This document shows, piece by piece, positions 1-64,000 of a DNA stretch of 64,000 bases. A program made the position numbers and the translations under genes. Numbering within the stretch: position 1 is the stretch's first letter; each line of letters opens with the position of its first letter. Source of the DNA: an uncultured SAR86 cluster bacterium (GTDB taxonomy: Bacteria > Pseudomonadota > Gammaproteobacteria > Magnimaribacterales > D2472); contig CABXFU010000005.1 in NCBI GenBank assembly GCA_902511575.1, positions 2,753 through 66,752 of the forward strand. The letters are read 5' to 3'. The notes under the pieces were generated by a model. That model searched no databases and was not told the DNA's origin. It saw nothing but the letters and a program-made list of their open reading frames with translations.

Positions 1-210
1 TGGGATGAGAGACCTTTACTTTTCTTAATTACAAAAGATGGAAATGAGATTGATAAGCAGGAAATCAATGATTTCTTGCTAGAAAAAGTTGTTAAGTGGT
101 GGCTTCCCGATGATATTATTTTTGTTAAAGAGCTGCCGCATGGCGCAACAGGAAAGTTGTTGAAGGTTGAGTTACGAGAAGAATACAAAGAACATTTAAT
201 GGGAGAATAA
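1..210 (+). CDS. 3' end of an acyl-CoA synthetase / fatty-acid-CoA ligase (AMP-binding C-terminal domain; AlkK/DmdB-like), partial
   Basis: Manual translation of frame 1: WDERPLLF...[24 protein letters not shown]...MGE*, containing the A10 motif (PxxxxGK); stop at 208-210. Confidence 0.85.
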
Positions 211-211
211 T

Positions 212-673
212 ATGTTACACATTGTAAAACCTAATGAACTTGATTCAGTTATTGGTAAAGACCTTGGTGCTTCCGAATGGATGGTAATTGATCAAGAAAG
301 AATTGATAAATTTGCTGATGCAACTATGGATCATCAATTTATTCATGTCGATCCAAAACAGGCAGAACCTATTTTTGGTTCAACCATTGCTCATGGATTT
401 CTTTCATTATCTCTTGTCGCTGGTATCTCATTCGAGCAAGAAATTGGCATGGTGCTTGAGGGGACAAAAATGGGCTTGAACTACGGTCTTGATAAGGTTC
501 GCTTTTTAAGCCCTGTTCCAGTAAATTCAGAAGTTCGAATTCATACAAAATGTATTGATGTTACAGAAAAAAATCCAGGACAGTTTTTAGTTAAAAATGA
601 AGTATCAATGGAAATTAAGGGAGTGGACAAACCAGCGTATATTGCTGAGACTCTGAGCTTATTTATTACTTAA
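212..673 (+). CDS. MaoC/NodN-family (R)-specific enoyl-CoA hydratase (hotdog fold)
   Basis: FADATMDHQFIHVD and TIAHGFLSLS hydratase-2 motifs, NYGLDKVRF. Confidence 0.9.
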   Translation: MLHIVKPNELDSVIGKDLGASEWMVIDQERIDKFADATMDHQFIHVDPKQAEPIFGSTIAHGFLSLSLVAGISFEQEIGMVLEGTKMGLNYGLDKVRFLSPVPVNSEVRIHTKCIDVTEKNPGQFLVKNEVSMEIKGVDKPAYIAETLSLFIT

Positions 674-2096
674 GCTTTTCTTTTAAGATGCTATTAACTG
701 CCTTGGGGTTTGCTTTGCCTTCAGTTAATTTCATTACCTGTCCAACAAAGAAACCAAATAGTTTATCTTTGCCACCAAGATACGCCTCTACTTGAGAGGG
801 ATTTTCATTGATCACAGTCATAATAATTTCTTCAATGGCTCCGTCATCAGATATTTGTTTTAAGCCCTGAGATTCAATAATTTCATCTGGAGTACATCCG
901 CTTAAGCACATTTCTTCAAAAATAGATTTTCCAATTTTGCCTGAAATTGTTTGATCATCGATTCTGTTTATTAGCATCGCCACCTTATCTGCAGTTAGTT
1001 TTGATTCATGAATTTCTATCTGCTCTTTATTCAGATAGGCGCTAATCTCACCTATTAACCAGTTTGATAAAAGAGGGTAATTCTTTGTTTTTTCTACAGA
1101 AGCATCAAAGAAATCAGCCATAGATTTTGAAGATGAAATAATTTGTGAATCATATTCTGATAACCCAAGTTCCCTTTGATAACGAGCTTCTTTTTCCTTT
1201 GGCAGTTCAGGAAATTCATCTCTAATTTTTTGGATTTCCTGATCAGAAATAATTACTGGAAGCAGATCTGGCTCAGGAAAATATCTATAGTCATTAGCAA
1301 ATTCTTTTGATCTCATTGGTCGAGTTTCATCTTTGGAGCTGTCATAAAGTCTTGTTTCTTGAGTAACTTTTTCTCCATCTTCAAGTATTTTTATTTGCCT
1401 TTTAATCTCAAAATTAATAGCTTTTTCAATAAACTTAAAGGAATTAATATTTTTTATCTCTGTTCTTGTTCCAAGCTCTTTGACACCTTTTTTTCTTATG
1501 GATACATTGGCATCACACCTCAGTGATCCTTGAGCCATATTTCCATCAGACACATCTAAGTAAGTTACAAGCTGATGCATTGCTTTCATGTATGCAACAG
1601 CCTCTTTGGCATTAGATATTTCAGGTTCGGAGACTATTTCTAAAAGAGGAGTTCCAGCTCGATTTAGGTCTATCGCAGAGAAGCCATCATATTCATCATG
1701 GATTGACTTCCCAGCATCTTCTTCTAAATGGGCTCGTGTGATATTAATAGTTTTTACTGATTCCTCTAATTGAATATCTATTGATCCACCTAAAACAATT
1801 GGTAAATCCATTTGGGTAATTTGATAACCTTTTGGTAGATCAGCATAAAAGTAATTCTTTCTGTCGAATATCGAAGTCTGATTAATTTGTGCATTAACAG
1901 CCATTCCAAATCTAATAGCCTTATAAAAAGCTTCTTTATTCACAGATGGTAAAACTCCAGGAAGACCGCAATCAATTAGATTAACATTTGTGTTTGGACT
2001 GGCTCCAAAAGCAGTCGAAGCTCTTGAAAATAACTTTGTTTTCGTTGAAAGTTGAACGTGTGTTTCAAGCCCTATAACAGTTTCCCAGCTCATCAA
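666..2096 (-). CDS. gatB: Asp/Glu-tRNA amidotransferase subunit B
   Basis: IGLETHVQL, RKNYFYADLPKGYQITQ, DYRYFPEPDL; in gatCAB operon. Confidence 0.98.
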   Translation of the reverse strand: MMSWETVIGLETHVQLSTKTKLFSRASTAFGASPNTNVNLIDCGLPGVLPSVNKEAFYKAIRFGMAVNAQINQTSIFDRKNYFYADLPKGYQITQMDLPIVLGGSIDIQLEESVKTINITRAHLEEDAGKSIHDEYDGFSAIDLNRAGTPLLEIVSEPEISNAKEAVAYMKAMHQLVTYLDVSDGNMAQGSLRCDANVSIRKKGVKELGTRTEIKNINSFKFIEKAINFEIKRQIKILEDGEKVTQETRLYDSSKDETRPMRSKEFANDYRYFPEPDLLPVIISDQEIQKIRDEFPELPKEKEARYQRELGLSEYDSQIISSSKSMADFFDASVEKTKNYPLLSNWLIGEISAYLNKEQIEIHESKLTADKVAMLINRIDDQTISGKIGKSIFEEMCLSGCTPDEIIESQGLKQISDDGAIEEIIMTVINENPSQVEAYLGGKDKLFGFFVGQVMKLTEGKANPKAVNSILKEKLK

Positions 2097-3550
2097 AAAT
2101 CCTCCAAATTAGGCTGAGCAAGATGAAAGTCTGAGTTTTGTTGAAAAATATGAGAAGCATTCAGAAGCTGATCTTCCCTAAGAAAATTGCCAATTAATTG
2201 AAGTCCAACTGGCAGGGAATTAACTTGCCCATGTGGAATCGAGATAGCAGGCAGTCCAGCTAGATTGGATGAAATTGTGAAGAGGTCTTCGAGGTAAAGT
2301 TCAACAGGGTTTTGTGCACCTTTGCTACCAAATTTGAATGCAGTATTAGGCGAAGTAGGAGTCATTAAAACATCAACAGATTGAAAGGCATGATCAAAAT
2401 CATTTTTAATTAATCTTCTAACTTGTTGTGCCTTTTTATAGTAGGCATCATAATAGCCAGCAGACAATGCATAAGTTCCGATCAATACTCTTCTCTTAAC
2501 CTCATCTCCAAAACCCTCGCTTCTTGATTTAATGTATAAATCATTTAGATCATCTGTATCTTCTGCTCTATAACCAAAACGTACTCCGTCAAATCGAGAC
2601 AAATTTGATGAGCATTCAGCTGGAGCAATAGAATAATATGTTGGAACGGATGCTGAGATATTCGGAAGTGATACATCGACAAAATGAGCACCTAACTTTT
2701 CATATGTTTTTTTAGAATCTTCAAAACGAGCTTGAACTTCTGGGTCTAAGTCGCTTAGATTAAATTCTTTAATAATGCCTATCTTTAATCCATCGAGAGG
2801 TTGATTAATATTTTCCAAGAAATCAGGAACACTAGAATTTAACGATGTAGTATCTTTTGAGTCATGCCCTGACATTTCATTTAGCAATATGGCGCAATCT
2901 TCTGCTGTTCTAGCTAGTGGCCCAGCTTGATCTAGGCTTGAGGCAAAAGCAATCATTCCCCATCTTGAAACTCTTCCATAAGTTGGTTTTAATCCAGTAA
3001 TTCCGCAATGTGCAGCAGGCTGGCGAATTGATCCGCCGGTATCTGTTCCAGTGGCGGCAGGTACAATTCCGGCTGATACCGCTGAAGCAGATCCGCCAGA
3101 GCTACCTCCTGGAACATATCCTTTTTTCCAGGGGTTATGCACATTGCCAAAAAAACTAGTTTCATTAGAGGATCCCATTGCAAACTCGTCCATATTTGTC
3201 TTACCAATAGTGATTGATCCAGCATCCTCAAGTTTTTTAACTGCTGTTGCAGTATATGGAGGAATAAAATTAGAGAGTATTTTTGATGAACATGTAGTTC
3301 GAAGCCCTTCTGTGCAAAATAAATCTTTCTGTGCTAAAGGAATTCCTGAAAGCATCGAAGTAGTTTTATTCTCTAGATCGATAGAATTTGCATTTTTAGC
3401 TCCCAATTCTTCATTCATTGTTACAAAACAATTTAGCTCTTTATATTTTTGAGCCAATTGAAGAGATTCTTGAGTTAATTCTGAGGCAGAAATTGATTTC
3501 GTATCAAGCATAGCTCGAAGCTCAGTGATAGATTTGAATTGAATAGTCAT
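2093..3550 (-). CDS. gatA: Asp/Glu-tRNA amidotransferase subunit A
   Basis: Amidase signature GGSSGGSA, GTDTGGSIRQPA, SSNLSRFDG. Confidence 0.98.
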   Translation of the reverse strand: MTIQFKSITELRAMLDTKSISASELTQESLQLAQKYKELNCFVTMNEELGAKNANSIDLENKTTSMLSGIPLAQKDLFCTEGLRTTCSSKILSNFIPPYTATAVKKLEDAGSITIGKTNMDEFAMGSSNETSFFGNVHNPWKKGYVPGGSSGGSASAVSAGIVPAATGTDTGGSIRQPAAHCGITGLKPTYGRVSRWGMIAFASSLDQAGPLARTAEDCAILLNEMSGHDSKDTTSLNSSVPDFLENINQPLDGLKIGIIKEFNLSDLDPEVQARFEDSKKTYEKLGAHFVDVSLPNISASVPTYYSIAPAECSSNLSRFDGVRFGYRAEDTDDLNDLYIKSRSEGFGDEVKRRVLIGTYALSAGYYDAYYKKAQQVRRLIKNDFDHAFQSVDVLMTPTSPNTAFKFGSKGAQNPVELYLEDLFTISSNLAGLPAISIPHGQVNSLPVGLQLIGNFLREDQLLNASHIFQQNSDFHLAQPNLEDF

Positions 3551-3828
3551 TCAACAACTCTCGGGACAAGAAAATAATCCTCATTTGATAATGCAGCATT
3601 TTCAAGAAATTTTTCTTTTTTATTATCTGAGTTTTCGATGTCTTCATGTGTCAAGGCTGTCATTTCTAGCGGACTGTAAAGAGGATCAATGCTTGAGGTG
3701 TCAATCGTTTGCAAGCTACCAATGAGTTCAATGATTGTCTCAAGGTCTTGAATGATTTTTTTAGATTTATTTTTATCTATTTCAAGCCTTGCTAGATAGC
3801 AAATAGTACTGACTGTTTCTTGGTCCAT
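3547..3828 (-). CDS. gatC: Asp/Glu-tRNA amidotransferase subunit C
   Basis: 93 aa, LARL near the N-terminus, C-terminal YFLVPRVVE; upstream of gatA. Confidence 0.93.
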   Translation of the reverse strand: MDQETVSTICYLARLEIDKNKSKKIIQDLETIIELIGSLQTIDTSSIDPLYSPLEMTALTHEDIENSDNKKEKFLENAALSNEDYFLVPRVVE

Positions 3829-3901
3829 ATGATATTATCTATTTCTGATGCGCAATATTAAACTAAAAGCATCTTAAAATGAATTTACAGGGAATATCAT
3901 A

Positions 3902-4951
3902 GTGGATTTCAATCTATTTAAAACTGTTCGTGGCCTATTTTCTAATGATTTATCAATCGATTTAGGTACAGCGAATACTTTAATTTATACAAAGGACATA
4001 GGAATAGTCCTAAATGAGCCTTCTGTTGTGGCAATTCGCGAAAGCCGAGGCCAAAAAACAGTTGTTGCGGTTGGGCATGAGGCTAAAAAGATGCTTGGAA
4101 GAACACCTGGAAATATTAAAGCTATTAGACCTTTATCAGAAGGAGTAATTGCCGACTTTCAAGTTACAGAAAAAATGCTTCAACATTTTATAGCAAAAGT
4201 TCATGAGCAAAGATTTATTAAACCTAGCCCCAGAGTTCTTGTATGTGTGCCTTGTAGATCTACTCAAGTAGAAAGAAGGGCTATTAGAGAATCTGTCTTG
4301 GGTGCTGGAGCAAGAGATGTGAAATTGATAGAAGAGCCTATGGCTGCTGCTATTGGCGCTGGTCTTCCCGTTGAAGAGGCTAATGGTAATATGGTTGTCG
4401 ATATTGGTGGAGGAACTTCTGAAATTGCCATTCTTTCTTTGAATGGGGTTGTATATGCTGAGTCAGTTAAAATCGGCGGAGATCTCATGGATAGCTCAAT
4501 TACTTCTTGGGTTAGAAGAAATTATGGCTGCGTTATTGGAGAATCCACTGCTGAAAAAATTAAATATACTATTGGGTGTGCATCTCCTGATTCAGAAGAT
4601 CTGGAAATGAATGTAACTGGACGTAATTTAGCAGAAGGAATCCCGGAAACTTTTACATTAAAAAGCTCTCAAGTATATGAGGCTATGCGAGATCCTTTAT
4701 CTGGGATGGTAAGGGCTATCAGAAATGCTCTTGAGCTTTCTCCTCCAGAGCTTGCAGCAGATATTGCTGAAAGAGGCATTGTTCTGACGGGTGGGGGAGC
4801 ATTGATGAGAGATTTAGATAAATTAATTTCTTCCTCCACTGGAATCCCAGTAATTTGTGCTGAAGATCCATTAACATGTGTAGCAAGAGGTGGGGGCAAG
4901 GCTCTTGAAATTATCGACAAGTACAATATTGATTTACTTTCAACAGAATAA
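3902..4951 (+). CDS. mreB: Rod shape-determining actin homolog MreB
   Basis: [30 protein letters not shown]; GTG start. Confidence 0.98.
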
Positions 4952-4961
4952 TTAATTAAAT

Positions 4962-5804
4962 ATGGCGAGATCTACGCCTACATATACTCCAGTAAGAAAT
5001 TACGCAATTGGCTTTTTTCTCTCAGCATTACTGTTATTTAGTGATATTAGCTATGGAGCATTTGCTCCTTTGAGAGGTTTTGTTAATGCTTCTACGCTAT
5101 ATGCCAAGATGATTTCTAGTGGCATATTTGAAAATATTGGCGAGACATTTTCTTCTTTCCAAAAAAATAAAATTATCTTACAAGAAAATAAGGAACTAAA
5201 AGAAAAAATTCTGCAAATCAGAACAAAGGATTTCATCCATAGAAAAGATAATGAAGAGAAGATCCAAATTATTAATTTTCATAAGAGTTTAATTCATGCA
5301 CTCAAAAATGATGATGTTGATATATATAAAATCGCTTCAATAGATCTACGAAATTATCTTTGTTGCTCAACACATAGAGTTTTTTTACAAAATACTAGAA
5401 ATGTTTCAGTAGGTAAAAATGCTCCAGTCTTTGCAGGCAGATCATTTATAGGTCAAACAAAAGATACCTATTTAAATTTTATTGAAGTTATTCTTTTATC
5501 AGATACGAGTCACGTACTGCCCATTAAATCGAATTTTTTGTATTGTGATGCTAGAGGCAAAGGCAAGCCGATGTTAATTTCTTGCAAACTAAATAAAAAT
5601 AATAAAAATTTTAAAAATCAGATAGGTGATGCCGTCTATACATCTGGATTAGGCGGAGTTTTTTTGAAAGATATAGAAATTGGTTTTATTTCAGCCATTA
5701 CTCCATTTTCAATCAACGAGGTCGAGGTTTTGATAACTTTAAAATCAAACCCCCTTGAAGAAACCTTCTATGGCATTATGAGTGAAGAGGCTGATGAAAT
5801 TTAG
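4962..5804 (+). CDS. mreC: Rod shape-determining protein MreC (divergent)
   Basis: N-terminal TM, coiled coil (ENKELK), GDAVYTSGLGGVF motif; follows mreB. Confidence 0.88.
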   Translation: MARSTPTYTPVRNYAIGFFLSALLLFSDISYGAFAPLRGFVNASTLYAKMISSGIFENIGETFSSFQKNKIILQENKELKEKILQIRTKDFIHRKDNEEKIQIINFHKSLIHALKNDDVDIYKIASIDLRNYLCCSTHRVFLQNTRNVSVGKNAPVFAGRSFIGQTKDTYLNFIEVILLSDTSHVLPIKSNFLYCDARGKGKPMLISCKLNKNNKNFKNQIGDAVYTSGLGGVFLKDIEIGFISAITPFSINEVEVLITLKSNPLEETFYGIMSEEADEI

Positions 5805-6270
5805 CAATCACCTCATTACTCTTTCAACTATTATTTTAGGATTTTGGATAGATGATTTCCTGAATCCCATAACTATAAAATTATATTTGGAATTAAATTT
5901 TGGTTTTTTAATTTTTGCATATTGGGTTTTTGCAATGCCAGAGAAATTGCATAGCTCAGCAGCATTATTTTATGGACTAGTTACTGATTTACTTTTTTCA
6001 AATGTGATTGGTTTTAATATGCTGTTTTTTATTGCAACTTCTTACATCATTCACTTATATGTTTTTCGTTTTAGAATTTTTTCTTATTTTCAACTATCAG
6101 CTTTCTTCTCAGGCTCATCTACATTTTATATAGCATGCAAGTACCTTTTGCTTTCTCCCTATAATTACTCTTATATTGTCTTGATACTCAGCTTTTTAAT
6201 TAATGCAGTTTTATGGGTAGGACTTTATTTAATCATGAGAGCTTTTCGAAGAAGTATTTTTAATTTATAA
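5794..6270 (+). CDS. mreD: Rod shape-determining protein MreD
   Basis: Hydrophobic ~160 aa with YW...P and GLVTDLL motifs; follows mreC. Start placed at the second ATG (ORF track begins 5782). Confidence 0.85.
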   Translation: MKFSNHLITLSTIILGFWIDDFLNPITIKLYLELNFGFLIFAYWVFAMPEKLHSSAALFYGLVTDLLFSNVIGFNMLFFIATSYIIHLYVFRFRIFSYFQLSAFFSGSSTFYIACKYLLLSPYNYSYIVLILSFLINAVLWVGLYLIMRAFRRSIFNL

Positions 6271-6273
6271 AAC

Positions 6274-9200
6274 ATGAAAAAGTTATTGAGTATCTCTGCA
6301 ATTTGCCTGAGTATTTCAAGTTGGGCATTTTTTTTATTTCTTACAATCCTGGCTTTTTCACCTTCGAGCCTAATTCAAAGCATTGATCGGCATGTTTTGA
6401 CCACCCACTCAATAGAGTTTTCTAAACTTCAAAACTCTGGAAATGCTTTGCATAGGAATTTGACTTTTAATGATTTACGCATCATGCACAATGATAAGGT
6501 GCTAATTCAGGCTAAAGAATTAGAACTAGGATTCTCTTTAAAACCTCATAACCTTTTTAACTTTCTTACTGTTAATAGCATCGTCATAAAAGATGGTTAC
6601 TTTGATAGCTCAAATATACGAACCAGTAATTCATCTCCAAGTTCCACGGTAAATCTTGGTGATAAATTTTCATTGTCATTTAAAAATTTTAAATACGAAA
6701 TTGATGATTTAATATTTGAAATCAATGGCGATCTTTTGAGAGACTTCTCAAGATTAATTTCTGGTCAGCTTAGTTTTTTGCATAACAATCAATTAAGTAC
6801 CATTGCTGTGAATAGTTTTGAGGGTTCTTATCGTTTCTCATTAAACCTTCATTCACATGAGTGGCTAAATTTTATTCCTGCATTTAATACTTCGCCTGTT
6901 AAAGATTTGGCATTCCAAATCAATGCACTTGGTGAATTGAAGGACAAGCAATCAAACATTAAGGGCTCTTTTAACTCCAGCAGTCTATCTTTTAAATCCC
7001 TATCAATTAACCAAAATAAAGGATCTTTTCATTTCCAGTCTCAAGAAAATATAGGCACATTGTCATTAACTGAATTTCTACACCCATTAATAGATGAAGA
7101 ATATCCAATTCAAATTAATCTTCACCAAAAAACTTTAGCAGTTCCAAGATTTTTTCTTTCGCCTCAGATTTTACAAAGCAAGACATTGCAGATATCCAAT
7201 TTAGTTATTGAAAATTTTTTTCTATCATTCGATGCCTTCCTTCCAAAATATTCTGGATTTGTAAAGGATATAGACATTAATGACCTTTATTTCAAAGAAA
7301 TCAATAATCTTAGTGGGGACTTTTCTGGCTATGGAAACAAGATAAAATTCTTAGTAGATTCCAATTCCTCCATACTTAAAAACTATAATCAAAACCTCAT
7401 TCCAGTATCTATTTCTGGAGAAGGAAATCTTTATGGTTCCGTTTTTGATCTAAAAGCTCGCATTAACAATAAATCCGCTGGAATAGATCTCGCTTTGAAG
7501 ATTAATCCAGAGCAAAGCAACCCTTTATCCATTGAGCTCAAAGGGCATGATCTTTCAAAAGACTTAATTGCATTTTCGCTTCCCAAATCCCTGAAAGAGG
7601 CGAGTTCATATATTGATACAAGCATTAATCTAGGAATTAAAAATTCAATTTATTTTAACTACTTTATTCCTAGCATTGGCCTTAATGCTGATTTGAAAGC
7701 AAAAATATTAATCAATGAATCAAAATTAGTGCTTAATAAAGATTCAGCGATTGACTTTGCTAGAGCAATAATTGAAGTTGATAATAAAAATCTATATATT
7801 TTTTCTCCTTCCGGCAAAGCTGTCAATTTTTCCTATGATGAAGCTTATGGGTTAATTAATTATAAAACTAAAAAGCTCAGCTTTTATTCTTTGCATAATA
7901 TGAAATCAATTGATCTTAAGAATGCATTCAGCATAGGAGCAGAGAGCTTTAATTTTCCTGATATGTATGCAGAACACAAAGGTGAAATGAAACTTTCTGC
8001 TTTGAAATTCAATAATGCCATTTCAGTCAAAACAAAAAATTTTTTTGTACCAATATTGCAGTCTCATAAGATCCAATTTGATCAGGCAAAAATCTTCATT
8101 GTTGATTTAGATTTAATCCACGGATTATTACCATCAACATTTATTAAAGAGGAAATGTCAGTCAATCTTTTGGGCGCAGGCTTAACAAATAAATATGATT
8201 TAACTTTCTCTGGAAATATCAAATTAGATGCAGCGAACTTTATTTCAGATTCACCCTATCTTCAGGTTTCCGGTAATGATTTTTTTAAGATTGATCTAAA
8301 TATTCAAAAAGACTCCCTACCAATCTTAAGGCTAAATTCTGATCTAAAAAATATTGAGCTAAATTCGCCATTAAATGAGCTTTCAAAAAATAAATTAATA
8401 AGATTGCCTACAGAAATTTCAATCACTAATTTTTCAAATCCATCGCTAAAAATTACTAATCAAAAACTAGATATGCATATTAAAAACTTAAGCAAATATG
8501 ATGGATATATTTCAATAGGCAAAAAACTCCCTAATAAGTATAAGAGTTTTAATGTCGAGCCTGGATTGAATATGTATCTTTATTCACAATTTTTTGATGA
8601 AAATCTATTAATTTCTTTGTTGCCTACTAACAATGAATCAGCATCATTAAACATTAAAAAACTGGCATTCGATATTAAAAATTTTAAACTTTTTAATAAT
8701 AACTTTGCTGATTTTTCTGGTTTATTTGACTTAAACAACTCAGAAATTAAAGGTAATTTAGCTGCAGATAGGCTTAATTTGAACCTCAAGATGGATCAGA
8801 CAGGTTTTATGAGAATAGAGATAAAGGACTCCATTATTCCTGATATAGAATTTATCAATTCATCACAATCAACCTCTGGTATAGCAATAAATTCAAGATT
8901 GATAGTTAAAAACTCTTCTTTTAGTAAAATTAAGATTAAAGATCTTGATGTCTACCTTGTAAATGATCAAAAGAATTTTTCAGCTAATAATATTAAATTA
9001 ACTTCAAATCTGGTATCTATCAAGCCGTCACATAAATCTTCAAGTGCATATTTTTCAGTCGATAAAGTGAAGCCTCTCTATAAAATTAGAGGAGATTTTC
9101 TGATTAAAGATTCGAATAAAATTCCATACTTAAGTGATGTCGCAGATTTTTCTTATTTTAATGGATTTATAAACCTACAATGGAAGGAGCTCTCAACTTT

Positions 9201-9714
9201 AAGTCATATAGAGGGGGAGAGCGATTTTATTTTGAAAGATTTAGTAATTCAAGATTCTATCTCTGATTCATTAGCATTTAATCTACTCGGTGTTCTAAAT
9301 TTAAGAAATATCCTTGGCAAGTTAGCAAACTTAGATCTCTCAATTGATGAGTTTACTTCTACGCAATTGGGAAGGGTTGAGGGGGATTTGCTATTTAGTA
9401 AGTCAAAGCTTCGATTAGTATCACCACTATTCATTGAAACAAATGCAGCAAAAATGAGGTGGGTAGGTCAGATTAATAAAAACTCTAAAAATAATCTGGA
9501 TGATTTAGATCTTAACTTAGACTTGAGAATTCGAGTGGGAGAAAACTTACCATGGTATGCAGCAATCCTTGGCGGGCTTCCAGCCGTTGCTGGCTCTGCT
9601 GTTATAAATGAAATATTTGAAGAAGATATAAATAATCTTACTAATTATCAATATGAAATTCTTGGTACTATTGCAGAACCAAAATTGGAAAGGGTTAAAC
9701 AAGAAATACAGTAG
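6274..9714 (+). CDS. yhdP: YhdP/AsmA-family phospholipid bridge protein (divergent)
   Basis: 1146 aa, N-terminal TM, beta-rich body, C-terminal AsmA-like LPWYAAILGG...YEILGTIAEPK; usual position downstream of mreBCD. Confidence 0.8.
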   Translation: MKKLLSISAICLSISSWAFFLFLTILAFSPSSLIQSIDRHVLTTHSIEFSKLQNSGNALHRNLTFNDLRIMHNDKVLIQAKELELGFSLKPHNLFNFLTVNSIVIKDGYFDSSNIRTSNSSPSSTVNLGDKFSLSFKNFKYEIDDLIFEINGDLLRDFSRLISGQLSFLHNNQLSTIAVNSFEGSYRFSLNLHSHEWLNFIPAFNTSPVKDLAFQINALGELKDKQSNIKGSFNSSSLSFKSLSINQNKGSFHFQSQENIGTLSLTEFLHPLIDEEYPIQINLHQKTLAVPRFFLSPQILQSKTLQISNLVIENFFLSFDAFLPKYSGFVKDIDINDLYFKEINNLSGDFSGYGNKIKFLVDSNSSILKNYNQNLIPVSISGEGNLYGSVFDLKARINNKSAGIDLALKINPEQSNPLSIELKGHDLSKDLIAFSLPKSLKEASSYIDTSINLGIKNSIYFNYFIPSIGLNADLKAKILINESKLVLNKDSAIDFARAIIEVDNKNLYIFSPSGKAVNFSYDEAYGLINYKTKKLSFYSLHNMKSIDLKNAFSIGAESFNFPDMYAEHKGEMKLSALKFNNAISVKTKNFFVPILQSHKIQFDQAKIFIVDLDLIHGLLPSTFIKEEMSVNLLGAGLTNKYDLTFSGNIKLDAANFISDSPYLQVSGNDFFKIDLNIQKDSLPILRLNSDLKNIELNSPLNELSKNKLIRLPTEISITNFSNPSLKITNQKLDMHIKNLSKYDGYISIGKKLPNKYKSFNVEPGLNMYLYSQFFDENLLISLLPTNNESASLNIKKLAFDIKNFKLFNNNFADFSGLFDLNNSEIKGNLAADRLNLNLKMDQTGFMRIEIKDSIIPDIEFINSSQSTSGIAINSRLIVKNSSFSKIKIKDLDVYLVNDQKNFSANNIKLTSNLVSIKPSHKSSSAYFSVDKVKPLYKIRGDFLIKDSNKIPYLSDVADFSYFNGFINLQWKELSTLSHIEGESDFILKDLVIQDSISDSLAFNLLGVLNLRNILGKLANLDLSIDEFTSTQLGRVEGDLLFSKSKLRLVSPLFIETNAAKMRWVGQINKNSKNNLDDLDLNLDLRIRVGENLPWYAAILGGLPAVAGSAVINEIFEEDINNLTNYQYEILGTIAEPKLERVKQEIQ

Positions 9715-11056
9715 CAAGACCAAGAAAAGAGAAGAAACCTATTACATCTGTCACAGTCGTCACAACAACGCTCCCAGCAATTGCTGGATCTTGATTAAAT
9801 TTTCTTAAAATTATGGGTATAAAAATACCTGCAATCGCTGAAAATATTAAATTCGTAACCATAGCTATACAAATAAGAGTTGCAATGATCAAGTCATCAA
9901 ACCAGAGATAGGTAATTCCACCAACTAAGATGGATAATAGGATTCCATTTACGATTGATACCGCTATTTCCCGTTTATATAACCATTTTAGATTCGATTG
10001 GTTGATTTGTTGAAGTGTTAACCCTCGAATCATAATCGTCAAAGTTTGGGTGCCAGCAACTCCACCCATACTTGCAACAATAGGCATTAGAATAGCTAAA
10101 TATACTATCTCATCGATTGTTGCTTGAAATAGGCTGATTGTCATCGATGCTATGAAAGCTGTTAGAAGATTGATCGATAGCCATAAAATTCTACTTCTTG
10201 CCGCTCTTGCTGGCGCAGCAAATGTGTCCTCAGCCACTCCGGCCATTCCAAGAAAATTTTGATCTGCATCTTCCATAATCACATCAACAACATCATCAAT
10301 GGTCACTCTTCCAATCAATTTTGATTCATCATCTACTACTGGCGCTGAGACCCAATCATTTTGTTCAAATAATCTTGATACATCTTTATCATTTAAATAT
10401 GCGTCCAATGGTTGAGTTTCAGTTTCCATGAGTTCTCTTACATTCAGGCCAGGATCTGAAACAACGATTAAAGAAATTGGCAAAGAGCCTAGATATTTAT
10501 TTTCTCTTGAAACAACAAAGATTTGATCAGTATTTTTTGGTAACTCTCGTTGAGCCCGAAGATACCTCATTACAACCTCTAGGTTATGCTTTGGCCTAAC
10601 ACTTATAATATCAGTGTTCATTAACCCACCAGCTGAATCTTCAGGATATTCTAGTGCTTCTTGAATTCTCTGCCTATCCCTTTGCGACATTGCAGATAAA
10701 ATATTTTCTGTTTTTTGATTTGGAAGAATTTGAAGAATGTCCACAATTTCATCAAGCTCTAAGTCACCAATTATAGTAATGAGTTCTTCTGGTGAAATTT
10801 CTGAGATAAGCTCTTGTTGAATTTCATCATGTAACTCAGCAATGATCTCACCCTCATCTTGAGTATCAATCAGTGACCATAAAAATTTCCTTTCTTTAGG
10901 TGGTAGAGATTCTATGCTGTGTGCTACCTCAGAAGGATGCATGCCAGATAAAATTCTTTTAATTTGGTTAATGGAGGGCTCAACCTCTTGACCCTGAATC
11001 CTTTTAAGTAGATCTTCAGACGAGAAGTGGTGAGGGGCAATCTCTTTCATACTCAC
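9695..11056 (-). CDS. mgtE: Magnesium transporter MgtE
   Basis: YPEDSAGGLM, CBS pair, SMGGVAGTQT, DPAIAGSVVVTTVTDVIG. Confidence 0.96.
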   Translation of the reverse strand: MSMKEIAPHHFSSEDLLKRIQGQEVEPSINQIKRILSGMHPSEVAHSIESLPPKERKFLWSLIDTQDEGEIIAELHDEIQQELISEISPEELITIIGDLELDEIVDILQILPNQKTENILSAMSQRDRQRIQEALEYPEDSAGGLMNTDIISVRPKHNLEVVMRYLRAQRELPKNTDQIFVVSRENKYLGSLPISLIVVSDPGLNVRELMETETQPLDAYLNDKDVSRLFEQNDWVSAPVVDDESKLIGRVTIDDVVDVIMEDADQNFLGMAGVAEDTFAAPARAARSRILWLSINLLTAFIASMTISLFQATIDEIVYLAILMPIVASMGGVAGTQTLTIMIRGLTLQQINQSNLKWLYKREIAVSIVNGILLSILVGGITYLWFDDLIIATLICIAMVTNLIFSAIAGIFIPIILRKFNQDPAIAGSVVVTTVTDVIGFFSFLGLATVFLV

Positions 11057-11080
11057 AATTTTAACTCACCAGATTATGAA

Positions 11081-12346
11081 TTATCTATTTCTTGAACTTG
11101 GTAGATTTATTTTTTTTCTATATTTTGAGATTGTTCTTCGAGCTAGATTAAATCCCCGTTGATTAAGCAGATCTGAAATCTTTTGATCGCTTAATTTTTT
11201 TCTTTCCCCTGCAACTATCTTTTCAATTTCTTCCATTAATTGCATTGGGGTAACTTTTCTAGTTTTTGATACAGAGCTAGCTAACAGTGACTTCATGGAA
11301 ACAGCACCTTTGGGTGTTTGTATATATTTTGATCTTAAGATTCTAGAAACAGTTGATGCGCTAATCTCCAACTCTTTCGCTAGCTCAATATTTGATACAG
11401 GCTTTAATTCAGCAGATTTATTTGATAGAAAATCAGCCTGTATTTTGCAAATTAAGGTACCTACATTTTGTACAGTTTCATTTCTTTTGTTAATTGCCCT
11501 AATCAACCATTTTGCTTCTCCTATTTTTTCTTTTAATTCTTTACTTGCTCCATTTTTTTTATTTTTAACTAATTTTGCTAAATCTTCATCAAGGCTGATT
11601 AAAGGAAAGTTATCTTGTTTAAATTCGACATTAAGATTTTGATTATTATCAGGAACAATCTCTAAGTCAGGTTGAATAATATGCGTGGATTCAAATTCTA
11701 AACCAGGTGAAAGATCGCACTGTTTTATTTTTTCAAGAACTGATTCGATTGCATCTTCAGAGTAATGTGTCGCCAAATGAGCTTTTGCATCTTCAAAGCT
11801 AGAAAACTGTGGATTAAAAAGAATTTTATTAGCAATTTCTAAATCCTCAACTGGAATTTTCTGTTTCTTTAATTGTATAAAAATTGTTTCTTTAAAATTT
11901 CTTGCGCCAACTCCAGCCGGTTCTAGATCATGAATTATATTATTTAAGACATTTTTAATTTCTTGTATAGAGTACGCGTAATCCATCAGCTCCTCTATTT
12001 CATCTAGATCTATTTGAAGCAACCCATTTTCTTCTAGGGATTGAATAATTACTAATGCAATTTTTTTTTCTGTATCGCTAATCTTGATATCATGCAATTG
12101 ACTTTCAAGATGATCTTGCAGAGTTAAATCATTAGGCAAATTCTCTAAAAGATCCATATCATCAAACCTTGAAGTTGACTCATTATCAAAATCCTTTTTA
12201 AGAAAAGGATTCTCTTCAATCTCATTGTTAATTTTATTAATAATTTCAAGCCTTGAAAGCTGCAGAAGATCGATTGATTTTTTTAATTGTGGAGTTATTG
12301 ATAACTGTTGATTTTGTTTAAATTCTCTTACAAGCTTAATTGCCAT
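11081..12346 (-). CDS. rpoN: RNA polymerase sigma-54 factor
   Basis: Region I (QQLSITPQLKKSIDLLQLS), EPAGVGAR, HTH STVSR, RpoN box ARRTISKYR; downstream of lptB. Confidence 0.95.
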   Translation of the reverse strand: MAIKLVREFKQNQQLSITPQLKKSIDLLQLSRLEIINKINNEIEENPFLKKDFDNESTSRFDDMDLLENLPNDLTLQDHLESQLHDIKISDTEKKIALVIIQSLEENGLLQIDLDEIEELMDYAYSIQEIKNVLNNIIHDLEPAGVGARNFKETIFIQLKKQKIPVEDLEIANKILFNPQFSSFEDAKAHLATHYSEDAIESVLEKIKQCDLSPGLEFESTHIIQPDLEIVPDNNQNLNVEFKQDNFPLISLDEDLAKLVKNKKNGASKELKEKIGEAKWLIRAINKRNETVQNVGTLICKIQADFLSNKSAELKPVSNIELAKELEISASTVSRILRSKYIQTPKGAVSMKSLLASSVSKTRKVTPMQLMEEIEKIVAGERKKLSDQKISDLLNQRGFNLARRTISKYRKKINLPSSRNR

Positions 12347-12349
12347 CTT

Positions 12350-13075
12350 TTAAGAAAACATTTTGCCAAAATATTTCTGCCGCACATGATCATTCTCTTT
12401 TAAACTTTTTTCATTACCCTCAGCAATAATACTTCCTTCACTGAGGATAATAGCTTTATGGCATAAGCTTAAGGTTTCTCTCACATTATGATCAGTTATT
12501 AAAATCGAAATATTTTTCTTACAAATCGTTTTAAGCAATTCTTTGATTTCTTCAACAGCAATTGGGTCTATGCCAGCAAAAGGCTCATCTAGAAGGATAA
12601 TACTAGGTTCACAAATTAAAGTACGGGCTATCTCAACTTTTCTCCTTTGTCCACCAGATAACATTCTTCCCTTCAATTGAAGAATTTTGCTTAAATCAAA
12701 CTCATCGATAATTTTAGCTACTTTTTCAAATGTTTGATTTTTATCATTATTAGATAATTCTGCGATTCCCAAAAGATTATTTTCAACACTTAAATCTGTA
12801 AATATCGATGCTTCTTGAGGTAAATAGCCTAGCCCAAGTTTAGCTCGAGAGTGCATAGGTATTTCTGTAACATCTTTATTATTAATAAATACTCTGCCCT
12901 GATCCGGAAAAATTAGGCCGGCTGCTATGTAAAAAGCTGTTGTCTTACCAGCTCCATTTGGACCGAGCAAACCTACAATCTCATTTGAGCCAATTGAGAA
13001 ACTAACATCTGAAAGAATCTTTTTAGAGCCAATTGTCTTTTCAATATTAGCTAGACTTATTTGATCGTTATTCAT
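12350..13075 (-). CDS. lptB: LPS export ABC ATPase LptB
   Basis: GLLGPNGAGKTT, YLPQEASIF, LSGG, DEPFAGIDP, ITDHNVRETL. Confidence 0.97.
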   Translation of the reverse strand: MNNDQISLANIEKTIGSKKILSDVSFSIGSNEIVGLLGPNGAGKTTAFYIAAGLIFPDQGRVFINNKDVTEIPMHSRAKLGLGYLPQEASIFTDLSVENNLLGIAELSNNDKNQTFEKVAKIIDEFDLSKILQLKGRMLSGGQRRKVEIARTLICEPSIILLDEPFAGIDPIAVEEIKELLKTICKKNISILITDHNVRETLSLCHKAIILSEGSIIAEGNEKSLKENDHVRQKYFGKMFS

Positions 13076-13469
13076 TTGGACTAATTTGATATGAAATAAG
13101 ATTAGATGTTATTGAATTACCTTTGTTCAAGAGCTTTGCATTTCCAATTAAATCCATTGATTTATTTGGATATATAACAAATATCTCAGCCTCACCATTT
13201 ACGGCATTAGATTTAATAGTTGCAGGCTTTCCATATATTTCCAATTTTTTGTCTTTTTGACTGAGGAGAGCATCGGAGCCTTTGATGATGTATCCATCAA
13301 TTATTATCTTAATATTATTTTTAAAAGCTAACTGCCTAATTTCTTCATCAATTGTAACTTGATCTGCTTGAATTGAAATATTTTGAAAGCTAACACTCTC
13401 TTCCGCAGTTAAAACAGGAAGAAAAAAACATCCAAATATAATTGATAAAATTTTGTACCTTTTAGACAT
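13068..13469 (-). CDS. lptA: LptA/OstA-family periplasmic LPS transport protein (short)
   Basis: Signal peptide, ISIQAD, LIGNAKL...ITSNLISY; directly upstream of lptB. Confidence 0.75.
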   Translation of the reverse strand: MSKRYKILSIIFGCFFLPVLTAEESVSFQNISIQADQVTIDEEIRQLAFKNNIKIIIDGYIIKGSDALLSQKDKKLEIYGKPATIKSNAVNGEAEIFVIYPNKSMDLIGNAKLLNKGNSITSNLISYQISPNE

Positions 13470-13479
13470 TTTCTTTATT

Positions 13480-14454
13480 TTAAATGATGCCTGCTTCTAG
13501 TAGCTGATGCATGGTAATAAGGCCTATGCTATCTCCTTTGGTTGTTGAGGAATTTACAACCAAGCTAAAAATTTTATTTTTTTCCATCATGTCAGCAGCA
13601 TCAATAGCAAGAGCATTGCTTTTAATACTTTTAAAATTAGCAGTCATGACATCCTTAATTGGAGTTTTAATTAAATCTACTTCGTTGTTCAGGCATCTTC
13701 TTAGATCGCCATCCGTAAAAATCCCAGTAATTTTTTTATTATGTGTAACCAAAGTTACCCCAAGCTTCTTTTCAGTTACCTCCATCAATGCATCTTTTAA
13801 AAATGTGGCTTGATCAACCACTGGTGCTTTTTCATGCATTACTGCTAAATCTTGAACTAGTGTTGTGAGTTTTTTACCAAGTTGTCCGGCTGGGTGAGAT
13901 TTTGCAAAATCATCTTTACCGAAACCTCGAGCTTCCAACAAGGCTATTGCAAGCGCATCTCCAAACACCAAAGCAATTGTAGTTGATGAGGTTGGAGCTA
14001 GATCTAATGGGCAGGCTTCCTCATCTGCATTTATTACTAAATTAATTTTTCCAGCCTTTGCGATAGTTGATTGATTGTTATTAGTTAGCGTAAAAATATT
14101 TGCAGTTGAGCGTTTTAATGCAGGTAAAATTTCAATGATCTCCTTAGTTTCTCCTGAGTTAGATAAAATTAAGATAGCATCTTGCTTGCTGATCATCCCC
14201 AAATCACCATGAGCCGCTTCAGTTGGATGTATAAAAAATGATGAAGTCCCGGTGCTTGATAATGTTGCTGAGATTTTTTGAGCTATATGACCAGATTTAC
14301 CAATCCCCATTAAAATTAATTTTCCTTTAGTATCAAGAATTTTTGTGCATAGATCATCAAAATCAGACTGTATCTGATTGCCTAAACTCTTAACAGCCTT
14401 TGACTCTATTTCAATAACCTTTAGAGCCGAGTTGATAAAATTCTTATCTTTCAT
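13480..14454 (-). CDS. kdsD: Arabinose-5-phosphate isomerase (KpsF/GutQ family)
   Basis: GIGKSGHIA, HPTEAAHGDLG, APTSSTT, HPAGQLGK; SIS domain plus CBS pair. Confidence 0.96.
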   Translation of the reverse strand: MKDKNFINSALKVIEIESKAVKSLGNQIQSDFDDLCTKILDTKGKLILMGIGKSGHIAQKISATLSSTGTSSFFIHPTEAAHGDLGMISKQDAILILSNSGETKEIIEILPALKRSTANIFTLTNNNQSTIAKAGKINLVINADEEACPLDLAPTSSTTIALVFGDALAIALLEARGFGKDDFAKSHPAGQLGKKLTTLVQDLAVMHEKAPVVDQATFLKDALMEVTEKKLGVTLVTHNKKITGIFTDGDLRRCLNNEVDLIKTPIKDVMTANFKSIKSNALAIDAADMMEKNKIFSLVVNSSTTKGDSIGLITMHQLLEAGII

Positions 14455-14479
14455 ATTGCATTTATAGTTTTTTTCCTAA

Positions 14480-14488
14480 TGTTATAAT
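14480..14488 (+). promoter_or_regulatory. Extended -10 promoter (TGnTATAAT), probably giving a leaderless mlaC mRNA
   Basis: TGTTATAAT at 14480-14488, 6 nt before the ATG at 14495, with no Shine-Dalgarno. Confidence 0.55.
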
Positions 14489-14494
14489 ACCTTT

Positions 14495-15109
14495 ATGAAT
14501 ACTACTTTGAAATCTCTAGCTTTTTTGCTCGGAATTTTATGCTTTCCTATTAATGTGGATAGCGCATCCAACCCTCACCAATTTATTGATTCCCAAGCAC
14601 AAGAAATGGTTTCTATTATTAGGAATAATCAAGATCTTTATGCTAAAGATCCTGAGTTATTTAAAGATAAGATTAATGTAGTTTTTGAACCAATGGTTGA
14701 TTTTAGAAGGGTTGGTGCAAGTGTTATGGGTAAAAAATATTATCTTGCTGCCTCTTCATCACAAAGGCTTCAATTTATTCGGTCTTTTAAAAATTCTTTG
14801 CTTGATACATATTCTTCAACCTTGGCTCAATGGGGAGATCAAAAAATTATTACCATTTTTCCAGAGGTATCAGAGTTTAAAAAAACTGAGGATGTCCAGC
14901 AAAATTTAATTACTTCTAGCAACATTTACCCAATAACCTATAAAGTAAGAAAAGATAAAAATGGAAATTGGTTAATTATTAATATAATTGTAAATGGAGT
15001 GAACTTAGGCCTAACTTTTAGAAATCAATTCCAGGCTCTTGCAAAAGAGCATGATGAAAATATTGATGAGATCATAAAGCATTGGACATCTGATGCTAAT
15101 CTTGATTAA
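14495..15109 (+). CDS. mlaC: Phospholipid-binding periplasmic protein MlaC/Ttg2D
   Basis: PMVDF...VMGK, WLIINIIVNGVNLGLTFRNQF; position before bolA-murA. Confidence 0.9.
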   Translation: MNTTLKSLAFLLGILCFPINVDSASNPHQFIDSQAQEMVSIIRNNQDLYAKDPELFKDKINVVFEPMVDFRRVGASVMGKKYYLAASSSQRLQFIRSFKNSLLDTYSSTLAQWGDQKIITIFPEVSEFKKTEDVQQNLITSSNIYPITYKVRKDKNGNWLIINIIVNGVNLGLTFRNQFQALAKEHDENIDEIIKHWTSDANLD

Positions 15110-15130
15110 TCTCCTGCTAGAAATTATCAA

Positions 15131-15352
15131 ATGGACATAACTAATTTTCTTAAATCAAAATTTCCAGAAGCTGAGATATCTTTTGATGGAGAGGATTGCA
15201 ATTCAAAGGTTTTGATTGTGAGCAAACAATTTGAGGGCTTAACCTCTCTTCAAAGACATAAGTTGGTTTTAGGCGTTTTAAGAGAGCAATTTCAAACAGG
15301 TGAGCTTCATGCTCTGAGTTTAAATACAAAATCTCCATCTGAAATAGGATAA
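15131..15352 (+). CDS. ibaG: BolA/IbaG family protein
   Basis: IVSKQFEG...QRHKLV...LHALS; directly upstream of murA. Confidence 0.88.
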   Translation: MDITNFLKSKFPEAEISFDGEDCNSKVLIVSKQFEGLTSLQRHKLVLGVLREQFQTGELHALSLNTKSPSEIG

Positions 15353-15354
15353 TC

Positions 15355-16614
15355 ATGGAAAAATTAAAGATTATTGGTGGTAAAAAACTCTCAGGTTCTA
15401 TTTCTTGCTCTGGTGCAAAAAATGCAGCCTTACCAATGTTGGCCGCAACAATATTAAGTGACAAACCCATCACTTTCAAAAATTTACCTTACCTGCAAGA
15501 CATTACAACTATGTTTGAAATCTTAGGCTCCATGGGAGCTGATATAACCTTAAATGAAAATATGGATTTCATTATTTCTACATCTCATTTGCATGACTAT
15601 GAGGCTAGATATGAGCTAGTCAAGACCATGCGTGCTTCAATTTTGGTTCTTGGTTCGCTTGTAGCTCGTCATGGATTCGCAAGAATTGCACTCCCTGGGG
15701 GCTGCGCGATTGGTACTAGGCCAGTAGATTTTCATTTGGATGCGCTAGAAAAACTGGGAGCTAAAATTGAATTAAAAAATGGCTATATTGAAGCTACTTC
15801 TAAAAAATTAATTGGGTGCGAAATTAATTTTCCAGGAGTTTCTGTAACTGGAACAGAGAATATCATGATGGCTGCAGTACTTGCTAAAGGTCAGACTGTT
15901 TTAAGAAATGTTGCAAAAGAACCTGAGGTAGAAGATTTAGCAAACTTTCTTAATTCAATGGGAGCTAAAATCATCGGAGCTGGAACTGATGAAATTATCA
16001 TTGATGGTGTTGAGAACCTAGATGGGACGGAATTTTCAATTCCAGCTGACAGGATAGAGGCTGGAACTTACTTAATTGCTGCAGCCATAACTGGTGGTGA
16101 TGTAACCATTTCAAATGTTCAGGCTCCTCGCATGAATAATATTTTAGACAAATTAAAATTAAGCGGAGCTTCAGTTATAGTAGGCGATGATACCATCCAA
16201 TTGATCATGGAAAATGATTCCATTTTGCCAGTCGATATCTCAACAGCTCCGTTTCCAGGATTTCCAACAGATATGCAAGCACAATTTACTGTGTTAAATG
16301 CATTATCTGAGGGCTCATCAGTTGTTACAGAAAATGTATTTGAAAATAGATTTATGCATGTGCAAGAGTTAAATAGAATGGGTTGTGATATTACAGTTAA
16401 AGGAAGCAATGCATTTATCAAGGGAGTTAATGCGTTAAATGGAGCACCGGTAATGGCTACAGATTTGCGTGCATCTGCAAGCTTAATTTTGGCAGGGTTG
16501 TGTGCCAAGGGCGAGACCATTGTAGACCGTATCTATCACATTGATAGGGGATACGAAAGGATTGAGGAGAAGTTATCATATCTTGGAGCAGATATTACAA
16601 GGCTGCCTAATTAG
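15355..16614 (+). CDS. murA: UDP-N-acetylglucosamine 1-carboxyvinyltransferase
   Basis: GAKNAALP, LPGGCAIGTRP (catalytic Cys), FPTDMQAQ, YHIDRGYE. Confidence 0.98.
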   Translation: MEKLKIIGGKKLSGSISCSGAKNAALPMLAATILSDKPITFKNLPYLQDITTMFEILGSMGADITLNENMDFIISTSHLHDYEARYELVKTMRASILVLGSLVARHGFARIALPGGCAIGTRPVDFHLDALEKLGAKIELKNGYIEATSKKLIGCEINFPGVSVTGTENIMMAAVLAKGQTVLRNVAKEPEVEDLANFLNSMGAKIIGAGTDEIIIDGVENLDGTEFSIPADRIEAGTYLIAAAITGGDVTISNVQAPRMNNILDKLKLSGASVIVGDDTIQLIMENDSILPVDISTAPFPGFPTDMQAQFTVLNALSEGSSVVTENVFENRFMHVQELNRMGCDITVKGSNAFIKGVNALNGAPVMATDLRASASLILAGLCAKGETIVDRIYHIDRGYERIEEKLSYLGADITRLPN

Positions 16615-16648
16615 TAGCGCTTTTCTCAGAAACAATTATCATATTTAG

Positions 16649-16705
16649 TGCATCAATAGACTTGAACTCACGAAATATTTCCGTGATAACTATTGAGTGC
16701 AGGAG
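16649..16705 (+). promoter_or_regulatory. Structured 5' leader (two-stem hairpin with internal loop) abutting the metF RBS; candidate cis-regulatory RNA
   Basis: TGCA-TCAATAG (16649-16659) pairs with CTATTGA-G-TGCA (16690-16701); inner TCACG/CGTGA stem; AGGAG at 16701-16705. Confidence 0.5.
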
Positions 16706-16713
16706 AAATAAAA

Positions 16714-17574
16714 ATGTTTAACACAAATGATTTTATATTTACCTCAGAAACGACTCCTGATGTAACGACTGATTTAACAGCATGCGTACAACAGGTTGAA
16801 GAGCTTATTGGTGTTGCAGATGGTGTAAATGTTACAGATTCACCAAACTGCAAGAGTCGTTTGAATAGCTTGTTAGTTGCCTCAGAGATTAAAAGGAGCG
16901 GTTTAGATGTTATTTTGCAACTAACTGGAAGAGATAGAAATCAGATTGCCCTTGAGTCAGTGTTATTAGGCGCACTGTCAGTTGGCATCAATAAAGTTCT
17001 TTGTTTAAGTGGAGATCAGCCAGATGAGAATGGACCAGCTGTTGTAAATGAATTTAATGGCAATGGGCTGATTAAGTTATGCAAGGTCATCGCAGGAGGT
17101 GCTTTATCTGACGGCACAGCAATCAAAAATCCATTACCCATTTACCCAGGTGCTGCGGATGACTTGTATACTCAAATTTCAAAACCAGATGCACTAGATA
17201 AATTAGTTACAAAAATAGAACAGGGAGCAAGCTTTGTTCAAACTCAATATTGTTTTGATTATGATGTCATTAAACAATATTCAGAAAAATTAAACACCCA
17301 AGGCTCCTTTAAAAATTGCAAAGTTATAATCGGAATGGGGCCTTTAAAATCAGCTAAACAGGCTGACTGGATGCGTAAAAATTTATGGGGTGTAAACATC
17401 TCTGATGAAATTCTTAAACGCCTTGAGGATAGTGGATCACCAGCAGAAACTGGTGAAGCAATTTGCCAAGAGTTGATAGAAAAAATTATGGATCTACCAT
17501 GTATTGATGGGGTTCATCTGATGGGTCCAAGCTGTGAGAAGAGTTCGGCTAGAATAATCTCATACTTTAAATAG
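16714..17574 (+). CDS. metF: Methylenetetrahydrofolate reductase family protein (MetF-like, divergent from E. coli MetF)
   Basis: VNVTD, QLTGRDRN, LCLSGD, GASFVQTQ, GVHLM. Start placed at ATG 16714, 8 nt after AGGAG, rather than TTG 16693. Confidence 0.85.
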   Translation: MFNTNDFIFTSETTPDVTTDLTACVQQVEELIGVADGVNVTDSPNCKSRLNSLLVASEIKRSGLDVILQLTGRDRNQIALESVLLGALSVGINKVLCLSGDQPDENGPAVVNEFNGNGLIKLCKVIAGGALSDGTAIKNPLPIYPGAADDLYTQISKPDALDKLVTKIEQGASFVQTQYCFDYDVIKQYSEKLNTQGSFKNCKVIIGMGPLKSAKQADWMRKNLWGVNISDEILKRLEDSGSPAETGEAICQELIEKIMDLPCIDGVHLMGPSCEKSSARIISYFK

Positions 17575-17580
17575 AAAAAT

Positions 17581-17979
17581 TTGAATAAAGATAATTTAAA
17601 ATTAATATTGGATGAGGTTAAATCTATTGCCATAGTTGGCGTTAGCTCTAACCCAGAAAGAGATAGTTACAAAGTGATGAAATTTCTTCAAGATTATGGT
17701 TTTAAAGTATTCCCAGTTAATCCAAAGTTGGTTAATTCTAAAATTCTAGATCAAGAATGCTATTCAAGCCTTGATGCTATAGAGGAAAAAGTTGATATGG
17801 TGGATGTATTCCGAGCTATAGAACATATTCCCAGCATTGCAAATGAGGCAATAAATATTAAAGCAAAAATCTTATGGACCCAAGAAGGCTTGTATAGTGA
17901 AGAAGCAAAATATTTAGGAGAAAGTGCTGGATTAAAAGTGGTTATGGACCAATGTCCAAAAAAAATTCTTAAAAATTAA
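17581..17979 (+). CDS. CoA-binding protein (YccU family)
   Basis: IAIVGVSSNPERDS, PVNP, VDMVDVFR, WTQEG, VVMDQC. Confidence 0.92.
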   Translation: MNKDNLKLILDEVKSIAIVGVSSNPERDSYKVMKFLQDYGFKVFPVNPKLVNSKILDQECYSSLDAIEEKVDMVDVFRAIEHIPSIANEAINIKAKILWTQEGLYSEEAKYLGESAGLKVVMDQCPKKILKN

Positions 17980-17990
17980 TTAATCAGATT

Positions 17991-18797
17991 ATGAATAAAA
18001 AGATAAAAGATATTTTGCAGGTTGACCAAACCCAACCAGATATTCTACGTTTGATTTTGAATGATCCTAATAATAAAAATGCTCTCTCAGACAAGATGAT
18101 GCAACAACTTCAAGATCTCATAGTTGAGGCATCATCAAATGATTCGGTCAAGGTGATTATCATTGCAGCCGTCGGCGATGTTTTTTGTTCAGGGCATAAC
18201 TTAAAAGATATAACAGCAGCCAGAGACAACTCAGATTCTGGGAAAGAATACCTTTCCGATCTCTTTAATTTATGCTCTTCATTAATGCAGATAATAACCA
18301 CATGCTCAAAACCAGTCATCGCAGAAATCAATGGGGTAGCAACTGCCGCTGGTTGCCAATTAGTTGCTAGTTGCGACTTAGCCATAGCCTCTGATCTATC
18401 AAAGTTTGCAACACCAGGAGTCAATATAGGTTTATTTTGCTCAACTCCAATGGTTGCACTCTCAAGAAATGTTAGCAAAAAAGATGCAATGAAAATGCTG
18501 CTTACAGGCGATATGATTGATGCAGCCGAAGCCAAGAGAATATCCCTAATTAATGATCATGTCTCCCCTGAAAAACTAAATGAAAGCGTTATGTCTCTTG
18601 CAAAGAAAATTGCAAATAAGCCTCTTTCCACGGTAAAAATTGGTAAAGAAGCTTTTTATCGACAGCATGAAATGAATCTCACCGAAGCATATGTATACAC
18701 GTCAAAAGTAATGACTGAAAACTCTCTAGCAGATGATGCAAAGGAGGGCATTGCTTCGTTTTTAGAAAAACGAGATCCCATCTGGAAAGATGAGTGA
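17991..18797 (+). CDS. Enoyl-CoA hydratase/isomerase (crotonase superfamily)
   Basis: FCSGHNLK, ATAAGCQLVASCDLA, TPGVNIGLFCSTP. Confidence 0.92.
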   Translation: MNKKIKDILQVDQTQPDILRLILNDPNNKNALSDKMMQQLQDLIVEASSNDSVKVIIIAAVGDVFCSGHNLKDITAARDNSDSGKEYLSDLFNLCSSLMQIITTCSKPVIAEINGVATAAGCQLVASCDLAIASDLSKFATPGVNIGLFCSTPMVALSRNVSKKDAMKMLLTGDMIDAAEAKRISLINDHVSPEKLNESVMSLAKKIANKPLSTVKIGKEAFYRQHEMNLTEAYVYTSKVMTENSLADDAKEGIASFLEKRDPIWKDE

Positions 18798-18798
18798 C

Positions 18799-19803
18799 CT
18801 ATTGAGCGGGAATAGCCTCTGTCACAACTTTGTAATCCTTTAGATTAGAGTTTTGTAATATTTGGAAGTCGATCTCATCTCCTGGAAAGGAATTTTTTAA
18901 AGCGCCAGTTAAATTTTCCCATGTTGGTGATTCATTGTTGATGGATAAGATTATTGCTCCTGGCTTTATTTTTCCGCTATTAAAAAGTGGCCCATAATTT
19001 CTGAGTTCCAATATCTCTAAACCATAGGTAGGATTATTGTTTAATAAGAACCTTTTCACCTTAACTCTAAAATCTCCAATCCACGATCGTTTGACTGAAC
19101 CATACTGAATAATCTCCGAGGCAACTTCAATCATTTTATTTGCTGGAAGAGCAAAGCCAATTCCTGCATAAGAGCCAGTCTGAGAAAAAATTTTTGTATT
19201 CATGCCAATAAGGTTACCTTTGTGATTGATCAATGCTCCACCAGAATTTCCTGGATTAATTGCTGCATCAGTCTGAATAAGCTCAAGATATGGATTTCCA
19301 TAATCTCTTCCAGTTGCACTAATAATTCCACTGGTAAAAGTTTTTCCTAAACCAAATGCATTTCCAATAGCTATCACTTGATCACCTATTTGCACTGATG
19401 AGCTGTTTGATACCTCAATAGGTTGTAGTGTATCTATTGGAGTAATTTTGATCACTGCAAGATCAGAACGCTCATCAAAACCAATCAAGGACGCTGTATA
19501 AACTTGCCCATCATCTAGTTCTACTTCAATAATTCTAGTGCCTTCAATCACATGAAGATTGGTAATAATATATCCGTCATTAGAAATAATAATTCCAGAG
19601 CCCATAAGATCATTTGGCAGCCTTCCGTTAAATGATCTAGTATCAATATTTTTCTTTGAGCTGATATTAATTACAGAGGGAGATGCCTTCGCGATTGCTG
19701 CTCCATAACCATCGCTATTCGACATATTTGTATAAAGATATGTCAGAATACCAACCAAGATTAAAAAATTTATCCTTGAAAGTTTATTATTAAAAAATTT
19801 CAT
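18799..19803 (-). CDS. degS: HtrA-family serine protease with one PDZ domain (DegS/AlgW-like)
   Basis: TNLHV, DLAVIKI, QTDAAINPGNSGGAL triad; N-terminal TM; divergent from zapE. Confidence 0.85.
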   Translation of the reverse strand: MKFFNNKLSRINFLILVGILTYLYTNMSNSDGYGAAIAKASPSVINISSKKNIDTRSFNGRLPNDLMGSGIIISNDGYIITNLHVIEGTRIIEVELDDGQVYTASLIGFDERSDLAVIKITPIDTLQPIEVSNSSSVQIGDQVIAIGNAFGLGKTFTSGIISATGRDYGNPYLELIQTDAAINPGNSGGALINHKGNLIGMNTKIFSQTGSYAGIGFALPANKMIEVASEIIQYGSVKRSWIGDFRVKVKRFLLNNNPTYGLEILELRNYGPLFNSGKIKPGAIILSINNESPTWENLTGALKNSFPGDEIDFQILQNSNLKDYKVVTEAIPAQ

Positions 19804-19823
19804 ATGATCATTAAATCAATAAT

Positions 19824-20873
19824 ATGAAGGATATAAAAGTTGTACTTGAGAATTTATCTATTCAGAGTGTGACAATTGATAATGCACAAGCTTCATTTTT
19901 AGAGAAGTTTATTGAGCAAGATTCAGCCTACAAACCCCCTACATTTTTTTCTAAAAATAATTCAATTGGAAATTTATATCTATGGGGTCCAGTTGGAAGG
20001 GGTAAAACAATGCTACTTCAGGCTCTCCAAGATTCATATTTTCCTCAAGCAGGCCAATTTCATTTCATTGAATTTATGCAACTTATTCATAAAAAATTAT
20101 CAGAATTTTCAGGAAACAGTGATCCAATATTAAAGGTTGTAAAAAGTCTTTCGAATGATTTTAAGATTATTTTTATAGATGAGTTTCAGATTGAGGATAT
20201 TGCTGATGCAATGATTATAGGTACATTAATTGAAGCATTATCGCAAAAAGGAATAAGGATGTTCATTTCATCTAATTCACACCCAGATGATCTCTATAAA
20301 GATGGTCTTCAAAGGGCTAAATTTTTACAAACTATAGATTTTATTAATAAAAATTTTTTTATTCACCATCTATTGGGGAGCGAGGACTATAGACTAAAAG
20401 AAATTGCTAAGTTTGATAGTTCAGCCAAAGATGGTAATAGTTTTGGAGGCGTTAAAGATTTTTTACAAAGAACTTTCAATCAAGATATTACTTATACAAC
20501 TGAGTTTTTGGCTAATGATAGAAAATTTAATTGTTTAGGCTGTTCTGATAAGGCGCTTTGGCTATCTTTTGAAGACTTTTTTTCATCGCCATGTTCAAGC
20601 AAAGATTTTATTGAGATTGTTAAAACATTTGAATGGGTATTTATTAATAATTTTCATGCTTGTAATGATGATCATCTTGATAAGGTAAGAAGATTTATAA
20701 GCTTTATTGATATTGCTTACCAAGAAAAACAAAAACTAAAATGTTTCTATGATCCAAATTTAATGATTAATTTGTATTCCGGAGATCAGTTACATCATTT
20801 ATGGGTAAGAACTGAAAGTAGACTACATCAAATAGCATCAAAAAAATATCTTCAAAATTTAGAGAAAAACTAA
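19824..20873 (+). CDS. zapE: Cell division AFG1-like ATPase ZapE
   Basis: LYLWGPVGRGKTML, DEFQIEDIADAMI, LYKDGLQR, RTESRL; upstream of rplM. Confidence 0.93.
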   Translation: MKDIKVVLENLSIQSVTIDNAQASFLEKFIEQDSAYKPPTFFSKNNSIGNLYLWGPVGRGKTMLLQALQDSYFPQAGQFHFIEFMQLIHKKLSEFSGNSDPILKVVKSLSNDFKIIFIDEFQIEDIADAMIIGTLIEALSQKGIRMFISSNSHPDDLYKDGLQRAKFLQTIDFINKNFFIHHLLGSEDYRLKEIAKFDSSAKDGNSFGGVKDFLQRTFNQDITYTTEFLANDRKFNCLGCSDKALWLSFEDFFSSPCSSKDFIEIVKTFEWVFINNFHACNDDHLDKVRRFISFIDIAYQEKQKLKCFYDPNLMINLYSGDQLHHLWVRTESRLHQIASKKYLQNLEKN

Positions 20874-20891
20874 ACTAAATGAATTAAAATA

Positions 20892-20920
20892 TTGATTAAA
20901 TAGCGCTTAAACATTAACAT
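20892..20920 (+). promoter_or_regulatory. Sigma-70 promoter of rplM-rpsI
   Basis: TTGATT (20892-20897), 17-nt spacer, TAACAT (20915-20920). Confidence 0.55.
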
Positions 20921-20955
20921 TCGCATCTAATTTTTTTCTTTAAACATAAAAAGTA

Positions 20956-21390
20956 ATGAAAACTCTTTCACTCAGAAAAGAAGACGCTCAACATGATTGG
21001 TATGTTGTAGATGCTTCAGACAAAATTCTAGGGCGTCTAGCCACAAAAATAGCTGATCGTATCAGAGGCAAAGACAAACCTACCTTCACTCCCCATACTG
21101 ATGGAGGGGACTATGTTGTGGTTATCAATGCAGAAAAAATTCAGGTAACTGGAAAAAAGTTTGATGATAAAAAATATTACACACACTCACTTTATCCTGG
21201 CGGTCTGAAGACTAAAGTATTCAAAGATATTATTGAAGATAAGCCTGAATATATTATAGAAGAAGCTGTAAAAGGCATGCTTCCAAAAAATAAACTTGGA
21301 AAGCAAATGTTCAAAAAACTCAAAGTATATAAGGGCGATAATCATCCTCATGAATCACAAGAACCTCAAATTTGGGAGCCAAAACTATGA
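20956..21390 (+). CDS. rplM: 50S ribosomal protein L13
   Basis: WYVVDA...[23 protein letters not shown]. Confidence 0.98.
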
Positions 21391-21779
21391 GTACATCTAT
21401 TCATTATGCAACTGGTAGAAGGAAGACTTCATCAGCTAGAGTGTATCTCTCAAAAGGAAAAGGAAAAATACTTGTTAATAATAAAGAATTAGCTCACTAC
21501 TTTGGTAGGCAAGTAGCACAAATGTTAGTAATGCAACCATTGAAATTAACTGAGCTTGATGAGCAGGTAGACATCAAGGCTATGGTCAAGGGCGGAGGAA
21601 GCTTTGGTCAAGCAGGAGCAATTAGGCATGGTATCTCAAGAGCTTTACTTGAATTCGATGAGAGCCTAAGACCTCAGCTCAAATCTGCAGGGTTTTTGAC
21701 AAGAGACGATAGAAAGGTAGAGAGAAAGAAGCCAGGATTAAAGAAAGCAAGAAAAAGCTCTCAATTCTCCAAACGTTAA
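21387..21779 (+). CDS. rpsI: 30S ribosomal protein S9
   Basis: [27 protein letters not shown]-terminal QFSKR; ATGA overlap with rplM. Confidence 0.98.
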
Positions 21780-21823
21780 TTTCTTATATTTAAATATTAC
21801 CGTTCATCCCAATATAGGTTTTA

Positions 21824-22408
21824 ATGGAAGAAAAAATTACCACGCGAAGAAAAGTACTTATAGGAATGACTTCAGCTGTCGGCGCAGTCGGTGCATCATT
21901 GGCAGTTGTTCCATTTATCGCTTCCTGGAATCCAAGTGCAAAAGCCAAAGCAGTTGGCGGTCCAGTAAAAGTTGATGTTTCAAAAATGCAGGTTGGGCAA
22001 AAAATTCAAGTTGCCTGGAGAAAGCAGCCTGTTTTTGTGATAAGGCATAGCAAAGAAGCATTGGCAGGTCTTTCAAAAGTTGAATCAAAGCTAGATGATC
22101 CAAGTTCTTTAAAGATTGATGAGCCATATAGAGATGTAAATCCAACAAGATCAACATCAAATGAATATACTGTAATTGCAGGAGTTTGTACCCATCTGGG
22201 GTGTGCTCCAAAATATTATCCTGAAATGGAATCTCAGCCTTGGGATGAGTCTTGGGTTGGTGGATTTTTCTGTCCTTGTCATGGATCAATGTTTGACATT
22301 GTTGGGAGAGTATTCAAAGGAGTTCCTGCTCCAACTAATTTAAAGGTTCCGCCACATTATTTTGACGGAAGTATATTAATAATAGGGGAAGAAAGAGGCA
22401 CTGCATAA
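21824..22408 (+). CDS. petA: Cytochrome bc1 Rieske Fe-S subunit
   Basis: Tat-type TRR, CTHLGC and CPCHGS. Confidence 0.97.
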   Translation: MEEKITTRRKVLIGMTSAVGAVGASLAVVPFIASWNPSAKAKAVGGPVKVDVSKMQVGQKIQVAWRKQPVFVIRHSKEALAGLSKVESKLDDPSSLKIDEPYRDVNPTRSTSNEYTVIAGVCTHLGCAPKYYPEMESQPWDESWVGGFFCPCHGSMFDIVGRVFKGVPAPTNLKVPPHYFDGSILIIGEERGTA

Positions 22409-23625
22409 TGACCCAAAAATCATCAGGATTTTTTAATTGGATTAATTCTCGTTTACCTATCGTAAATACATATGAACGCCATTTATCAAAACACCCTGTC
22501 CCCAAGAAAGTAAATTTCTGGTATATGTTCGGTGCTTTGGCATCAGTAGTGTTAATTATTCAAATCGTTTCAGGCATTTGGTTGATGTTTGGTTATGAGA
22601 ATACTGAAGAGGGAGCTTTTGCTTCTATAGAATACATTATGCGAGATATTGAATACGGTTGGGTTATTCGATATATGCATACCACTGGCGCTTCAATGTT
22701 CTTTGCTGTTGTCTATCTTCATATGTTTCGAGGGTTGTTATATGGGTCTTATCACAAACCAAGAGAATTGGTCTGGGTTTTTGGTATGACTATTTACCTT
22801 GTAATGATGGCCGAGGGTTTCTTGGGATATGTATTGCCTTATGGTCAAATGTCTTACTGGGGTGCCCAGGTTATTATTTCTCTTTTTGGTGCAATTCCTT
22901 TCATTGGCGAGTCATTGGAGATTTGGGTTAGGGGTGATTATTATATTTCTGGTGCAACTATTTCAAGATTTTTTGCATTACACGTTGTGGCTTTACCTTT
23001 AATATTAATTGCATTGGTTTTTATGCATTTAGTTGCCTTGCATGAAGTTGGAGCAGGGAATCCAGAAGGTGTAGATATTGAGAAGCATTTAGATGAGGAT
23101 GGTGTCCCATTAGACAGCATTCCATTTTTTCCATATAAAGTTTTGAATGCATTGGTGGCTATTGGAATATTTGGCATTGTATTTTCAATTATCATGTTCT
23201 TTTTCCCTGAGGGCGGAGGTTATATGTTGGAGTTAGCTAATTTTGAAGAAGCTAATCCACTTGTTACACCTGAGCATATTGCTCCAGTATGGTATTACTC
23301 ACCATACTACGCAATGTTAAGGGCGGTGCCTGATAAGCTTGGTGGTCTTGTAGTTATGGGTGCTGCTATAGCCATACTATTCGTCGTACCATGGCTTGAT
23401 AGAAGTAAAGCCGCCTCCATTAGGTACAAAGGAATACTTAGCAAGATTGCAATGACTATTTTTATTATTAGCTGGCTTATGCTTGCATGGTTGGGCACTG
23501 TGCCTGTAACAGCTCTAAGAACAACACTTAGTATCATTGGGACCATAATTTATTTTGCATTTTTCTTATTAATGCCGATTTATACTTCTATTGAAAAAAC
23601 TAAGCCGGTACCAGAAAGATTATGA
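22408..23625 (+). CDS. petB: Cytochrome b
   Basis: Heme-ligand His (RYMHTTG, YLHM, ALHV, MH), GQMSYWG, PVWY Qo motif. Confidence 0.97.
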   Translation: MTQKSSGFFNWINSRLPIVNTYERHLSKHPVPKKVNFWYMFGALASVVLIIQIVSGIWLMFGYENTEEGAFASIEYIMRDIEYGWVIRYMHTTGASMFFAVVYLHMFRGLLYGSYHKPRELVWVFGMTIYLVMMAEGFLGYVLPYGQMSYWGAQVIISLFGAIPFIGESLEIWVRGDYYISGATISRFFALHVVALPLILIALVFMHLVALHEVGAGNPEGVDIEKHLDEDGVPLDSIPFFPYKVLNALVAIGIFGIVFSIIMFFFPEGGGYMLELANFEEANPLVTPEHIAPVWYYSPYYAMLRAVPDKLGGLVVMGAAIAILFVVPWLDRSKAASIRYKGILSKIAMTIFIISWLMLAWLGTVPVTALRTTLSIIGTIIYFAFFLLMPIYTSIEKTKPVPERL

Positions 23626-24419
23626 AGAAATTCTTATTAGTAGCTTTCTTGCTGATTGGTTATCAAGAAGCTTTTGCAGCAGGCGGTGCGCCATGCGGTG
23701 ATTATGGAGAATGCGATTCATTCAAACCTGAGCTTAATAATATTGAGTCACTCCAATTAGGCGCTCTGACTTTTATTAACCATTGTTATGGTTGTCATTC
23801 CTTAAAATATTCTCGATGGGGAAGAATTGCAAAAGACCTAGATATTCCTGAGAATATATTCAATGATAACTTAGTATTTGGGGCAAATGTAAAGCTTGGA
23901 GATAGAATGACCGGATCAATGAAACCTGCTGTTTCTGAAACCTGGTTTGGCATAGCTCCGCCCGATCTAACACTTGTTACAAGATTGCATGGCTCTGATT
24001 GGGTCTATACTTATTTAAGAACTTTTTATGAGGATTCATTAATGCCATATGGGGTAAATAATATGGTATATCCAGGCGCAGCAATGCCCAATGTTTTAGC
24101 CTCGATGCAAGGTCAGCAAATATTATCTTGCAAGGATGTGCCGATAATAGCTAGCAATGGCGGAGTGAGAAGGGATGAAATGGGTAACGATATCACTGAA
24201 GAAAAGTGTGGATATCTTAAAACCATTCAGGGATCAGGCACTTTATCTGTTCAAGAGTTTGATAAGGTTATATACAACCTTGTAAATTTTATGACATACG
24301 TTGGCGAGCCAAGCAGGTCAGATAGAGAGAGAATGGGTTGGTATGCAATATTATTTTTTGTAGTCTTTACAGCACTTGCTTATCTTCTCTTTAGAGAATA
24401 CGAAAAAGATTATCATTAG
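23622..24419 (+). CDS. petC: Cytochrome c1
   Basis: CYGCH, PPDL, AMP, C-terminal TM anchor. Confidence 0.96.
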   Translation: MKKFLLVAFLLIGYQEAFAAGGAPCGDYGECDSFKPELNNIESLQLGALTFINHCYGCHSLKYSRWGRIAKDLDIPENIFNDNLVFGANVKLGDRMTGSMKPAVSETWFGIAPPDLTLVTRLHGSDWVYTYLRTFYEDSLMPYGVNNMVYPGAAMPNVLASMQGQQILSCKDVPIIASNGGVRRDEMGNDITEEKCGYLKTIQGSGTLSVQEFDKVIYNLVNFMTYVGEPSRSDRERMGWYAILFFVVFTALAYLLFREYEKDYH

Positions 24420-24444
24420 ATTTAATTAAAAACAAAGAGGAAGC

Positions 24445-25053
24445 ATGATTTTATATTCTGACAAAGACGACCATTACAGCCACAGAGTAAGAATTGTTCT
24501 TGCTGAAAAGGATATTGCTTGTGAAATAAGAGAGACTACAAATGAAGAGGCTCCAGAGGAAGTTTTAGCGCTTAATCCATATCATACCCTTCCTATTCTG
24601 GCTGATAGGGATCTTGGTTTGTATGATGCAGGAGTAATGCTGGAGTATCTTGATGAGCGCTTCCCACATCCTCCTCTTCTGCCGGTCTATCCAGTATCAA
24701 GGGCTAATAGCCGAACACTTATGTTGAGAATAGATAAAGAATGGTGCCCATTAGTCGATACCTTAATTACTAAAGAGCTTTCTGAGAAGGAACTATTGAT
24801 CGTTAGGGAAGAGTTGCTGAATGAAATAAGCACAGTTGCTCCGACTTTCAAAGAATTTGATTTTTTTATGAGTGAAGATTTTTCTCTAATAGATTGTTAT
24901 CTAGCCCCAATTTTGTGGAGGCTTCCTTCTCTTGGAATCAATCTCCCTTTAAATAGGCATCTCAAACCTTTGCTGGATTATCAAACTAAAATATTTGCCA
25001 GACCCAGCTTCCAAGACAGCCTTTCTTTAATAGAGAGAGATCTTAGGGATTAA
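24445..25053 (+). CDS. sspA: Stringent starvation protein A
   Basis: SHRVRIVLAEK, EYLDERFPHPPLLPVYP; follows petABC. Confidence 0.95.
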   Translation: MILYSDKDDHYSHRVRIVLAEKDIACEIRETTNEEAPEEVLALNPYHTLPILADRDLGLYDAGVMLEYLDERFPHPPLLPVYPVSRANSRTLMLRIDKEWCPLVDTLITKELSEKELLIVREELLNEISTVAPTFKEFDFFMSEDFSLIDCYLAPILWRLPSLGINLPLNRHLKPLLDYQTKIFARPSFQDSLSLIERDLRD

Positions 25054-26153
25054 GACGAAATTAAATCTGGGCTAATTCTCTGCAAAGGAATATCTCTTTT
25101 GGCGCATGAATTAGATTGATAAACAATACTACCAGTCACTCCATTTATTTTTGCTGATTGAACCCCAGCTTGTTTTAGAATTTGCAGTAATAACCATTCA
25201 TGCAAAGCTCCTAGCTTTAGGAAATTTTTAAGAGATGCTGGTTCATCATTCTTAATTTTTGATGTTAGATAAATAGATGCGGGAGTCAATGAATCTTCAT
25301 AATCTAGAAGTTGAAGAGGGGTGTTTATTTCCTCTAGAGATGAAATAAAGTTTAAATATATGAAATCACTTCCTCCATGATATCTTAGAGCTGGGATCAT
25401 TGATTTATATTCTTGAGGATTTAATATAATTATAATTTGCTTGAAATCAGACCTAGGCCGAGGGCTAAAATTTAGATTTTGATTAGGGTTCAGGTTTGAA
25501 ATTTTATTGAACCGTTTTTCGCTAAATTTAACTCCTAAAATCTCAGCTGAGAACTCTTGAAAATTCGTTCCAGTATATTTTATTCTTACAAGGTTTTTAT
25601 TTTCTGGTTTTAGGCTTTCAGCAAATGATTTATATTCTTCAGAATAAATAATTAATGCTGAATCAGAGTTTTTGTTTATTTTCTGATTTATTGATGCAAT
25701 TGCATCATCGTAAATGCTTGAGCAGAACCCATTAATTTTTTGTGAAAGTAAGTTTTTTGGCAGGATGATTTGATTGTTTTCATCCCACAAAATATTTACT
25801 GGAAGATTGAGTCTATAAACTAACTCTATCAAATCCTTAGAGTATTCATGATTTGGTTTGAGCTCGAGGAAATAATTTTTTTTTGTCAGAATTTTTTGAT
25901 AATTCTTTTTTAATATTTTTGCGTCATTTAATGCCTTTTGATCTAGCATTTCATTATCAATAGTTGCTTGTATTATCTCCAGGTCATTATAAAAGTAGCT
26001 TTGATAATCATAGATCTCCAGGAAGTCTTTTGGGCTATCTTCCTGAAGAGATTCAGCTGAATTAAGATTTAAATTTTTAAATGTTGTTGAGCAAGATGCT
26101 AAGATAATTAATGCTACAAGACGTGTTAAATGTTTATTTTTTTTAAAAATCAT
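25050..26153 (-). CDS. Lipoprotein, probably a reduced LpoA/LppC (PBP1A activator)
   Basis: Lipobox LASC, LNFSPRPRSD and INGVTG reminiscent of the LppC C-terminal domain; divergent from rsmI as lpoA (yraM) normally is. Confidence 0.65.
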   Translation of the reverse strand: MIFKKNKHLTRLVALIILASCSTTFKNLNLNSAESLQEDSPKDFLEIYDYQSYFYNDLEIIQATIDNEMLDQKALNDAKILKKNYQKILTKKNYFLELKPNHEYSKDLIELVYRLNLPVNILWDENNQIILPKNLLSQKINGFCSSIYDDAIASINQKINKNSDSALIIYSEEYKSFAESLKPENKNLVRIKYTGTNFQEFSAEILGVKFSEKRFNKISNLNPNQNLNFSPRPRSDFKQIIIILNPQEYKSMIPALRYHGGSDFIYLNFISSLEEINTPLQLLDYEDSLTPASIYLTSKIKNDEPASLKNFLKLGALHEWLLLQILKQAGVQSAKINGVTGSIVYQSNSCAKRDIPLQRISPDLISS

Positions 26154-26165
26154 TAACTTAATTTC

Positions 26166-26987
26166 ATGCTTTATATAATTTGCACTCCAATTGGTAATTT
26201 AAATGATTTCTCATTGAGGTCAATTAATACTTTAAAGGAAGTAGATAAGATTTTTGTAGAAGATACCAGGGTTTCAGCAAAACTTTTACAACATTTTGAT
26301 ATTAAAAAGAAAACTAAGCCATTTCATGAGCATAACGAGAATGAAGCTACTGATGAGATAATTAAACTCATTAAAAGCGGAGAAACCGTAGCACTTTTAT
26401 CTGATGCTGGGGCGCCGCTTATATCTGATCCAGGATATCCACTAACACAAAGATGTATTAAAGATGGCATTTCTTTTACAGTCCTTCCGGGGCCGTCTGC
26501 AGTTATCAATGCATTAATTCTTTCAGGCTTACCGTCAGACAAGTTCTCCTTTAAAGGATTTTTGCCAAAACAACATGAGGCAAAAAGAAAAATTGCAATA
26601 AAGTTACAGAATTGCGATGTAACAAATATTTTTTTTGAATCTGGAAAGAGGATTAGCAGCACTATTTCAATTTTCTCAGAGAACCTAAGTCCAGATACTC
26701 AGTTAGCAATTTGCCGAGAGATGACCAAGGAATATGAATCAATTTATAGAGGAACTATTGAGGAAATTTTAACTCTTATTAAAAATAATCAAATTACAAT
26801 GTTAGGAGAGTTTGTAATTCTTGTTTACCCATGCTCATATTCCAGTATAGTTTTTGATTTGGATGAAAATTTTTGTCGCCCGTTTCTTGATTATTTATCC
26901 CCAACTGATGCATCAAAACTTATAGCTAAAGTTACTTCTTTTTCTAAGCAAGAAGTATACAAATTCCTCTTAGGCATTTCTAAATAG
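26166..26987 (+). CDS. rsmI: 16S rRNA (cytidine-1402-2'-O)-methyltransferase
   Basis: LYIICTPIGNL, EDTR, SDAGAPLISDPG, REMTK..E. Confidence 0.96.
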   Translation: MLYIICTPIGNLNDFSLRSINTLKEVDKIFVEDTRVSAKLLQHFDIKKKTKPFHEHNENEATDEIIKLIKSGETVALLSDAGAPLISDPGYPLTQRCIKDGISFTVLPGPSAVINALILSGLPSDKFSFKGFLPKQHEAKRKIAIKLQNCDVTNIFFESGKRISSTISIFSENLSPDTQLAICREMTKEYESIYRGTIEEILTLIKNNQITMLGEFVILVYPCSYSSIVFDLDENFCRPFLDYLSPTDASKLIAKVTSFSKQEVYKFLLGISK

Positions 26988-27012
26988 ATGCAAAAGGTAT
27001 TAAAATGCATTC

Positions 27013-27346
27013 GAGTTGATCGGATGACTGCTAGCATTTTGTTAGAGGAAAGTCCGGACTTCATAGAGTAGAGTGCCAGGTAATTCCTGGGGAGTGTGAG
27101 CTCACGGCAAGTGCAACAGAAAATATACCGCCAAGAAATTGGTAAGGGTGAAATGGTAGGGTAAGAGCCTACCGCGTATTTGGTAACAAATATGGCAGTG
27201 TAAACCCCACTTTGAAGCAAAACCAAATAGGAATCCGTTTAGGCTACTCGTCTAGGATTCGGGTAGGTTGCTTGAGTAATATGGTGACATATTGCCTAGA
27301 TAGATGGTCATTTAATACAGAATCCGGCTTATAGATCAACTCACCT
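27013..27346 (+). ncRNA. rnpB: RNase P RNA, type A, compact (~330 nt)
   Basis: GAGGAAAGTCCGG, AGTGCAACAGAAA, GGGTGAAA, AAACCCC, ACAGAATCCGGCTTA; P1 GAGTTGATC/GATCAACTC; canonical position between rsmI and mraZ. Confidence 0.97.
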
Positions 27347-27360
27347 CATTTTTTTAAAAA

Positions 27361-27400
27361 AAAGTGTGTAAAAGTGTGTTAAATGTAGTATAAAGTGTGT
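27361..27400 (+). promoter_or_regulatory. MraZ-binding direct repeats upstream of mraZ
   Basis: AAAGTGTGT at 27361, 27371 and 27392, degenerate AAATGTAGT at 27381; ~10-bp periodicity. Confidence 0.75.
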
Positions 27401-27423
27401 AGTTATTAATTTTTACATACATT

Positions 27424-27891
27424 ATGTTTGGTTTTACAACAATTTCGATAGATGCAAAGGGAAGACTAGCTATTCCTGCAAAATATCGAGATAAACTTCT
27501 TTTTCAAAATGAAGATAGCATTGTTGTAACAAGAGATCCTCAATATCCAGCATTAAAAATCTATCCAGGTTCAATCTGGAACAGCATATCTAGTGAGCTT
27601 CAATCATTACAAGGTCTTGACCCAATTGTAAGAAATTTACAATGGACAATCCTAGGAAATGCCAGCGAGAGTTCATTTGATCCCAAAGGCAGAATGTTAA
27701 TACTTTTACCCTTAGAGCTTAGAGAATACGCAGAAATTAAAAAAGCAGAAAAAGTATCCTTCATTGGCATGGGAAATAAATTTGAAGTTTGGAATCATCA
27801 AAACTGGGAGATGAGGCAAACAGGCGGGGCTTTATCAACTGAAATTCTTGAGGTTGTATTGCCTGAGAGTTTAAAAAAAATATCTTTTTAA
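27424..27891 (+). CDS. mraZ: Division/cell wall cluster transcriptional regulator MraZ
   Basis: Two DxKGR motifs (DAKGR, DPKGR), GMGNKFEVW. Confidence 0.95.
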   Translation: MFGFTTISIDAKGRLAIPAKYRDKLLFQNEDSIVVTRDPQYPALKIYPGSIWNSISSELQSLQGLDPIVRNLQWTILGNASESSFDPKGRMLILLPLELREYAEIKKAEKVSFIGMGNKFEVWNHQNWEMRQTGGALSTEILEVVLPESLKKISF

Positions 27892-27902
27892 AGGGGTAGA
27901 AA

Positions 27903-29030
27903 ATGAATTGGGAAATAATTGAAGAAAATGCTGGATTAGCCAAAATTAAAGTGATTGGTGTAGGTGGCGCAGGTGGAAATGCAGTTATTCATATGATCAA
28001 TCATGAAATTCAGGGTGCAGATTTTATTTGTGCAAACACTGATTCTCAAGCATTAGATAGAGCAAAAGGATCTACTATCTTAAAGCTTGGTGATAATGTT
28101 ACTAGAGGCCTAGGGGCTGGAGCAGATCCGCAGGTAGGAAGAGCAGCAGCAGAAAGAGATAGGGCTGCAATCGAAGAGTTATTGGCTGGAGCAGATATGA
28201 TCTTTATAACAGCAGGTATGGGAGGTGGCACTGGGACTGGTGCTGCTCCAGTAATTGCTGAAATTGCCAAGGAGCTTGGAGCATTAACAGTTGCTGTTGT
28301 AACCAAACCATTTAATTTTGAAGGACACAAAAGAAAAGCTGCAGCTGAACAAGGAATAGCTGAGCTAGTTGAAGAAGTTGACAGCTTGATTACTATACCG
28401 AATCAAAAATTGATGGATATTTTAGGAAGAAAAACATCGATGGAGGAAGCATTTGCCAAAGCAGATGATATTTTGAAAGGAGCAGTTCAAGGCATATCTG
28501 ACATTATTATGAAGCCTGGATATATTAATGTTGACTTTGCAGATGTAAAAACAGTTATGTCAGAAAAGGGAATTGCTATGATGGGTACAGGCCAATCAAG
28601 CGCCGATGAAAGAGGAATTGATGCAGCCAGTCAAGCTGTAAGCTCAGAGTTACTTGAAGATATTGAATTAAAGGATGCGCGAGGTATCTTAGTAAATATA
28701 ACTGCAAAATCGCCAACAATGGCAGATTTTGATGAAGTTGATTCAGTAATTAGAGACTTTACTGCTGATGATGCAACTATTATTTATGGAACCGTAATGG
28801 AAGATTCCATGGATGATGAGGAATTACTTGTTACGGTTGTAGCAACAGGAGTTAATCAAAAAACAGCAACTCTAGCTGTTGATAATTCAAGAAGAGCCAC
28901 TGTGCAACTTAATCCAGTTGGGCTGGATGCACCTAAAATTGACCAAACAGTTGAGTCAGGTGGCACATCGTCTGCAGAGGATATAGATTTCCTTGATGTG
29001 CCAACCTTCATGAGAAAGCAAGTAGACTAA
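27903..29030 (+). CDS. ftsZ: Cell division protein FtsZ
   Basis: GVGGAGGNA, GMGGGTGTG, NVDFADV, C-terminal DFLDVPTFMRKQVD. Confidence 0.99.
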   Translation: MNWEIIEENAGLAKIKVIGVGGAGGNAVIHMINHEIQGADFICANTDSQALDRAKGSTILKLGDNVTRGLGAGADPQVGRAAAERDRAAIEELLAGADMIFITAGMGGGTGTGAAPVIAEIAKELGALTVAVVTKPFNFEGHKRKAAAEQGIAELVEEVDSLITIPNQKLMDILGRKTSMEEAFAKADDILKGAVQGISDIIMKPGYINVDFADVKTVMSEKGIAMMGTGQSSADERGIDAASQAVSSELLEDIELKDARGILVNITAKSPTMADFDEVDSVIRDFTADDATIIYGTVMEDSMDDEELLVTVVATGVNQKTATLAVDNSRRATVQLNPVGLDAPKIDQTVESGGTSSAEDIDFLDVPTFMRKQVD

Positions 29031-29034
29031 AAAG

Positions 29035-29928
29035 ATGCTTCATGTTCCAGTTCTGCTGGAAGAATCATTAGATTTCTTGCTGCATGATTTATCTGGAACC
29101 TATCTAGATCTCACTTTTGGGCGAGGCAGCCATTCTCAAGAAATTTTAAATAGAATCTCATCTCAAGGATCACTTAATGCTGTTGACAGAGATCCAGAAG
29201 CAGTCTCATATGGAAAAAAAAATATAACAGATTCACGATTTAGCATTTTTCATGCAAATTATTCTGAAATTGATTCATTATTTCCTCAGCAGAAATTTGA
29301 TGGAATATTACTAGATCTTGGAACTTGCTCAACTCATTTAGATAACCCTATTAGAGGTTTTAGTTTTCAAAGTGACGGACCTTTGGATATGAGAATGGAT
29401 ATATCTTCAGGGTTTAGTGCAGCTGAGTGGTTAAATAGCGCGCCTGAAAAAGAAATAAGTGATATTTTGTATGAATATGGAGATGAGAAAGCATCAAGAA
29501 AGATTGCAAAAGCTATAGTGAAATATAGAGCAATAAGCTCGTTGGAAACCACGATTGAACTAACAAAAGTAATTGAAACAGTTCTCAAAAGAACTGGCAA
29601 AACTCATCCAGCAACAAAGTCATTTCAAGCTATAAGAATTCATGTAAACAATGAATTACATCATTTAAAAATAACGCTCTCAAAGCTACATGATGTTCTT
29701 AAAGTTGGCGGAGTAGTGGTCATTATTTCATTCCATTCTTTAGAAGATAGAATTGTAAAAAATTTCTTTAAACCTGAGATTGAAGAACTGCCAAAAGATA
29801 TACCAATTAACACCTCTGTAAAAGAAACGTATAGGTCTATTAAGAAGAAGCTTAAACCATCCTCAAATGAAATTACTGTCAATCCTCGCTCTAGAAGTGC
29901 AGTAATGAGAGTTTTTTCAAAGTTATGA
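29035..29928 (+). CDS. rsmH: 16S rRNA m4C1402 methyltransferase
   Basis: HVPVLL, DLTFGRGSHS, GPLDMRMD, FQAIRIHVN, SFHSLEDR, NPRSRSA. Confidence 0.97.
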   Translation: MLHVPVLLEESLDFLLHDLSGTYLDLTFGRGSHSQEILNRISSQGSLNAVDRDPEAVSYGKKNITDSRFSIFHANYSEIDSLFPQQKFDGILLDLGTCSTHLDNPIRGFSFQSDGPLDMRMDISSGFSAAEWLNSAPEKEISDILYEYGDEKASRKIAKAIVKYRAISSLETTIELTKVIETVLKRTGKTHPATKSFQAIRIHVNNELHHLKITLSKLHDVLKVGGVVVIISFHSLEDRIVKNFFKPEIEELPKDIPINTSVKETYRSIKKKLKPSSNEITVNPRSRSAVMRVFSKL

Positions 29929-30200
29929 AAAAAAATCTCTTAATATATATTTTATTTATAAATATTTTTTTTCTACTTTGTCTATGTCTTGAGACTATCA
30001 AAATTAGATGGCAATTTAGTCAAGAGTATGAAAATAATGCTTATCTCCAAGTTGCAAAGAATAAATTAACAGAAATAAATTTTAATTTACAAACTGAATA
30101 CTATCACCAGAGTTCACCAGCAAAGGTTGAACGTCATGCCAAAGAAATTTTAAAAATGGTAGAGATTACCAAAATAACTCACTTAGATTATGAAAAATAA
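29925..30200 (+). CDS. ftsL: Cell division protein FtsL (divergent)
   Basis: 91 aa, TM plus coiled coil, SPAKVERHAKEILKM; between rsmH and ftsI. Confidence 0.75.
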   Translation: MKKNLLIYILFINIFFLLCLCLETIKIRWQFSQEYENNAYLQVAKNKLTEINFNLQTEYYHQSSPAKVERHAKEILKMVEITKITHLDYEK

Positions 30201-31794
30201 TTTTGGTCATAGTTGGCGAGCACATTTAATATATATTTTTTTAGGCATTAGCCTTCTTATCTTAGTTTTTAGAATAGTAAGCCTTCAATATATTGAAGGA
30301 GACTTCTTAGCAACCAAAGGAAAGAATATGCTTGAGACTTCTAGATCAATCCCTGCGAATCGCGGGAGCATATTGGATAGAAATAATTTTCCTCTTGCCG
30401 TATCCATCAATCAGTATGACTTATATGCTTTAAAGCATTTTTCTAAGGAGGATTTTAACAAATTAACAAATATTCTTTTTTTAAAAAAAGATTTTTCCGC
30501 TATTAAGCAGCTTAATAAAAAAACTTTAATTTTTTCTAATCTCGATTTCTCTCAATATGAGAATGTAAAAAGTCTTAATCTTTCTGGTGTTGAGATCGAA
30601 TCATTTCAAAAAAGGTATTATCCATTAGGTGAGCAGGTATCTACCCTGATTGGATTTGCTGGAAAAGATGGATTTGGTTTAGAGGGGCTTGAAAATATTT
30701 TGGATTCTGAGTTATCAGGGGTATCAGGTCGAGAGACCATTTATAGGAATGCAAGCAGGAGACCCCAAGTGACCCAAGAGGTTATCCAGGGACTTGATAC
30801 TAAATTAACTATTGATAGCAGAATTCAATTTTATGCATATAAGCATCTTTCAAGCTTTGTTGAGGCCAATGATGCAAAAGGTGGAAGCGTGATAGTTCTT
30901 GATAATATTTCTGGAGAAATTCTTGCTATCGCAAGTTACCCTTCATACAACCCCAATAGCCCAAAAAGACAGATAAAAAGAAATAGAGCCTTGGTTGATG
31001 CATTCGAACCAGGCTCAATTATAAAACCGCTAGCTTTAGCCAAGGGCATTGATATGGGGATACTCTCTAATACTCAGGTAATAGATACTAGTCCAGGATT
31101 TATAAATTTGAGTGGAAGGATGGTATCTGATCCAAAAAATTATAATAATCTTACTGTTATTGAGGTTATTGCAAAATCAAGCCAAGTTGGAGCCTCGAAG
31201 CTAGCTTTGCAAGTTGGAATAGATGGATTGATTTCAGGCTACAGAGGATTTGGTCTTTCAAAACCACCTAATGTTTTTTTCCCTGGAATTGCTTATGGAG
31301 TTATCAATTCTAGAGAAAATATTTCTGATCATGAAATAGCAAGTATTGGATTTGGCTACAGCATGACTGCTTCCTCATTACAATTAGCTCAAGCATATTC
31401 AGTTTTTGCAAATGAGGGATATCTTAAGGACTTTAAAATCTTTCTAGATAATGCTGAAGTATATCAACAACGAGTAATAGGCAAAGATGCTGCCAATGAT
31501 GTGTTGGAGTCTCTGAAATTAGTTATTTCAGACGGAACAGGAAAATTGGCAAGAATACCAAATTATGATGTGGCAGGAAAAACAGGCACATCTCATAAAG
31601 CTAGTTCTAAGGGTGGATATGATCAAAGTAAATATATAGCTTCTTTTGCAGGAATTGCACCATTAACATCTAAAAGACTTACAATTTTTGTCAGCATTGA
31701 TGAGCCAGGATTAAATAATTATTCTGGTGGTAGTGTAGCCGCTCCATTATTTGCCGCTATTTCTATTGATGTCTTAAATTATCTAGATGAATAA
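30190..31794 (+). CDS. ftsI: Peptidoglycan D,D-transpeptidase FtsI (PBP3)
   Basis: RGSILDRN, RYYP, FEPGSIIK (SxxK), KSSQV, KTGT. Confidence 0.95.
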   Translation: MKNNFGHSWRAHLIYIFLGISLLILVFRIVSLQYIEGDFLATKGKNMLETSRSIPANRGSILDRNNFPLAVSINQYDLYALKHFSKEDFNKLTNILFLKKDFSAIKQLNKKTLIFSNLDFSQYENVKSLNLSGVEIESFQKRYYPLGEQVSTLIGFAGKDGFGLEGLENILDSELSGVSGRETIYRNASRRPQVTQEVIQGLDTKLTIDSRIQFYAYKHLSSFVEANDAKGGSVIVLDNISGEILAIASYPSYNPNSPKRQIKRNRALVDAFEPGSIIKPLALAKGIDMGILSNTQVIDTSPGFINLSGRMVSDPKNYNNLTVIEVIAKSSQVGASKLALQVGIDGLISGYRGFGLSKPPNVFFPGIAYGVINSRENISDHEIASIGFGYSMTASSLQLAQAYSVFANEGYLKDFKIFLDNAEVYQQRVIGKDAANDVLESLKLVISDGTGKLARIPNYDVAGKTGTSHKASSKGGYDQSKYIASFAGIAPLTSKRLTIFVSIDEPGLNNYSGGSVAAPLFAAISIDVLNYLDE

Positions 31795-33247
31795 ACTATC
31801 TCTTATTAAACCTTTTATTAAAACGAATGTATTTGATAAATGCGTTATTTCATCCATCACTGACGACTCTAGAGATGTCCAAAAAAATTCTTTATTTGTT
31901 GCAAGACAAGGAATAGCATCTCACGGAAAAGATTTTGTGAAAGATGCTATTAGAAGGGGCGCATCTTGCATTATCAGTGATCAGAACTTTGAGGATAGGA
32001 TAGAGATACCAATTTATTGCTTAAATAATTTAGAAGACCAAATCTTAGAAATCCTTTTTAGATTTCATGAACTCAGTGTGGATAATTTTGTCTTTCATGG
32101 TGTAACAGGTACTAATGGTAAAACAACAACTGCATTCATGGCACACAACATTATAAGAGGGCTTGAAAAACCTTCAATTTATATTGGAACTCTGGGAGCA
32201 TTTATCAATGATGATCTTATTCAAACCAAAGGCAATACAACGCCTGGAATATTTGAGATATTACAAATTTTACAAGCCAGTAAGGCAAAACAAAAAACGT
32301 ATGTTTTTCTTGAAATCTCTTCACATGCGTTAGAGCAAAAAAGGTTAGGCAGCTTACCCTTTTTTCAAACTATATTACTCAATATTCAATCTGATCATCT
32401 CGATTATCATAAAACATATAAAAACTACATTGATGCAAAATTATCTATTACAGAGCTGAATAATAAGCACCCTACAATTATTTTTTTTGATAAAATTCAA
32501 GATTTGCTAGAATCTTTATCTAGCTCTCAAAAAAAACAACTCTCAACATCAACATTCTTAAGTGCTAAAAATTCATCAGCCATGTTCAAGTATTCCGTGA
32601 ACTATAAAACCCACGAGCCTTCAAAAATTAATTTAAATTTCCCAAGGATAACCTTGAGTATTTATTGCTCATTATTTCTTAAATTTAATATTGAGAACTA
32701 TATTTCTGCTATTGCGTTAATTTCAAAGCATATCTCTTCAACTAATTTAAATACTCTCAACAACACTTCAATTAAGTTACCTCAAGGAAGAGGAGAATTA
32801 TTAAAGTTAAAACAAGGAAAAATTTTGATTGATTTTGCTCATGATCATCTTTCTATCTTTAATATTTTGTCTGAATTAGCCAATTCCTATAATGAAATAA
32901 TTGTAGTTTTCGGATGCGGTGGAGATAGAGATAAATCTAAGAGACCTAAAATGATGAGAGTAGTGCAAGATTTTGCAAGTAAAATATTTTTTACATCAGA
33001 TAATAATCGCTATGAATCTTTCTCTTCCATCGCATCAGATGCAATGCAGGGAAACGATCATTCAGGCGCTGAAATTATTGAGGATAGGCAAGAGGCCATA
33101 AGATCGGCACTTCCTCACTTAAATAATGAAAATATATTGGTAATATTAGGTAAAGGACATGAAACAGATATAGAGATATTAGGAAAAAAAGTTCCATTTA
33201 ATGATAAAGATTGTGTTTTAAAAATTATGGGCGATGAAATTAATTAA
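31787..33247 (+). CDS. murE: UDP-MurNAc-tripeptide synthetase
   Basis: GVTGTNGKTTT, EISSHAL, DHLDYH, FGCGGDRD, GKGHE. Confidence 0.95.
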   Translation: MNKLSLIKPFIKTNVFDKCVISSITDDSRDVQKNSLFVARQGIASHGKDFVKDAIRRGASCIISDQNFEDRIEIPIYCLNNLEDQILEILFRFHELSVDNFVFHGVTGTNGKTTTAFMAHNIIRGLEKPSIYIGTLGAFINDDLIQTKGNTTPGIFEILQILQASKAKQKTYVFLEISSHALEQKRLGSLPFFQTILLNIQSDHLDYHKTYKNYIDAKLSITELNNKHPTIIFFDKIQDLLESLSSSQKKQLSTSTFLSAKNSSAMFKYSVNYKTHEPSKINLNFPRITLSIYCSLFLKFNIENYISAIALISKHISSTNLNTLNNTSIKLPQGRGELLKLKQGKILIDFAHDHLSIFNILSELANSYNEIIVVFGCGGDRDKSKRPKMMRVVQDFASKIFFTSDNNRYESFSSIASDAMQGNDHSGAEIIEDRQEAIRSALPHLNNENILVILGKGHETDIEILGKKVPFNDKDCVLKIMGDEIN

Positions 33248-34580
33248 CAATACAAAAGATTTTTTAACTTTACTTAAGCTTGATGGTAAATCAAGCTTGC
33301 CAATTAGAAATTTCCAAATAGATTCAAGAAAGGTGCAAAAGAATTCAGTTTTTTTTGGTCTTAATGGCTCAAATGAAGATGGTAGCCTTTATGCGGAGGA
33401 TGCAATTAAAAATGGAGCATCCCTTGCCATTGTAAAAAAAAGAAAAACAGCAAATTCTATATTTAATTCATCAAAACTCATTAAAGTTCAAAGTCCGGAA
33501 GATGTTCTTATTCAGGCTGCTGAGATCGCAATGGAGAGATACAAGGGGAACATTATTGGAGTTACAGGCAGCAATGGAAAAACAACTACAAAAAATATTT
33601 TGAATTCCTGCATAAAAGATAGTTATGCCACTTACCAAAACTATAACAATGAAATTGGTTTACCACTCTGTGCTTTAGAATTAGATTCACAAAAAAGTAC
33701 TGCAATTTTTGAAATGGGTGCAGCAAAAAAGGGTGATATAGATCTTCTATCTAAAATTATTAAACCGAATATAGGTATTATTACTCATATAGGCCACTCA
33801 CATTTAGACGGACTAAACTCTGTTCAAGGAGTGCTAAAGGTAAAGTCAGAACTAATCAATAATATTAAACAAAACGGCTCAGCTATTGTTCCAGATGGTA
33901 AATATCTTAATTATTGGAAAAAAATAAGAAACGATATTACTTTTTATACATTTGGTGAAAAATCTTCAGCATCTTATTTCCCAACTAAAATTAAGATGTC
34001 AAAACGAGGCCTATCTTTTTTTATTGAATCCATGCATTTAAAGAAAAGAATTCATGTAAAAACAAGACTTATAGGAATGCATAATGTGCTAAATATTCTT
34101 GCTTCTTTTGCGGCAATCCATATTTCTCAACTAAACATAGAGGAATTTTTAGATGGTTTGAGGCGCCTGCAAAACCCTCCTCAACGTTTAGATCTTAAAA
34201 CATGGGTAAAAAAATCACAGGTCATCGATGATACATACAATGCTAATCCTGACTCTATGAGAGCTGCAATAGATGTTTTAAGTCAATTTAAAGGAAGAAA
34301 GATTGCAATTCTTGGAGATATGGCAGAACTAGGTAGATATAGAAAAAAACTACACATTGCTATGGGAGACTATGCCAAAATACATGGAGTAGATTGTTTG
34401 CTTGGATATGGAGACCTAATCCGTCATGCTGTGTTTGCATATGGTGATAATGCCTTTTTCTTTAACAGCAAAATAGAGTTGATAGATTTTCTAAAAAAAA
34501 ATCTAGTCGGAAAAGAGAACATACTAATCAAAGGCTCAAGATCAATGCGAATGGAAGAAATTCTAGAGTTATGGAAATAA
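33234..34580 (+). CDS. murF: UDP-MurNAc-tripeptide:D-Ala-D-Ala ligase
   Basis: VTGSNGKTTTK, NNEIGLP, DDTYNANPDS, GDMAELG, KGSR. Confidence 0.96.
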   Translation: MKLINNTKDFLTLLKLDGKSSLPIRNFQIDSRKVQKNSVFFGLNGSNEDGSLYAEDAIKNGASLAIVKKRKTANSIFNSSKLIKVQSPEDVLIQAAEIAMERYKGNIIGVTGSNGKTTTKNILNSCIKDSYATYQNYNNEIGLPLCALELDSQKSTAIFEMGAAKKGDIDLLSKIIKPNIGIITHIGHSHLDGLNSVQGVLKVKSELINNIKQNGSAIVPDGKYLNYWKKIRNDITFYTFGEKSSASYFPTKIKMSKRGLSFFIESMHLKKRIHVKTRLIGMHNVLNILASFAAIHISQLNIEEFLDGLRRLQNPPQRLDLKTWVKKSQVIDDTYNANPDSMRAAIDVLSQFKGRKIAILGDMAELGRYRKKLHIAMGDYAKIHGVDCLLGYGDLIRHAVFAYGDNAFFFNSKIELIDFLKKNLVGKENILIKGSRSMRMEEILELWK

Positions 34581-34581
34581 T

Positions 34582-35667
34582 ATGATTGAATTACTTGGCA
34601 CTTGGTTAATGACATATGATTCTGGCTTCGATGTTCTGCGTTATTTAACTGTAAGAACTATTGGCGGAACTTTAACTGCGCTAATGTTATCAATTTTTAT
34701 TGGCCCAGCTTTAATAAAATTCTTATCAAATATTCAGTTCTCACAATCGATTAGGGGAGATGGACCTGAATCACACCTAGCAAAATCTGGAACCCCAACC
34801 ATGGGAGGGTTAATTATTATCTCCTCATTAATTATCTCAACATTGCTTTGGTCAGATTTTAAAAATCCATATATATGGATTTTACTTTTTATTACTGTCT
34901 CTTTTAGCCTAATAGGATTTCTTGATGATTGGTTAAAAATTAAGGAAAAAAATTCAAAAGGTTTAAAGGGGAGATATAAGATTATATTGCAATTTATTTT
35001 TGCTTTGATGGCAATGCTATTTATGTTGGAGGTTTCTCCTGCTGGGAATGAGCAAATTTTTATTCTGCCTTTTAATAAAGAGTACATATTTGCAATCTCA
35101 CCTTTTATTTTCTTGCTTATAAGTATTTTTGTAATAATGGGTTCATCTAATGCAGTTAATCTGACCGATGGTCTAGACGGGCTTGCAATTCTCCCTACAG
35201 TCTTAATAGCTGGGGGCCTGGGCCTGATTGCTTATGCATCTGGAAATTTAATTATATCTGACTATTTATTTATTCCATTTAACCCTCTTAGCGGTGAGTT
35301 AATTGTTTTTTGCGGAGCATTGATTGGAGCTGGGATAGGTTTTCTATGGTACAACACATACCCTGCACAGATTTTCATGGGTGACTTGGGATCTTTAACG
35401 CTTGGAGGAATTTTAGGCACTCTAGCAGTGCTAATTCGGCATGAGGTAGTTTTTGCTATTATGGCCGGAGTTTTTGTGATGGAAACTTTGAGCGTTATTA
35501 TCCAAGTCGGTTCATATAAATTAAGAGGTAAAAGGGTTTTTTTAATGGCACCCATTCATCATCATTTTGAATTGAAGGGCTGGGCCGAGCCAAAGGTCAT
35601 TGTCCGATTCTGGATTATAACTTTTGTTCTTGTTTTATTTGCACTCGCAACCCTAAAATTAAGATAA
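34582..35667 (+). CDS. mraY: Phospho-MurNAc-pentapeptide transferase
   Basis: KSGTPTMGG, NAVNLTDGLDGLA, FMGD, MAPIHHHFE. Confidence 0.98.
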   Translation: MIELLGTWLMTYDSGFDVLRYLTVRTIGGTLTALMLSIFIGPALIKFLSNIQFSQSIRGDGPESHLAKSGTPTMGGLIIISSLIISTLLWSDFKNPYIWILLFITVSFSLIGFLDDWLKIKEKNSKGLKGRYKIILQFIFALMAMLFMLEVSPAGNEQIFILPFNKEYIFAISPFIFLLISIFVIMGSSNAVNLTDGLDGLAILPTVLIAGGLGLIAYASGNLIISDYLFIPFNPLSGELIVFCGALIGAGIGFLWYNTYPAQIFMGDLGSLTLGGILGTLAVLIRHEVVFAIMAGVFVMETLSVIIQVGSYKLRGKRVFLMAPIHHHFELKGWAEPKVIVRFWIITFVLVLFALATLKLR

Positions 35668-35673
35668 TCCTTA

Positions 35674-36735
35674 ATGAAATCTCTTATTTTTGGTTATGGA
35701 GTTACAGGCCAATCTTTTGAAAGATATTTAAAGAAAAAAAATATAGTCTTCGAAATTTATGATGCAAATCTAATAGGGCCCAATATCAACAATATACTAC
35801 CTGATCAAAAAAAATTAGAATCTTATGAAATGATCTACATGAGCCCAGGAATCAATCTTCAGGAGATTTATTCAAAAGGAGAGTTTGATGGAATTCCCTA
35901 TTTAACTGACATAGATATTTTTTTCCAAGAAGATCATTCTTATAAGATCGGTATTACTGGCACAAATGGAAAGAGTACTTGCTGCTATCATTTGTATCAG
36001 CTTTTGGAGAATTCTCAACTCGTTGGCAATATTGGAACTCCGGTATTGGATAATATTAATTCGTGCTCATATTCGATTATTGAACTTTCAAGCTTTCAGC
36101 TAGAGAAGGCAAAGGAATTGCATTTAGATTTTGGAGTTCTTTTAAATATTTCACCTGATCATGTTGATTATCATGGAAGTTTCTCAGAATATGCAAAGGT
36201 TAAAAATAGAATTAAGGAATCAAAAATAGTAACTGAAGAATCAGACCCAAGGAAATTGTGGTCCATGATTACAGGCAGAGATCAAAGAGAGGTTATGAAT
36301 ATTGCATTATTAGATTTGCCTCATAGATATCAAAAGGTTTTAAAGCATGATCAGCTAACATTTATCAATGATTCAAAGGCAACTAATTTGACTGCGTTGA
36401 AATATGCTTTAAATCAAACCTCTGGTCCTTGTGTACTAATTCTTTGCGGGGATCCTGATAAAGAGCAATATGATTTCTATGAAACCTCTGATCCATTTAA
36501 GATCTATATCTTTGGTAAACATGCAGAAGATATATCAAAGAAATTATTTCATTCAGAAAAAATATTATTCCATAATCAAGATCTGTCTATAGTAATAAAG
36601 TCTATTTTTAATGAAGTTTACGATCGCCACACAACCATACTATTTTCACCAGGTCATCCTAGCGGTCAAGATTATAAAAATTTTGAAGAACGTGGAGAGC
36701 ACTTTATAAAATTAGTAATGAATTTATATGATTGA
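35674..36735 (+). CDS. murD: UDP-MurNAc-L-Ala:D-Glu ligase (shortened, 353 aa)
   Basis: GITGTNGKST, GNIG, ELSSFQLE, NDSKATN, FEERG. Confidence 0.92.
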   Translation: MKSLIFGYGVTGQSFERYLKKKNIVFEIYDANLIGPNINNILPDQKKLESYEMIYMSPGINLQEIYSKGEFDGIPYLTDIDIFFQEDHSYKIGITGTNGKSTCCYHLYQLLENSQLVGNIGTPVLDNINSCSYSIIELSSFQLEKAKELHLDFGVLLNISPDHVDYHGSFSEYAKVKNRIKESKIVTEESDPRKLWSMITGRDQREVMNIALLDLPHRYQKVLKHDQLTFINDSKATNLTALKYALNQTSGPCVLILCGDPDKEQYDFYETSDPFKIYIFGKHAEDISKKLFHSEKILFHNQDLSIVIKSIFNEVYDRHTTILFSPGHPSGQDYKNFEERGEHFIKLVMNLYD

Positions 36736-37831
36736 TCGAGAAAATATATTCATTATTCTTCCATACTTCTGTTTGCTATTCATTGGTATGGTGATGGTTG
36801 CATCTTCGAGTGTTTATGTTTCTGAAGATATTTACGGGACTCCATTCCATTTTGCATCAAGACAAATAATTTTTTTCATTGTCGGCATTGTTGCAACAAT
36901 CGTTGCCTTAAGCATCCCTTCAAATTTATTTCTTACATTGGATTGGGTCATTTTAATGGGATCCTTCCTGTTGCTTATCGCTCTTTTTTTTCCTGGAGTA
37001 GGCACAGAAGTAAATGGAAGCTTGAGGTGGATTAGATTAGGACCAATCAACATTCAGCCCTCCGAAGTCAGCAAGTTAGCTCTGGTAATTTATATTTCTG
37101 GGTACTGTGTTAGAAGATTGGGTGAAATCAATACTTCGCTGGGTTTTTTTAGGCCCTTAATTGTACTAGCTTTTTTTGGACTTTTGATTATGTCTCAACC
37201 TGATCTTGGGTCAACTCTGGTAATAGGAGCTTTGGTTATTGCTGTATTATTTTTTGCAGGAATTTCATTTTTCCAATTCTCTTTATTAGTATCATTAATG
37301 GGCAGTTTGGCTGCAATTGCTATCTATTTAGAGCCATATAGATATATAAGATTTATTTCATTTACTGAGCCATTTGAGAATTTTTATGGACCAGGATGGC
37401 AGTTATCAAATGCTCTGCTTGGAATTGGTAGGGGCGAATGGTTTGGTATGGGCTTGGGGAATAGTCTTCAAAAAAATTTGTACCTCCCTGAACCACATAC
37501 TGATTTTATTTTTGCAGTAATAGTTGAAGAATTTGGATTGGTTGGAGGATTGATAGTCATTTTACTCTTTGCCTTATTAATTTATGGAATTCTCGCAACA
37601 TCCATCAAAGCACTTGAGCTTGGTAAATTGTTTCAGGGGTTGCTTGCCTTTGGAGCGGGAATTTTAATCGCAATTCAAGTAGTATTTAACTTAGGAGTGA
37701 ATCTTGGACTCTTGCCTACAAAAGGGTTAACTCTCCCATTTATTAGCTATGGGGGAACAAGTCTAATTTTATTCATGTTTTTAATGGGCATGGTGTTGAG
37801 AATTAATTTTGAAAATAAAACGATAAAGTAA
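36728..37831 (+). CDS. ftsW: SEDS peptidoglycan glycosyltransferase FtsW
   Basis: RWIRLG..IQPSE, QPDLG, YLPEPHTDFIF, LPFISYGG. Confidence 0.96.
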   Translation: MIDRENIFIILPYFCLLFIGMVMVASSSVYVSEDIYGTPFHFASRQIIFFIVGIVATIVALSIPSNLFLTLDWVILMGSFLLLIALFFPGVGTEVNGSLRWIRLGPINIQPSEVSKLALVIYISGYCVRRLGEINTSLGFFRPLIVLAFFGLLIMSQPDLGSTLVIGALVIAVLFFAGISFFQFSLLVSLMGSLAAIAIYLEPYRYIRFISFTEPFENFYGPGWQLSNALLGIGRGEWFGMGLGNSLQKNLYLPEPHTDFIFAVIVEEFGLVGGLIVILLFALLIYGILATSIKALELGKLFQGLLAFGAGILIAIQVVFNLGVNLGLLPTKGLTLPFISYGGTSLILFMFLMGMVLRINFENKTIK

Positions 37832-38862
37832 TGAAATTTTTAATTTCCGCAGCTGGAACTGGAGGGCACGTTTTTCCAGCATTAGAGTTTGGCAAGGAAT
37901 GCATTAAAAATGATCATGATGTAGTCTGGATTGGAACAAAAAATGGCATAGAGAATAGAGTTGTTCCTGAGGAAATAAAGCTATTAACTATTCCCATGAG
38001 AGGATTTAGAGGAAAGAAATTTTTTTTAAAAATCGTTTCCTTATTCGGTTTAATCGCTTCAATTTTTAAAAGCATTTATTACATACAAAAAAATAATACT
38101 GATTACATTGTATGCTTTGGAGGTTATATTTCCCTGCCAGTAGGTTTATCAGCGTGGATATGTAGAAAACCTCTTTTTTTGCATGAGCAAAATGCAATTA
38201 TGGGAACCTCTAACAAGGCATTAAAAAAATTTTCAGAATTAATTTTTTTAGGATTCCCAATTAATGAGTCAGTTACAAAAAAAATGAAGCTAGTTGGAAA
38301 TCCCATAAAAAAATTAAATAAAAATTCTTCTTTAGATTCCAATCAAGAGCCCTTGAGAGTATATGTAACTGGCGGGAGTCAAGGCTCTGAATTTATTAAT
38401 CAAAATATCCCTATAGCCTTAAATGCCCTAGAAATGCCCCTAGAGGTAAGACATCAGTCTGGAAGCGGAAAATCCATAGGAGTAAAAGAATTGTATTCAA
38501 ATAATATTACTGTTGAGGTAAAGGAGTTTTATGATTTGCCGCAAGATTCAATTGTCTGGTCGCATTTTATTATTTCTAGGGCTGGCGCATTATCTCTATC
38601 AGAATCTATGAGTTTAAAAAGAGGATCGGTGATGATTCCTCTGCCATCAGCTATTGATAATCATCAGCTATTAAATGCAAGCAATATTGTAGATTTAGGT
38701 ATGGGGTTGGTTCATGAAGAGTTTGAATCGTTGGAATTATTATCTCAAAAACTAAAAAATATTATTGTGAGTAGAGAATATGTGCAATGGTCCAAGAAAG
38801 AGAATAATTTAGATCATTTCCAAGCCGCTAGAACAATGTTAAGTTCAATTCTAAAATTTTAA
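37831..38862 (+). CDS. murG: Lipid II N-acetylglucosaminyltransferase
   Basis: GTGGHVFP, HEQNA, GNP, GGSQGS, SRAGA, HQLLNA. Confidence 0.96.
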   Translation: MKFLISAAGTGGHVFPALEFGKECIKNDHDVVWIGTKNGIENRVVPEEIKLLTIPMRGFRGKKFFLKIVSLFGLIASIFKSIYYIQKNNTDYIVCFGGYISLPVGLSAWICRKPLFLHEQNAIMGTSNKALKKFSELIFLGFPINESVTKKMKLVGNPIKKLNKNSSLDSNQEPLRVYVTGGSQGSEFINQNIPIALNALEMPLEVRHQSGSGKSIGVKELYSNNITVEVKEFYDLPQDSIVWSHFIISRAGALSLSESMSLKRGSVMIPLPSAIDNHQLLNASNIVDLGMGLVHEEFESLELLSQKLKNIIVSREYVQWSKKENNLDHFQAARTMLSSILKF

Positions 38863-38870
38863 AAAAATAC

Positions 38871-40262
38871 ATGGCTTATCTAGGATTTCAAAAGTTTAAA
38901 AAAATTCATATGATTGGCATTGGCGGTTCCGGAATGATCGGAGTGGCGACTATTTTACAAAAACGTGGTTTTAAAGTTACAGGTTCAGATCTTGTAATAA
39001 CTGACGAGCTGAAGGAATTAAAAAAATTAGGTGCTAAAGTTCAAATTGGTCATGAGCCTAAGCTTATTAAAAATGCAGATTTAGTTGTTGCTTCTTCAGC
39101 AATATCCAAGAAAAACTCTGAACTCTTGCATGCCAAGAATTCTGGAATAACTATTATTCCAAGAGCTGAAATGCTTGGAACTCTTATGAGGCCCTATCGG
39201 AGCGTTGCAATTGCTGGTAGTCACGGCAAGACAACTACAACAAGCATTATTGCAAGTATTTTTAATGCGGCAAATTTAAGCCCAACTTATGTTATTGGAG
39301 GTCAAGTATTAAGCGTTGGTAGAAGCTCTAATCTTGGAGATGGCAATTATATTATTGTAGAAGCAGATGAAAGCGATGGATCATTTTTACATCTGCAGCC
39401 TGATGTTGCTGTGATCACTAATATTGATAATGATCATTTAAGTTTCTATGAATCAGATCAGGAAAAATTAAATCAGTCTTTTGTAAATTTTGCAGAAAAT
39501 TTACCTTTTTATGGCCACATCATTCTCAATATAGACGATGCAAACGTTCGTAAAATTTCTAAAGATATTCATAGAACGCAAATTACTTTTGGTTTTAGTT
39601 CAAAAAATAGATTTCAAATAGTCAATATTAAACTAATAAACAGCGTTCAAAAATTTCAATTAATAGATAATGCTAATAAAAAGAACTACAAATTTTCTAC
39701 CCATTTAAGTGGCAAACATAATTTATACAATATTGCTGCAGCTATCTGTGTAGCAATAGAAGAAAATATATCTATAAAGAATATTGCTAAAGGATTGAAT
39801 GACTTTCAAGGAGTCGGAAGAAGGTTTGAGCTTTCAAAAATCTATCTTGCAGATCAACCTCATGTATTAATAGATGATTATGGCCATCATCCCGCTGAAA
39901 TACTATCAACCATTCTGGCAACTAAAGAAAAATTTCCTCGAAAAAAGATTTGCATGATTTTTGAGCCTCATAGATATACAAGAACACAACAACTGTTTGA
40001 TGATTTTGTAAAAGTTCTTTCTAAAGTAGATTTCCTTCTTTTGTTAGATATATATCCGGCAAGCGAAAAACCTATCAAAGGGATTTCATCAAAAAAAATT
40101 GCTTTTCAGATATCGAAGAATCATAAGAATGCTCACTATCTTGGAAATCAAGACCCGATAGATTGGCTCCAAAACAATCATCAAGACTTTTCGATTTTAA
40201 TTACTCAAGGGGCAGGAACAATCTCAAAACTAAATAATGAGATCAAAAAAAAGTGGCAATAA
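38871..40262 (+). CDS. murC: UDP-MurNAc:L-Ala ligase
   Basis: IGIGGSGM, GSHGKTTT, EADESDGSF, DDYGHHP. Confidence 0.97.
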   Translation: MAYLGFQKFKKIHMIGIGGSGMIGVATILQKRGFKVTGSDLVITDELKELKKLGAKVQIGHEPKLIKNADLVVASSAISKKNSELLHAKNSGITIIPRAEMLGTLMRPYRSVAIAGSHGKTTTTSIIASIFNAANLSPTYVIGGQVLSVGRSSNLGDGNYIIVEADESDGSFLHLQPDVAVITNIDNDHLSFYESDQEKLNQSFVNFAENLPFYGHIILNIDDANVRKISKDIHRTQITFGFSSKNRFQIVNIKLINSVQKFQLIDNANKKNYKFSTHLSGKHNLYNIAAAICVAIEENISIKNIAKGLNDFQGVGRRFELSKIYLADQPHVLIDDYGHHPAEILSTILATKEKFPRKKICMIFEPHRYTRTQQLFDDFVKVLSKVDFLLLLDIYPASEKPIKGISSKKIAFQISKNHKNAHYLGNQDPIDWLQNNHQDFSILITQGAGTISKLNNEIKKKWQ

Positions 40263-41167
40263 AAAAAATCATAGTTTTGTATGGTGGGCAATCATCCGAG
40301 CGGGAAGTTTCACTTGAAAGTGGAAAATTTATTTCCCAATCAATAGAAGACTTGGGATATGAAGTTCAACTAATTGACTACCCAGAATACTTTTCGTTCG
40401 AGCAACTCACCCAAGAAGACTTTATTTTTATTGCTCTTCATGGAGAGGATGGTGAATCTGGAGAATTGCAAAAACTTTTGCAACAAAGAGGTATTCCATT
40501 TTCTGGCAGTAGTTTTCAAGCTTGTGTTAATACTTGGAACAAAAATACTTGTAAAGAACTTCTTCAAAAAAATAAACTTCCTACTCCAAGATGGATTACT
40601 ATTTCATCGCTTTCTGAAATAAATGGGAGCCTAGATGATCCTTTTTTTGATCAGCTTAGACCATTTAAAGAGCTTTTTTTAAAGCCTGCAGAAGATGGAT
40701 CTAGTATAGATGTATTTAAAATTTCCAATAATAAAGAATTGGAGTTAGCTATTTCTGATTGTATAAATCCAAGACGGCAATTCATTTTTGAGGAAAGTAT
40801 AGATTTTAAGGAGCTTACCGTTCCCATCCTAAATGGGAAATGCTTGCCTGCCGTTGAGATCAAAACTTCTGAATCCTTTTACAATTTCAATGCAAAATAT
40901 GTGAATGAAGACACCCAGCTTTCCAAGCTAATACTTTCAAAAGATGAAAAAAATCAGCTTGAAGAAATTTGTTTAAGGACTCTTGATGTAATGGGCTGCA
41001 GAGGGTGGTTAAGAGTTGATCTTTTGCAGGACAGCAATAATAATTTTTATGTGCTTGAAGTCAATACCGTGCCGGGCATGACTTCACACAGCTTGTTCCC
41101 AAAATCTGCGCAATCCATCGGCCTATCATATAATGACCTTGTTCAAGAAATTATTAATGCTAAGTAA
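40253..41167 (+). CDS. ddl: D-Ala-D-Ala ligase
   Basis: GGQSSEREVSL, LHGEDGE, FYNFNAKY, LEVNTVPGMT. Confidence 0.96.
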   Translation: MAIKKIIVLYGGQSSEREVSLESGKFISQSIEDLGYEVQLIDYPEYFSFEQLTQEDFIFIALHGEDGESGELQKLLQQRGIPFSGSSFQACVNTWNKNTCKELLQKNKLPTPRWITISSLSEINGSLDDPFFDQLRPFKELFLKPAEDGSSIDVFKISNNKELELAISDCINPRRQFIFEESIDFKELTVPILNGKCLPAVEIKTSESFYNFNAKYVNEDTQLSKLILSKDEKNQLEEICLRTLDVMGCRGWLRVDLLQDSNNNFYVLEVNTVPGMTSHSLFPKSAQSIGLSYNDLVQEIINAK

Positions 41168-41792
41168 AAGGACGTTATTATTTTTTATTTTAATCCCTGT
41201 TTTATTTAGTTGTTCAGGTGATATAAATCAAAAAGTGATTATAGTATTTGAGAAGCCTCCAGCTTTAAAACAAGAGCAAGAATTAGTTTTAAATTTATCT
41301 AGTCAGACCTCAAAGACAAACCTATCAAAATTATTAAATAATCAAAATTGGATTAAATCTTATTTAATTAAAAAAAATGCCTTCAAGCCCATAGAAGTAT
41401 TTATTGAGACAAAAGATCCTAAATATATTTGGCAAGATAGATTTTATTTAGATGATGATTTAACTAAATTTTTATATTTTGGAGAATACCCTGAATTATT
41501 ACATTTACATATACCAATTGAATTAGTTGATAAGTGGTCACAAGTAGAAGATCAAATTCAAGCAGTCATGGAAACCTATAATCTAAAAATTTTTTCCGTT
41601 TCTTATACAGAAGCAACTGGGTGGTCTTTTAATACTGCAAACAAGTTGCAAATTAATTTGGGCTCAGACCTTTCATTGGAAGTATTTCAAAAACTTTCTT
41701 TAACTTTAAAATATATTTTCGAAAAAAACTTAACTCCTAGTATTATTGATTTAAGATACAAAGATGGAGCGGCATTAAATTATGGCAAATAA
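41157..41792 (+). CDS. ftsQ: Cell division protein FtsQ (divergent, lipobox-like N-terminus)
   Basis: Between ddl and ftsA; C-terminal IDLRYKDGAAL typical of FtsQ. Start placed at ATG 41157 (ORF track begins 41133). Confidence 0.75.
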   Translation: MLSKRTLLFFILIPVLFSCSGDINQKVIIVFEKPPALKQEQELVLNLSSQTSKTNLSKLLNNQNWIKSYLIKKNAFKPIEVFIETKDPKYIWQDRFYLDDDLTKFLYFGEYPELLHLHIPIELVDKWSQVEDQIQAVMETYNLKIFSVSYTEATGWSFNTANKLQINLGSDLSLEVFQKLSLTLKYIFEKNLTPSIIDLRYKDGAALNYGK

Positions 41793-43011
41793 TGGAACAA
41801 AAGATTCCGACTATGTTGTTGGATTAGATATTGGAACCTCCAAGGTTGTTTGTATTATTGGAAGGTATGTTGATCAACATTCTATTGAAGTCATATCGAT
41901 GGGGTCTTATCCGTCTAGCGGTCTTAAAAAAGGTGTAGTGGTAAATATAGATGCTACTACAGACGCAATTCAAAAATCTATAGACCAAGCCCAGGCGTCA
42001 TTTGAAGGAAAGATTAAAAATGTATATGTAGGAATCGCAGGTAATCATATTCGAAGTTTAAATTCTCATGGAATAGTGGGTATAAAAGATAAGGAGGTTG
42101 AAGCAAGTGATATAGATAGAGTTATTGAAGCAGCTCAAGCTGTCGCAATACCATCGGATCAAAGAGTTCTTCATGTTCTGCCTCAAGAATATGTTATTGA
42201 TAATCAAGACTCTATTAGAGAGCCACTTGGGATGTCTGGTGTTAGACTAGAATCTCATGTGCATTTAGTGACTTGTGCGAATAATGCGATTCAAAATATA
42301 GAAAAATGTGTAAAACGATGTGGGATTGGGGTAGATGGTTTTGTTTTAGAACAACTTGCTAGCTCATATTCCGTATTATCAGAGGATGAAAAAGAGCTTG
42401 GAGTGTGTTTGGTCGACATAGGTGGAGGCACTACAGATATTGCAGTCTTTAACTCTGGTTCAATATCATTTACTGGAGTGATCCCTATTGCGGGCGATCA
42501 AGTAACCAGTGATATAGCTGTTGCTTTAAGAACTCCTACTGCTCAAGCAGAGGATATAAAGCAAAAACATGGCTGCGCGGCAGCTGAACTAACTCAAGAT
42601 GGAGAAACCTTAGAGGTAATGAGAGTTGGTGGCAGACCTCCGGAAGACTTATCAAGACGATCATTGGCTGAAATTATCGAACCAAGATACGTTGAGTTGT
42701 TTGATTTAGTTAAAGCGGAAATTAAACGTAATGGTTTTGAGCATAAAATCCCTGCAGGGATTGTGCTCACAGGTGGAACTTCAAAAATGGAAGGCGCGGT
42801 TGCCCTTGCTGAGTCTATTTTTCAAACCAGTGTAAGACTTGGTATTCCAGAGAAATTTAATGGAATGGAATCTGTTCTGAAAAATCCAATATATGCTACT
42901 GCTCTAGGTTTGGTGGGTTTTGGTTTCGATCAAATTAAGCAAGGCTACACTTTAGAAAATAATAAAAGTTTTTTTGATAAAGCTTTTGGCTTCTTAAAAA
43001 ATAATTATTGA
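41782..43011 (+). CDS. ftsA: Cell division protein FtsA
   Basis: GLDIGTSK, VDIGGGTTDI, GIVLTGG, C-terminal amphipathic helix. Confidence 0.98.
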   Translation: MANNGTKDSDYVVGLDIGTSKVVCIIGRYVDQHSIEVISMGSYPSSGLKKGVVVNIDATTDAIQKSIDQAQASFEGKIKNVYVGIAGNHIRSLNSHGIVGIKDKEVEASDIDRVIEAAQAVAIPSDQRVLHVLPQEYVIDNQDSIREPLGMSGVRLESHVHLVTCANNAIQNIEKCVKRCGIGVDGFVLEQLASSYSVLSEDEKELGVCLVDIGGGTTDIAVFNSGSISFTGVIPIAGDQVTSDIAVALRTPTAQAEDIKQKHGCAAAELTQDGETLEVMRVGGRPPEDLSRRSLAEIIEPRYVELFDLVKAEIKRNGFEHKIPAGIVLTGGTSKMEGAVALAESIFQTSVRLGIPEKFNGMESVLKNPIYATALGLVGFGFDQIKQGYTLENNKSFFDKAFGFLKNNY

Positions 43012-43036
43012 TTGCTGGATGCATTTGGCTTAGAAT
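43008..43036 (+). promoter_or_regulatory. Sigma-70 promoter of rpsF operon
   Basis: TTGATT (43008-43013), 17-nt spacer, TAGAAT (43031-43036). Confidence 0.6.
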
Positions 43037-43041
43037 TCACG

Positions 43042-43091
43042 CTCCTTGGTTTTTTGATGTTCAAAAAATCTACTAACCCATAAGGAAAAAT
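43042..43091 (+). promoter_or_regulatory. S6:S18 ribosomal protein leader (autoregulatory RNA)
   Basis: TCCTT (43043-47) pairs with SD AAGGA (43082-86); inner stem TTTTTTGA/TCAAAAAA; CCA (CCR) motif just before the SD, as in the known rpsF leader. Confidence 0.7.
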
Positions 43092-43532
43092 ATGAACAAC
43101 TACGAATTAACTTTAATACTCAATCCTGATTTATCTACTAAGTTTGATGATTTTCAGACTAAGTTTGAAAAAACTCTTACAGATATAAACTTTAAAATTA
43201 ATAAGCTTGAGAACATCGGTCGCAGGCAACTTGCTTACAGTATCTTAAATCATAATAAAGGACACTATGCTATCTTTCAGATTGAAGGCCCCGCTGAGGC
43301 TGCTTTAGAGCTTGAGTCTAAATTAAAATACGATACATCTGTAATACGGCACCTTTTGCTTAAAGTTGATTCTCCATCTCTAGAGGATTCATTGCTGCTT
43401 GTTGAATCAAGAGAGGCAAAAAAATCACCTCAAGAAGAAGACCAGAGCCAAGAAAAACCAAAAACTCCTCCAGCAGAAACAAATACTGCGGCTGAGTCTG
43501 TTGTCAAAGAAGAATCAAAGGAAGGTGAGTAA
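43092..43532 (+). CDS. rpsF: 30S ribosomal protein S6 with long acidic C-terminal tail
   Basis: [24 protein letters not shown]. Confidence 0.95.
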
Positions 43533-43723
43533 TGGCTGAATCTAATCATAAAAATTTTAATTATAAGAATGTTGATCTTTTAAAAAGATATATTACTGAA
43601 ACAGGAAAAATCATTCCTGCAAGAGTTTCCAATATTAGCGCTTCAGAGCAGAGAAAATTAACAAAAGCAATTAAGATTGCACGATTTTTAGCTTTACTCC
43701 CATACACAGATTCCCATAGATAA
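43532..43723 (+). CDS. rpsR: 30S ribosomal protein S18 (N-terminally short)
   Basis: [34 protein letters not shown]. Confidence 0.96.
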
Positions 43724-43726
43724 ATT

Positions 43727-44173
43727 ATGAAAATTATACTTTTAGATAAAATCCAAAAATTAGGTGAAATTGGAGATGTTGTTGAGGTGAGCTCAGGATA
43801 TGCCAGAAATTTTCTTATTCCTAAGAAGAAAGCCATGTTCGCTTCAGATGAAAACCTCAAGTATGTTGAAAGTAAAAAAGCCGAACTAGCCGCAGCTTCA
43901 GCAGATGAGATGGCAAATGCCCAGGGTAAAGCTGAAACAGTTTCTGGGGCTAAGGTTGAAATTAAAGTTCAAGTCACTGAAGAGGGTGCTTTGTATGGTT
44001 CAGTAGGAACTAGAGAAATCTCTGATGCATTCACTGAAATTGACCATGTTGTAGATAAAAGCGTTATCCAGTTACCTGATGGACCTTTAAAAGAACTTGG
44101 TGATTATTCAATCACTTTATTATTCCATCCTGAAGTTTCATGTGTTGTTGAGGTGTCTGTTCAACCAGAGTAG
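43727..44173 (+). CDS. rplI: 50S ribosomal protein L9
   Basis: LGEIGDVVEVSSGYARNFLIP, LYGSVG. Confidence 0.97.
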   Translation: MKIILLDKIQKLGEIGDVVEVSSGYARNFLIPKKKAMFASDENLKYVESKKAELAAASADEMANAQGKAETVSGAKVEIKVQVTEEGALYGSVGTREISDAFTEIDHVVDKSVIQLPDGPLKELGDYSITLLFHPEVSCVVEVSVQPE

Positions 44174-44209
44174 TTGTTATCTTAATAATATGATGTAAGA
44201 ATCATATTT

Positions 44210-45580
44210 ATGTCTAGCAAATCCATAGAAAATACAGAGCAAGTTAGAGAGCTTGAGAGGGCTATCTTAGGCGGCCTAATGCTTGAAACTGAAAGATATG
44301 ATGCTGTAAGCGAGATCATTGAATTCACTGATTTTGAGGGCCAAGATCATCAAAATATTTTTCAGTCAATGGGTGAGCTTGTTAATTCCAATAAACCCCT
44401 TGATCCATTGACGGTCTCAGATCGACTTGATAGCAAAAATCTCTTAACAAGAGCAGGTGGTAAGAATTATTTAATTGATTTAGCTTCTACCAGTCCCTCT
44501 GCAGCTAATTTAGAAGCATATGCTGGCATGGTTAGGCAAAAATCTATTTCAAGAAGGCTAATGAAAATCAACTCTGAGATTTCTGAGCTTATTGTTAACC
44601 CTCAAGGAAAAGATGCAGCTGAATTACTTGATGAAGCTGAAACAAAAATTTTTTCACTAAATGATGAAGCAAGTAGGACATCAACCAATATTCAGAAATT
44701 AGATGAGCTAATTCCTCAATCAATTGAAAGAATGAATGAAATTGCCAAAAATGGATCCTCTCTTCTTGGAGCTTCGACAGGGTACAAAGATATTGATAGT
44801 AAGTTACAGGGGCTACAAGATGGAGACTTGATAATTGTTGCTGCTAGACCAAGCATGGGTAAAACAGCGTTGAGCATGAATATTGTTGAAAACTTTGTGC
44901 TTAATAAAGATATTCTTGGTGGCGTCTTAGTATTCAGTCTTGAAATGCCGGCTGAATCATTGACCACTAGATTACTAGCAAGTAACGCTAAGATTGATCA
45001 ACAAAAAGTTAGATCAGCATCGATGAATCAAGCTGATCTTAAAAAGTTTATGGAGTCATCTTCAAAATTAAAAGATTTACCTCTTTATATCGACGATAGC
45101 TCAATGCTCTCACCTATGGAGTTGCGCGCAAGAGCTCGTCGAATTGCTAGACAGGAGCCCAATGGATTGTCTTTAATAGTTGTGGACTATCTTCAGTTAA
45201 TGCAATTGCCTGCATCGCAAGAAAATAGAGTAAATCAAATATCAGAAATTTCTAGATCTTTAAAGATGCTTGCTAAAGAACTTAATGTCCCTGTGATTGC
45301 ATTATCTCAGTTAAATCGAGCTGTAGAACAAAGACCCAATAAACGACCCATTATGGCTGATTTAAGAGATTCAGGTGCGATTGAGCAAGATGCAGATGTA
45401 ATTTTATTTATCTACAGAGACGAGGTTTATAACGAAGATTCTGAAGAGGGAAACAAGGCTGAGATTATTATTGGAAAACAAAGAAATGGACCGATCGGTA
45501 AAGTGAATCTGACTTTTCTTAAGGAATATACTAGGTTTGAAGACTTTGCTGTTGATAGCTATTACGACTCTATACAATGA
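44210..45580 (+). CDS. dnaB: Replicative DNA helicase (no intein)
   Basis: AARPSMGKT, FSLEM, VDYLQLM, LSQLNR, DLRDSGAIEQDAD, KQRNGP. Confidence 0.98.
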   Translation: MSSKSIENTEQVRELERAILGGLMLETERYDAVSEIIEFTDFEGQDHQNIFQSMGELVNSNKPLDPLTVSDRLDSKNLLTRAGGKNYLIDLASTSPSAANLEAYAGMVRQKSISRRLMKINSEISELIVNPQGKDAAELLDEAETKIFSLNDEASRTSTNIQKLDELIPQSIERMNEIAKNGSSLLGASTGYKDIDSKLQGLQDGDLIIVAARPSMGKTALSMNIVENFVLNKDILGGVLVFSLEMPAESLTTRLLASNAKIDQQKVRSASMNQADLKKFMESSSKLKDLPLYIDDSSMLSPMELRARARRIARQEPNGLSLIVVDYLQLMQLPASQENRVNQISEISRSLKMLAKELNVPVIALSQLNRAVEQRPNKRPIMADLRDSGAIEQDADVILFIYRDEVYNEDSEEGNKAEIIIGKQRNGPIGKVNLTFLKEYTRFEDFAVDSYYDSIQ

Positions 45581-46626
45581 TTGAACCAAATTCTGAGCTT
45601 GTAATTGATTATGAGCTTGTAAGAAATAATATCCAAGTTATTAAAACCAACCTACCTACCAATTGCAAAATCTTGGGCGTCATAAAAAGTAATGCTTATG
45701 GACATGATCTTGAAAAGGCTACTCAGGCATTAGATGATGCAATAGATGGATATGGTGTTGTCAGATTGGGAGAGGCTCTTAAGATAAGAGAAAACTCTTT
45801 AAAGCCAATTTTGGCTATGCAAGGCGTATATTCATCAGATGCTTATGATTCTTTAAAACAAAATAATATCTGGTCTGTTGTCCATTCAATTTCACAATTA
45901 CCACTGGCAAAGCAATACCAAGATGATTTGCTGTTTTGGATAAAAGTTAATACTGGAATGAACAGACTTGGCATTGCGATAGATGAGCTTGATCAGTTTC
46001 AATCACTTTTAAAGGATTCAAATGTTTTGATGACGCATTTAGCTTGTGCGGATCACCCAGCAGATGATCTTAATAATACTCAATTTAAGAATTTTGACTA
46101 TGCTTGGGATCGGGTTGAAAATGATATGCAGCGAAGCGTATTAAATTCAGCAGGAGTATTTAATTTTCCTGATCAAGCATATGACTGGGTTAGACCAGGT
46201 ATTGCAATGTATGGGGGAATTGCCTTTCCTGGTTTAAAAACTGCTATGACGTTTAGAAGTCAAATTATCTCTATTCAATCCTTGGATCAAAATGAAAGAA
46301 TTGGATATGGCGGAAGGGTAAAGACAAGCAAGCCATCTAAGATTGCTATTGTTTATTGCGGTTACGCAGATGGTTTCCCTCAAACAGCAATAGATGGAAC
46401 TTCTGTAATAGTCAACAGCCATAAATCTAAAATTATTGGAAGAGTCAGCATGGATCTTATTTCAATTGATGTGACAGAAATCCCTGATTGCAAAATTGGA
46501 GATTGGTGTGAATTGTGGTCACCTGATTTGTCAATACTAGAGAATGCTAAAAAAAATAATTTGATTTCTTACGAACTTATGACCAAAATGAGCCAAAGAG
46601 TGAAACGGCAATATCTAAATATATGA
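45577..46626 (+). CDS. alr: Alanine racemase
   Basis: VIKSNAYGH (PLP Lys), TGMNRLG, RPGIAMYG, GRVSMD. Confidence 0.96.
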   Translation: MIEPNSELVIDYELVRNNIQVIKTNLPTNCKILGVIKSNAYGHDLEKATQALDDAIDGYGVVRLGEALKIRENSLKPILAMQGVYSSDAYDSLKQNNIWSVVHSISQLPLAKQYQDDLLFWIKVNTGMNRLGIAIDELDQFQSLLKDSNVLMTHLACADHPADDLNNTQFKNFDYAWDRVENDMQRSVLNSAGVFNFPDQAYDWVRPGIAMYGGIAFPGLKTAMTFRSQIISIQSLDQNERIGYGGRVKTSKPSKIAIVYCGYADGFPQTAIDGTSVIVNSHKSKIIGRVSMDLISIDVTEIPDCKIGDWCELWSPDLSILENAKKNNLISYELMTKMSQRVKRQYLNI

Positions 46627-47702
46627 AAATAAAATATACCAAAAATAACCCTAGAGATATTAAATTAGAGGAAGATTTACCTCCTTATATGACTGAGGGA
46701 GTTGCTAATGATATTGCGGAAATTTTTAATACGCCATTATCTGGAGCATATAACTGGGATTACACCGTTCAGGATAACAGGATTAAAAAACTATATGAGT
46801 TAGGCAAGGAACTCAATTGGAATGTTGAAGTTGATGTGGATTGGTCCAGACCCTTTGAGTTGCTGACTGAACCGACCCCAATCTTTTGGGATGATTACGC
46901 TCCATATCAAAAATTTTCTGATGATAAAAAAGTAGAATTTTTAAATCATCGAATTGCTTGGAGTCAGAGTCAATTTCTTCATGGGGAGCAAGGAGCTTTG
47001 TTGGTGGCTTCTCAACTCACATCTTGTGCTCCAACCTACAATGCAAAACTCTATGCAGCATCACAAACATTTGATGAAGCTAGGCATGTGGAAGCTTTTA
47101 ATAAGTATATTCAAACAAGAACAAAGCTCATGTATCCAATTGGTAATGCTTTGAAGTCAATTCTAGATAAAATTCTTACTGATCCCAGATGGGATCTGAA
47201 GTTTATTGGCATGCAAATTATTATTGAAGGATTAGCCTTGGCTGCATTTCAAACCTCAAGAGAGCTTACAAAGGATCCAGTTTTACGAGACATGCTTGGC
47301 TTGATCATTCGAGATGAGGCTAGGCACGTTACCTTTGGAATAAATTATTTAGAAGAGTTTGTTGAAACCTTATCAGAAGATGAAAAAGAAGACCGCGCTC
47401 AATTTGCCTATGAAGCATGCTGGCTTAGCAGAGAGCGGCTTGTTTCAATGGACGTATTTGAGCATTTTGGCTGGAATGCCGAGGATGCAAGACAATTTCA
47501 ACTAAGTTCTGATATTACTAAGCATTTCCAAAAACTGCTTTTTCAAAGAGTCATGCCAAACCTTAGAAGAATTGGATTATTAAGAGATTCTGTTAAAGGT
47601 AAATTTGAAGATCTGGGTATTTTAGAATACGCTGAAGCCAAAAGTGACGCTGAGATTGATTGGGCTGATCTATCAAGACCTTTATTTGAAGAATCTGCTT
47701 AA
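46623..47702 (+). CDS. Ferritin-like diiron protein (AurF/R2-like fold), function unknown
   Basis: HGEQGA...DEARH and IIEGLA...DEARH, paired E...ExxH diiron ligand sets. Confidence 0.8.
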   Translation: MKIKYTKNNPRDIKLEEDLPPYMTEGVANDIAEIFNTPLSGAYNWDYTVQDNRIKKLYELGKELNWNVEVDVDWSRPFELLTEPTPIFWDDYAPYQKFSDDKKVEFLNHRIAWSQSQFLHGEQGALLVASQLTSCAPTYNAKLYAASQTFDEARHVEAFNKYIQTRTKLMYPIGNALKSILDKILTDPRWDLKFIGMQIIIEGLALAAFQTSRELTKDPVLRDMLGLIIRDEARHVTFGINYLEEFVETLSEDEKEDRAQFAYEACWLSRERLVSMDVFEHFGWNAEDARQFQLSSDITKHFQKLLFQRVMPNLRRIGLLRDSVKGKFEDLGILEYAEAKSDAEIDWADLSRPLFEESA

Positions 47703-47756
47703 CTTAGTTTTTATTAGGGCTAGAATCTGATATTCTGTATTCCCATCATAACTTAA

Positions 47757-50226
<2,470 letters not shown>

Positions 50227-50227
<1 letters not shown>

Positions 50228-51516
50228 TGTCAATCATTAACTCTATCCAGGCAATTCAAATCATAGATTCTCGAGGAACTCCAACAGTTTCTTGCAAGGT
50301 AACTTTAGATAATGGTATTTATGCAACTTCAATGGTTCCTAGTGGAGCGTCTACAGGGTCTAGAGAGGCTTTAGAGCTAAGAGATGGTGCTTCAACTTAC
50401 AAGGGCAAAGGAGTCACTAAAGCCGTAGCAAATATTCATGAAATCATAGCTCCTGCATTAGTTGGTATGGATGTAACTAATCAGCAAGAAATTGATGAAA
50501 CAATGCTTGCTTTAGATGGAACTTCATCTAAATCAAAACTCGGTGCTAATGCGATTTTAGGTGTCTCATTGGCAGTCTTGGATGCTGGGTCAAAAACATT
50601 GGAGTTACCTTTGTATGAACACATAAATCAAGTCTTTGCTAATATCAATGGTGAAAAACCAAGGATGCAAATGCCGACTCCAATGTTAAATATTATCAAT
50701 GGCGGTGAGCATGCTGATAATAATATTGATATTCAGGAGTTTATGATCATGCCTATTGGAGCTAATAATTTCTCTCAGGCTATGCAATGGGCTACAGAAA
50801 TATACTCTGATCTAAAGAATATTTTGAATGCAAAAGGTTTAAGCACTAGTGTTGGAGATGAAGGAGGGTTTGCTCCGAACCTTCAGTCCAATCAAGAGGC
50901 GATTGAGCTTATTATTCAAGCTATTAGAAATAATAACCTTACCGAGGGTAAGGATGTTGGAATAGCTTTAGATTGTGCTGCTTCAGAGTTTTATAACAAC
51001 GGTATTTATAATCTTCAAGGAGAATCTATCAAGTTGAACTCCAGTGAATTTACCAACTATCTATCCGAGTTGACTCGTCAATACCCTATATTTTCTATAG
51101 AAGATGGGATGGATGAGAGTGATTTTGAGGGATGGAAAAACCTCAACAAAGCTTTAGGAGATAGTTGTCAATTAGTTGGAGATGACCTGTTTGTAACCAA
51201 TGTAGCTGAGCTTCAAAGAGGAATTGATGATTCTCTAGCAAACTCCATCCTCATTAAATTTAATCAAATCGGAACTATTACAGAAACTATGAAAACTATC
51301 CACCTGGGTAATCAGCATGGATTTAAATCGATTATTTCTCACAGATCAGGTGAAACAGAAGATAGTACAATTGCAGATCTTTGTGTGGGCTTGGGCACAG
51401 GTCAAATTAAAACAGGCGCACCTTGCAGATCTGACAGGGTGGCAAAATATAATAGATTGCTTTGGATTGAGGCTGAGCAATCTGATCTACCTTTTGCCAA
51501 AAATGTTATTGGTTAA
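50227..51516 (+). CDS. eno: Enolase
   Basis: DSRGTPTV, PSGASTG, GDEGGFAP, SHRSGETED, RSDRVAKYN. Confidence 0.99.
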
Positions 51517-51805
51517 ATTTTTAAATTTACTAGTTTTTTCTTTGATAATCGTAGCTTTATATAATCTTTTTTTTGGCATTGATAGTAAAAGAAATTTTTT
51601 AGCTCTTCAAAAAGAAAATCAAGAGCTGCTATTAAAAAATAAAGCTCTCGCAAAAGAAAATAATTTGCTGGAGTTAGGCATTCAAAGCAAACAAAAAAAT
51701 GATGCTCATGCAGAAAAGTTTGCAAGGGAAGAGTTAAATTTAATCTATCAAGACGAGCAATTTCTTAAATTCGAAGAGAACAAGCCTAATGAACCACAGC
51801 AATAA
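51503..51805 (+). CDS. ftsB: Cell division protein FtsB (septum formation initiator)
   Basis: TM plus coiled coil, EKFAREELNLI; between eno and ispD. True start likely ATG 51503 (ORF-track extension overlaps eno). Confidence 0.8.
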   Translation: MLLVKFLNLLVFSLIIVALYNLFFGIDSKRNFLALQKENQELLLKNKALAKENNLLELGIQSKQKNDAHAEKFAREELNLIYQDEQFLKFEENKPNEPQQ

Positions 51806-52940
51806 AATTGCAGTTATTATTCCGGCTGCAGGCGCTAGCAGTCGTTTCGGTGGTTTAATTCCTAAGCAATTTTCAAGGCTGGGAGATGAAACAGTTCTCG
51901 AAAAATCTGTTAATTTATTTTTAGGAATATCAAGTGTTAATCAGGTTGTAATTGCCATAAATCAAAATGAGGATTTGATCAAATCTCAATCTTTCTATCA
52001 AGATCCAAGAATTAAAATTGTTGCAGGAGGGAGCACAAGAAGTGAGTCAGTTTTTAATGCCATAGCAGAGGTTGATGAAAGTATAGAGATTGTGGCAATT
52101 CATGATGCTGCAAGACCTTGGTTAAAAAAAATTCATTTTGAAGATTTATTGTCTCACCTAGCTAATGATCAATCTATTGAGGGAGTATTTCCTGTAATAT
52201 CAACAACTGATTCACTGCGAATGAAACAGGGTGATGATGTTATTCCTGTTGAACGAGAAAATTTTTTTCATGTTCAAACACCTCAAATTTTTTATCATGA
52301 TTCTCTTAAATTAGCGCTTGATAAGTTACAGCAGAAAGGACTGCATATGAGTGATGAGTCTCAAGCTATGGAACATGCTGGATTTAAGGTTTTAGCAGTG
52401 CCTGGAGAAAGGTCAAATATTAAAATTACATATTTTGAGGATTTAATTCATCATATTGGAACAGATCTTCGAATTGGAAGAGGGGTAGATTTTCACCAAT
52501 TTCAACCAGGGGATGGTTTAACCCTTGGTAATGTTTTTATCGACTGCAAACTTTCTATCGTTGCTCATTCAGATGGAGACATCATATTGCATGCTATATC
52601 TGATGCACTGCTTGGTGCAGCAGGTTTAAGAGATATTGGTTACTACTTTCCTGATACTGATCCAGAAAATAAAAACTTGAGCAGTTTAAAAATTGTTGAA
52701 AAGGCATTAGATTTATTAAAAGGAAGCGGCCTGCAGCCAAGGAATATCGATTTTGTTGTTGTATGCGAGCAACCAAAAATTGCTCCTTACGTTGATGATT
52801 TAAAAAAGTCTCTTTCATCAATTTTAAATATTGAAGAAAGCTTCATTGGAGCAAAGGCAACCACTACAGAAAAGATGGGCGTGATTGGTAATGGCAATGG
52901 AATCGCAGTCTTCGCTATAGCTTCCTTAAGGAGTCTTTGA
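51789..52940 (+). CDS. ispDF: Bifunctional IspD/IspF (MEP pathway)
   Basis: IspD motifs PAAG..SRF, PKQF, HDAARP, QTPQ, NIKIT, then IspF motifs RIGRGVDFH, HSDGD, DIG..FPD, KATTTEKMG in one ORF. Confidence 0.95.
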   Translation: MNHSNKIAVIIPAAGASSRFGGLIPKQFSRLGDETVLEKSVNLFLGISSVNQVVIAINQNEDLIKSQSFYQDPRIKIVAGGSTRSESVFNAIAEVDESIEIVAIHDAARPWLKKIHFEDLLSHLANDQSIEGVFPVISTTDSLRMKQGDDVIPVERENFFHVQTPQIFYHDSLKLALDKLQQKGLHMSDESQAMEHAGFKVLAVPGERSNIKITYFEDLIHHIGTDLRIGRGVDFHQFQPGDGLTLGNVFIDCKLSIVAHSDGDIILHAISDALLGAAGLRDIGYYFPDTDPENKNLSSLKIVEKALDLLKGSGLQPRNIDFVVVCEQPKIAPYVDDLKKSLSSILNIEESFIGAKATTTEKMGVIGNGNGIAVFAIASLRSL

Positions 52941-53689
52941 TGAATATTCTATTAACCAATGATGATGGCTATAAGGCTTCGGGCATAAATCAATTATTTA
53001 AAACGTTATGCACTGAGCACAAGGTGTTTTTAATTGCTCCTGGAGAAAATTGCAGTGGAATGAGCGCAGCAATCAGCTTACGCAAAGAAATAAAAGTTGA
53101 AGAAATTTCAGGTAATATTTTTTCAGTTTCAGGCACACCTGCAGATTGCTCATATCTTGGTTTATTGTCAGTAATTCCTGAGCCAATTGATATGATCGTT
53201 TCTGGAATTAATTTAGGAGCTAATTTAGGAGAAGACATTTTTTATTCCGGAACTGTAGGCGCAGCAATTGCGGGTCGAAGACTGAATTACGTTCCTGTTG
53301 CATTTTCTGTAGCAGCGTATAACCCAAAAAATTTAACATATATTGCAGAACAATCGCTGATAATTACCAATCAAGTTTCTAAGCTCCCATCTGATCAAAA
53401 CTTGCTTGTGAATGTGAACTTTCCTGATTTGCCATCCTCAAAAATTAAAGGAGTTCGAATCACCTCACTTGGTAAAAGAGGGGTGCCAGATACTCCAGAT
53501 CTTATTCGGCGTGAAGATTCTGCTAAGTTTTATAGTTTTGGACCTTCCGGCGCGCTATTGCCTGATCAAGTGGGAACAGATATTCAGGCAATTGAGCAAA
53601 GTTATATTTCTATCTCAATACTTGATTATAATTTAGGCGCTAATGAGGTGCGCTGGGATCTTTACAGAGAGGTTTTTAATTGTGAGTAG
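52937..53689 (+). CDS. surE: 5'/3'-nucleotidase SurE
   Basis: ILLTNDDG, GTPADC, SGINLGANLG, YSGTVGAA. Confidence 0.97.
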   Translation: MMNILLTNDDGYKASGINQLFKTLCTEHKVFLIAPGENCSGMSAAISLRKEIKVEEISGNIFSVSGTPADCSYLGLLSVIPEPIDMIVSGINLGANLGEDIFYSGTVGAAIAGRRLNYVPVAFSVAAYNPKNLTYIAEQSLIITNQVSKLPSDQNLLVNVNFPDLPSSKIKGVRITSLGKRGVPDTPDLIRREDSAKFYSFGPSGALLPDQVGTDIQAIEQSYISISILDYNLGANEVRWDLYREVFNCE

Positions 53690-54359
53690 CTCTGGTTTTA
53701 CATTTACGAGGGTTAAGGATCAAATGATTCAGCAGTTACTTGATATGGGAATAAAAGATTTTCGTGTTCTTGATGCTTTAAGCCAGGTCCCTAGACATAT
53801 TTTTTTAGATCAAGCGCTGTGGAGTAGAGCATATGAAAATAGAGCATTAACCATAGGATATAAGCAAACAATTTCACAGCCCTACATCGTTGCTCGAATG
53901 ACAGAGCATTTGCTTTCTCACACATCAAAAAGAGGAAAAGTTCTCAATCATGTTCTTGAAATAGGATCAGGTTGCGGTTACCAATCAGCCGTATTATCTT
54001 ACTTTGCAAATGATGTCTGTGCAGTTGAAAGAATCAAACCTCTGGTTGCAAAATCGCGTGAAAATTTAAGCGAGTTAAAAATCAGAAATGTTATTATTAA
54101 ACATGCAGATGGATTTAATGGTTGGGAGGAAGACTTAAAATTTGATGGAATAATTTGTGCAGCGGCTCCGAGACAATATCCAGAAGAGTTGCTTGATCTG
54201 TTGGAGGTTGGAGGGAAGCTTGTCATCCCTGTCGGCCTTGAGGGAAAACAAAAACTTTATGTTATAACAAAAAAGAGTGAGACTGAAAATGAGGAAATAA
54301 TCCACGAAGAGGTCGCATTTGTACCAATGCTGCCAGGCGTTTCCAATGGAGAATTTTAA
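53682..54359 (+). CDS. pcm: Protein-L-isoaspartate O-methyltransferase
   Basis: VPRHIF, QTISQPYIVA, VLEIGSGCGY, FVPM. Start placed at GTG 53682 after GAGAGG. Confidence 0.95.
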   Translation: MSSSGFTFTRVKDQMIQQLLDMGIKDFRVLDALSQVPRHIFLDQALWSRAYENRALTIGYKQTISQPYIVARMTEHLLSHTSKRGKVLNHVLEIGSGCGYQSAVLSYFANDVCAVERIKPLVAKSRENLSELKIRNVIIKHADGFNGWEEDLKFDGIICAAAPRQYPEELLDLLEVGGKLVIPVGLEGKQKLYVITKKSETENEEIIHEEVAFVPMLPGVSNGEF

Positions 54360-54361
54360 GG

Positions 54362-55084
54362 ATGAATAATCAAATCAAATATTCTTTAGCTGGATTTTGC
54401 ATGGGAGTTGCAGAGCTGATCCCAGGCATTTCCGGGTCTACTGTTGCTGTAATTTTTAAGATTTATCCAAACTTAATGACAATATTAAGCCAGTTAAGAT
54501 TAAAAAATTTAACCTTAAGCTTCCAATCTCTTTCAAAAACATTTCAATTTAATGTTTCTCTGCCTTTGATATTTTCCATGATGATTGCTGTCATTTTGTG
54601 CTCTAAAGGAATTAACTACTTATTGACTAATTATGAGGAAATATTCCTCATATCATTGGGTTTACTAATGATCGCATTATCTATTTACGTAATTAATTAT
54701 TTTAAAGATCTTGCTGAGGACAAGAAACTAATAATATTTTTATCTTTAGGAATTATTATCGGATTCGCGTTGCAAGAATTAAATATTAGCTCAGAAAATA
54801 CATCTATTTTTTATTTATTTTTAAGTGGAATAGTGGCTTTTTCATTTTTTTTAATACCCGGTATTTCTGGAAGTGCTATGTTGGTAGTTTTGGGAGTTTA
54901 TGGCCCAATTATTCAGGCAGTTTCAGCCTTTGATTTTGTTTTATTGTTACCGTTTGCGTTAGGCTGCCTAATTTCACTTTTACTTTTACCTAAAGTAGTT
55001 TTATCAATATATTCTTCTCATGAGCTAAAATTAATGCATATTTTTTCTGGCCTAATACTTTCATCAGGTATTTTTTTACTATGA
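54362..55084 (+). CDS. DUF368 membrane protein (PopT-like undecaprenyl-phosphate translocase family)
   Basis: Duplicated MG.AE.IPGISGST / LIPGISGSAML motifs, multi-TM. Confidence 0.85.
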   Translation: MNNQIKYSLAGFCMGVAELIPGISGSTVAVIFKIYPNLMTILSQLRLKNLTLSFQSLSKTFQFNVSLPLIFSMMIAVILCSKGINYLLTNYEEIFLISLGLLMIALSIYVINYFKDLAEDKKLIIFLSLGIIIGFALQELNISSENTSIFYLFLSGIVAFSFFLIPGISGSAMLVVLGVYGPIIQAVSAFDFVLLLPFALGCLISLLLLPKVVLSIYSSHELKLMHIFSGLILSSGIFLL

Positions 55085-55731
55085 TTCGATTTGATAAAAA
55101 AATACTGCTTGTTTTAATTTTAATAATTTCAGGCTGCTCCAGCTTGGATTCTTTAAAGCAATCCTATAAAAATTTTTTATCTTCTTCGGAAGAATCTTAT
55201 ATTGTTCAGCCAGGCGATTCTATCTGGTCTATTGCAATAAATTTTAATTTAGATTCAGAGCAATTAATTAAAAATAATAACTTGAAAGAGCCTTATATTA
55301 TTTATCCAAATCAAGAGCTCTTTCTCTATAGCACAATTTTTGAAAGTAATCTGAAAGATCAATTTAAACCTATTAAATGGCATCACCCATTGGGAGAGAA
55401 ATCAATCATAGCTTTAAAAGATGATTCTTGGTTAATTTTTAAAGAACCCAAGGGGTTGCCTATTCACTCCATAAATCTTGGAAAGGTAGTCGTTTCTGGC
55501 CCTGATATCCCAGGTTATGGAAATTTGGTAATGATTTCTCATCCTGATGGTTACTTAAGCCTATACGCTCATTGCGATAAAATATTTGTTGAGAAGGGAG
55601 ATGAGGTCATAAAGGGGGCGATGATAGCTCAACTTGGAAATTCAGAAGCAGCTTATCCAATGTTGCGATTCCAGCTAAGAAAAAATGGACAACCTCTTAG
55701 AGCTAAAACTGTAAATACACTTTTTAATTAA
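55081..55731 (+). CDS. nlpD: NlpD-like lipoprotein (LysM plus degenerate M23 domain)
   Basis: Lipobox ISGC, LysM YIVQPGDSIWSIA, GYGNLVMISH...YAH; position after surE-pcm. Confidence 0.8.
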   Translation: MIRFDKKILLVLILIISGCSSLDSLKQSYKNFLSSSEESYIVQPGDSIWSIAINFNLDSEQLIKNNNLKEPYIIYPNQELFLYSTIFESNLKDQFKPIKWHHPLGEKSIIALKDDSWLIFKEPKGLPIHSINLGKVVVSGPDIPGYGNLVMISHPDGYLSLYAHCDKIFVEKGDEVIKGAMIAQLGNSEAAYPMLRFQLRKNGQPLRAKTVNTLFN

Positions 55732-55742
55732 TTAAATATAAA

Positions 55743-56066
55743 TTATCGTTCAAGAAGATGTTTTTTTTCTTTGATTTGCGAAAACTCTTTAGCCTCAGGT
55801 AACTCGTCTTTTTCCTCTGTTATATTTGGCCAAACTTCACTTAATTCGGCATTAATTTCGATAAACTCTATCTGATCAGATGGAAGCTCATCTTCGGAGA
55901 AAATTGCGTCAACTGGGCATTCAGGTTCACACAAAGCACAATCAATACATTCTTCTGGATGAATTACTAGAAAATTGGGGCCTTCATAAAAACAATCAAC
56001 GGGACAGACCTCTACACAGTCCGTGTGCTTACATTTTATACATGATTCAGTAACTATGAATGCCAT
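55743..56066 (-). CDS. fdxA: 7Fe ferredoxin (Azotobacter FdI type)
   Basis: [18 protein letters not shown]...[12 protein letters not shown]. Confidence 0.96.
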
Positions 56067-56170
56067 TGCTTGTGGTGAAAAGTTAGGTTAAAAAAGATTT
56101 TAACAATGAGTTATGAACAAGTCAGCATGAATTTGATAATATTTAATTTACTTTTGCCGAATTTATAATA

Positions 56171-56190
56171 TACTGTACAAATATACAGTA
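56171..56190 (+). promoter_or_regulatory. LexA (SOS) box upstream of recA
   Basis: TACTGTACAAATATACAGTA = CTGT-N8-ACAG, between TATAAT (56164-56169) and the SD AAGGAG. Confidence 0.9.
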
Positions 56191-56202
56191 AAGGAGTTTA
56201 TT

Positions 56203-57210
56203 ATGTCAGATAAAGATAAAAACTTAAACGAGACTTTATCTCAAATTGAAAAGCAGTTTGGTAAAGGAACCGTCATGAAAATGGGAGATAGAGAAATTGT
56301 GGATATGCCATCAGTTTCTACTGGTTCATTAGGTCTTGATATAGCGTTAGGTATTGGCGGTCTGCCAAAGGGAAGGGTTGTAGAAATCTTTGGACCTGAA
56401 TCATCTGGAAAAACAACATTAACCCTTCAAGCTATTGCTGAATGTCAAAAAGCTGGTGGTACTGCTGCATTTATAGATGCTGAGCACGCACTTGATCCGA
56501 ATTATGCTGAAAAATTAGGTGTAAACGTAGATGAACTTTTACTTTCTCAGCCTGATACAGGAGAACAAGCATTGGAAGTTACGGATATGCTTGTAAAATC
56601 TGGAAGCGTAGATTTGATTGTCGTAGACTCTGTTGCTGCTCTAACACCGAGAGCTGAGATTGAAGGCGATATGGGTGATCATCATATGGGCCTTCAGGCT
56701 CGCTTGATGTCACAAGCTCTAAGAAAAATTACAGGAAACATACAGCGCTCTAATGCAATGGTTATATTTATTAATCAAATCAGAATGAAGATTGGAGTTA
56801 TGTTTGGAAATCCTGAGACGACTACTGGGGGTAACGCCTTAAAATTTTACTCATCAGTTCGATTAGACATTAGACGTATAGGCGCTGTTAAAGAAGGTGA
56901 GGAGGTTGTTGGCAATGAAACAAGGGTCAAAGTTGTTAAGAATAAAGTTTCACCTCCCTTCAAGCAGGCAGAGTTTCAAATCATGTATGGAGAGGGAATT
57001 AATACAGAAGGTGAGATTCTAGAGCTAGGGCAAAAGCTTGAGTTGGTTGAAAAATCTGGATCTTGGTATAGCCATAATGGCGAAAAAATTGGACAAGGCA
57101 AAGTAAATGCAAGTAAATTTTTAAAAGAAAATACTAAGATTAGGGATAGCCTAGTAAAGGAAATTAGAAAAGCTTATATCCCATCAGTGAACAAAACAGC
57201 TAAGAAATAA
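56203..57210 (+). CDS. recA: Recombinase RecA
   Basis: [33 protein letters not shown]. Confidence 0.99.
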
Positions 57211-57249
57211 TTATCCTTAAACTTGTTATGACGCATGGAAATTGATTAA

Positions 57250-57274
57250 GATACTCTCAATATAGGAGAGTATC
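57250..57274 (+). promoter_or_regulatory. Perfect 9-bp inverted repeat covering the thiolase RBS
   Basis: GATACTCTC-aatatag-GAGAGTATC immediately before ATG 57275. Confidence 0.55.
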
Positions 57275-58453
57275 ATGTCAAATAATGCGTATATAGTTTC
57301 AGCAGTTAGAACGGCTGGAGGAAAGAAAAACGGAAGTTTAAGTCAGTGGCACCCAGCCGATCTTGGTGCAAAAGTCCTAGATGAGCTTGTTCATCAGTCA
57401 GGCATTGATCCAGCGTTAATTGACGACGTCATATTTGGATGTGTTGACCAAGTTGGAGCTCAATCGGGTAATGTCGCTAGAAATGCTATTCTTGCTTCAA
57501 GTTTGCCTGAATCTGTTCCTGGAACCTCAGTTGACCGACAATGTGGTTCATCTCAACAAGCTATTCATTTTGCAATTCAGGCTGTTATGTCAGGTACTCA
57601 AGATGTCGTAATTGGAGGGGGAGTTGAGGTTATGTCTATGGTGCCGATAGGTGCAAGTATTAAAGATGGGTTTGAAGCTGGTCATGGCTTGCCATTTGAT
57701 TCAGATGGGATGAAAGAAAGATATCCCGGTATTTTCTTTTCTCAATTTACCGGTGCTGAGCTGATGGCTGAAAAATGGAATTTGTCTAGAGAAGATCTTG
57801 ATAAGTTTGCTTTAAGCAGCCACCAAAAAGCTGCAGCAGCAGTTGAGGGTAAGTATTTTGATAGAGAGATTCTTCCTATTCAAGCCAAGAATGCCGAAGG
57901 AAAAACTGATATGGTTCTTAATGATGAGGGCATAAGATATGACGCAAGTCTTGAAGCTCTCTCAGGTTTGAATCCAGTTACTGAGGGTGGTGTCATTACC
58001 GCCGGTAATGCAAGTCAGATCACAGATGGAGCTGCTGCACTTATGATTTGTAATGATGAAGGGCTTAAAAAAGTAAAAGCTGATCCGAGAGCAAGGATTG
58101 TTGGCATAAGTGTTGTTGGTGATGATCCAATAATGATGCTAGGAGGACCAATTCCTGCATCTCATAAAGTTTTAAAAGCTACCAATCTAAACATCAATGA
58201 TATTGATCTGTATGAGGTCAATGAGGCTTTTGCTCCTGTCCCGTTATCTTGGGCTATTGAGTTAAAAGCAGATATGTCAAAATTAAATGTAAATGGAGGA
58301 GCAATGGCCTTAGGTCATCCTTTAGGTGCGACTGGCGCTAAACTGATGACAACATTGCTGCATGAGCTTGAAAGAACAAATGGAAGGTATGGTTTACAAG
58401 CGATCTGTGAGGGTGGTGGAACTGCTAATGCAACAATAATTGAGAGAATCTAA
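57275..58453 (+). CDS. Acetyl-CoA C-acyltransferase (thiolase)
   Basis: RQCGSSQ (catalytic Cys), NEAFA, GHPLGATG, CEGGG. Confidence 0.95.
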   Translation: MSNNAYIVSAVRTAGGKKNGSLSQWHPADLGAKVLDELVHQSGIDPALIDDVIFGCVDQVGAQSGNVARNAILASSLPESVPGTSVDRQCGSSQQAIHFAIQAVMSGTQDVVIGGGVEVMSMVPIGASIKDGFEAGHGLPFDSDGMKERYPGIFFSQFTGAELMAEKWNLSREDLDKFALSSHQKAAAAVEGKYFDREILPIQAKNAEGKTDMVLNDEGIRYDASLEALSGLNPVTEGGVITAGNASQITDGAAALMICNDEGLKKVKADPRARIVGISVVGDDPIMMLGGPIPASHKVLKATNLNINDIDLYEVNEAFAPVPLSWAIELKADMSKLNVNGGAMALGHPLGATGAKLMTTLLHELERTNGRYGLQAICEGGGTANATIIERI

Positions 58454-59734
58454 TTAGCTAATTTTGTAGTGCTCAAAAATAGTTGTAATATCCTCAACTT
58501 TTCCAATAGAGCTTTGACCATCTCTGTGTTTTAGCTCTACTTCATTATTTTGTAGATATTGCTTGCCTATAATAATATTGACTGGAATACCAATTAATTC
58601 AGCATCTTTGATTTTAGTTCCATAGCCGTCTTTTCTATCATCAAGCATCACCTCATATCCCATGGATGATAATTCGTTATATAAATCTGTTGCAGCTTTT
58701 GCTATTTTTTCATCTTTATCAAAACCTATTGCAACAATGTTTACTTCAAATGGAGTCATAGCCTCTGGCCATATAATTCCTTTTTCATCATTATTTTGCT
58801 CTATTGCCGCTGCTACAAGTCTTGATACTCCTATTCCATAGCAACCCATAAAAAGGTTTTTTGCTTTACCTTCATGATCAAGAACACTTGCTTTCATAGC
58901 ATCTGTGTAAACTTTTCCAAGTTGAAAAATATGACCAACTTCAATTCCTTTTTTAATCTGAATTGTGCCTTTTCCATCAGGCGATGGTTTTCCTTGAAGA
59001 GATTCTATAGCGTCTCCCTCTTCTAATAAAAGTTCAGTATTGATAGCAAAATCCGAAGAGTCACTGACTGCAATAGTATCCTCACCATTTTCAGCTAAAA
59101 CATGAAATTCTTCTGATGCATCCCCACCAATCGCTCCTGAATCTGCTTTTACGATTTTAAATTTTAAACCCAATCTATCTAGAATTTTTTTATAGGCCTC
59201 TTTCATTAAAAGATATGACTCGTTCAATGACTCTTCATTTAGATTAAAGCTGTAGGAGTCCTTCATTAAAAATTCTCTTCCTCTCATCACACCATACCTA
59301 GGCCTTACCTCATCTCTAAATTTAGTTTGAATTTGATAAAGATTTAGAGGCAATTCCTTATAACTTTTAATATTATTTCTGATTAAGTCTGTTATGACTT
59401 CTTCATGCGTGGGACCGAGGCAAAAATCTCTTTCATGTCTATCTTTTATTCGCAAAAGCTCAGGACCCATTTTGTCCCACCTTTGAGTTTCTTCCCATAG
59501 CTCTTTTGGTTGAACCATTGGCATAAGAATCTCTTGTGCTCCAGACGCATTCATTTCTTCTCGAACAATATTTTCGACCTTTCTCAATACTTTTAATCCA
59601 ATGGGCAGCCATGTGTATATTCCCGATGTAACTCTTCGTATCATCCCGGATCTAAGCATCAGTTGATGGCTGATAACCTCAGCATCTTGAGGGATATCTT
59701 TTAAAGTAGGCAAAAAAATCTTAGACCAAAACAT
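58454..59734 (-). CDS. proS: Proline--tRNA ligase lacking the INS editing domain
   Basis: [38 protein letters not shown]; only 426 aa. Confidence 0.96.
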
Positions 59735-59788
59735 TTTTATATTTGAATTTTCATTTAGTTTATAATTCTATATTTTTTTTAGAGACTT

Positions 59789-60079
59789 ATGCCGATTTAT
59801 GAATATAAATGCTTGAAATGTGAGCATCAATTCGAAGTTATTCAGAGATTTTCAGATAATCCTGTTGAAACTTGCCCTGCATGTAATAGAAAAACAGTAA
59901 AAAAATTAGTTTCTGCTCCTTCTTTTAGGTTGAAGGGAGGGGGTTGGTATGAAACTGATTTTAAAACTGGCTCTAAAAAGAATATAGTAGACACTAAGGA
60001 TGAAAAATCAAAACAGCCCAAAGAACAAACTAAAACTACTGATCAATCTAAAAACAAAAGTCCAGATAAAAAAACTTAA
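59789..60079 (+). CDS. FmdB-family zinc-ribbon protein
   Basis: MPIYEYKC..C...[17 protein letters not shown]; usual position upstream of aspS. Confidence 0.92.
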
Positions 60080-60096
60080 ATAAGAGAGAGATAAAC

Positions 60097-61863
60097 ATGC
60101 GTTCACATTATTGCGGAGATATTAATAGTTCAGACATTGGTAGCAATATTGAGATTTCTGGATGGGTTCATAAGCGAAGAGATCACGGCGGTGTAATTTT
60201 TTTAGATATTCGTGATTTGCATGGAATTGTTCAAGTTGTTTTTAATCCAGATTTAAAAGAAATATTTGATACTGCAGATTCTTGCAGAAGTGAGTATGTC
60301 GTTAATATTACAGGATTGGTTAGAAAGAGAATTGAGGGTGCCATCAATCCAAAAATGGCAACAGGAGAGATAGAAATTGAAGCAAACGGTTTAACGATTT
60401 TTAGTTTAGCTGTTACTCCCCAATTTCCACTAGATGACTACCAAGATGTGAATGAGGATGTAAGGCTGAAACATAGATTTTTAGATTTAAGACGCCCTGA
60501 TGTTAATCAGCGGCTGGTCAAGAGGTCACAGATCACTTCAAAGATTAGGTCTATCTTAGAAAATAATAATTTTCATGAAGTTGAAACTCCAATATTGACT
60601 AGAGCTACACCTGAAGGAGCAAGAGATTATTTAGTTCCAAGCAGAGTGCATCCCGGCGAGTTTTTTGCATTACCTCAATCTCCTCAGCTATTTAAACAAT
60701 TGCTTATGATTGGTGGGCTGGATAAATACTATCAAATTGCTAAATGTTTTAGGGATGAAGATTTGCGGGCAGATAGGCAGCCTGAATTTACTCAAGTTGA
60801 TATTGAGGCTTCATTTGTTTCTACCGAAGAAATAATAGAACTCGGAGAGCACCTGATTACATCGCTACTCTCTGAATTTACAGATTATCAAAAAGCAGAA
60901 GTGCCTAGAATTACATATAAAGAATCCATTGAAAAATACGGATGCGATAAGCCTGATTTAAGAATTCCACTTGAGCTTAATGAAATTTCTGAGCTTGTAA
61001 AAGATGAAGAATTTAAAGTATTTTCTGGTCCAGCAAATGATCACGCTTCACGAGTGGTGGCCCTCAAGGTTCCAGAAGCAGCATCCATGACAAGAAAAAA
61101 AATTGATGAGTATACCGATTTTGTTGGTAAGTTGGGTGCTAAAGGTCTTGCATATATTAAAGTTGTAGATCTTGATCAAGAAAATGGACTTCAATCACCA
61201 ATACTGAAATTTTTTCAAAAAGAAACAATTGATTCAATTCTTGCTTCTCTAAATGTGCAGAATAATGACATTATATTTTTTGGAGCTGGAAAGGCAGACA
61301 TTGTAAACCTCTCAATGAGTTCATTAATAAAAAGATTGGGTGAAGATTTTAGTTTAATGAATTCTTCATGGGCGCCATGTTGGATAGTAGATTTTCCAAT
61401 GTTTGAAAGAAATAAAGAAAATAACCTTACTTCTTTGCATCATCCATTTACTTTACCCGCTGTAACAATTGATGAATTAAGAAATGATCCCGATAATTCT
61501 TTGGCCTGCGCATATGACTTTGTTTTAAATGGTTATGAGCTTGGGGGAGGTTCTTTAAGGGTGTATGAGCCTTCAATGCAAAAAGAGATATTTTCAATAC
61601 TAGGCATTTCTCCTGATGAAGCTAAAGAAAAATTTGGTTTCCTTTTGTCAGCATTATCATCTGGATGTCCGCCTCACGGAGGCATTGCATTTGGTTTAGA
61701 TAGAATTGTTATGTTGCTATCTGATACAACTAATATCCGTGATGTTATTGCTTTTCCTAAAACCCAAAGCGCATCTTGTTTGCTTACTGATGCTCCAGGC
61801 ATGGTCTCTGATGATCAGCTTGATGAGTTGAACGTCAAGTCCACTTTTGAACCGGAGCAATAG
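60097..61863 (+). CDS. aspS: Aspartate--tRNA(Asp/Asn) ligase, probably non-discriminating
   Basis: MRSHYCG, RRDHGG (His associated with ND-AspRS), [23 protein letters not shown]; gatCAB present in the window. Confidence 0.97.
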
Positions 61864-62601
61864 ATGGCTGGACATTCCAAATGGGCGAACATTAAACATC
61901 GAAAAGCAAGGCAGGACGCATCTCGAGGAAAAGTCTGGACCAAGGTTATCAGGGAGATTACAGTTGCAGCAAAAGGGGGTCCAGATCCAAGTGATAATCC
62001 CAGACTTCGACTAGCTTTGGATAAAGCAAATGCTGCAAATATGCCCAAGGATACAATCAAGCGAGCAATCCAAAAGGGTTCTGGAACAGGCGAAATGGGC
62101 GTCATTGAAGAGCTAACTTTCGAAGGCTATGGTCCTAATGGTGTTGCAATTTTAGTTGAAACGATGACGGATAATAGAAATAGAACAGTAGCAGATGTCC
62201 GCCATGCTTTTTCAAAATTTGGTGGCAACATGGGTACCGACGGCTCAGTTGCTTACCTTTTTAATAAGCTAGGAATAGTTCAAGTCGATCTAACTAACGA
62301 TGAAGATCAGATCATGGAGATTGCATTAGATGCTGGAGCAGATGATTTTACTGTGACAGAAGATTATTTTGAAATCATTTCCACCCCTGCAAATCTATCT
62401 GCTGTTACCGAGGCTTTTAAGAAGAACAATATTGAAACACTGTTAGCCGAAAATACAATGAGAGCCGATACATTAGTTAATCTAGACCAAGAAGCATCTG
62501 AGAAAGTTCTTAAAATTATGAATTTCATGGATGATCTTGACGATGTTCAAGAGGTTCATACAAATGCTGAATTTCCTGAAGACTTTACTGAAGAGGTCTA
62601 G
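61864..62601 (+). CDS. yebC: YebC/PmpR family protein
   Basis: MAGHSKWANIKHRK, EGYGP, TDNRNRT, DDVQEV. Confidence 0.97.
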   Translation: MAGHSKWANIKHRKARQDASRGKVWTKVIREITVAAKGGPDPSDNPRLRLALDKANAANMPKDTIKRAIQKGSGTGEMGVIEELTFEGYGPNGVAILVETMTDNRNRTVADVRHAFSKFGGNMGTDGSVAYLFNKLGIVQVDLTNDEDQIMEIALDAGADDFTVTEDYFEIISTPANLSAVTEAFKKNNIETLLAENTMRADTLVNLDQEASEKVLKIMNFMDDLDDVQEVHTNAEFPEDFTEEV

Positions 62602-62603
62602 TT

Positions 62604-63026
62604 GTGGCAATTAATTCAAGAACTAAAGGAGCTAATTTTGAAAGAGAAATTGGCAATCTTCTTGTTGAGCAGCTAGGGTTAAGTCAACCCGTTAAAAGAA
62701 TTCTTGAACAAACACGAACAAAAGAATTGCCTGATTTAAAACTAGGCAGATGGTGCTTAGAATGCAAAAGATATGGGGATGGATCTGAACCATCCTCAGA
62801 TTGGTGGGATCAAGTTTTGGCAGCCACAGGAGAAGGGGAGTTTCCAGCTTTAATTTATAAGTTTAATCGCCGACCAATTAAAGTCAGGATACTTGCTGGA
62901 ACTTTAATTCCAGAGTTAGATTTTTCCCCTATGACAATTGATTTAATGTGGGAAGATTTTATAGAAATTCTTAGGCACCTCTTTCAGGTAGATATTGAGC
63001 AACATGAATCCTCATTTCAGGTCTAA
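62604..63026 (+). CDS. PD-(D/E)xK nuclease, putative Hjc/phage-type Holliday junction resolvase, in the ruvCAB position
   Basis: SRTKGANFERE (E13), PDL (D44), LECKR (E53, K55), WWDQ...PALIYKFNR; no RuvC GIDPG motif. Confidence 0.75.
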   Translation: MAINSRTKGANFEREIGNLLVEQLGLSQPVKRILEQTRTKELPDLKLGRWCLECKRYGDGSEPSSDWWDQVLAATGEGEFPALIYKFNRRPIKVRILAGTLIPELDFSPMTIDLMWEDFIEILRHLFQVDIEQHESSFQV

Positions 63027-63420
63027 AGATTTCCATTGCAGAATTTATGTGGAAGATACTGATTTTCAGGGTGTTGTGTACCATGCAAATTATCTCAAAT
63101 ACTTAGAAAGAGCTCGCTCTCAGTTTTTGATTGAAAATAACTTATCTCAAACAGATGCAATGTCAAAAGGGAATGAATCTTATGTTGTTAAATCAATCAA
63201 TCTTTCCTATTACCATCCGGCAATATTAGAAGATGAGTTGACCATAAAAACAGAAATAGAGTTGGTTACCAAAGCTAGAACTATATTTTTTCAATCTGTT
63301 TTGAATTCAAAAAATGATACACTCATTTGCAAGGGCGAAGTGGAAGTTTGTTTTATTAACAATGACTCAGGCAAACCCAAAGCTTTCCCTTTGGGTTTAT
63401 TAAATTTATTTAAGAGCTAA
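63004..63420 (+). CDS. ybgC: Tol-Pal-associated acyl-CoA thioesterase YbgC
   Basis: RIYVEDTDFQGVVYHANYLKYLERAR; directly upstream of tolQ. Confidence 0.93.
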   Translation: MNPHFRSKDFHCRIYVEDTDFQGVVYHANYLKYLERARSQFLIENNLSQTDAMSKGNESYVVKSINLSYYHPAILEDELTIKTEIELVTKARTIFFQSVLNSKNDTLICKGEVEVCFINNDSGKPKAFPLGLLNLFKS

Positions 63421-63421
63421 T

Positions 63422-64000
63422 ATGGGTGACTTTTCAGTTATAGATTTATTTCTCCAGGCAAGCCTGATTGTTCAATTGGTAATGATTTTATTGTTAATGG
63501 TTTCAATCATTTCATGGATCGTTATTTTTGAAAGACATTTTAATTTAAGCAGAATCAAACAAGCTAACAAAGAATTTGAAAAAGAATTTTGGTCTGGAAA
63601 AGATCTGAATGAGTTATATGAAGGTATTGATAAAATTTCTCATGATGAATTGGTAGGCTCTTTGCGAGTTTTTAAACATGGATTTGGGGAATTTTTAAGG
63701 CTTAGCGAAGGTCAGCAAATTACAATTGAAGACCTGGAAAGTGTTAATAGAGCGATAAGAGTATCTCTAGCAAGAGAAGAAGAGTCGTTAATGCACCATC
63801 TTCCTTTTTTAGCTAATGTTGGATCGGTGAGCCCTTATGTTGGACTATTTGGAACAGTTTGGGGAATTATCAATTCATTTCAAGGTCTTTCTGATGCGAC
63901 TCAAGCAACCATCAATGCTGTTGCCCCTGGAATATCAGAAGCTTTAGTTGCAACAGCTCTAGGTCTTTTTGCTGCAATACCAGCCGTAGTTGCATACAAT
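63422..64000 (+). CDS. tolQ: TolQ (partial, runs off the window end)
   Basis: Manual translation: MGDFSVIDLFLQASLIVQLVM...FWSG...SVSPYVGLFGTVWGIINSF...VAPGISEALVATALGLFAAIPAV. Confidence 0.95.
   Translation, partial: MGDFSVIDLFLQASLIVQLVMILLLMVSIISWIVIFERHFNLSRIKQANKEFEKEFWSGKDLNELYEGIDKISHDELVGSLRVFKHGFGEFLRLSEGQQITIEDLESVNRAIRVSLAREEESLMHHLPFLANVGSVSPYVGLFGTVWGIINSFQGLSDATQATINAVAPGISEALVATALGLFAAIPAVVAYN

Follow-up and report, generated by a model that had tools for sequence, protein, structure and literature searches.

The analysed stretch of DNA (the window, 64,000 nt) comes from SAR86, a group of abundant marine Gammaproteobacteria, and its end carries a block of conserved gene order, aspS-yebC-(ruvCAB or nuclease)-ybgC-tol; all features given below are located on the + strand. 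The block opens with the aspS ORF (60097..61863), followed by yebC (61864..62601, TAG stop at 62599–62601), whose product was identified in the Pfam scan by TACO1/YebC domains (E 5e-54 and 1e-33). Two nucleotides after the end of yebC, an ORF of 140 aa with a GTG start codon begins (62604..63026), which encodes a PDDEXK_15 nuclease, a candidate Holliday junction resolvase. The sequence GAGG (62593..62596), located 7 nt upstream of the GTG within the last yebC codons, resembles a Shine-Dalgarno site and may function as such. The downstream neighbour is a ybgC-like 4HBT thioesterase gene (62995..63420; Pfam 4HBT_2, E 2e-15), the start of which is likely the ATG at 63004 rather than the TTG at 62995 listed for the ORF. 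The next ORF is tolQ, the first gene of tolQRAB-pal (63422..64000, cut by the window end); the remainder of tolQRAB-pal was read on contig C5, and orthologues are present in relatives. Since the thioesterase ORF starts inside the end of the nuclease ORF and tolQ begins at 63422, there is no room for ruv genes. The coordinates therefore agree with an earlier note on this DNA, which had described an ORF placed 2 nt after yebC, overlapping the start of ybgC and leaving no space for ruv genes.

As for the surroundings of the nuclease gene, no tRNA was found within positions 52000–64000. The direct and inverted repeats flanking the gene are 16–17 nt long and imperfect; being short and imperfect, they are not claimed as an att site, in line with what the note had stated. 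Promoter-like sites were not enriched compared with shuffled sequences (16 vs 13.6 ± 3.7), so no promoter is claimed. The GC content of the gene is 0.365–0.375, and that of the neighbouring genes spans 0.31–0.445. Among the ORFs and Pfam matches of the window, no methylase or partner gene was found beside the nuclease gene. RNA-library contigs from three studies span the gene and extend across both its junctions; such contigs give cover and bridging, without transcript ends, strand or level, and DNA carry-over is possible.

According to the Pfam scan, the window protein is a member of PF24608 (PDDEXK_15, "phage putative PDDEXK endonuclease"), with a score of 29.2 bits vs a cut-off of 27 (E 9.8e-7, residues 4–96). 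This was the only family returned at E <= 1, and RuvC (PF02075), RusA (PF05866) and RecU (PF03838) were unmatched at this threshold. PF24608 was also matched by 53/53 aligned relatives (best E 1.7e-19). In addition, the protein matched phrog_244 (E 3.2e-11), which the library describes as "RusA-like Holliday junction resolvase"; because Pfam RusA was unmatched, "RusA-like" is taken as a label only. These results bear out the earlier assignment to PD-(D/E)xK nucleases of a phage family, as well as the remark that the protein has no RuvC motifs. PD-(D/E)xK nucleases have many different roles, and automatic cluster names read "restriction endonuclease type IV Mrr", with Mrr_cat touched by 2/53 relatives. 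In the literature, no mention of PF24608 or PDDEXK_15 and no member with a tested function was found.

All motif positions on which the earlier assignment was based are present in the translation: K8-G9-x-x-F12-E13-R14-E15, P43-D44, E53-C54-K55, W67-W68-x-Q70 and P81-x-L-x-Y85-K86-x-x-R89. Residue conservation, counted over 105 family members, indicates that the motifs did not arise by chance. In the KGANFERE segment (codons K8–E15, 62625..62648), E13 is invariant (105/105) and R14 is kept in 92/105 members. The PD pair (codons P43–D44, 62730..62735), with D44 in 104/105, matches the PD of rudivirus Hjc. In the ExK motif (codons E53-C54-K55, 62760..62768), E53 is found in 104/105 members, and K55 is again invariant (105/105). 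The putative WWxQ helix and PxLxYKxxR strand (codons W67–R89, 62802..62870) retain W67, W68 and P81 in 98/105, 99/105 and 102/105 members, respectively, and position 86 is K or R in 103/105.

Archaeal Hjc/Hje proteins were the top matches of the PDB profile search, all of them weak (1gef, E 0.017; 4tkd, E 0.073; 1ob8, E 0.076); with 105 sequences in the profile, the values were 0.037 for 1gef, 0.15 for 4tkd and 0.23 for 2wcz. Comparison with 13 rudivirus Hjc sequences in hhalign gave a probability of 58% (E 9.7e-5) for a region spanning the three catalytic motifs, and the probability varies from 13 to 58% with the alignments used. The Pfam Hjc model (PF01870) was touched by 5/53 relatives (best E 2.4e-4), and the window protein did not match it at E <= 1. 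The essential residues of P. furiosus Hjc given in a passage of PMC10956419 are E9, R10, R25, D33, E46, K48 and K81. In the profile-1gef alignment, they correspond to E13, R14, R32, D44, E53, K55 and K86, respectively, and these seven positions are kept in 92 to 105 of the 105 family members. The Hjc type proposed in the earlier note is thus upheld in part: the closest solved structures are archaeal Hjc and seven residues align with it, but the Pfam Hjc model was not reached. For this reason, the nuclease is said only to work, likely, like Hjc, judging from the sequence, and is not assigned to the Hjc family itself.

Both Hjc/Hje with rudivirus Hjr (PF01870) and the window protein are small (about 120–145 aa) and have the same motif order, E ... 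PD ... ExK. Viral versions are known for Hjc too, SIRV2 ORF121 matching PF01870 at E 8.8e-20. Unlike Hjc, the window protein contains a WWxQ block, a PxLxYKxxR block and a C-terminal motif specific to SAR86; its host is a bacterium, and the Hjc partners PCNA and Hjm have no counterpart in SAR86. According to a passage of PMC10956419, a methanogen Hjc restores repair in E. coli lacking RuvC.

The distribution of the gene was analysed in 151 genomes of the SAR86 order, which represent four families, include 55 high-quality assemblies and are a sample of the order; the source genome (G000) has a marker-based completeness of 83.5%, and 300 Gammaproteobacteria and 300 Pseudomonadota were sampled for outside comparison. 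The nuclease was found in 93/101 genomes of the family, 138/151 genomes of the order and 21/21 genera, and in 5/5 of the misses examined, the locus was absent from the assembly or the contig ended at yebC. It is single-copy in SAR86, except for one extra prophage copy in a single genome (G013). The earlier note had placed it in one streamlined bacterium; instead, the trait is old and shared by the entire SAR86 order. Beyond SAR86, members of the family occur sporadically (7/300 genomes), and the bacteria that have a member also have RuvC (5/5 tested, and additionally G368 and G392).

The gene order around the nuclease is equally stable. In 38/38 SAR86 species loci, yebC is located directly upstream, and the gene directly downstream is ybgC-like in 30/38 loci and tolQ in 8/38; this arrangement is present in all four families. 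Three of the four outgroups analysed have yebC-ruvC-ruvA-ruvB-ybgC-tolQRAB-pal in this slot, and the fourth has ruvC there. The position of ruvC-ruvA-ruvB between yebC and ybgC, given in the earlier note as the usual order, was therefore seen directly in three outgroups, and the takeover of the ruv slot that had been proposed from a single sequence holds for all 38 SAR86 species loci. The placement beside yebC amounts to synteny rather than to a functional link. The gene is under purifying selection: dN/dS was 0.030–0.081 in 11 within-genus pairs, comparable to yebC and tolQ, and internal stop codons occurred in 1/94 and 1/139 matches in two genome searches.

The RuvABC complex normally finishes DNA recombination. 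Profile searches of the source genome did not find RuvC, RuvA_N, RuvB_C or RusA, and tblastn with outgroup RuvA, RuvB and RuvC gave no match there. Above the cut-off, RuvC, RuvB_C and RuvA_N were each found in 0/151 genomes of the SAR86 order. The search for ruv genes across the genome, suggested in the earlier note, was thus negative, and the order as a whole does not display an intact ruvABC alongside a sporadic ORF; it displays 0/151 for RuvABC and 138/151 for the nuclease. Matches of RuvB_N in the source genome (<=29.8 bits, frames of 421–811 aa) were read as other AAA+ proteins because RuvB_C is absent and a real RuvB scores 263–272 bits. A lone RuvA_N match in the order (G124, 19.8 bits, under the cut-off) was taken as chance. 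Outgroup RuvC proteins score 154–192 bits on the RuvC profile, and RuvC was found in 296/301 other Gammaproteobacteria genomes, even in those of 0.3–0.4 Mb. In a passage of PMC1193525 dealing with 117 genomes, RuvAB is stated to be absent from only two of those having RecA.

As for other recombination proteins, RecA is present. In five single-contig SAR86 genomes, RusA, RadA and RecQ were not found above the cut-off (0/5 each), and RuvX (YqgF) was found in 5/5. RecG, detected by RecG_wedge, is present in 122/151 genomes of the order (15/40, 39/40, 40/40 and 28/30 in families f1, f3, f2 and f4, respectively) and is truly missing or decayed in several f1 genera. RecG_wedge gave no match in the source genome, where the region lies in an assembly gap: the flank of recG in a congener meets the end of contig C12, which indicates a gap and not a loss. 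The only tblastn match of RecG in the source genome is a 1101-aa frame, which was interpreted as Mfd on account of its length and its similarity to the helicase core.

In print, it has already been noted that SAR86 lacks recombination markers. Table S1 of PMC11582366, a list of missing marker genes, probably names ruv genes; within the literature search, no mention of SAR86 together with Holliday junctions or ruv genes was found. Searches for SAR86 with resolvase, or with streamlining and DNA repair, returned nothing relevant, and the Magnimaribacterales papers do not mention ruv, recG, Holliday, endonuclease or nuclease. Accordingly, no mention of the replacement of ruvCAB by a nuclease in SAR86 was found in the literature.

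Relatives of the nuclease are numerous in phages. A search of viral contigs, with an alignment of 10 phage-type members as the query, yielded at least 566 stretches encoding relatives. Sequences from the Roseobacter phages CRP-406, CRP-701 and CRP-811, phage C72C1, EBPR podovirus 1 (gp49) and IMG/VR contigs are 31–41% identical to the SAR86 copy, belong to the same Pfam family and have the same catalytic residues. In all loci with enough flank (61/61), the phage copy is located between a RecE/exoVIII-like exonuclease and a primase-helicase; a 200-aa protein adjoining the phage copies had no Pfam or PHROG match. In the phylogenetic tree, the SAR86 copies group into a single clade (support 100/98), sister (94/90) to a clade that holds all 17 viral rows, which substantiates the phage kinship expected in the earlier note. 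The phage genes are accessory genes of exonuclease/SSB/primase-helicase modules and, unlike the SAR86 copies, lack the C-terminal motif [FY]xxD[ILY]xx[HY]. This motif (codons F127–H134, 62982..63005) was found in 38/38 SAR86 species copies and 0/98 non-SAR86 members.

Taken together, the sequence data make it rather probable that the nuclease is a phage resolvase, domesticated long ago, that cleaves Holliday junctions whose migration is driven by RecG or RecA. The ORF would then encode the cellular Holliday junction resolvase of SAR86. The gene would have been captured from a phage once, before the SAR86 order diversified, would have replaced ruvC-ruvA-ruvB in the yebC-ybgC interval and would have been inherited vertically since. 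The nuclease, presumably homodimeric as Hjc, RecU and RusA are, may bind the four-way junctions that RecA generates and may introduce paired nicks by means of Mg2+ coordinated by E13, D44 and E53, along with K55. RecG would provide branch migration where it is kept, by analogy with the rescue of E. coli ruv mutants through RusA, and in genera without RecG the migration would come from RecA or be spontaneous. As for the fold, the dimer, the junction specificity and the partnership with RecG, we infer them from these comparisons.

The earlier note had gone further and proposed a minimal system in which one nuclease possibly replaces the whole RuvABC. The part concerning the ruv genes stands: the genomic sign of a Ruv-independent route, namely no RuvA, RuvB or RuvC, is seen in the whole order (0/151 each). 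The part concerning minimality does not agree with the retention of RecG in 122/151 genomes. Since RecG is kept in most SAR86, the replacement is likely a resolvase working with RecG, on the model of the rus suppressor of E. coli, and not one protein for three Ruv proteins; only some genera are without RecG. A bolder version, which we regard as tentative and rather doubtful, is that PDDEXK_15 is the sole junction resolver of SAR86, whose final steps of recombination would be the most reduced known for any free-living bacterium, the C-terminal motif of the nuclease being a docking peptide acquired after domestication. In the absence of RuvABC, RadA, RecQ, RusA and, in several genera, RecG, recombination and fork repair would be completed by RecA and a 140-aa nuclease. 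The motif [FY]xxD[ILY]xx[HY] would tie the nuclease to RecG, RecA, SSB or the sliding clamp; in archaea, a PIP tail ties Hjc to PCNA.

Other explanations were weighed against the domesticated resolvase. It is possible, although unlikely, that the protein is a structure-selective nuclease for reversed or stalled forks, D-loops, three-way branches and flaps, with Holliday junctions mostly removed through reverse migration by RecG. Compared with their cellular counterparts, phage resolvases typically show greater promiscuity (a passage of PMC3864405), the relatives of the protein lie in phage replication/recombination modules, where the usual role is debranching before packaging, and RecG, present in 122/151 genomes, removes junctions by reverse migration (a passage of PMC10956419). 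However, several genera without RecG still keep the nuclease, no other resolvase candidate besides RuvX was found, and the gene occupies the position of ruvC with all of the Hjc-type catalytic and DNA-binding residues kept.

The Mrr-type cluster names and the two relatives touching Mrr_cat might instead point to a restriction-like, defence or selfish nuclease that landed by chance at a ruvCAB deletion and is unrelated to recombination; one phage copy also weakly matches the PADLOC PD-DExK model (E 0.0036). We hold this to be improbable: three SAR86 chromosomal copies are unmatched in PADLOC at E <= 0.1, no methylase or partner gene is adjacent, and the gene is near-universal, syntenic in four families and, apart from the prophage copy in G013, single-copy. 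In addition, the gene shares the low dN/dS of its housekeeping neighbours, unlike patchy, fast-turning defence genes, and the sporadic occurrence outside SAR86 (7/300 genomes) likewise speaks against it.

Even less credence is given to the assumption that the true resolvase is RuvX (YqgF) or some unrecognised protein and that PDDEXK_15 serves RNA processing or DNA turnover. RuvX is present in 5/5 single-contig SAR86 genomes, and Rocha et al. 2005 (PMC1193525, in one passage) considered YqgF a possible substitute in genomes without RuvC and RecU. According to the same passage, though, YqgF co-occurs with RuvC or RecU in most genomes and its resolvase activity was undemonstrated at that time; moreover, RuvX is not confined to SAR86, whereas the nuclease occurs in precisely the lineage in which RuvC was not found. 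Finally, the idea that the ORF is no real gene or a decaying remnant, which its GTG start and its overlap with the next ORF might evoke, can practically be dismissed given a frame open in nearly all copies (stops in 1/94 and 1/139 matches), dN/dS of 0.03–0.08, membership of a Pfam family and RNA-library cover.

The favoured reading, a phage-derived resolvase acting mainly with RecG, can be compared with known systems. RecU is the textbook case of non-orthologous displacement of a resolvase. This protein of Firmicutes and Mollicutes is also of PD-(D/E)xK type and replaces RuvC lineage-wide, but the lineages concerned keep RuvAB, RecU being rarely located beside them (passages of PMC1193525), whereas SAR86 is without RuvA and RuvB. 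Unlike RecU, the SAR86 nuclease occupies the old ruv locus, and it has no match to Pfam RecU. The RusA of Aquifex aeolicus may serve as the cellular resolvase of that bacterium. According to passages of PMC1193525, Aquifex has RecA and RecG and no RuvAB, the same genomic picture as in SAR86, and Aquifex RusA cleaves at G (a passage of PMC10956419). RusA of the E. coli prophage DLP12 is likewise phage-derived and RuvAB-independent; together with RecG it suppresses ruv defects in E. coli and offsets the loss of RuvABC (passages of PMC10956419). It differs from the SAR86 nuclease in fold and family, Pfam RusA being neither matched by the nuclease nor found in SAR86 genomes, and in status, since the RusA gene lies silent in a prophage of E. 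coli and the SAR86 nuclease gene is fixed in the core genome, at the site where the ruv genes used to be. Stand-alone VRR-Nuc proteins are small phage and bacterial PD-(D/E)xK modules said in a passage of PMC4103454 to be structurally similar to Holliday junction resolvases; in the Pfam scan, the window protein matched PF24608 alone and not VRR-Nuc.

RuvAB with RuvC or RecU is counted as a near-universal core of bacterial recombination. The proposed role is open to direct testing, owing to the small size of the protein, the simple read-out that ruv mutants of E. coli provide and the existence of a SAR86 isolate (Magnimaribacterales literature). If the nuclease is the resolvase, SAR86 would offer a clear-cut example from nature of an entire housekeeping machine displaced by a phage gene, and the uncharacterised family PF24608 would obtain a function. 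It would also help to explain why marker-based completeness underrates SAR86 genomes. Recombination shapes the population structure of marine bacteria, and the finding would thus bear on how recombination is completed in streamlined cells.

In the window, the gene block starts upstream with proS on the minus strand, followed by a 96-aa ORF (59789-60079) with two CxxC pairs and a lysine-rich tail, aspS, yebC (61864-62601, stop codon TAG), the PDDEXK_15 nuclease gene (140 aa, GTG at 62604 to 63026), a 4HBT thioesterase gene of the ybgC type (start at 62995 or 63004, end at 63420), and tolQ, the last gene of the block inside the window. The genes tolR, tolA, tolB, and pal come next on the same contig, C5. 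The nuclease GTG lies 2 nt past the yebC TAG and has GAGG 7 nt before it, and the end of the ORF overlaps the thioesterase gene start. Re-reading of the sequence bore out the ORF, spacing, overlap, and residue numbers of the earlier note. The absence of an att site claimed there agrees with the lack of any tRNA gene within 10 kb and of convincing flanking repeats at the nuclease gene; no composition shift was seen either. The 96-aa CxxC ORF is kept between proS and aspS in every SAR86 family as well as two outgroups. A recA Pfam match is located at window ~56218-57003 (C5:58970-59755), 5.6 kb upstream of the nuclease gene. Each of five single-contig SAR86 genomes, drawn from four families, also has a RecA-like match 4.6-10.7 kb from the nuclease; this proximity may be plain synteny.

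The sole Pfam family matched by the protein is PF24608 (PDDEXK_15, 'phage putative PDDEXK endonuclease'; 29.2 bits, cut-off 27). In PHROGs, the protein matches phrog_244 (E 3.2e-11), which the library labels 'RusA-like Holliday junction resolvase'. No match was found in NCBIfam, nor with Pfam RuvC, RusA, RecU, or Hjc at E <= 1. When 1.84 billion cluster representatives were searched exhaustively, 363 proteins matched the nuclease at E <= 0.001. In alignments of 53 and 105 family members, G9, E13, and K55 are invariant, and R6, K8, R32, Q36, D44, E53, W67, W68, and Q70 are conserved in at least 90% of sequences. The C-terminal motif [FY]xxD[ILY]xx[HY] (residues 127-134, window 62982-63005) is present in 38/38 SAR86 copies and 0/98 other family members, and may be a docking peptide acquired after domestication.

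According to a profile search of all PDB sequences, archaeal Hjc/Hje proteins come top with both alignments (53 sequences: 1gef, E 0.017; 4tkd, 0.073; 1ob8, 0.076; 1hh1, 0.47; 2eo0, 0.67; 105 sequences: 1gef, 0.037; 4tkd, 0.15; 2wcz, 0.23), although these E-values are weak and the matches also include ribosomal protein L25 and a potassium-channel domain. The reference for the profile-profile test was SIRV2 ORF121; this protein belongs to PF01870 (E 8.8e-20), and an identical protein is named Holliday junction resolvase in one source. In hhalign, the nuclease family aligned with ORF121 alone at E 0.0021 (probability 13%), with 13 rudivirus sequences at E 9.7e-5 (58%), and, using the 105-sequence nuclease alignment, at E 9e-4 (23%). 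The E, PD, and ExK motifs lay inside the aligned part in every comparison. In addition, 5 of the 53 family members touch Pfam Hjc (best E 2.4e-4). The residues of P. furiosus Hjc reported as essential in the review PMC10956419 (E9, D33, E46, R10, R25, K48, and K81) align with nuclease E13, D44, E53, R14, R32, K55, and K86, respectively. All seven positions are conserved in 92-105 of 105 members, with either K or R at position 86 in 103/105. The predicted active site is therefore of the Hjc type, whereas the Pfam Hjc model itself is not matched by the window protein. Of the original description as an Hjc/phage-type resolvase, the catalytic residues and the phage kinship stood.

The window's own genome, G000, is a 1.39 Mb assembly of 25 contigs that scores 83.5% for marker completeness. 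A closed genome from a SAR86 isolate reaches no more than 86.7%, since it genuinely lacks 28 of the marker genes (PMC11582366). Profile searches of G000 detected RecA and no RuvC, RuvA_N, RuvB_C, RusA, or RecG wedge domain. RuvB_N gave only weak matches (<=29.8 bits, frames of 421-811 aa), which were read as AAA+ cross-matches rather than RuvB. RuvA, RuvB, and RuvC queries taken from two outgroups gave no tblastn match in G000 at E <= 1e-3. RuvC and RuvB_C were each found in 0/101 genomes of the family (G000 included), and RuvC, RuvB_C, and RuvA_N in 0/151 genomes of the order over cut-off (4 families, 21 genera, 55 genomes of high quality); a single RuvA_N match of 19.8 bits was below cut-off and at chance level. 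Since the Ruv profile searches covered six frames and read through stop codons, decayed ruv copies should also have appeared. The loss of ruvA, ruvB, and ruvC proposed for this locus was seen in the assembly as a whole and in all sampled genomes of the order. Among Gammaproteobacteria of >=90% completeness, RuvC was found in 296/301 (292/297 after leaving out four genomes flagged unpublished), genomes of 0.3-0.4 Mb included; the five without it were three SAR86 and two fragmented assemblies (180 and 310 contigs).

The nuclease was present in 93/101 family genomes (60-97% identity), and PF24608 in 138/151 genomes of the order (53/55 of high quality, 21/21 genera). Five of the eight family-level misses were checked: three also lack yebC, and two have a contig end in or just past yebC. 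These five are regarded as assembly gaps. The order proS / small ORF-aspS-yebC-nuclease-ybgC-tolQRAB-pal was found in 11 regions from all four families of SAR86 (f1, the window's family, to f4), with exceptions in f4, where ybgC has been lost or the tol genes are found at another site. Across 185,579 species scanned, 38 species-representative loci were obtained; yebC is <=60 nt upstream of the nuclease in 38/38, and the gene directly downstream is ybgC in 30/38 and tolQ in 8/38. Such departures come from f4 and relatives (L049, L050, L051, and L179-L186): the 8/38 loci missing the thioesterase gene read yebC-nuclease-tolQ, and in G106 and G118, an MFS transporter gene replaces the tol genes after the nuclease gene.

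In the outgroups, ruv genes follow yebC, which is the ancestral state: yebC-ruvC-ruvA-ruvB-ybgC-tolQRAB-pal in G226, aspS-x-yebC-ruvC-ruvA-x-ruvB-tolQR in G318, yebC-ruvCAB-cmk in G321, and aspS-yebC-ruvC in G356. In this comparison of the interval after yebC, the nuclease occupied that position in all SAR86 loci examined, and RuvC was found in no sampled genome of the order; ruvABC elsewhere with a sporadic nuclease, the pattern that would speak against replacement, was not seen in the order. Outside SAR86, PF24608 was detected in 2/297 other Gammaproteobacteria, one of them below cut-off, and in 7/300 Pseudomonadota, all with genomes of 2.9-4.9 Mb. Every non-SAR86 carrier tested (G368, G392, and 5/5 others) also has RuvC, so the combination of nuclease present and RuvC not found was seen only in SAR86. 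In G368, a 1.1 Mb gammaproteobacterium (99% complete, RuvC present), a 111-aa PDDEXK_15-like ORF (L052, G368:C1:20500-33000; 25.7 bits, just below the Pfam cut-off) is flanked by genes for a hydrolase and a ferritin.

Seven phages, either cultured or assembled, encode relatives with 31-41% identity, of which three carry the annotation 'putative PDDEXK endonuclease', and at least 566 IMG/VR stretches encode relatives of the phage-type members. Flanks were analyzed for the best 80 of these at least 566 loci, the 80 being from one related phage group. In 61/61 loci with enough flank, a RecE/exoVIII-like exonuclease gene lies upstream, and genes for a 200-aa protein and a primase-helicase lie downstream; holin, endolysin, terminase, and tail genes occur nearby. 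The ~200-aa protein, conserved between PDDEXK_15 and the primase-helicase in these 61 loci (among L060-L139; e.g., L054:6614-7210, L105:4617-5228), matches nothing in Pfam or PHROGs. In Roseobacter phage CRP-701, the relative adjoins a PD-(D/E)XK exonuclease-like gene, SSB, and primase/helicase, and the gene in the 200-aa protein's position encodes a helix-hairpin-helix / RNA polymerase alpha-CTD-like domain. Genome G013 has a second copy, of phage type, that shares 42% identity with the core gene and 85% with an IMG/VR contig. Its locus (L054, G013:C4:46000-58500) encodes a RecE-like exonuclease, PDDEXK_15, the 200-aa protein, primase-helicase, a minor tail protein, and small terminase; a neighbouring peptidase gene is 66% identical to a G000 gene, which indicates a prophage in a SAR86 chromosome.

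Maximum-likelihood analysis of 69 proteins placed eight chromosomal copies and two metagenome proteins in a single SAR86 clade (support 100/98; f1 97/96, f3 weak at 86/34). Its sister (94/90) was a 30-row clade containing all 17 viral rows, consistent with the phage origin proposed earlier. As the tree is midpoint-rooted, a phage-to-host direction of transfer is what we infer from the distribution of the family, whose other members are overwhelmingly viral or sporadic.

Against 11 congeners, the dN/dS of the nuclease was 0.030-0.081, next to 0.020-0.045 for yebC, 0.020-0.077 for tolQ, and 0.047-0.140 for the thioesterase. Twelve runs recorded as RNA contain the whole or part of the stretch, and three studies contribute four marine metatranscriptome runs whose contigs cover the nuclease gene. 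They bridge yebC and the nuclease at 62338-62815 and 62230-62741, and the yebC end, the nuclease, and the ybgC start at 62539-63053; such contigs can include DNA and do not display transcript ends. The yebC stop at 62601, TAG in the window, is TAA (G>A) in RNA-library contigs of the four marine runs (all covering contigs in three, most in the fourth), a strain difference.

The genomic facts taken jointly (family, order-wide swap, and phage kinship) can be stated with great confidence. That the nuclease is the cellular resolvase of SAR86 is a rather likely reading of them, its chief competitor being a wider function as a structure-selective nuclease. A role in defence or as a selfish gene is unlikely given the near-universal presence in SAR86, conserved synteny, purifying selection, and lack of a PADLOC match.

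RecG was found in 122/151 genomes of the order (f2 40/40, f3 39/40, f4 28/30, f1 15/40). It is kept in 7/8 genomes of the window's genus, and its absence from G000 is an assembly gap, since the congener recG flank runs off the end of contig C12. Among other f1 genera, RecG was not found in g5 (0/8), g4 (0/4), g8 (0/3), or g2 (0/1), and g6 has only two wedge-domain remnants with in-frame TAA (G043:C20:77151-77336 and G056:C15:2687-2875); the SAR86 recombination toolkit seems to be still shrinking. RusA, RadA/Sms, and RecQ were over cut-off (NCBIfam cut-offs for the latter two) in 0/5 single-contig genomes of four families (G001, G008, G102, G106, G107). Partial sub-threshold RadA/RecQ matches, in frames of other sizes, were read as Lon, RecA, DnaB, RecG, or other helicases. 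RuvX (yqgF) was present in 5/5. In most SAR86 genomes, the minimal system suggested earlier would probably be the resolvase plus RecG.

If the nuclease is the resolvase, joint molecules would be formed by RecA, the junction would be moved by RecG, where present, and the nuclease, presumably as a dimer, would cut it by paired nicks. This route mirrors the Ruv-independent rescue of E. coli ruv mutants by RusA and RecG, described in PMC10956419; according to the same review, rus activation improves even ruv recG strains, in which junctions moved by RecA alone get cut. Similarly, Aquifex aeolicus keeps RecG; in a set of 117 genomes, it is one of just two that have RecA but lack RuvAB (PMC1193525).

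The loss of recombination markers in SAR86 is at least partly in print (Ramfelt et al.). Neither that paper nor a 2025 Magnimaribacterales preprint mentions ruv, recG, or Holliday; 'endonuclease' is absent from the former and 'nuclease' from the latter. Among the papers searched, none links SAR86 with Holliday junction, ruvC, or ruvB, and none mentions PF24608. Displacement of RuvC by an unrelated resolvase (RecU, RusA) is a known kind of event; what is new is that, in a free-living order dominant in the sea, a phage nuclease of the PDDEXK_15 family has displaced all three Ruv genes in situ. The functional hypothesis for the PDDEXK_15 family, with the nuclease as a candidate resolvase, is also new.
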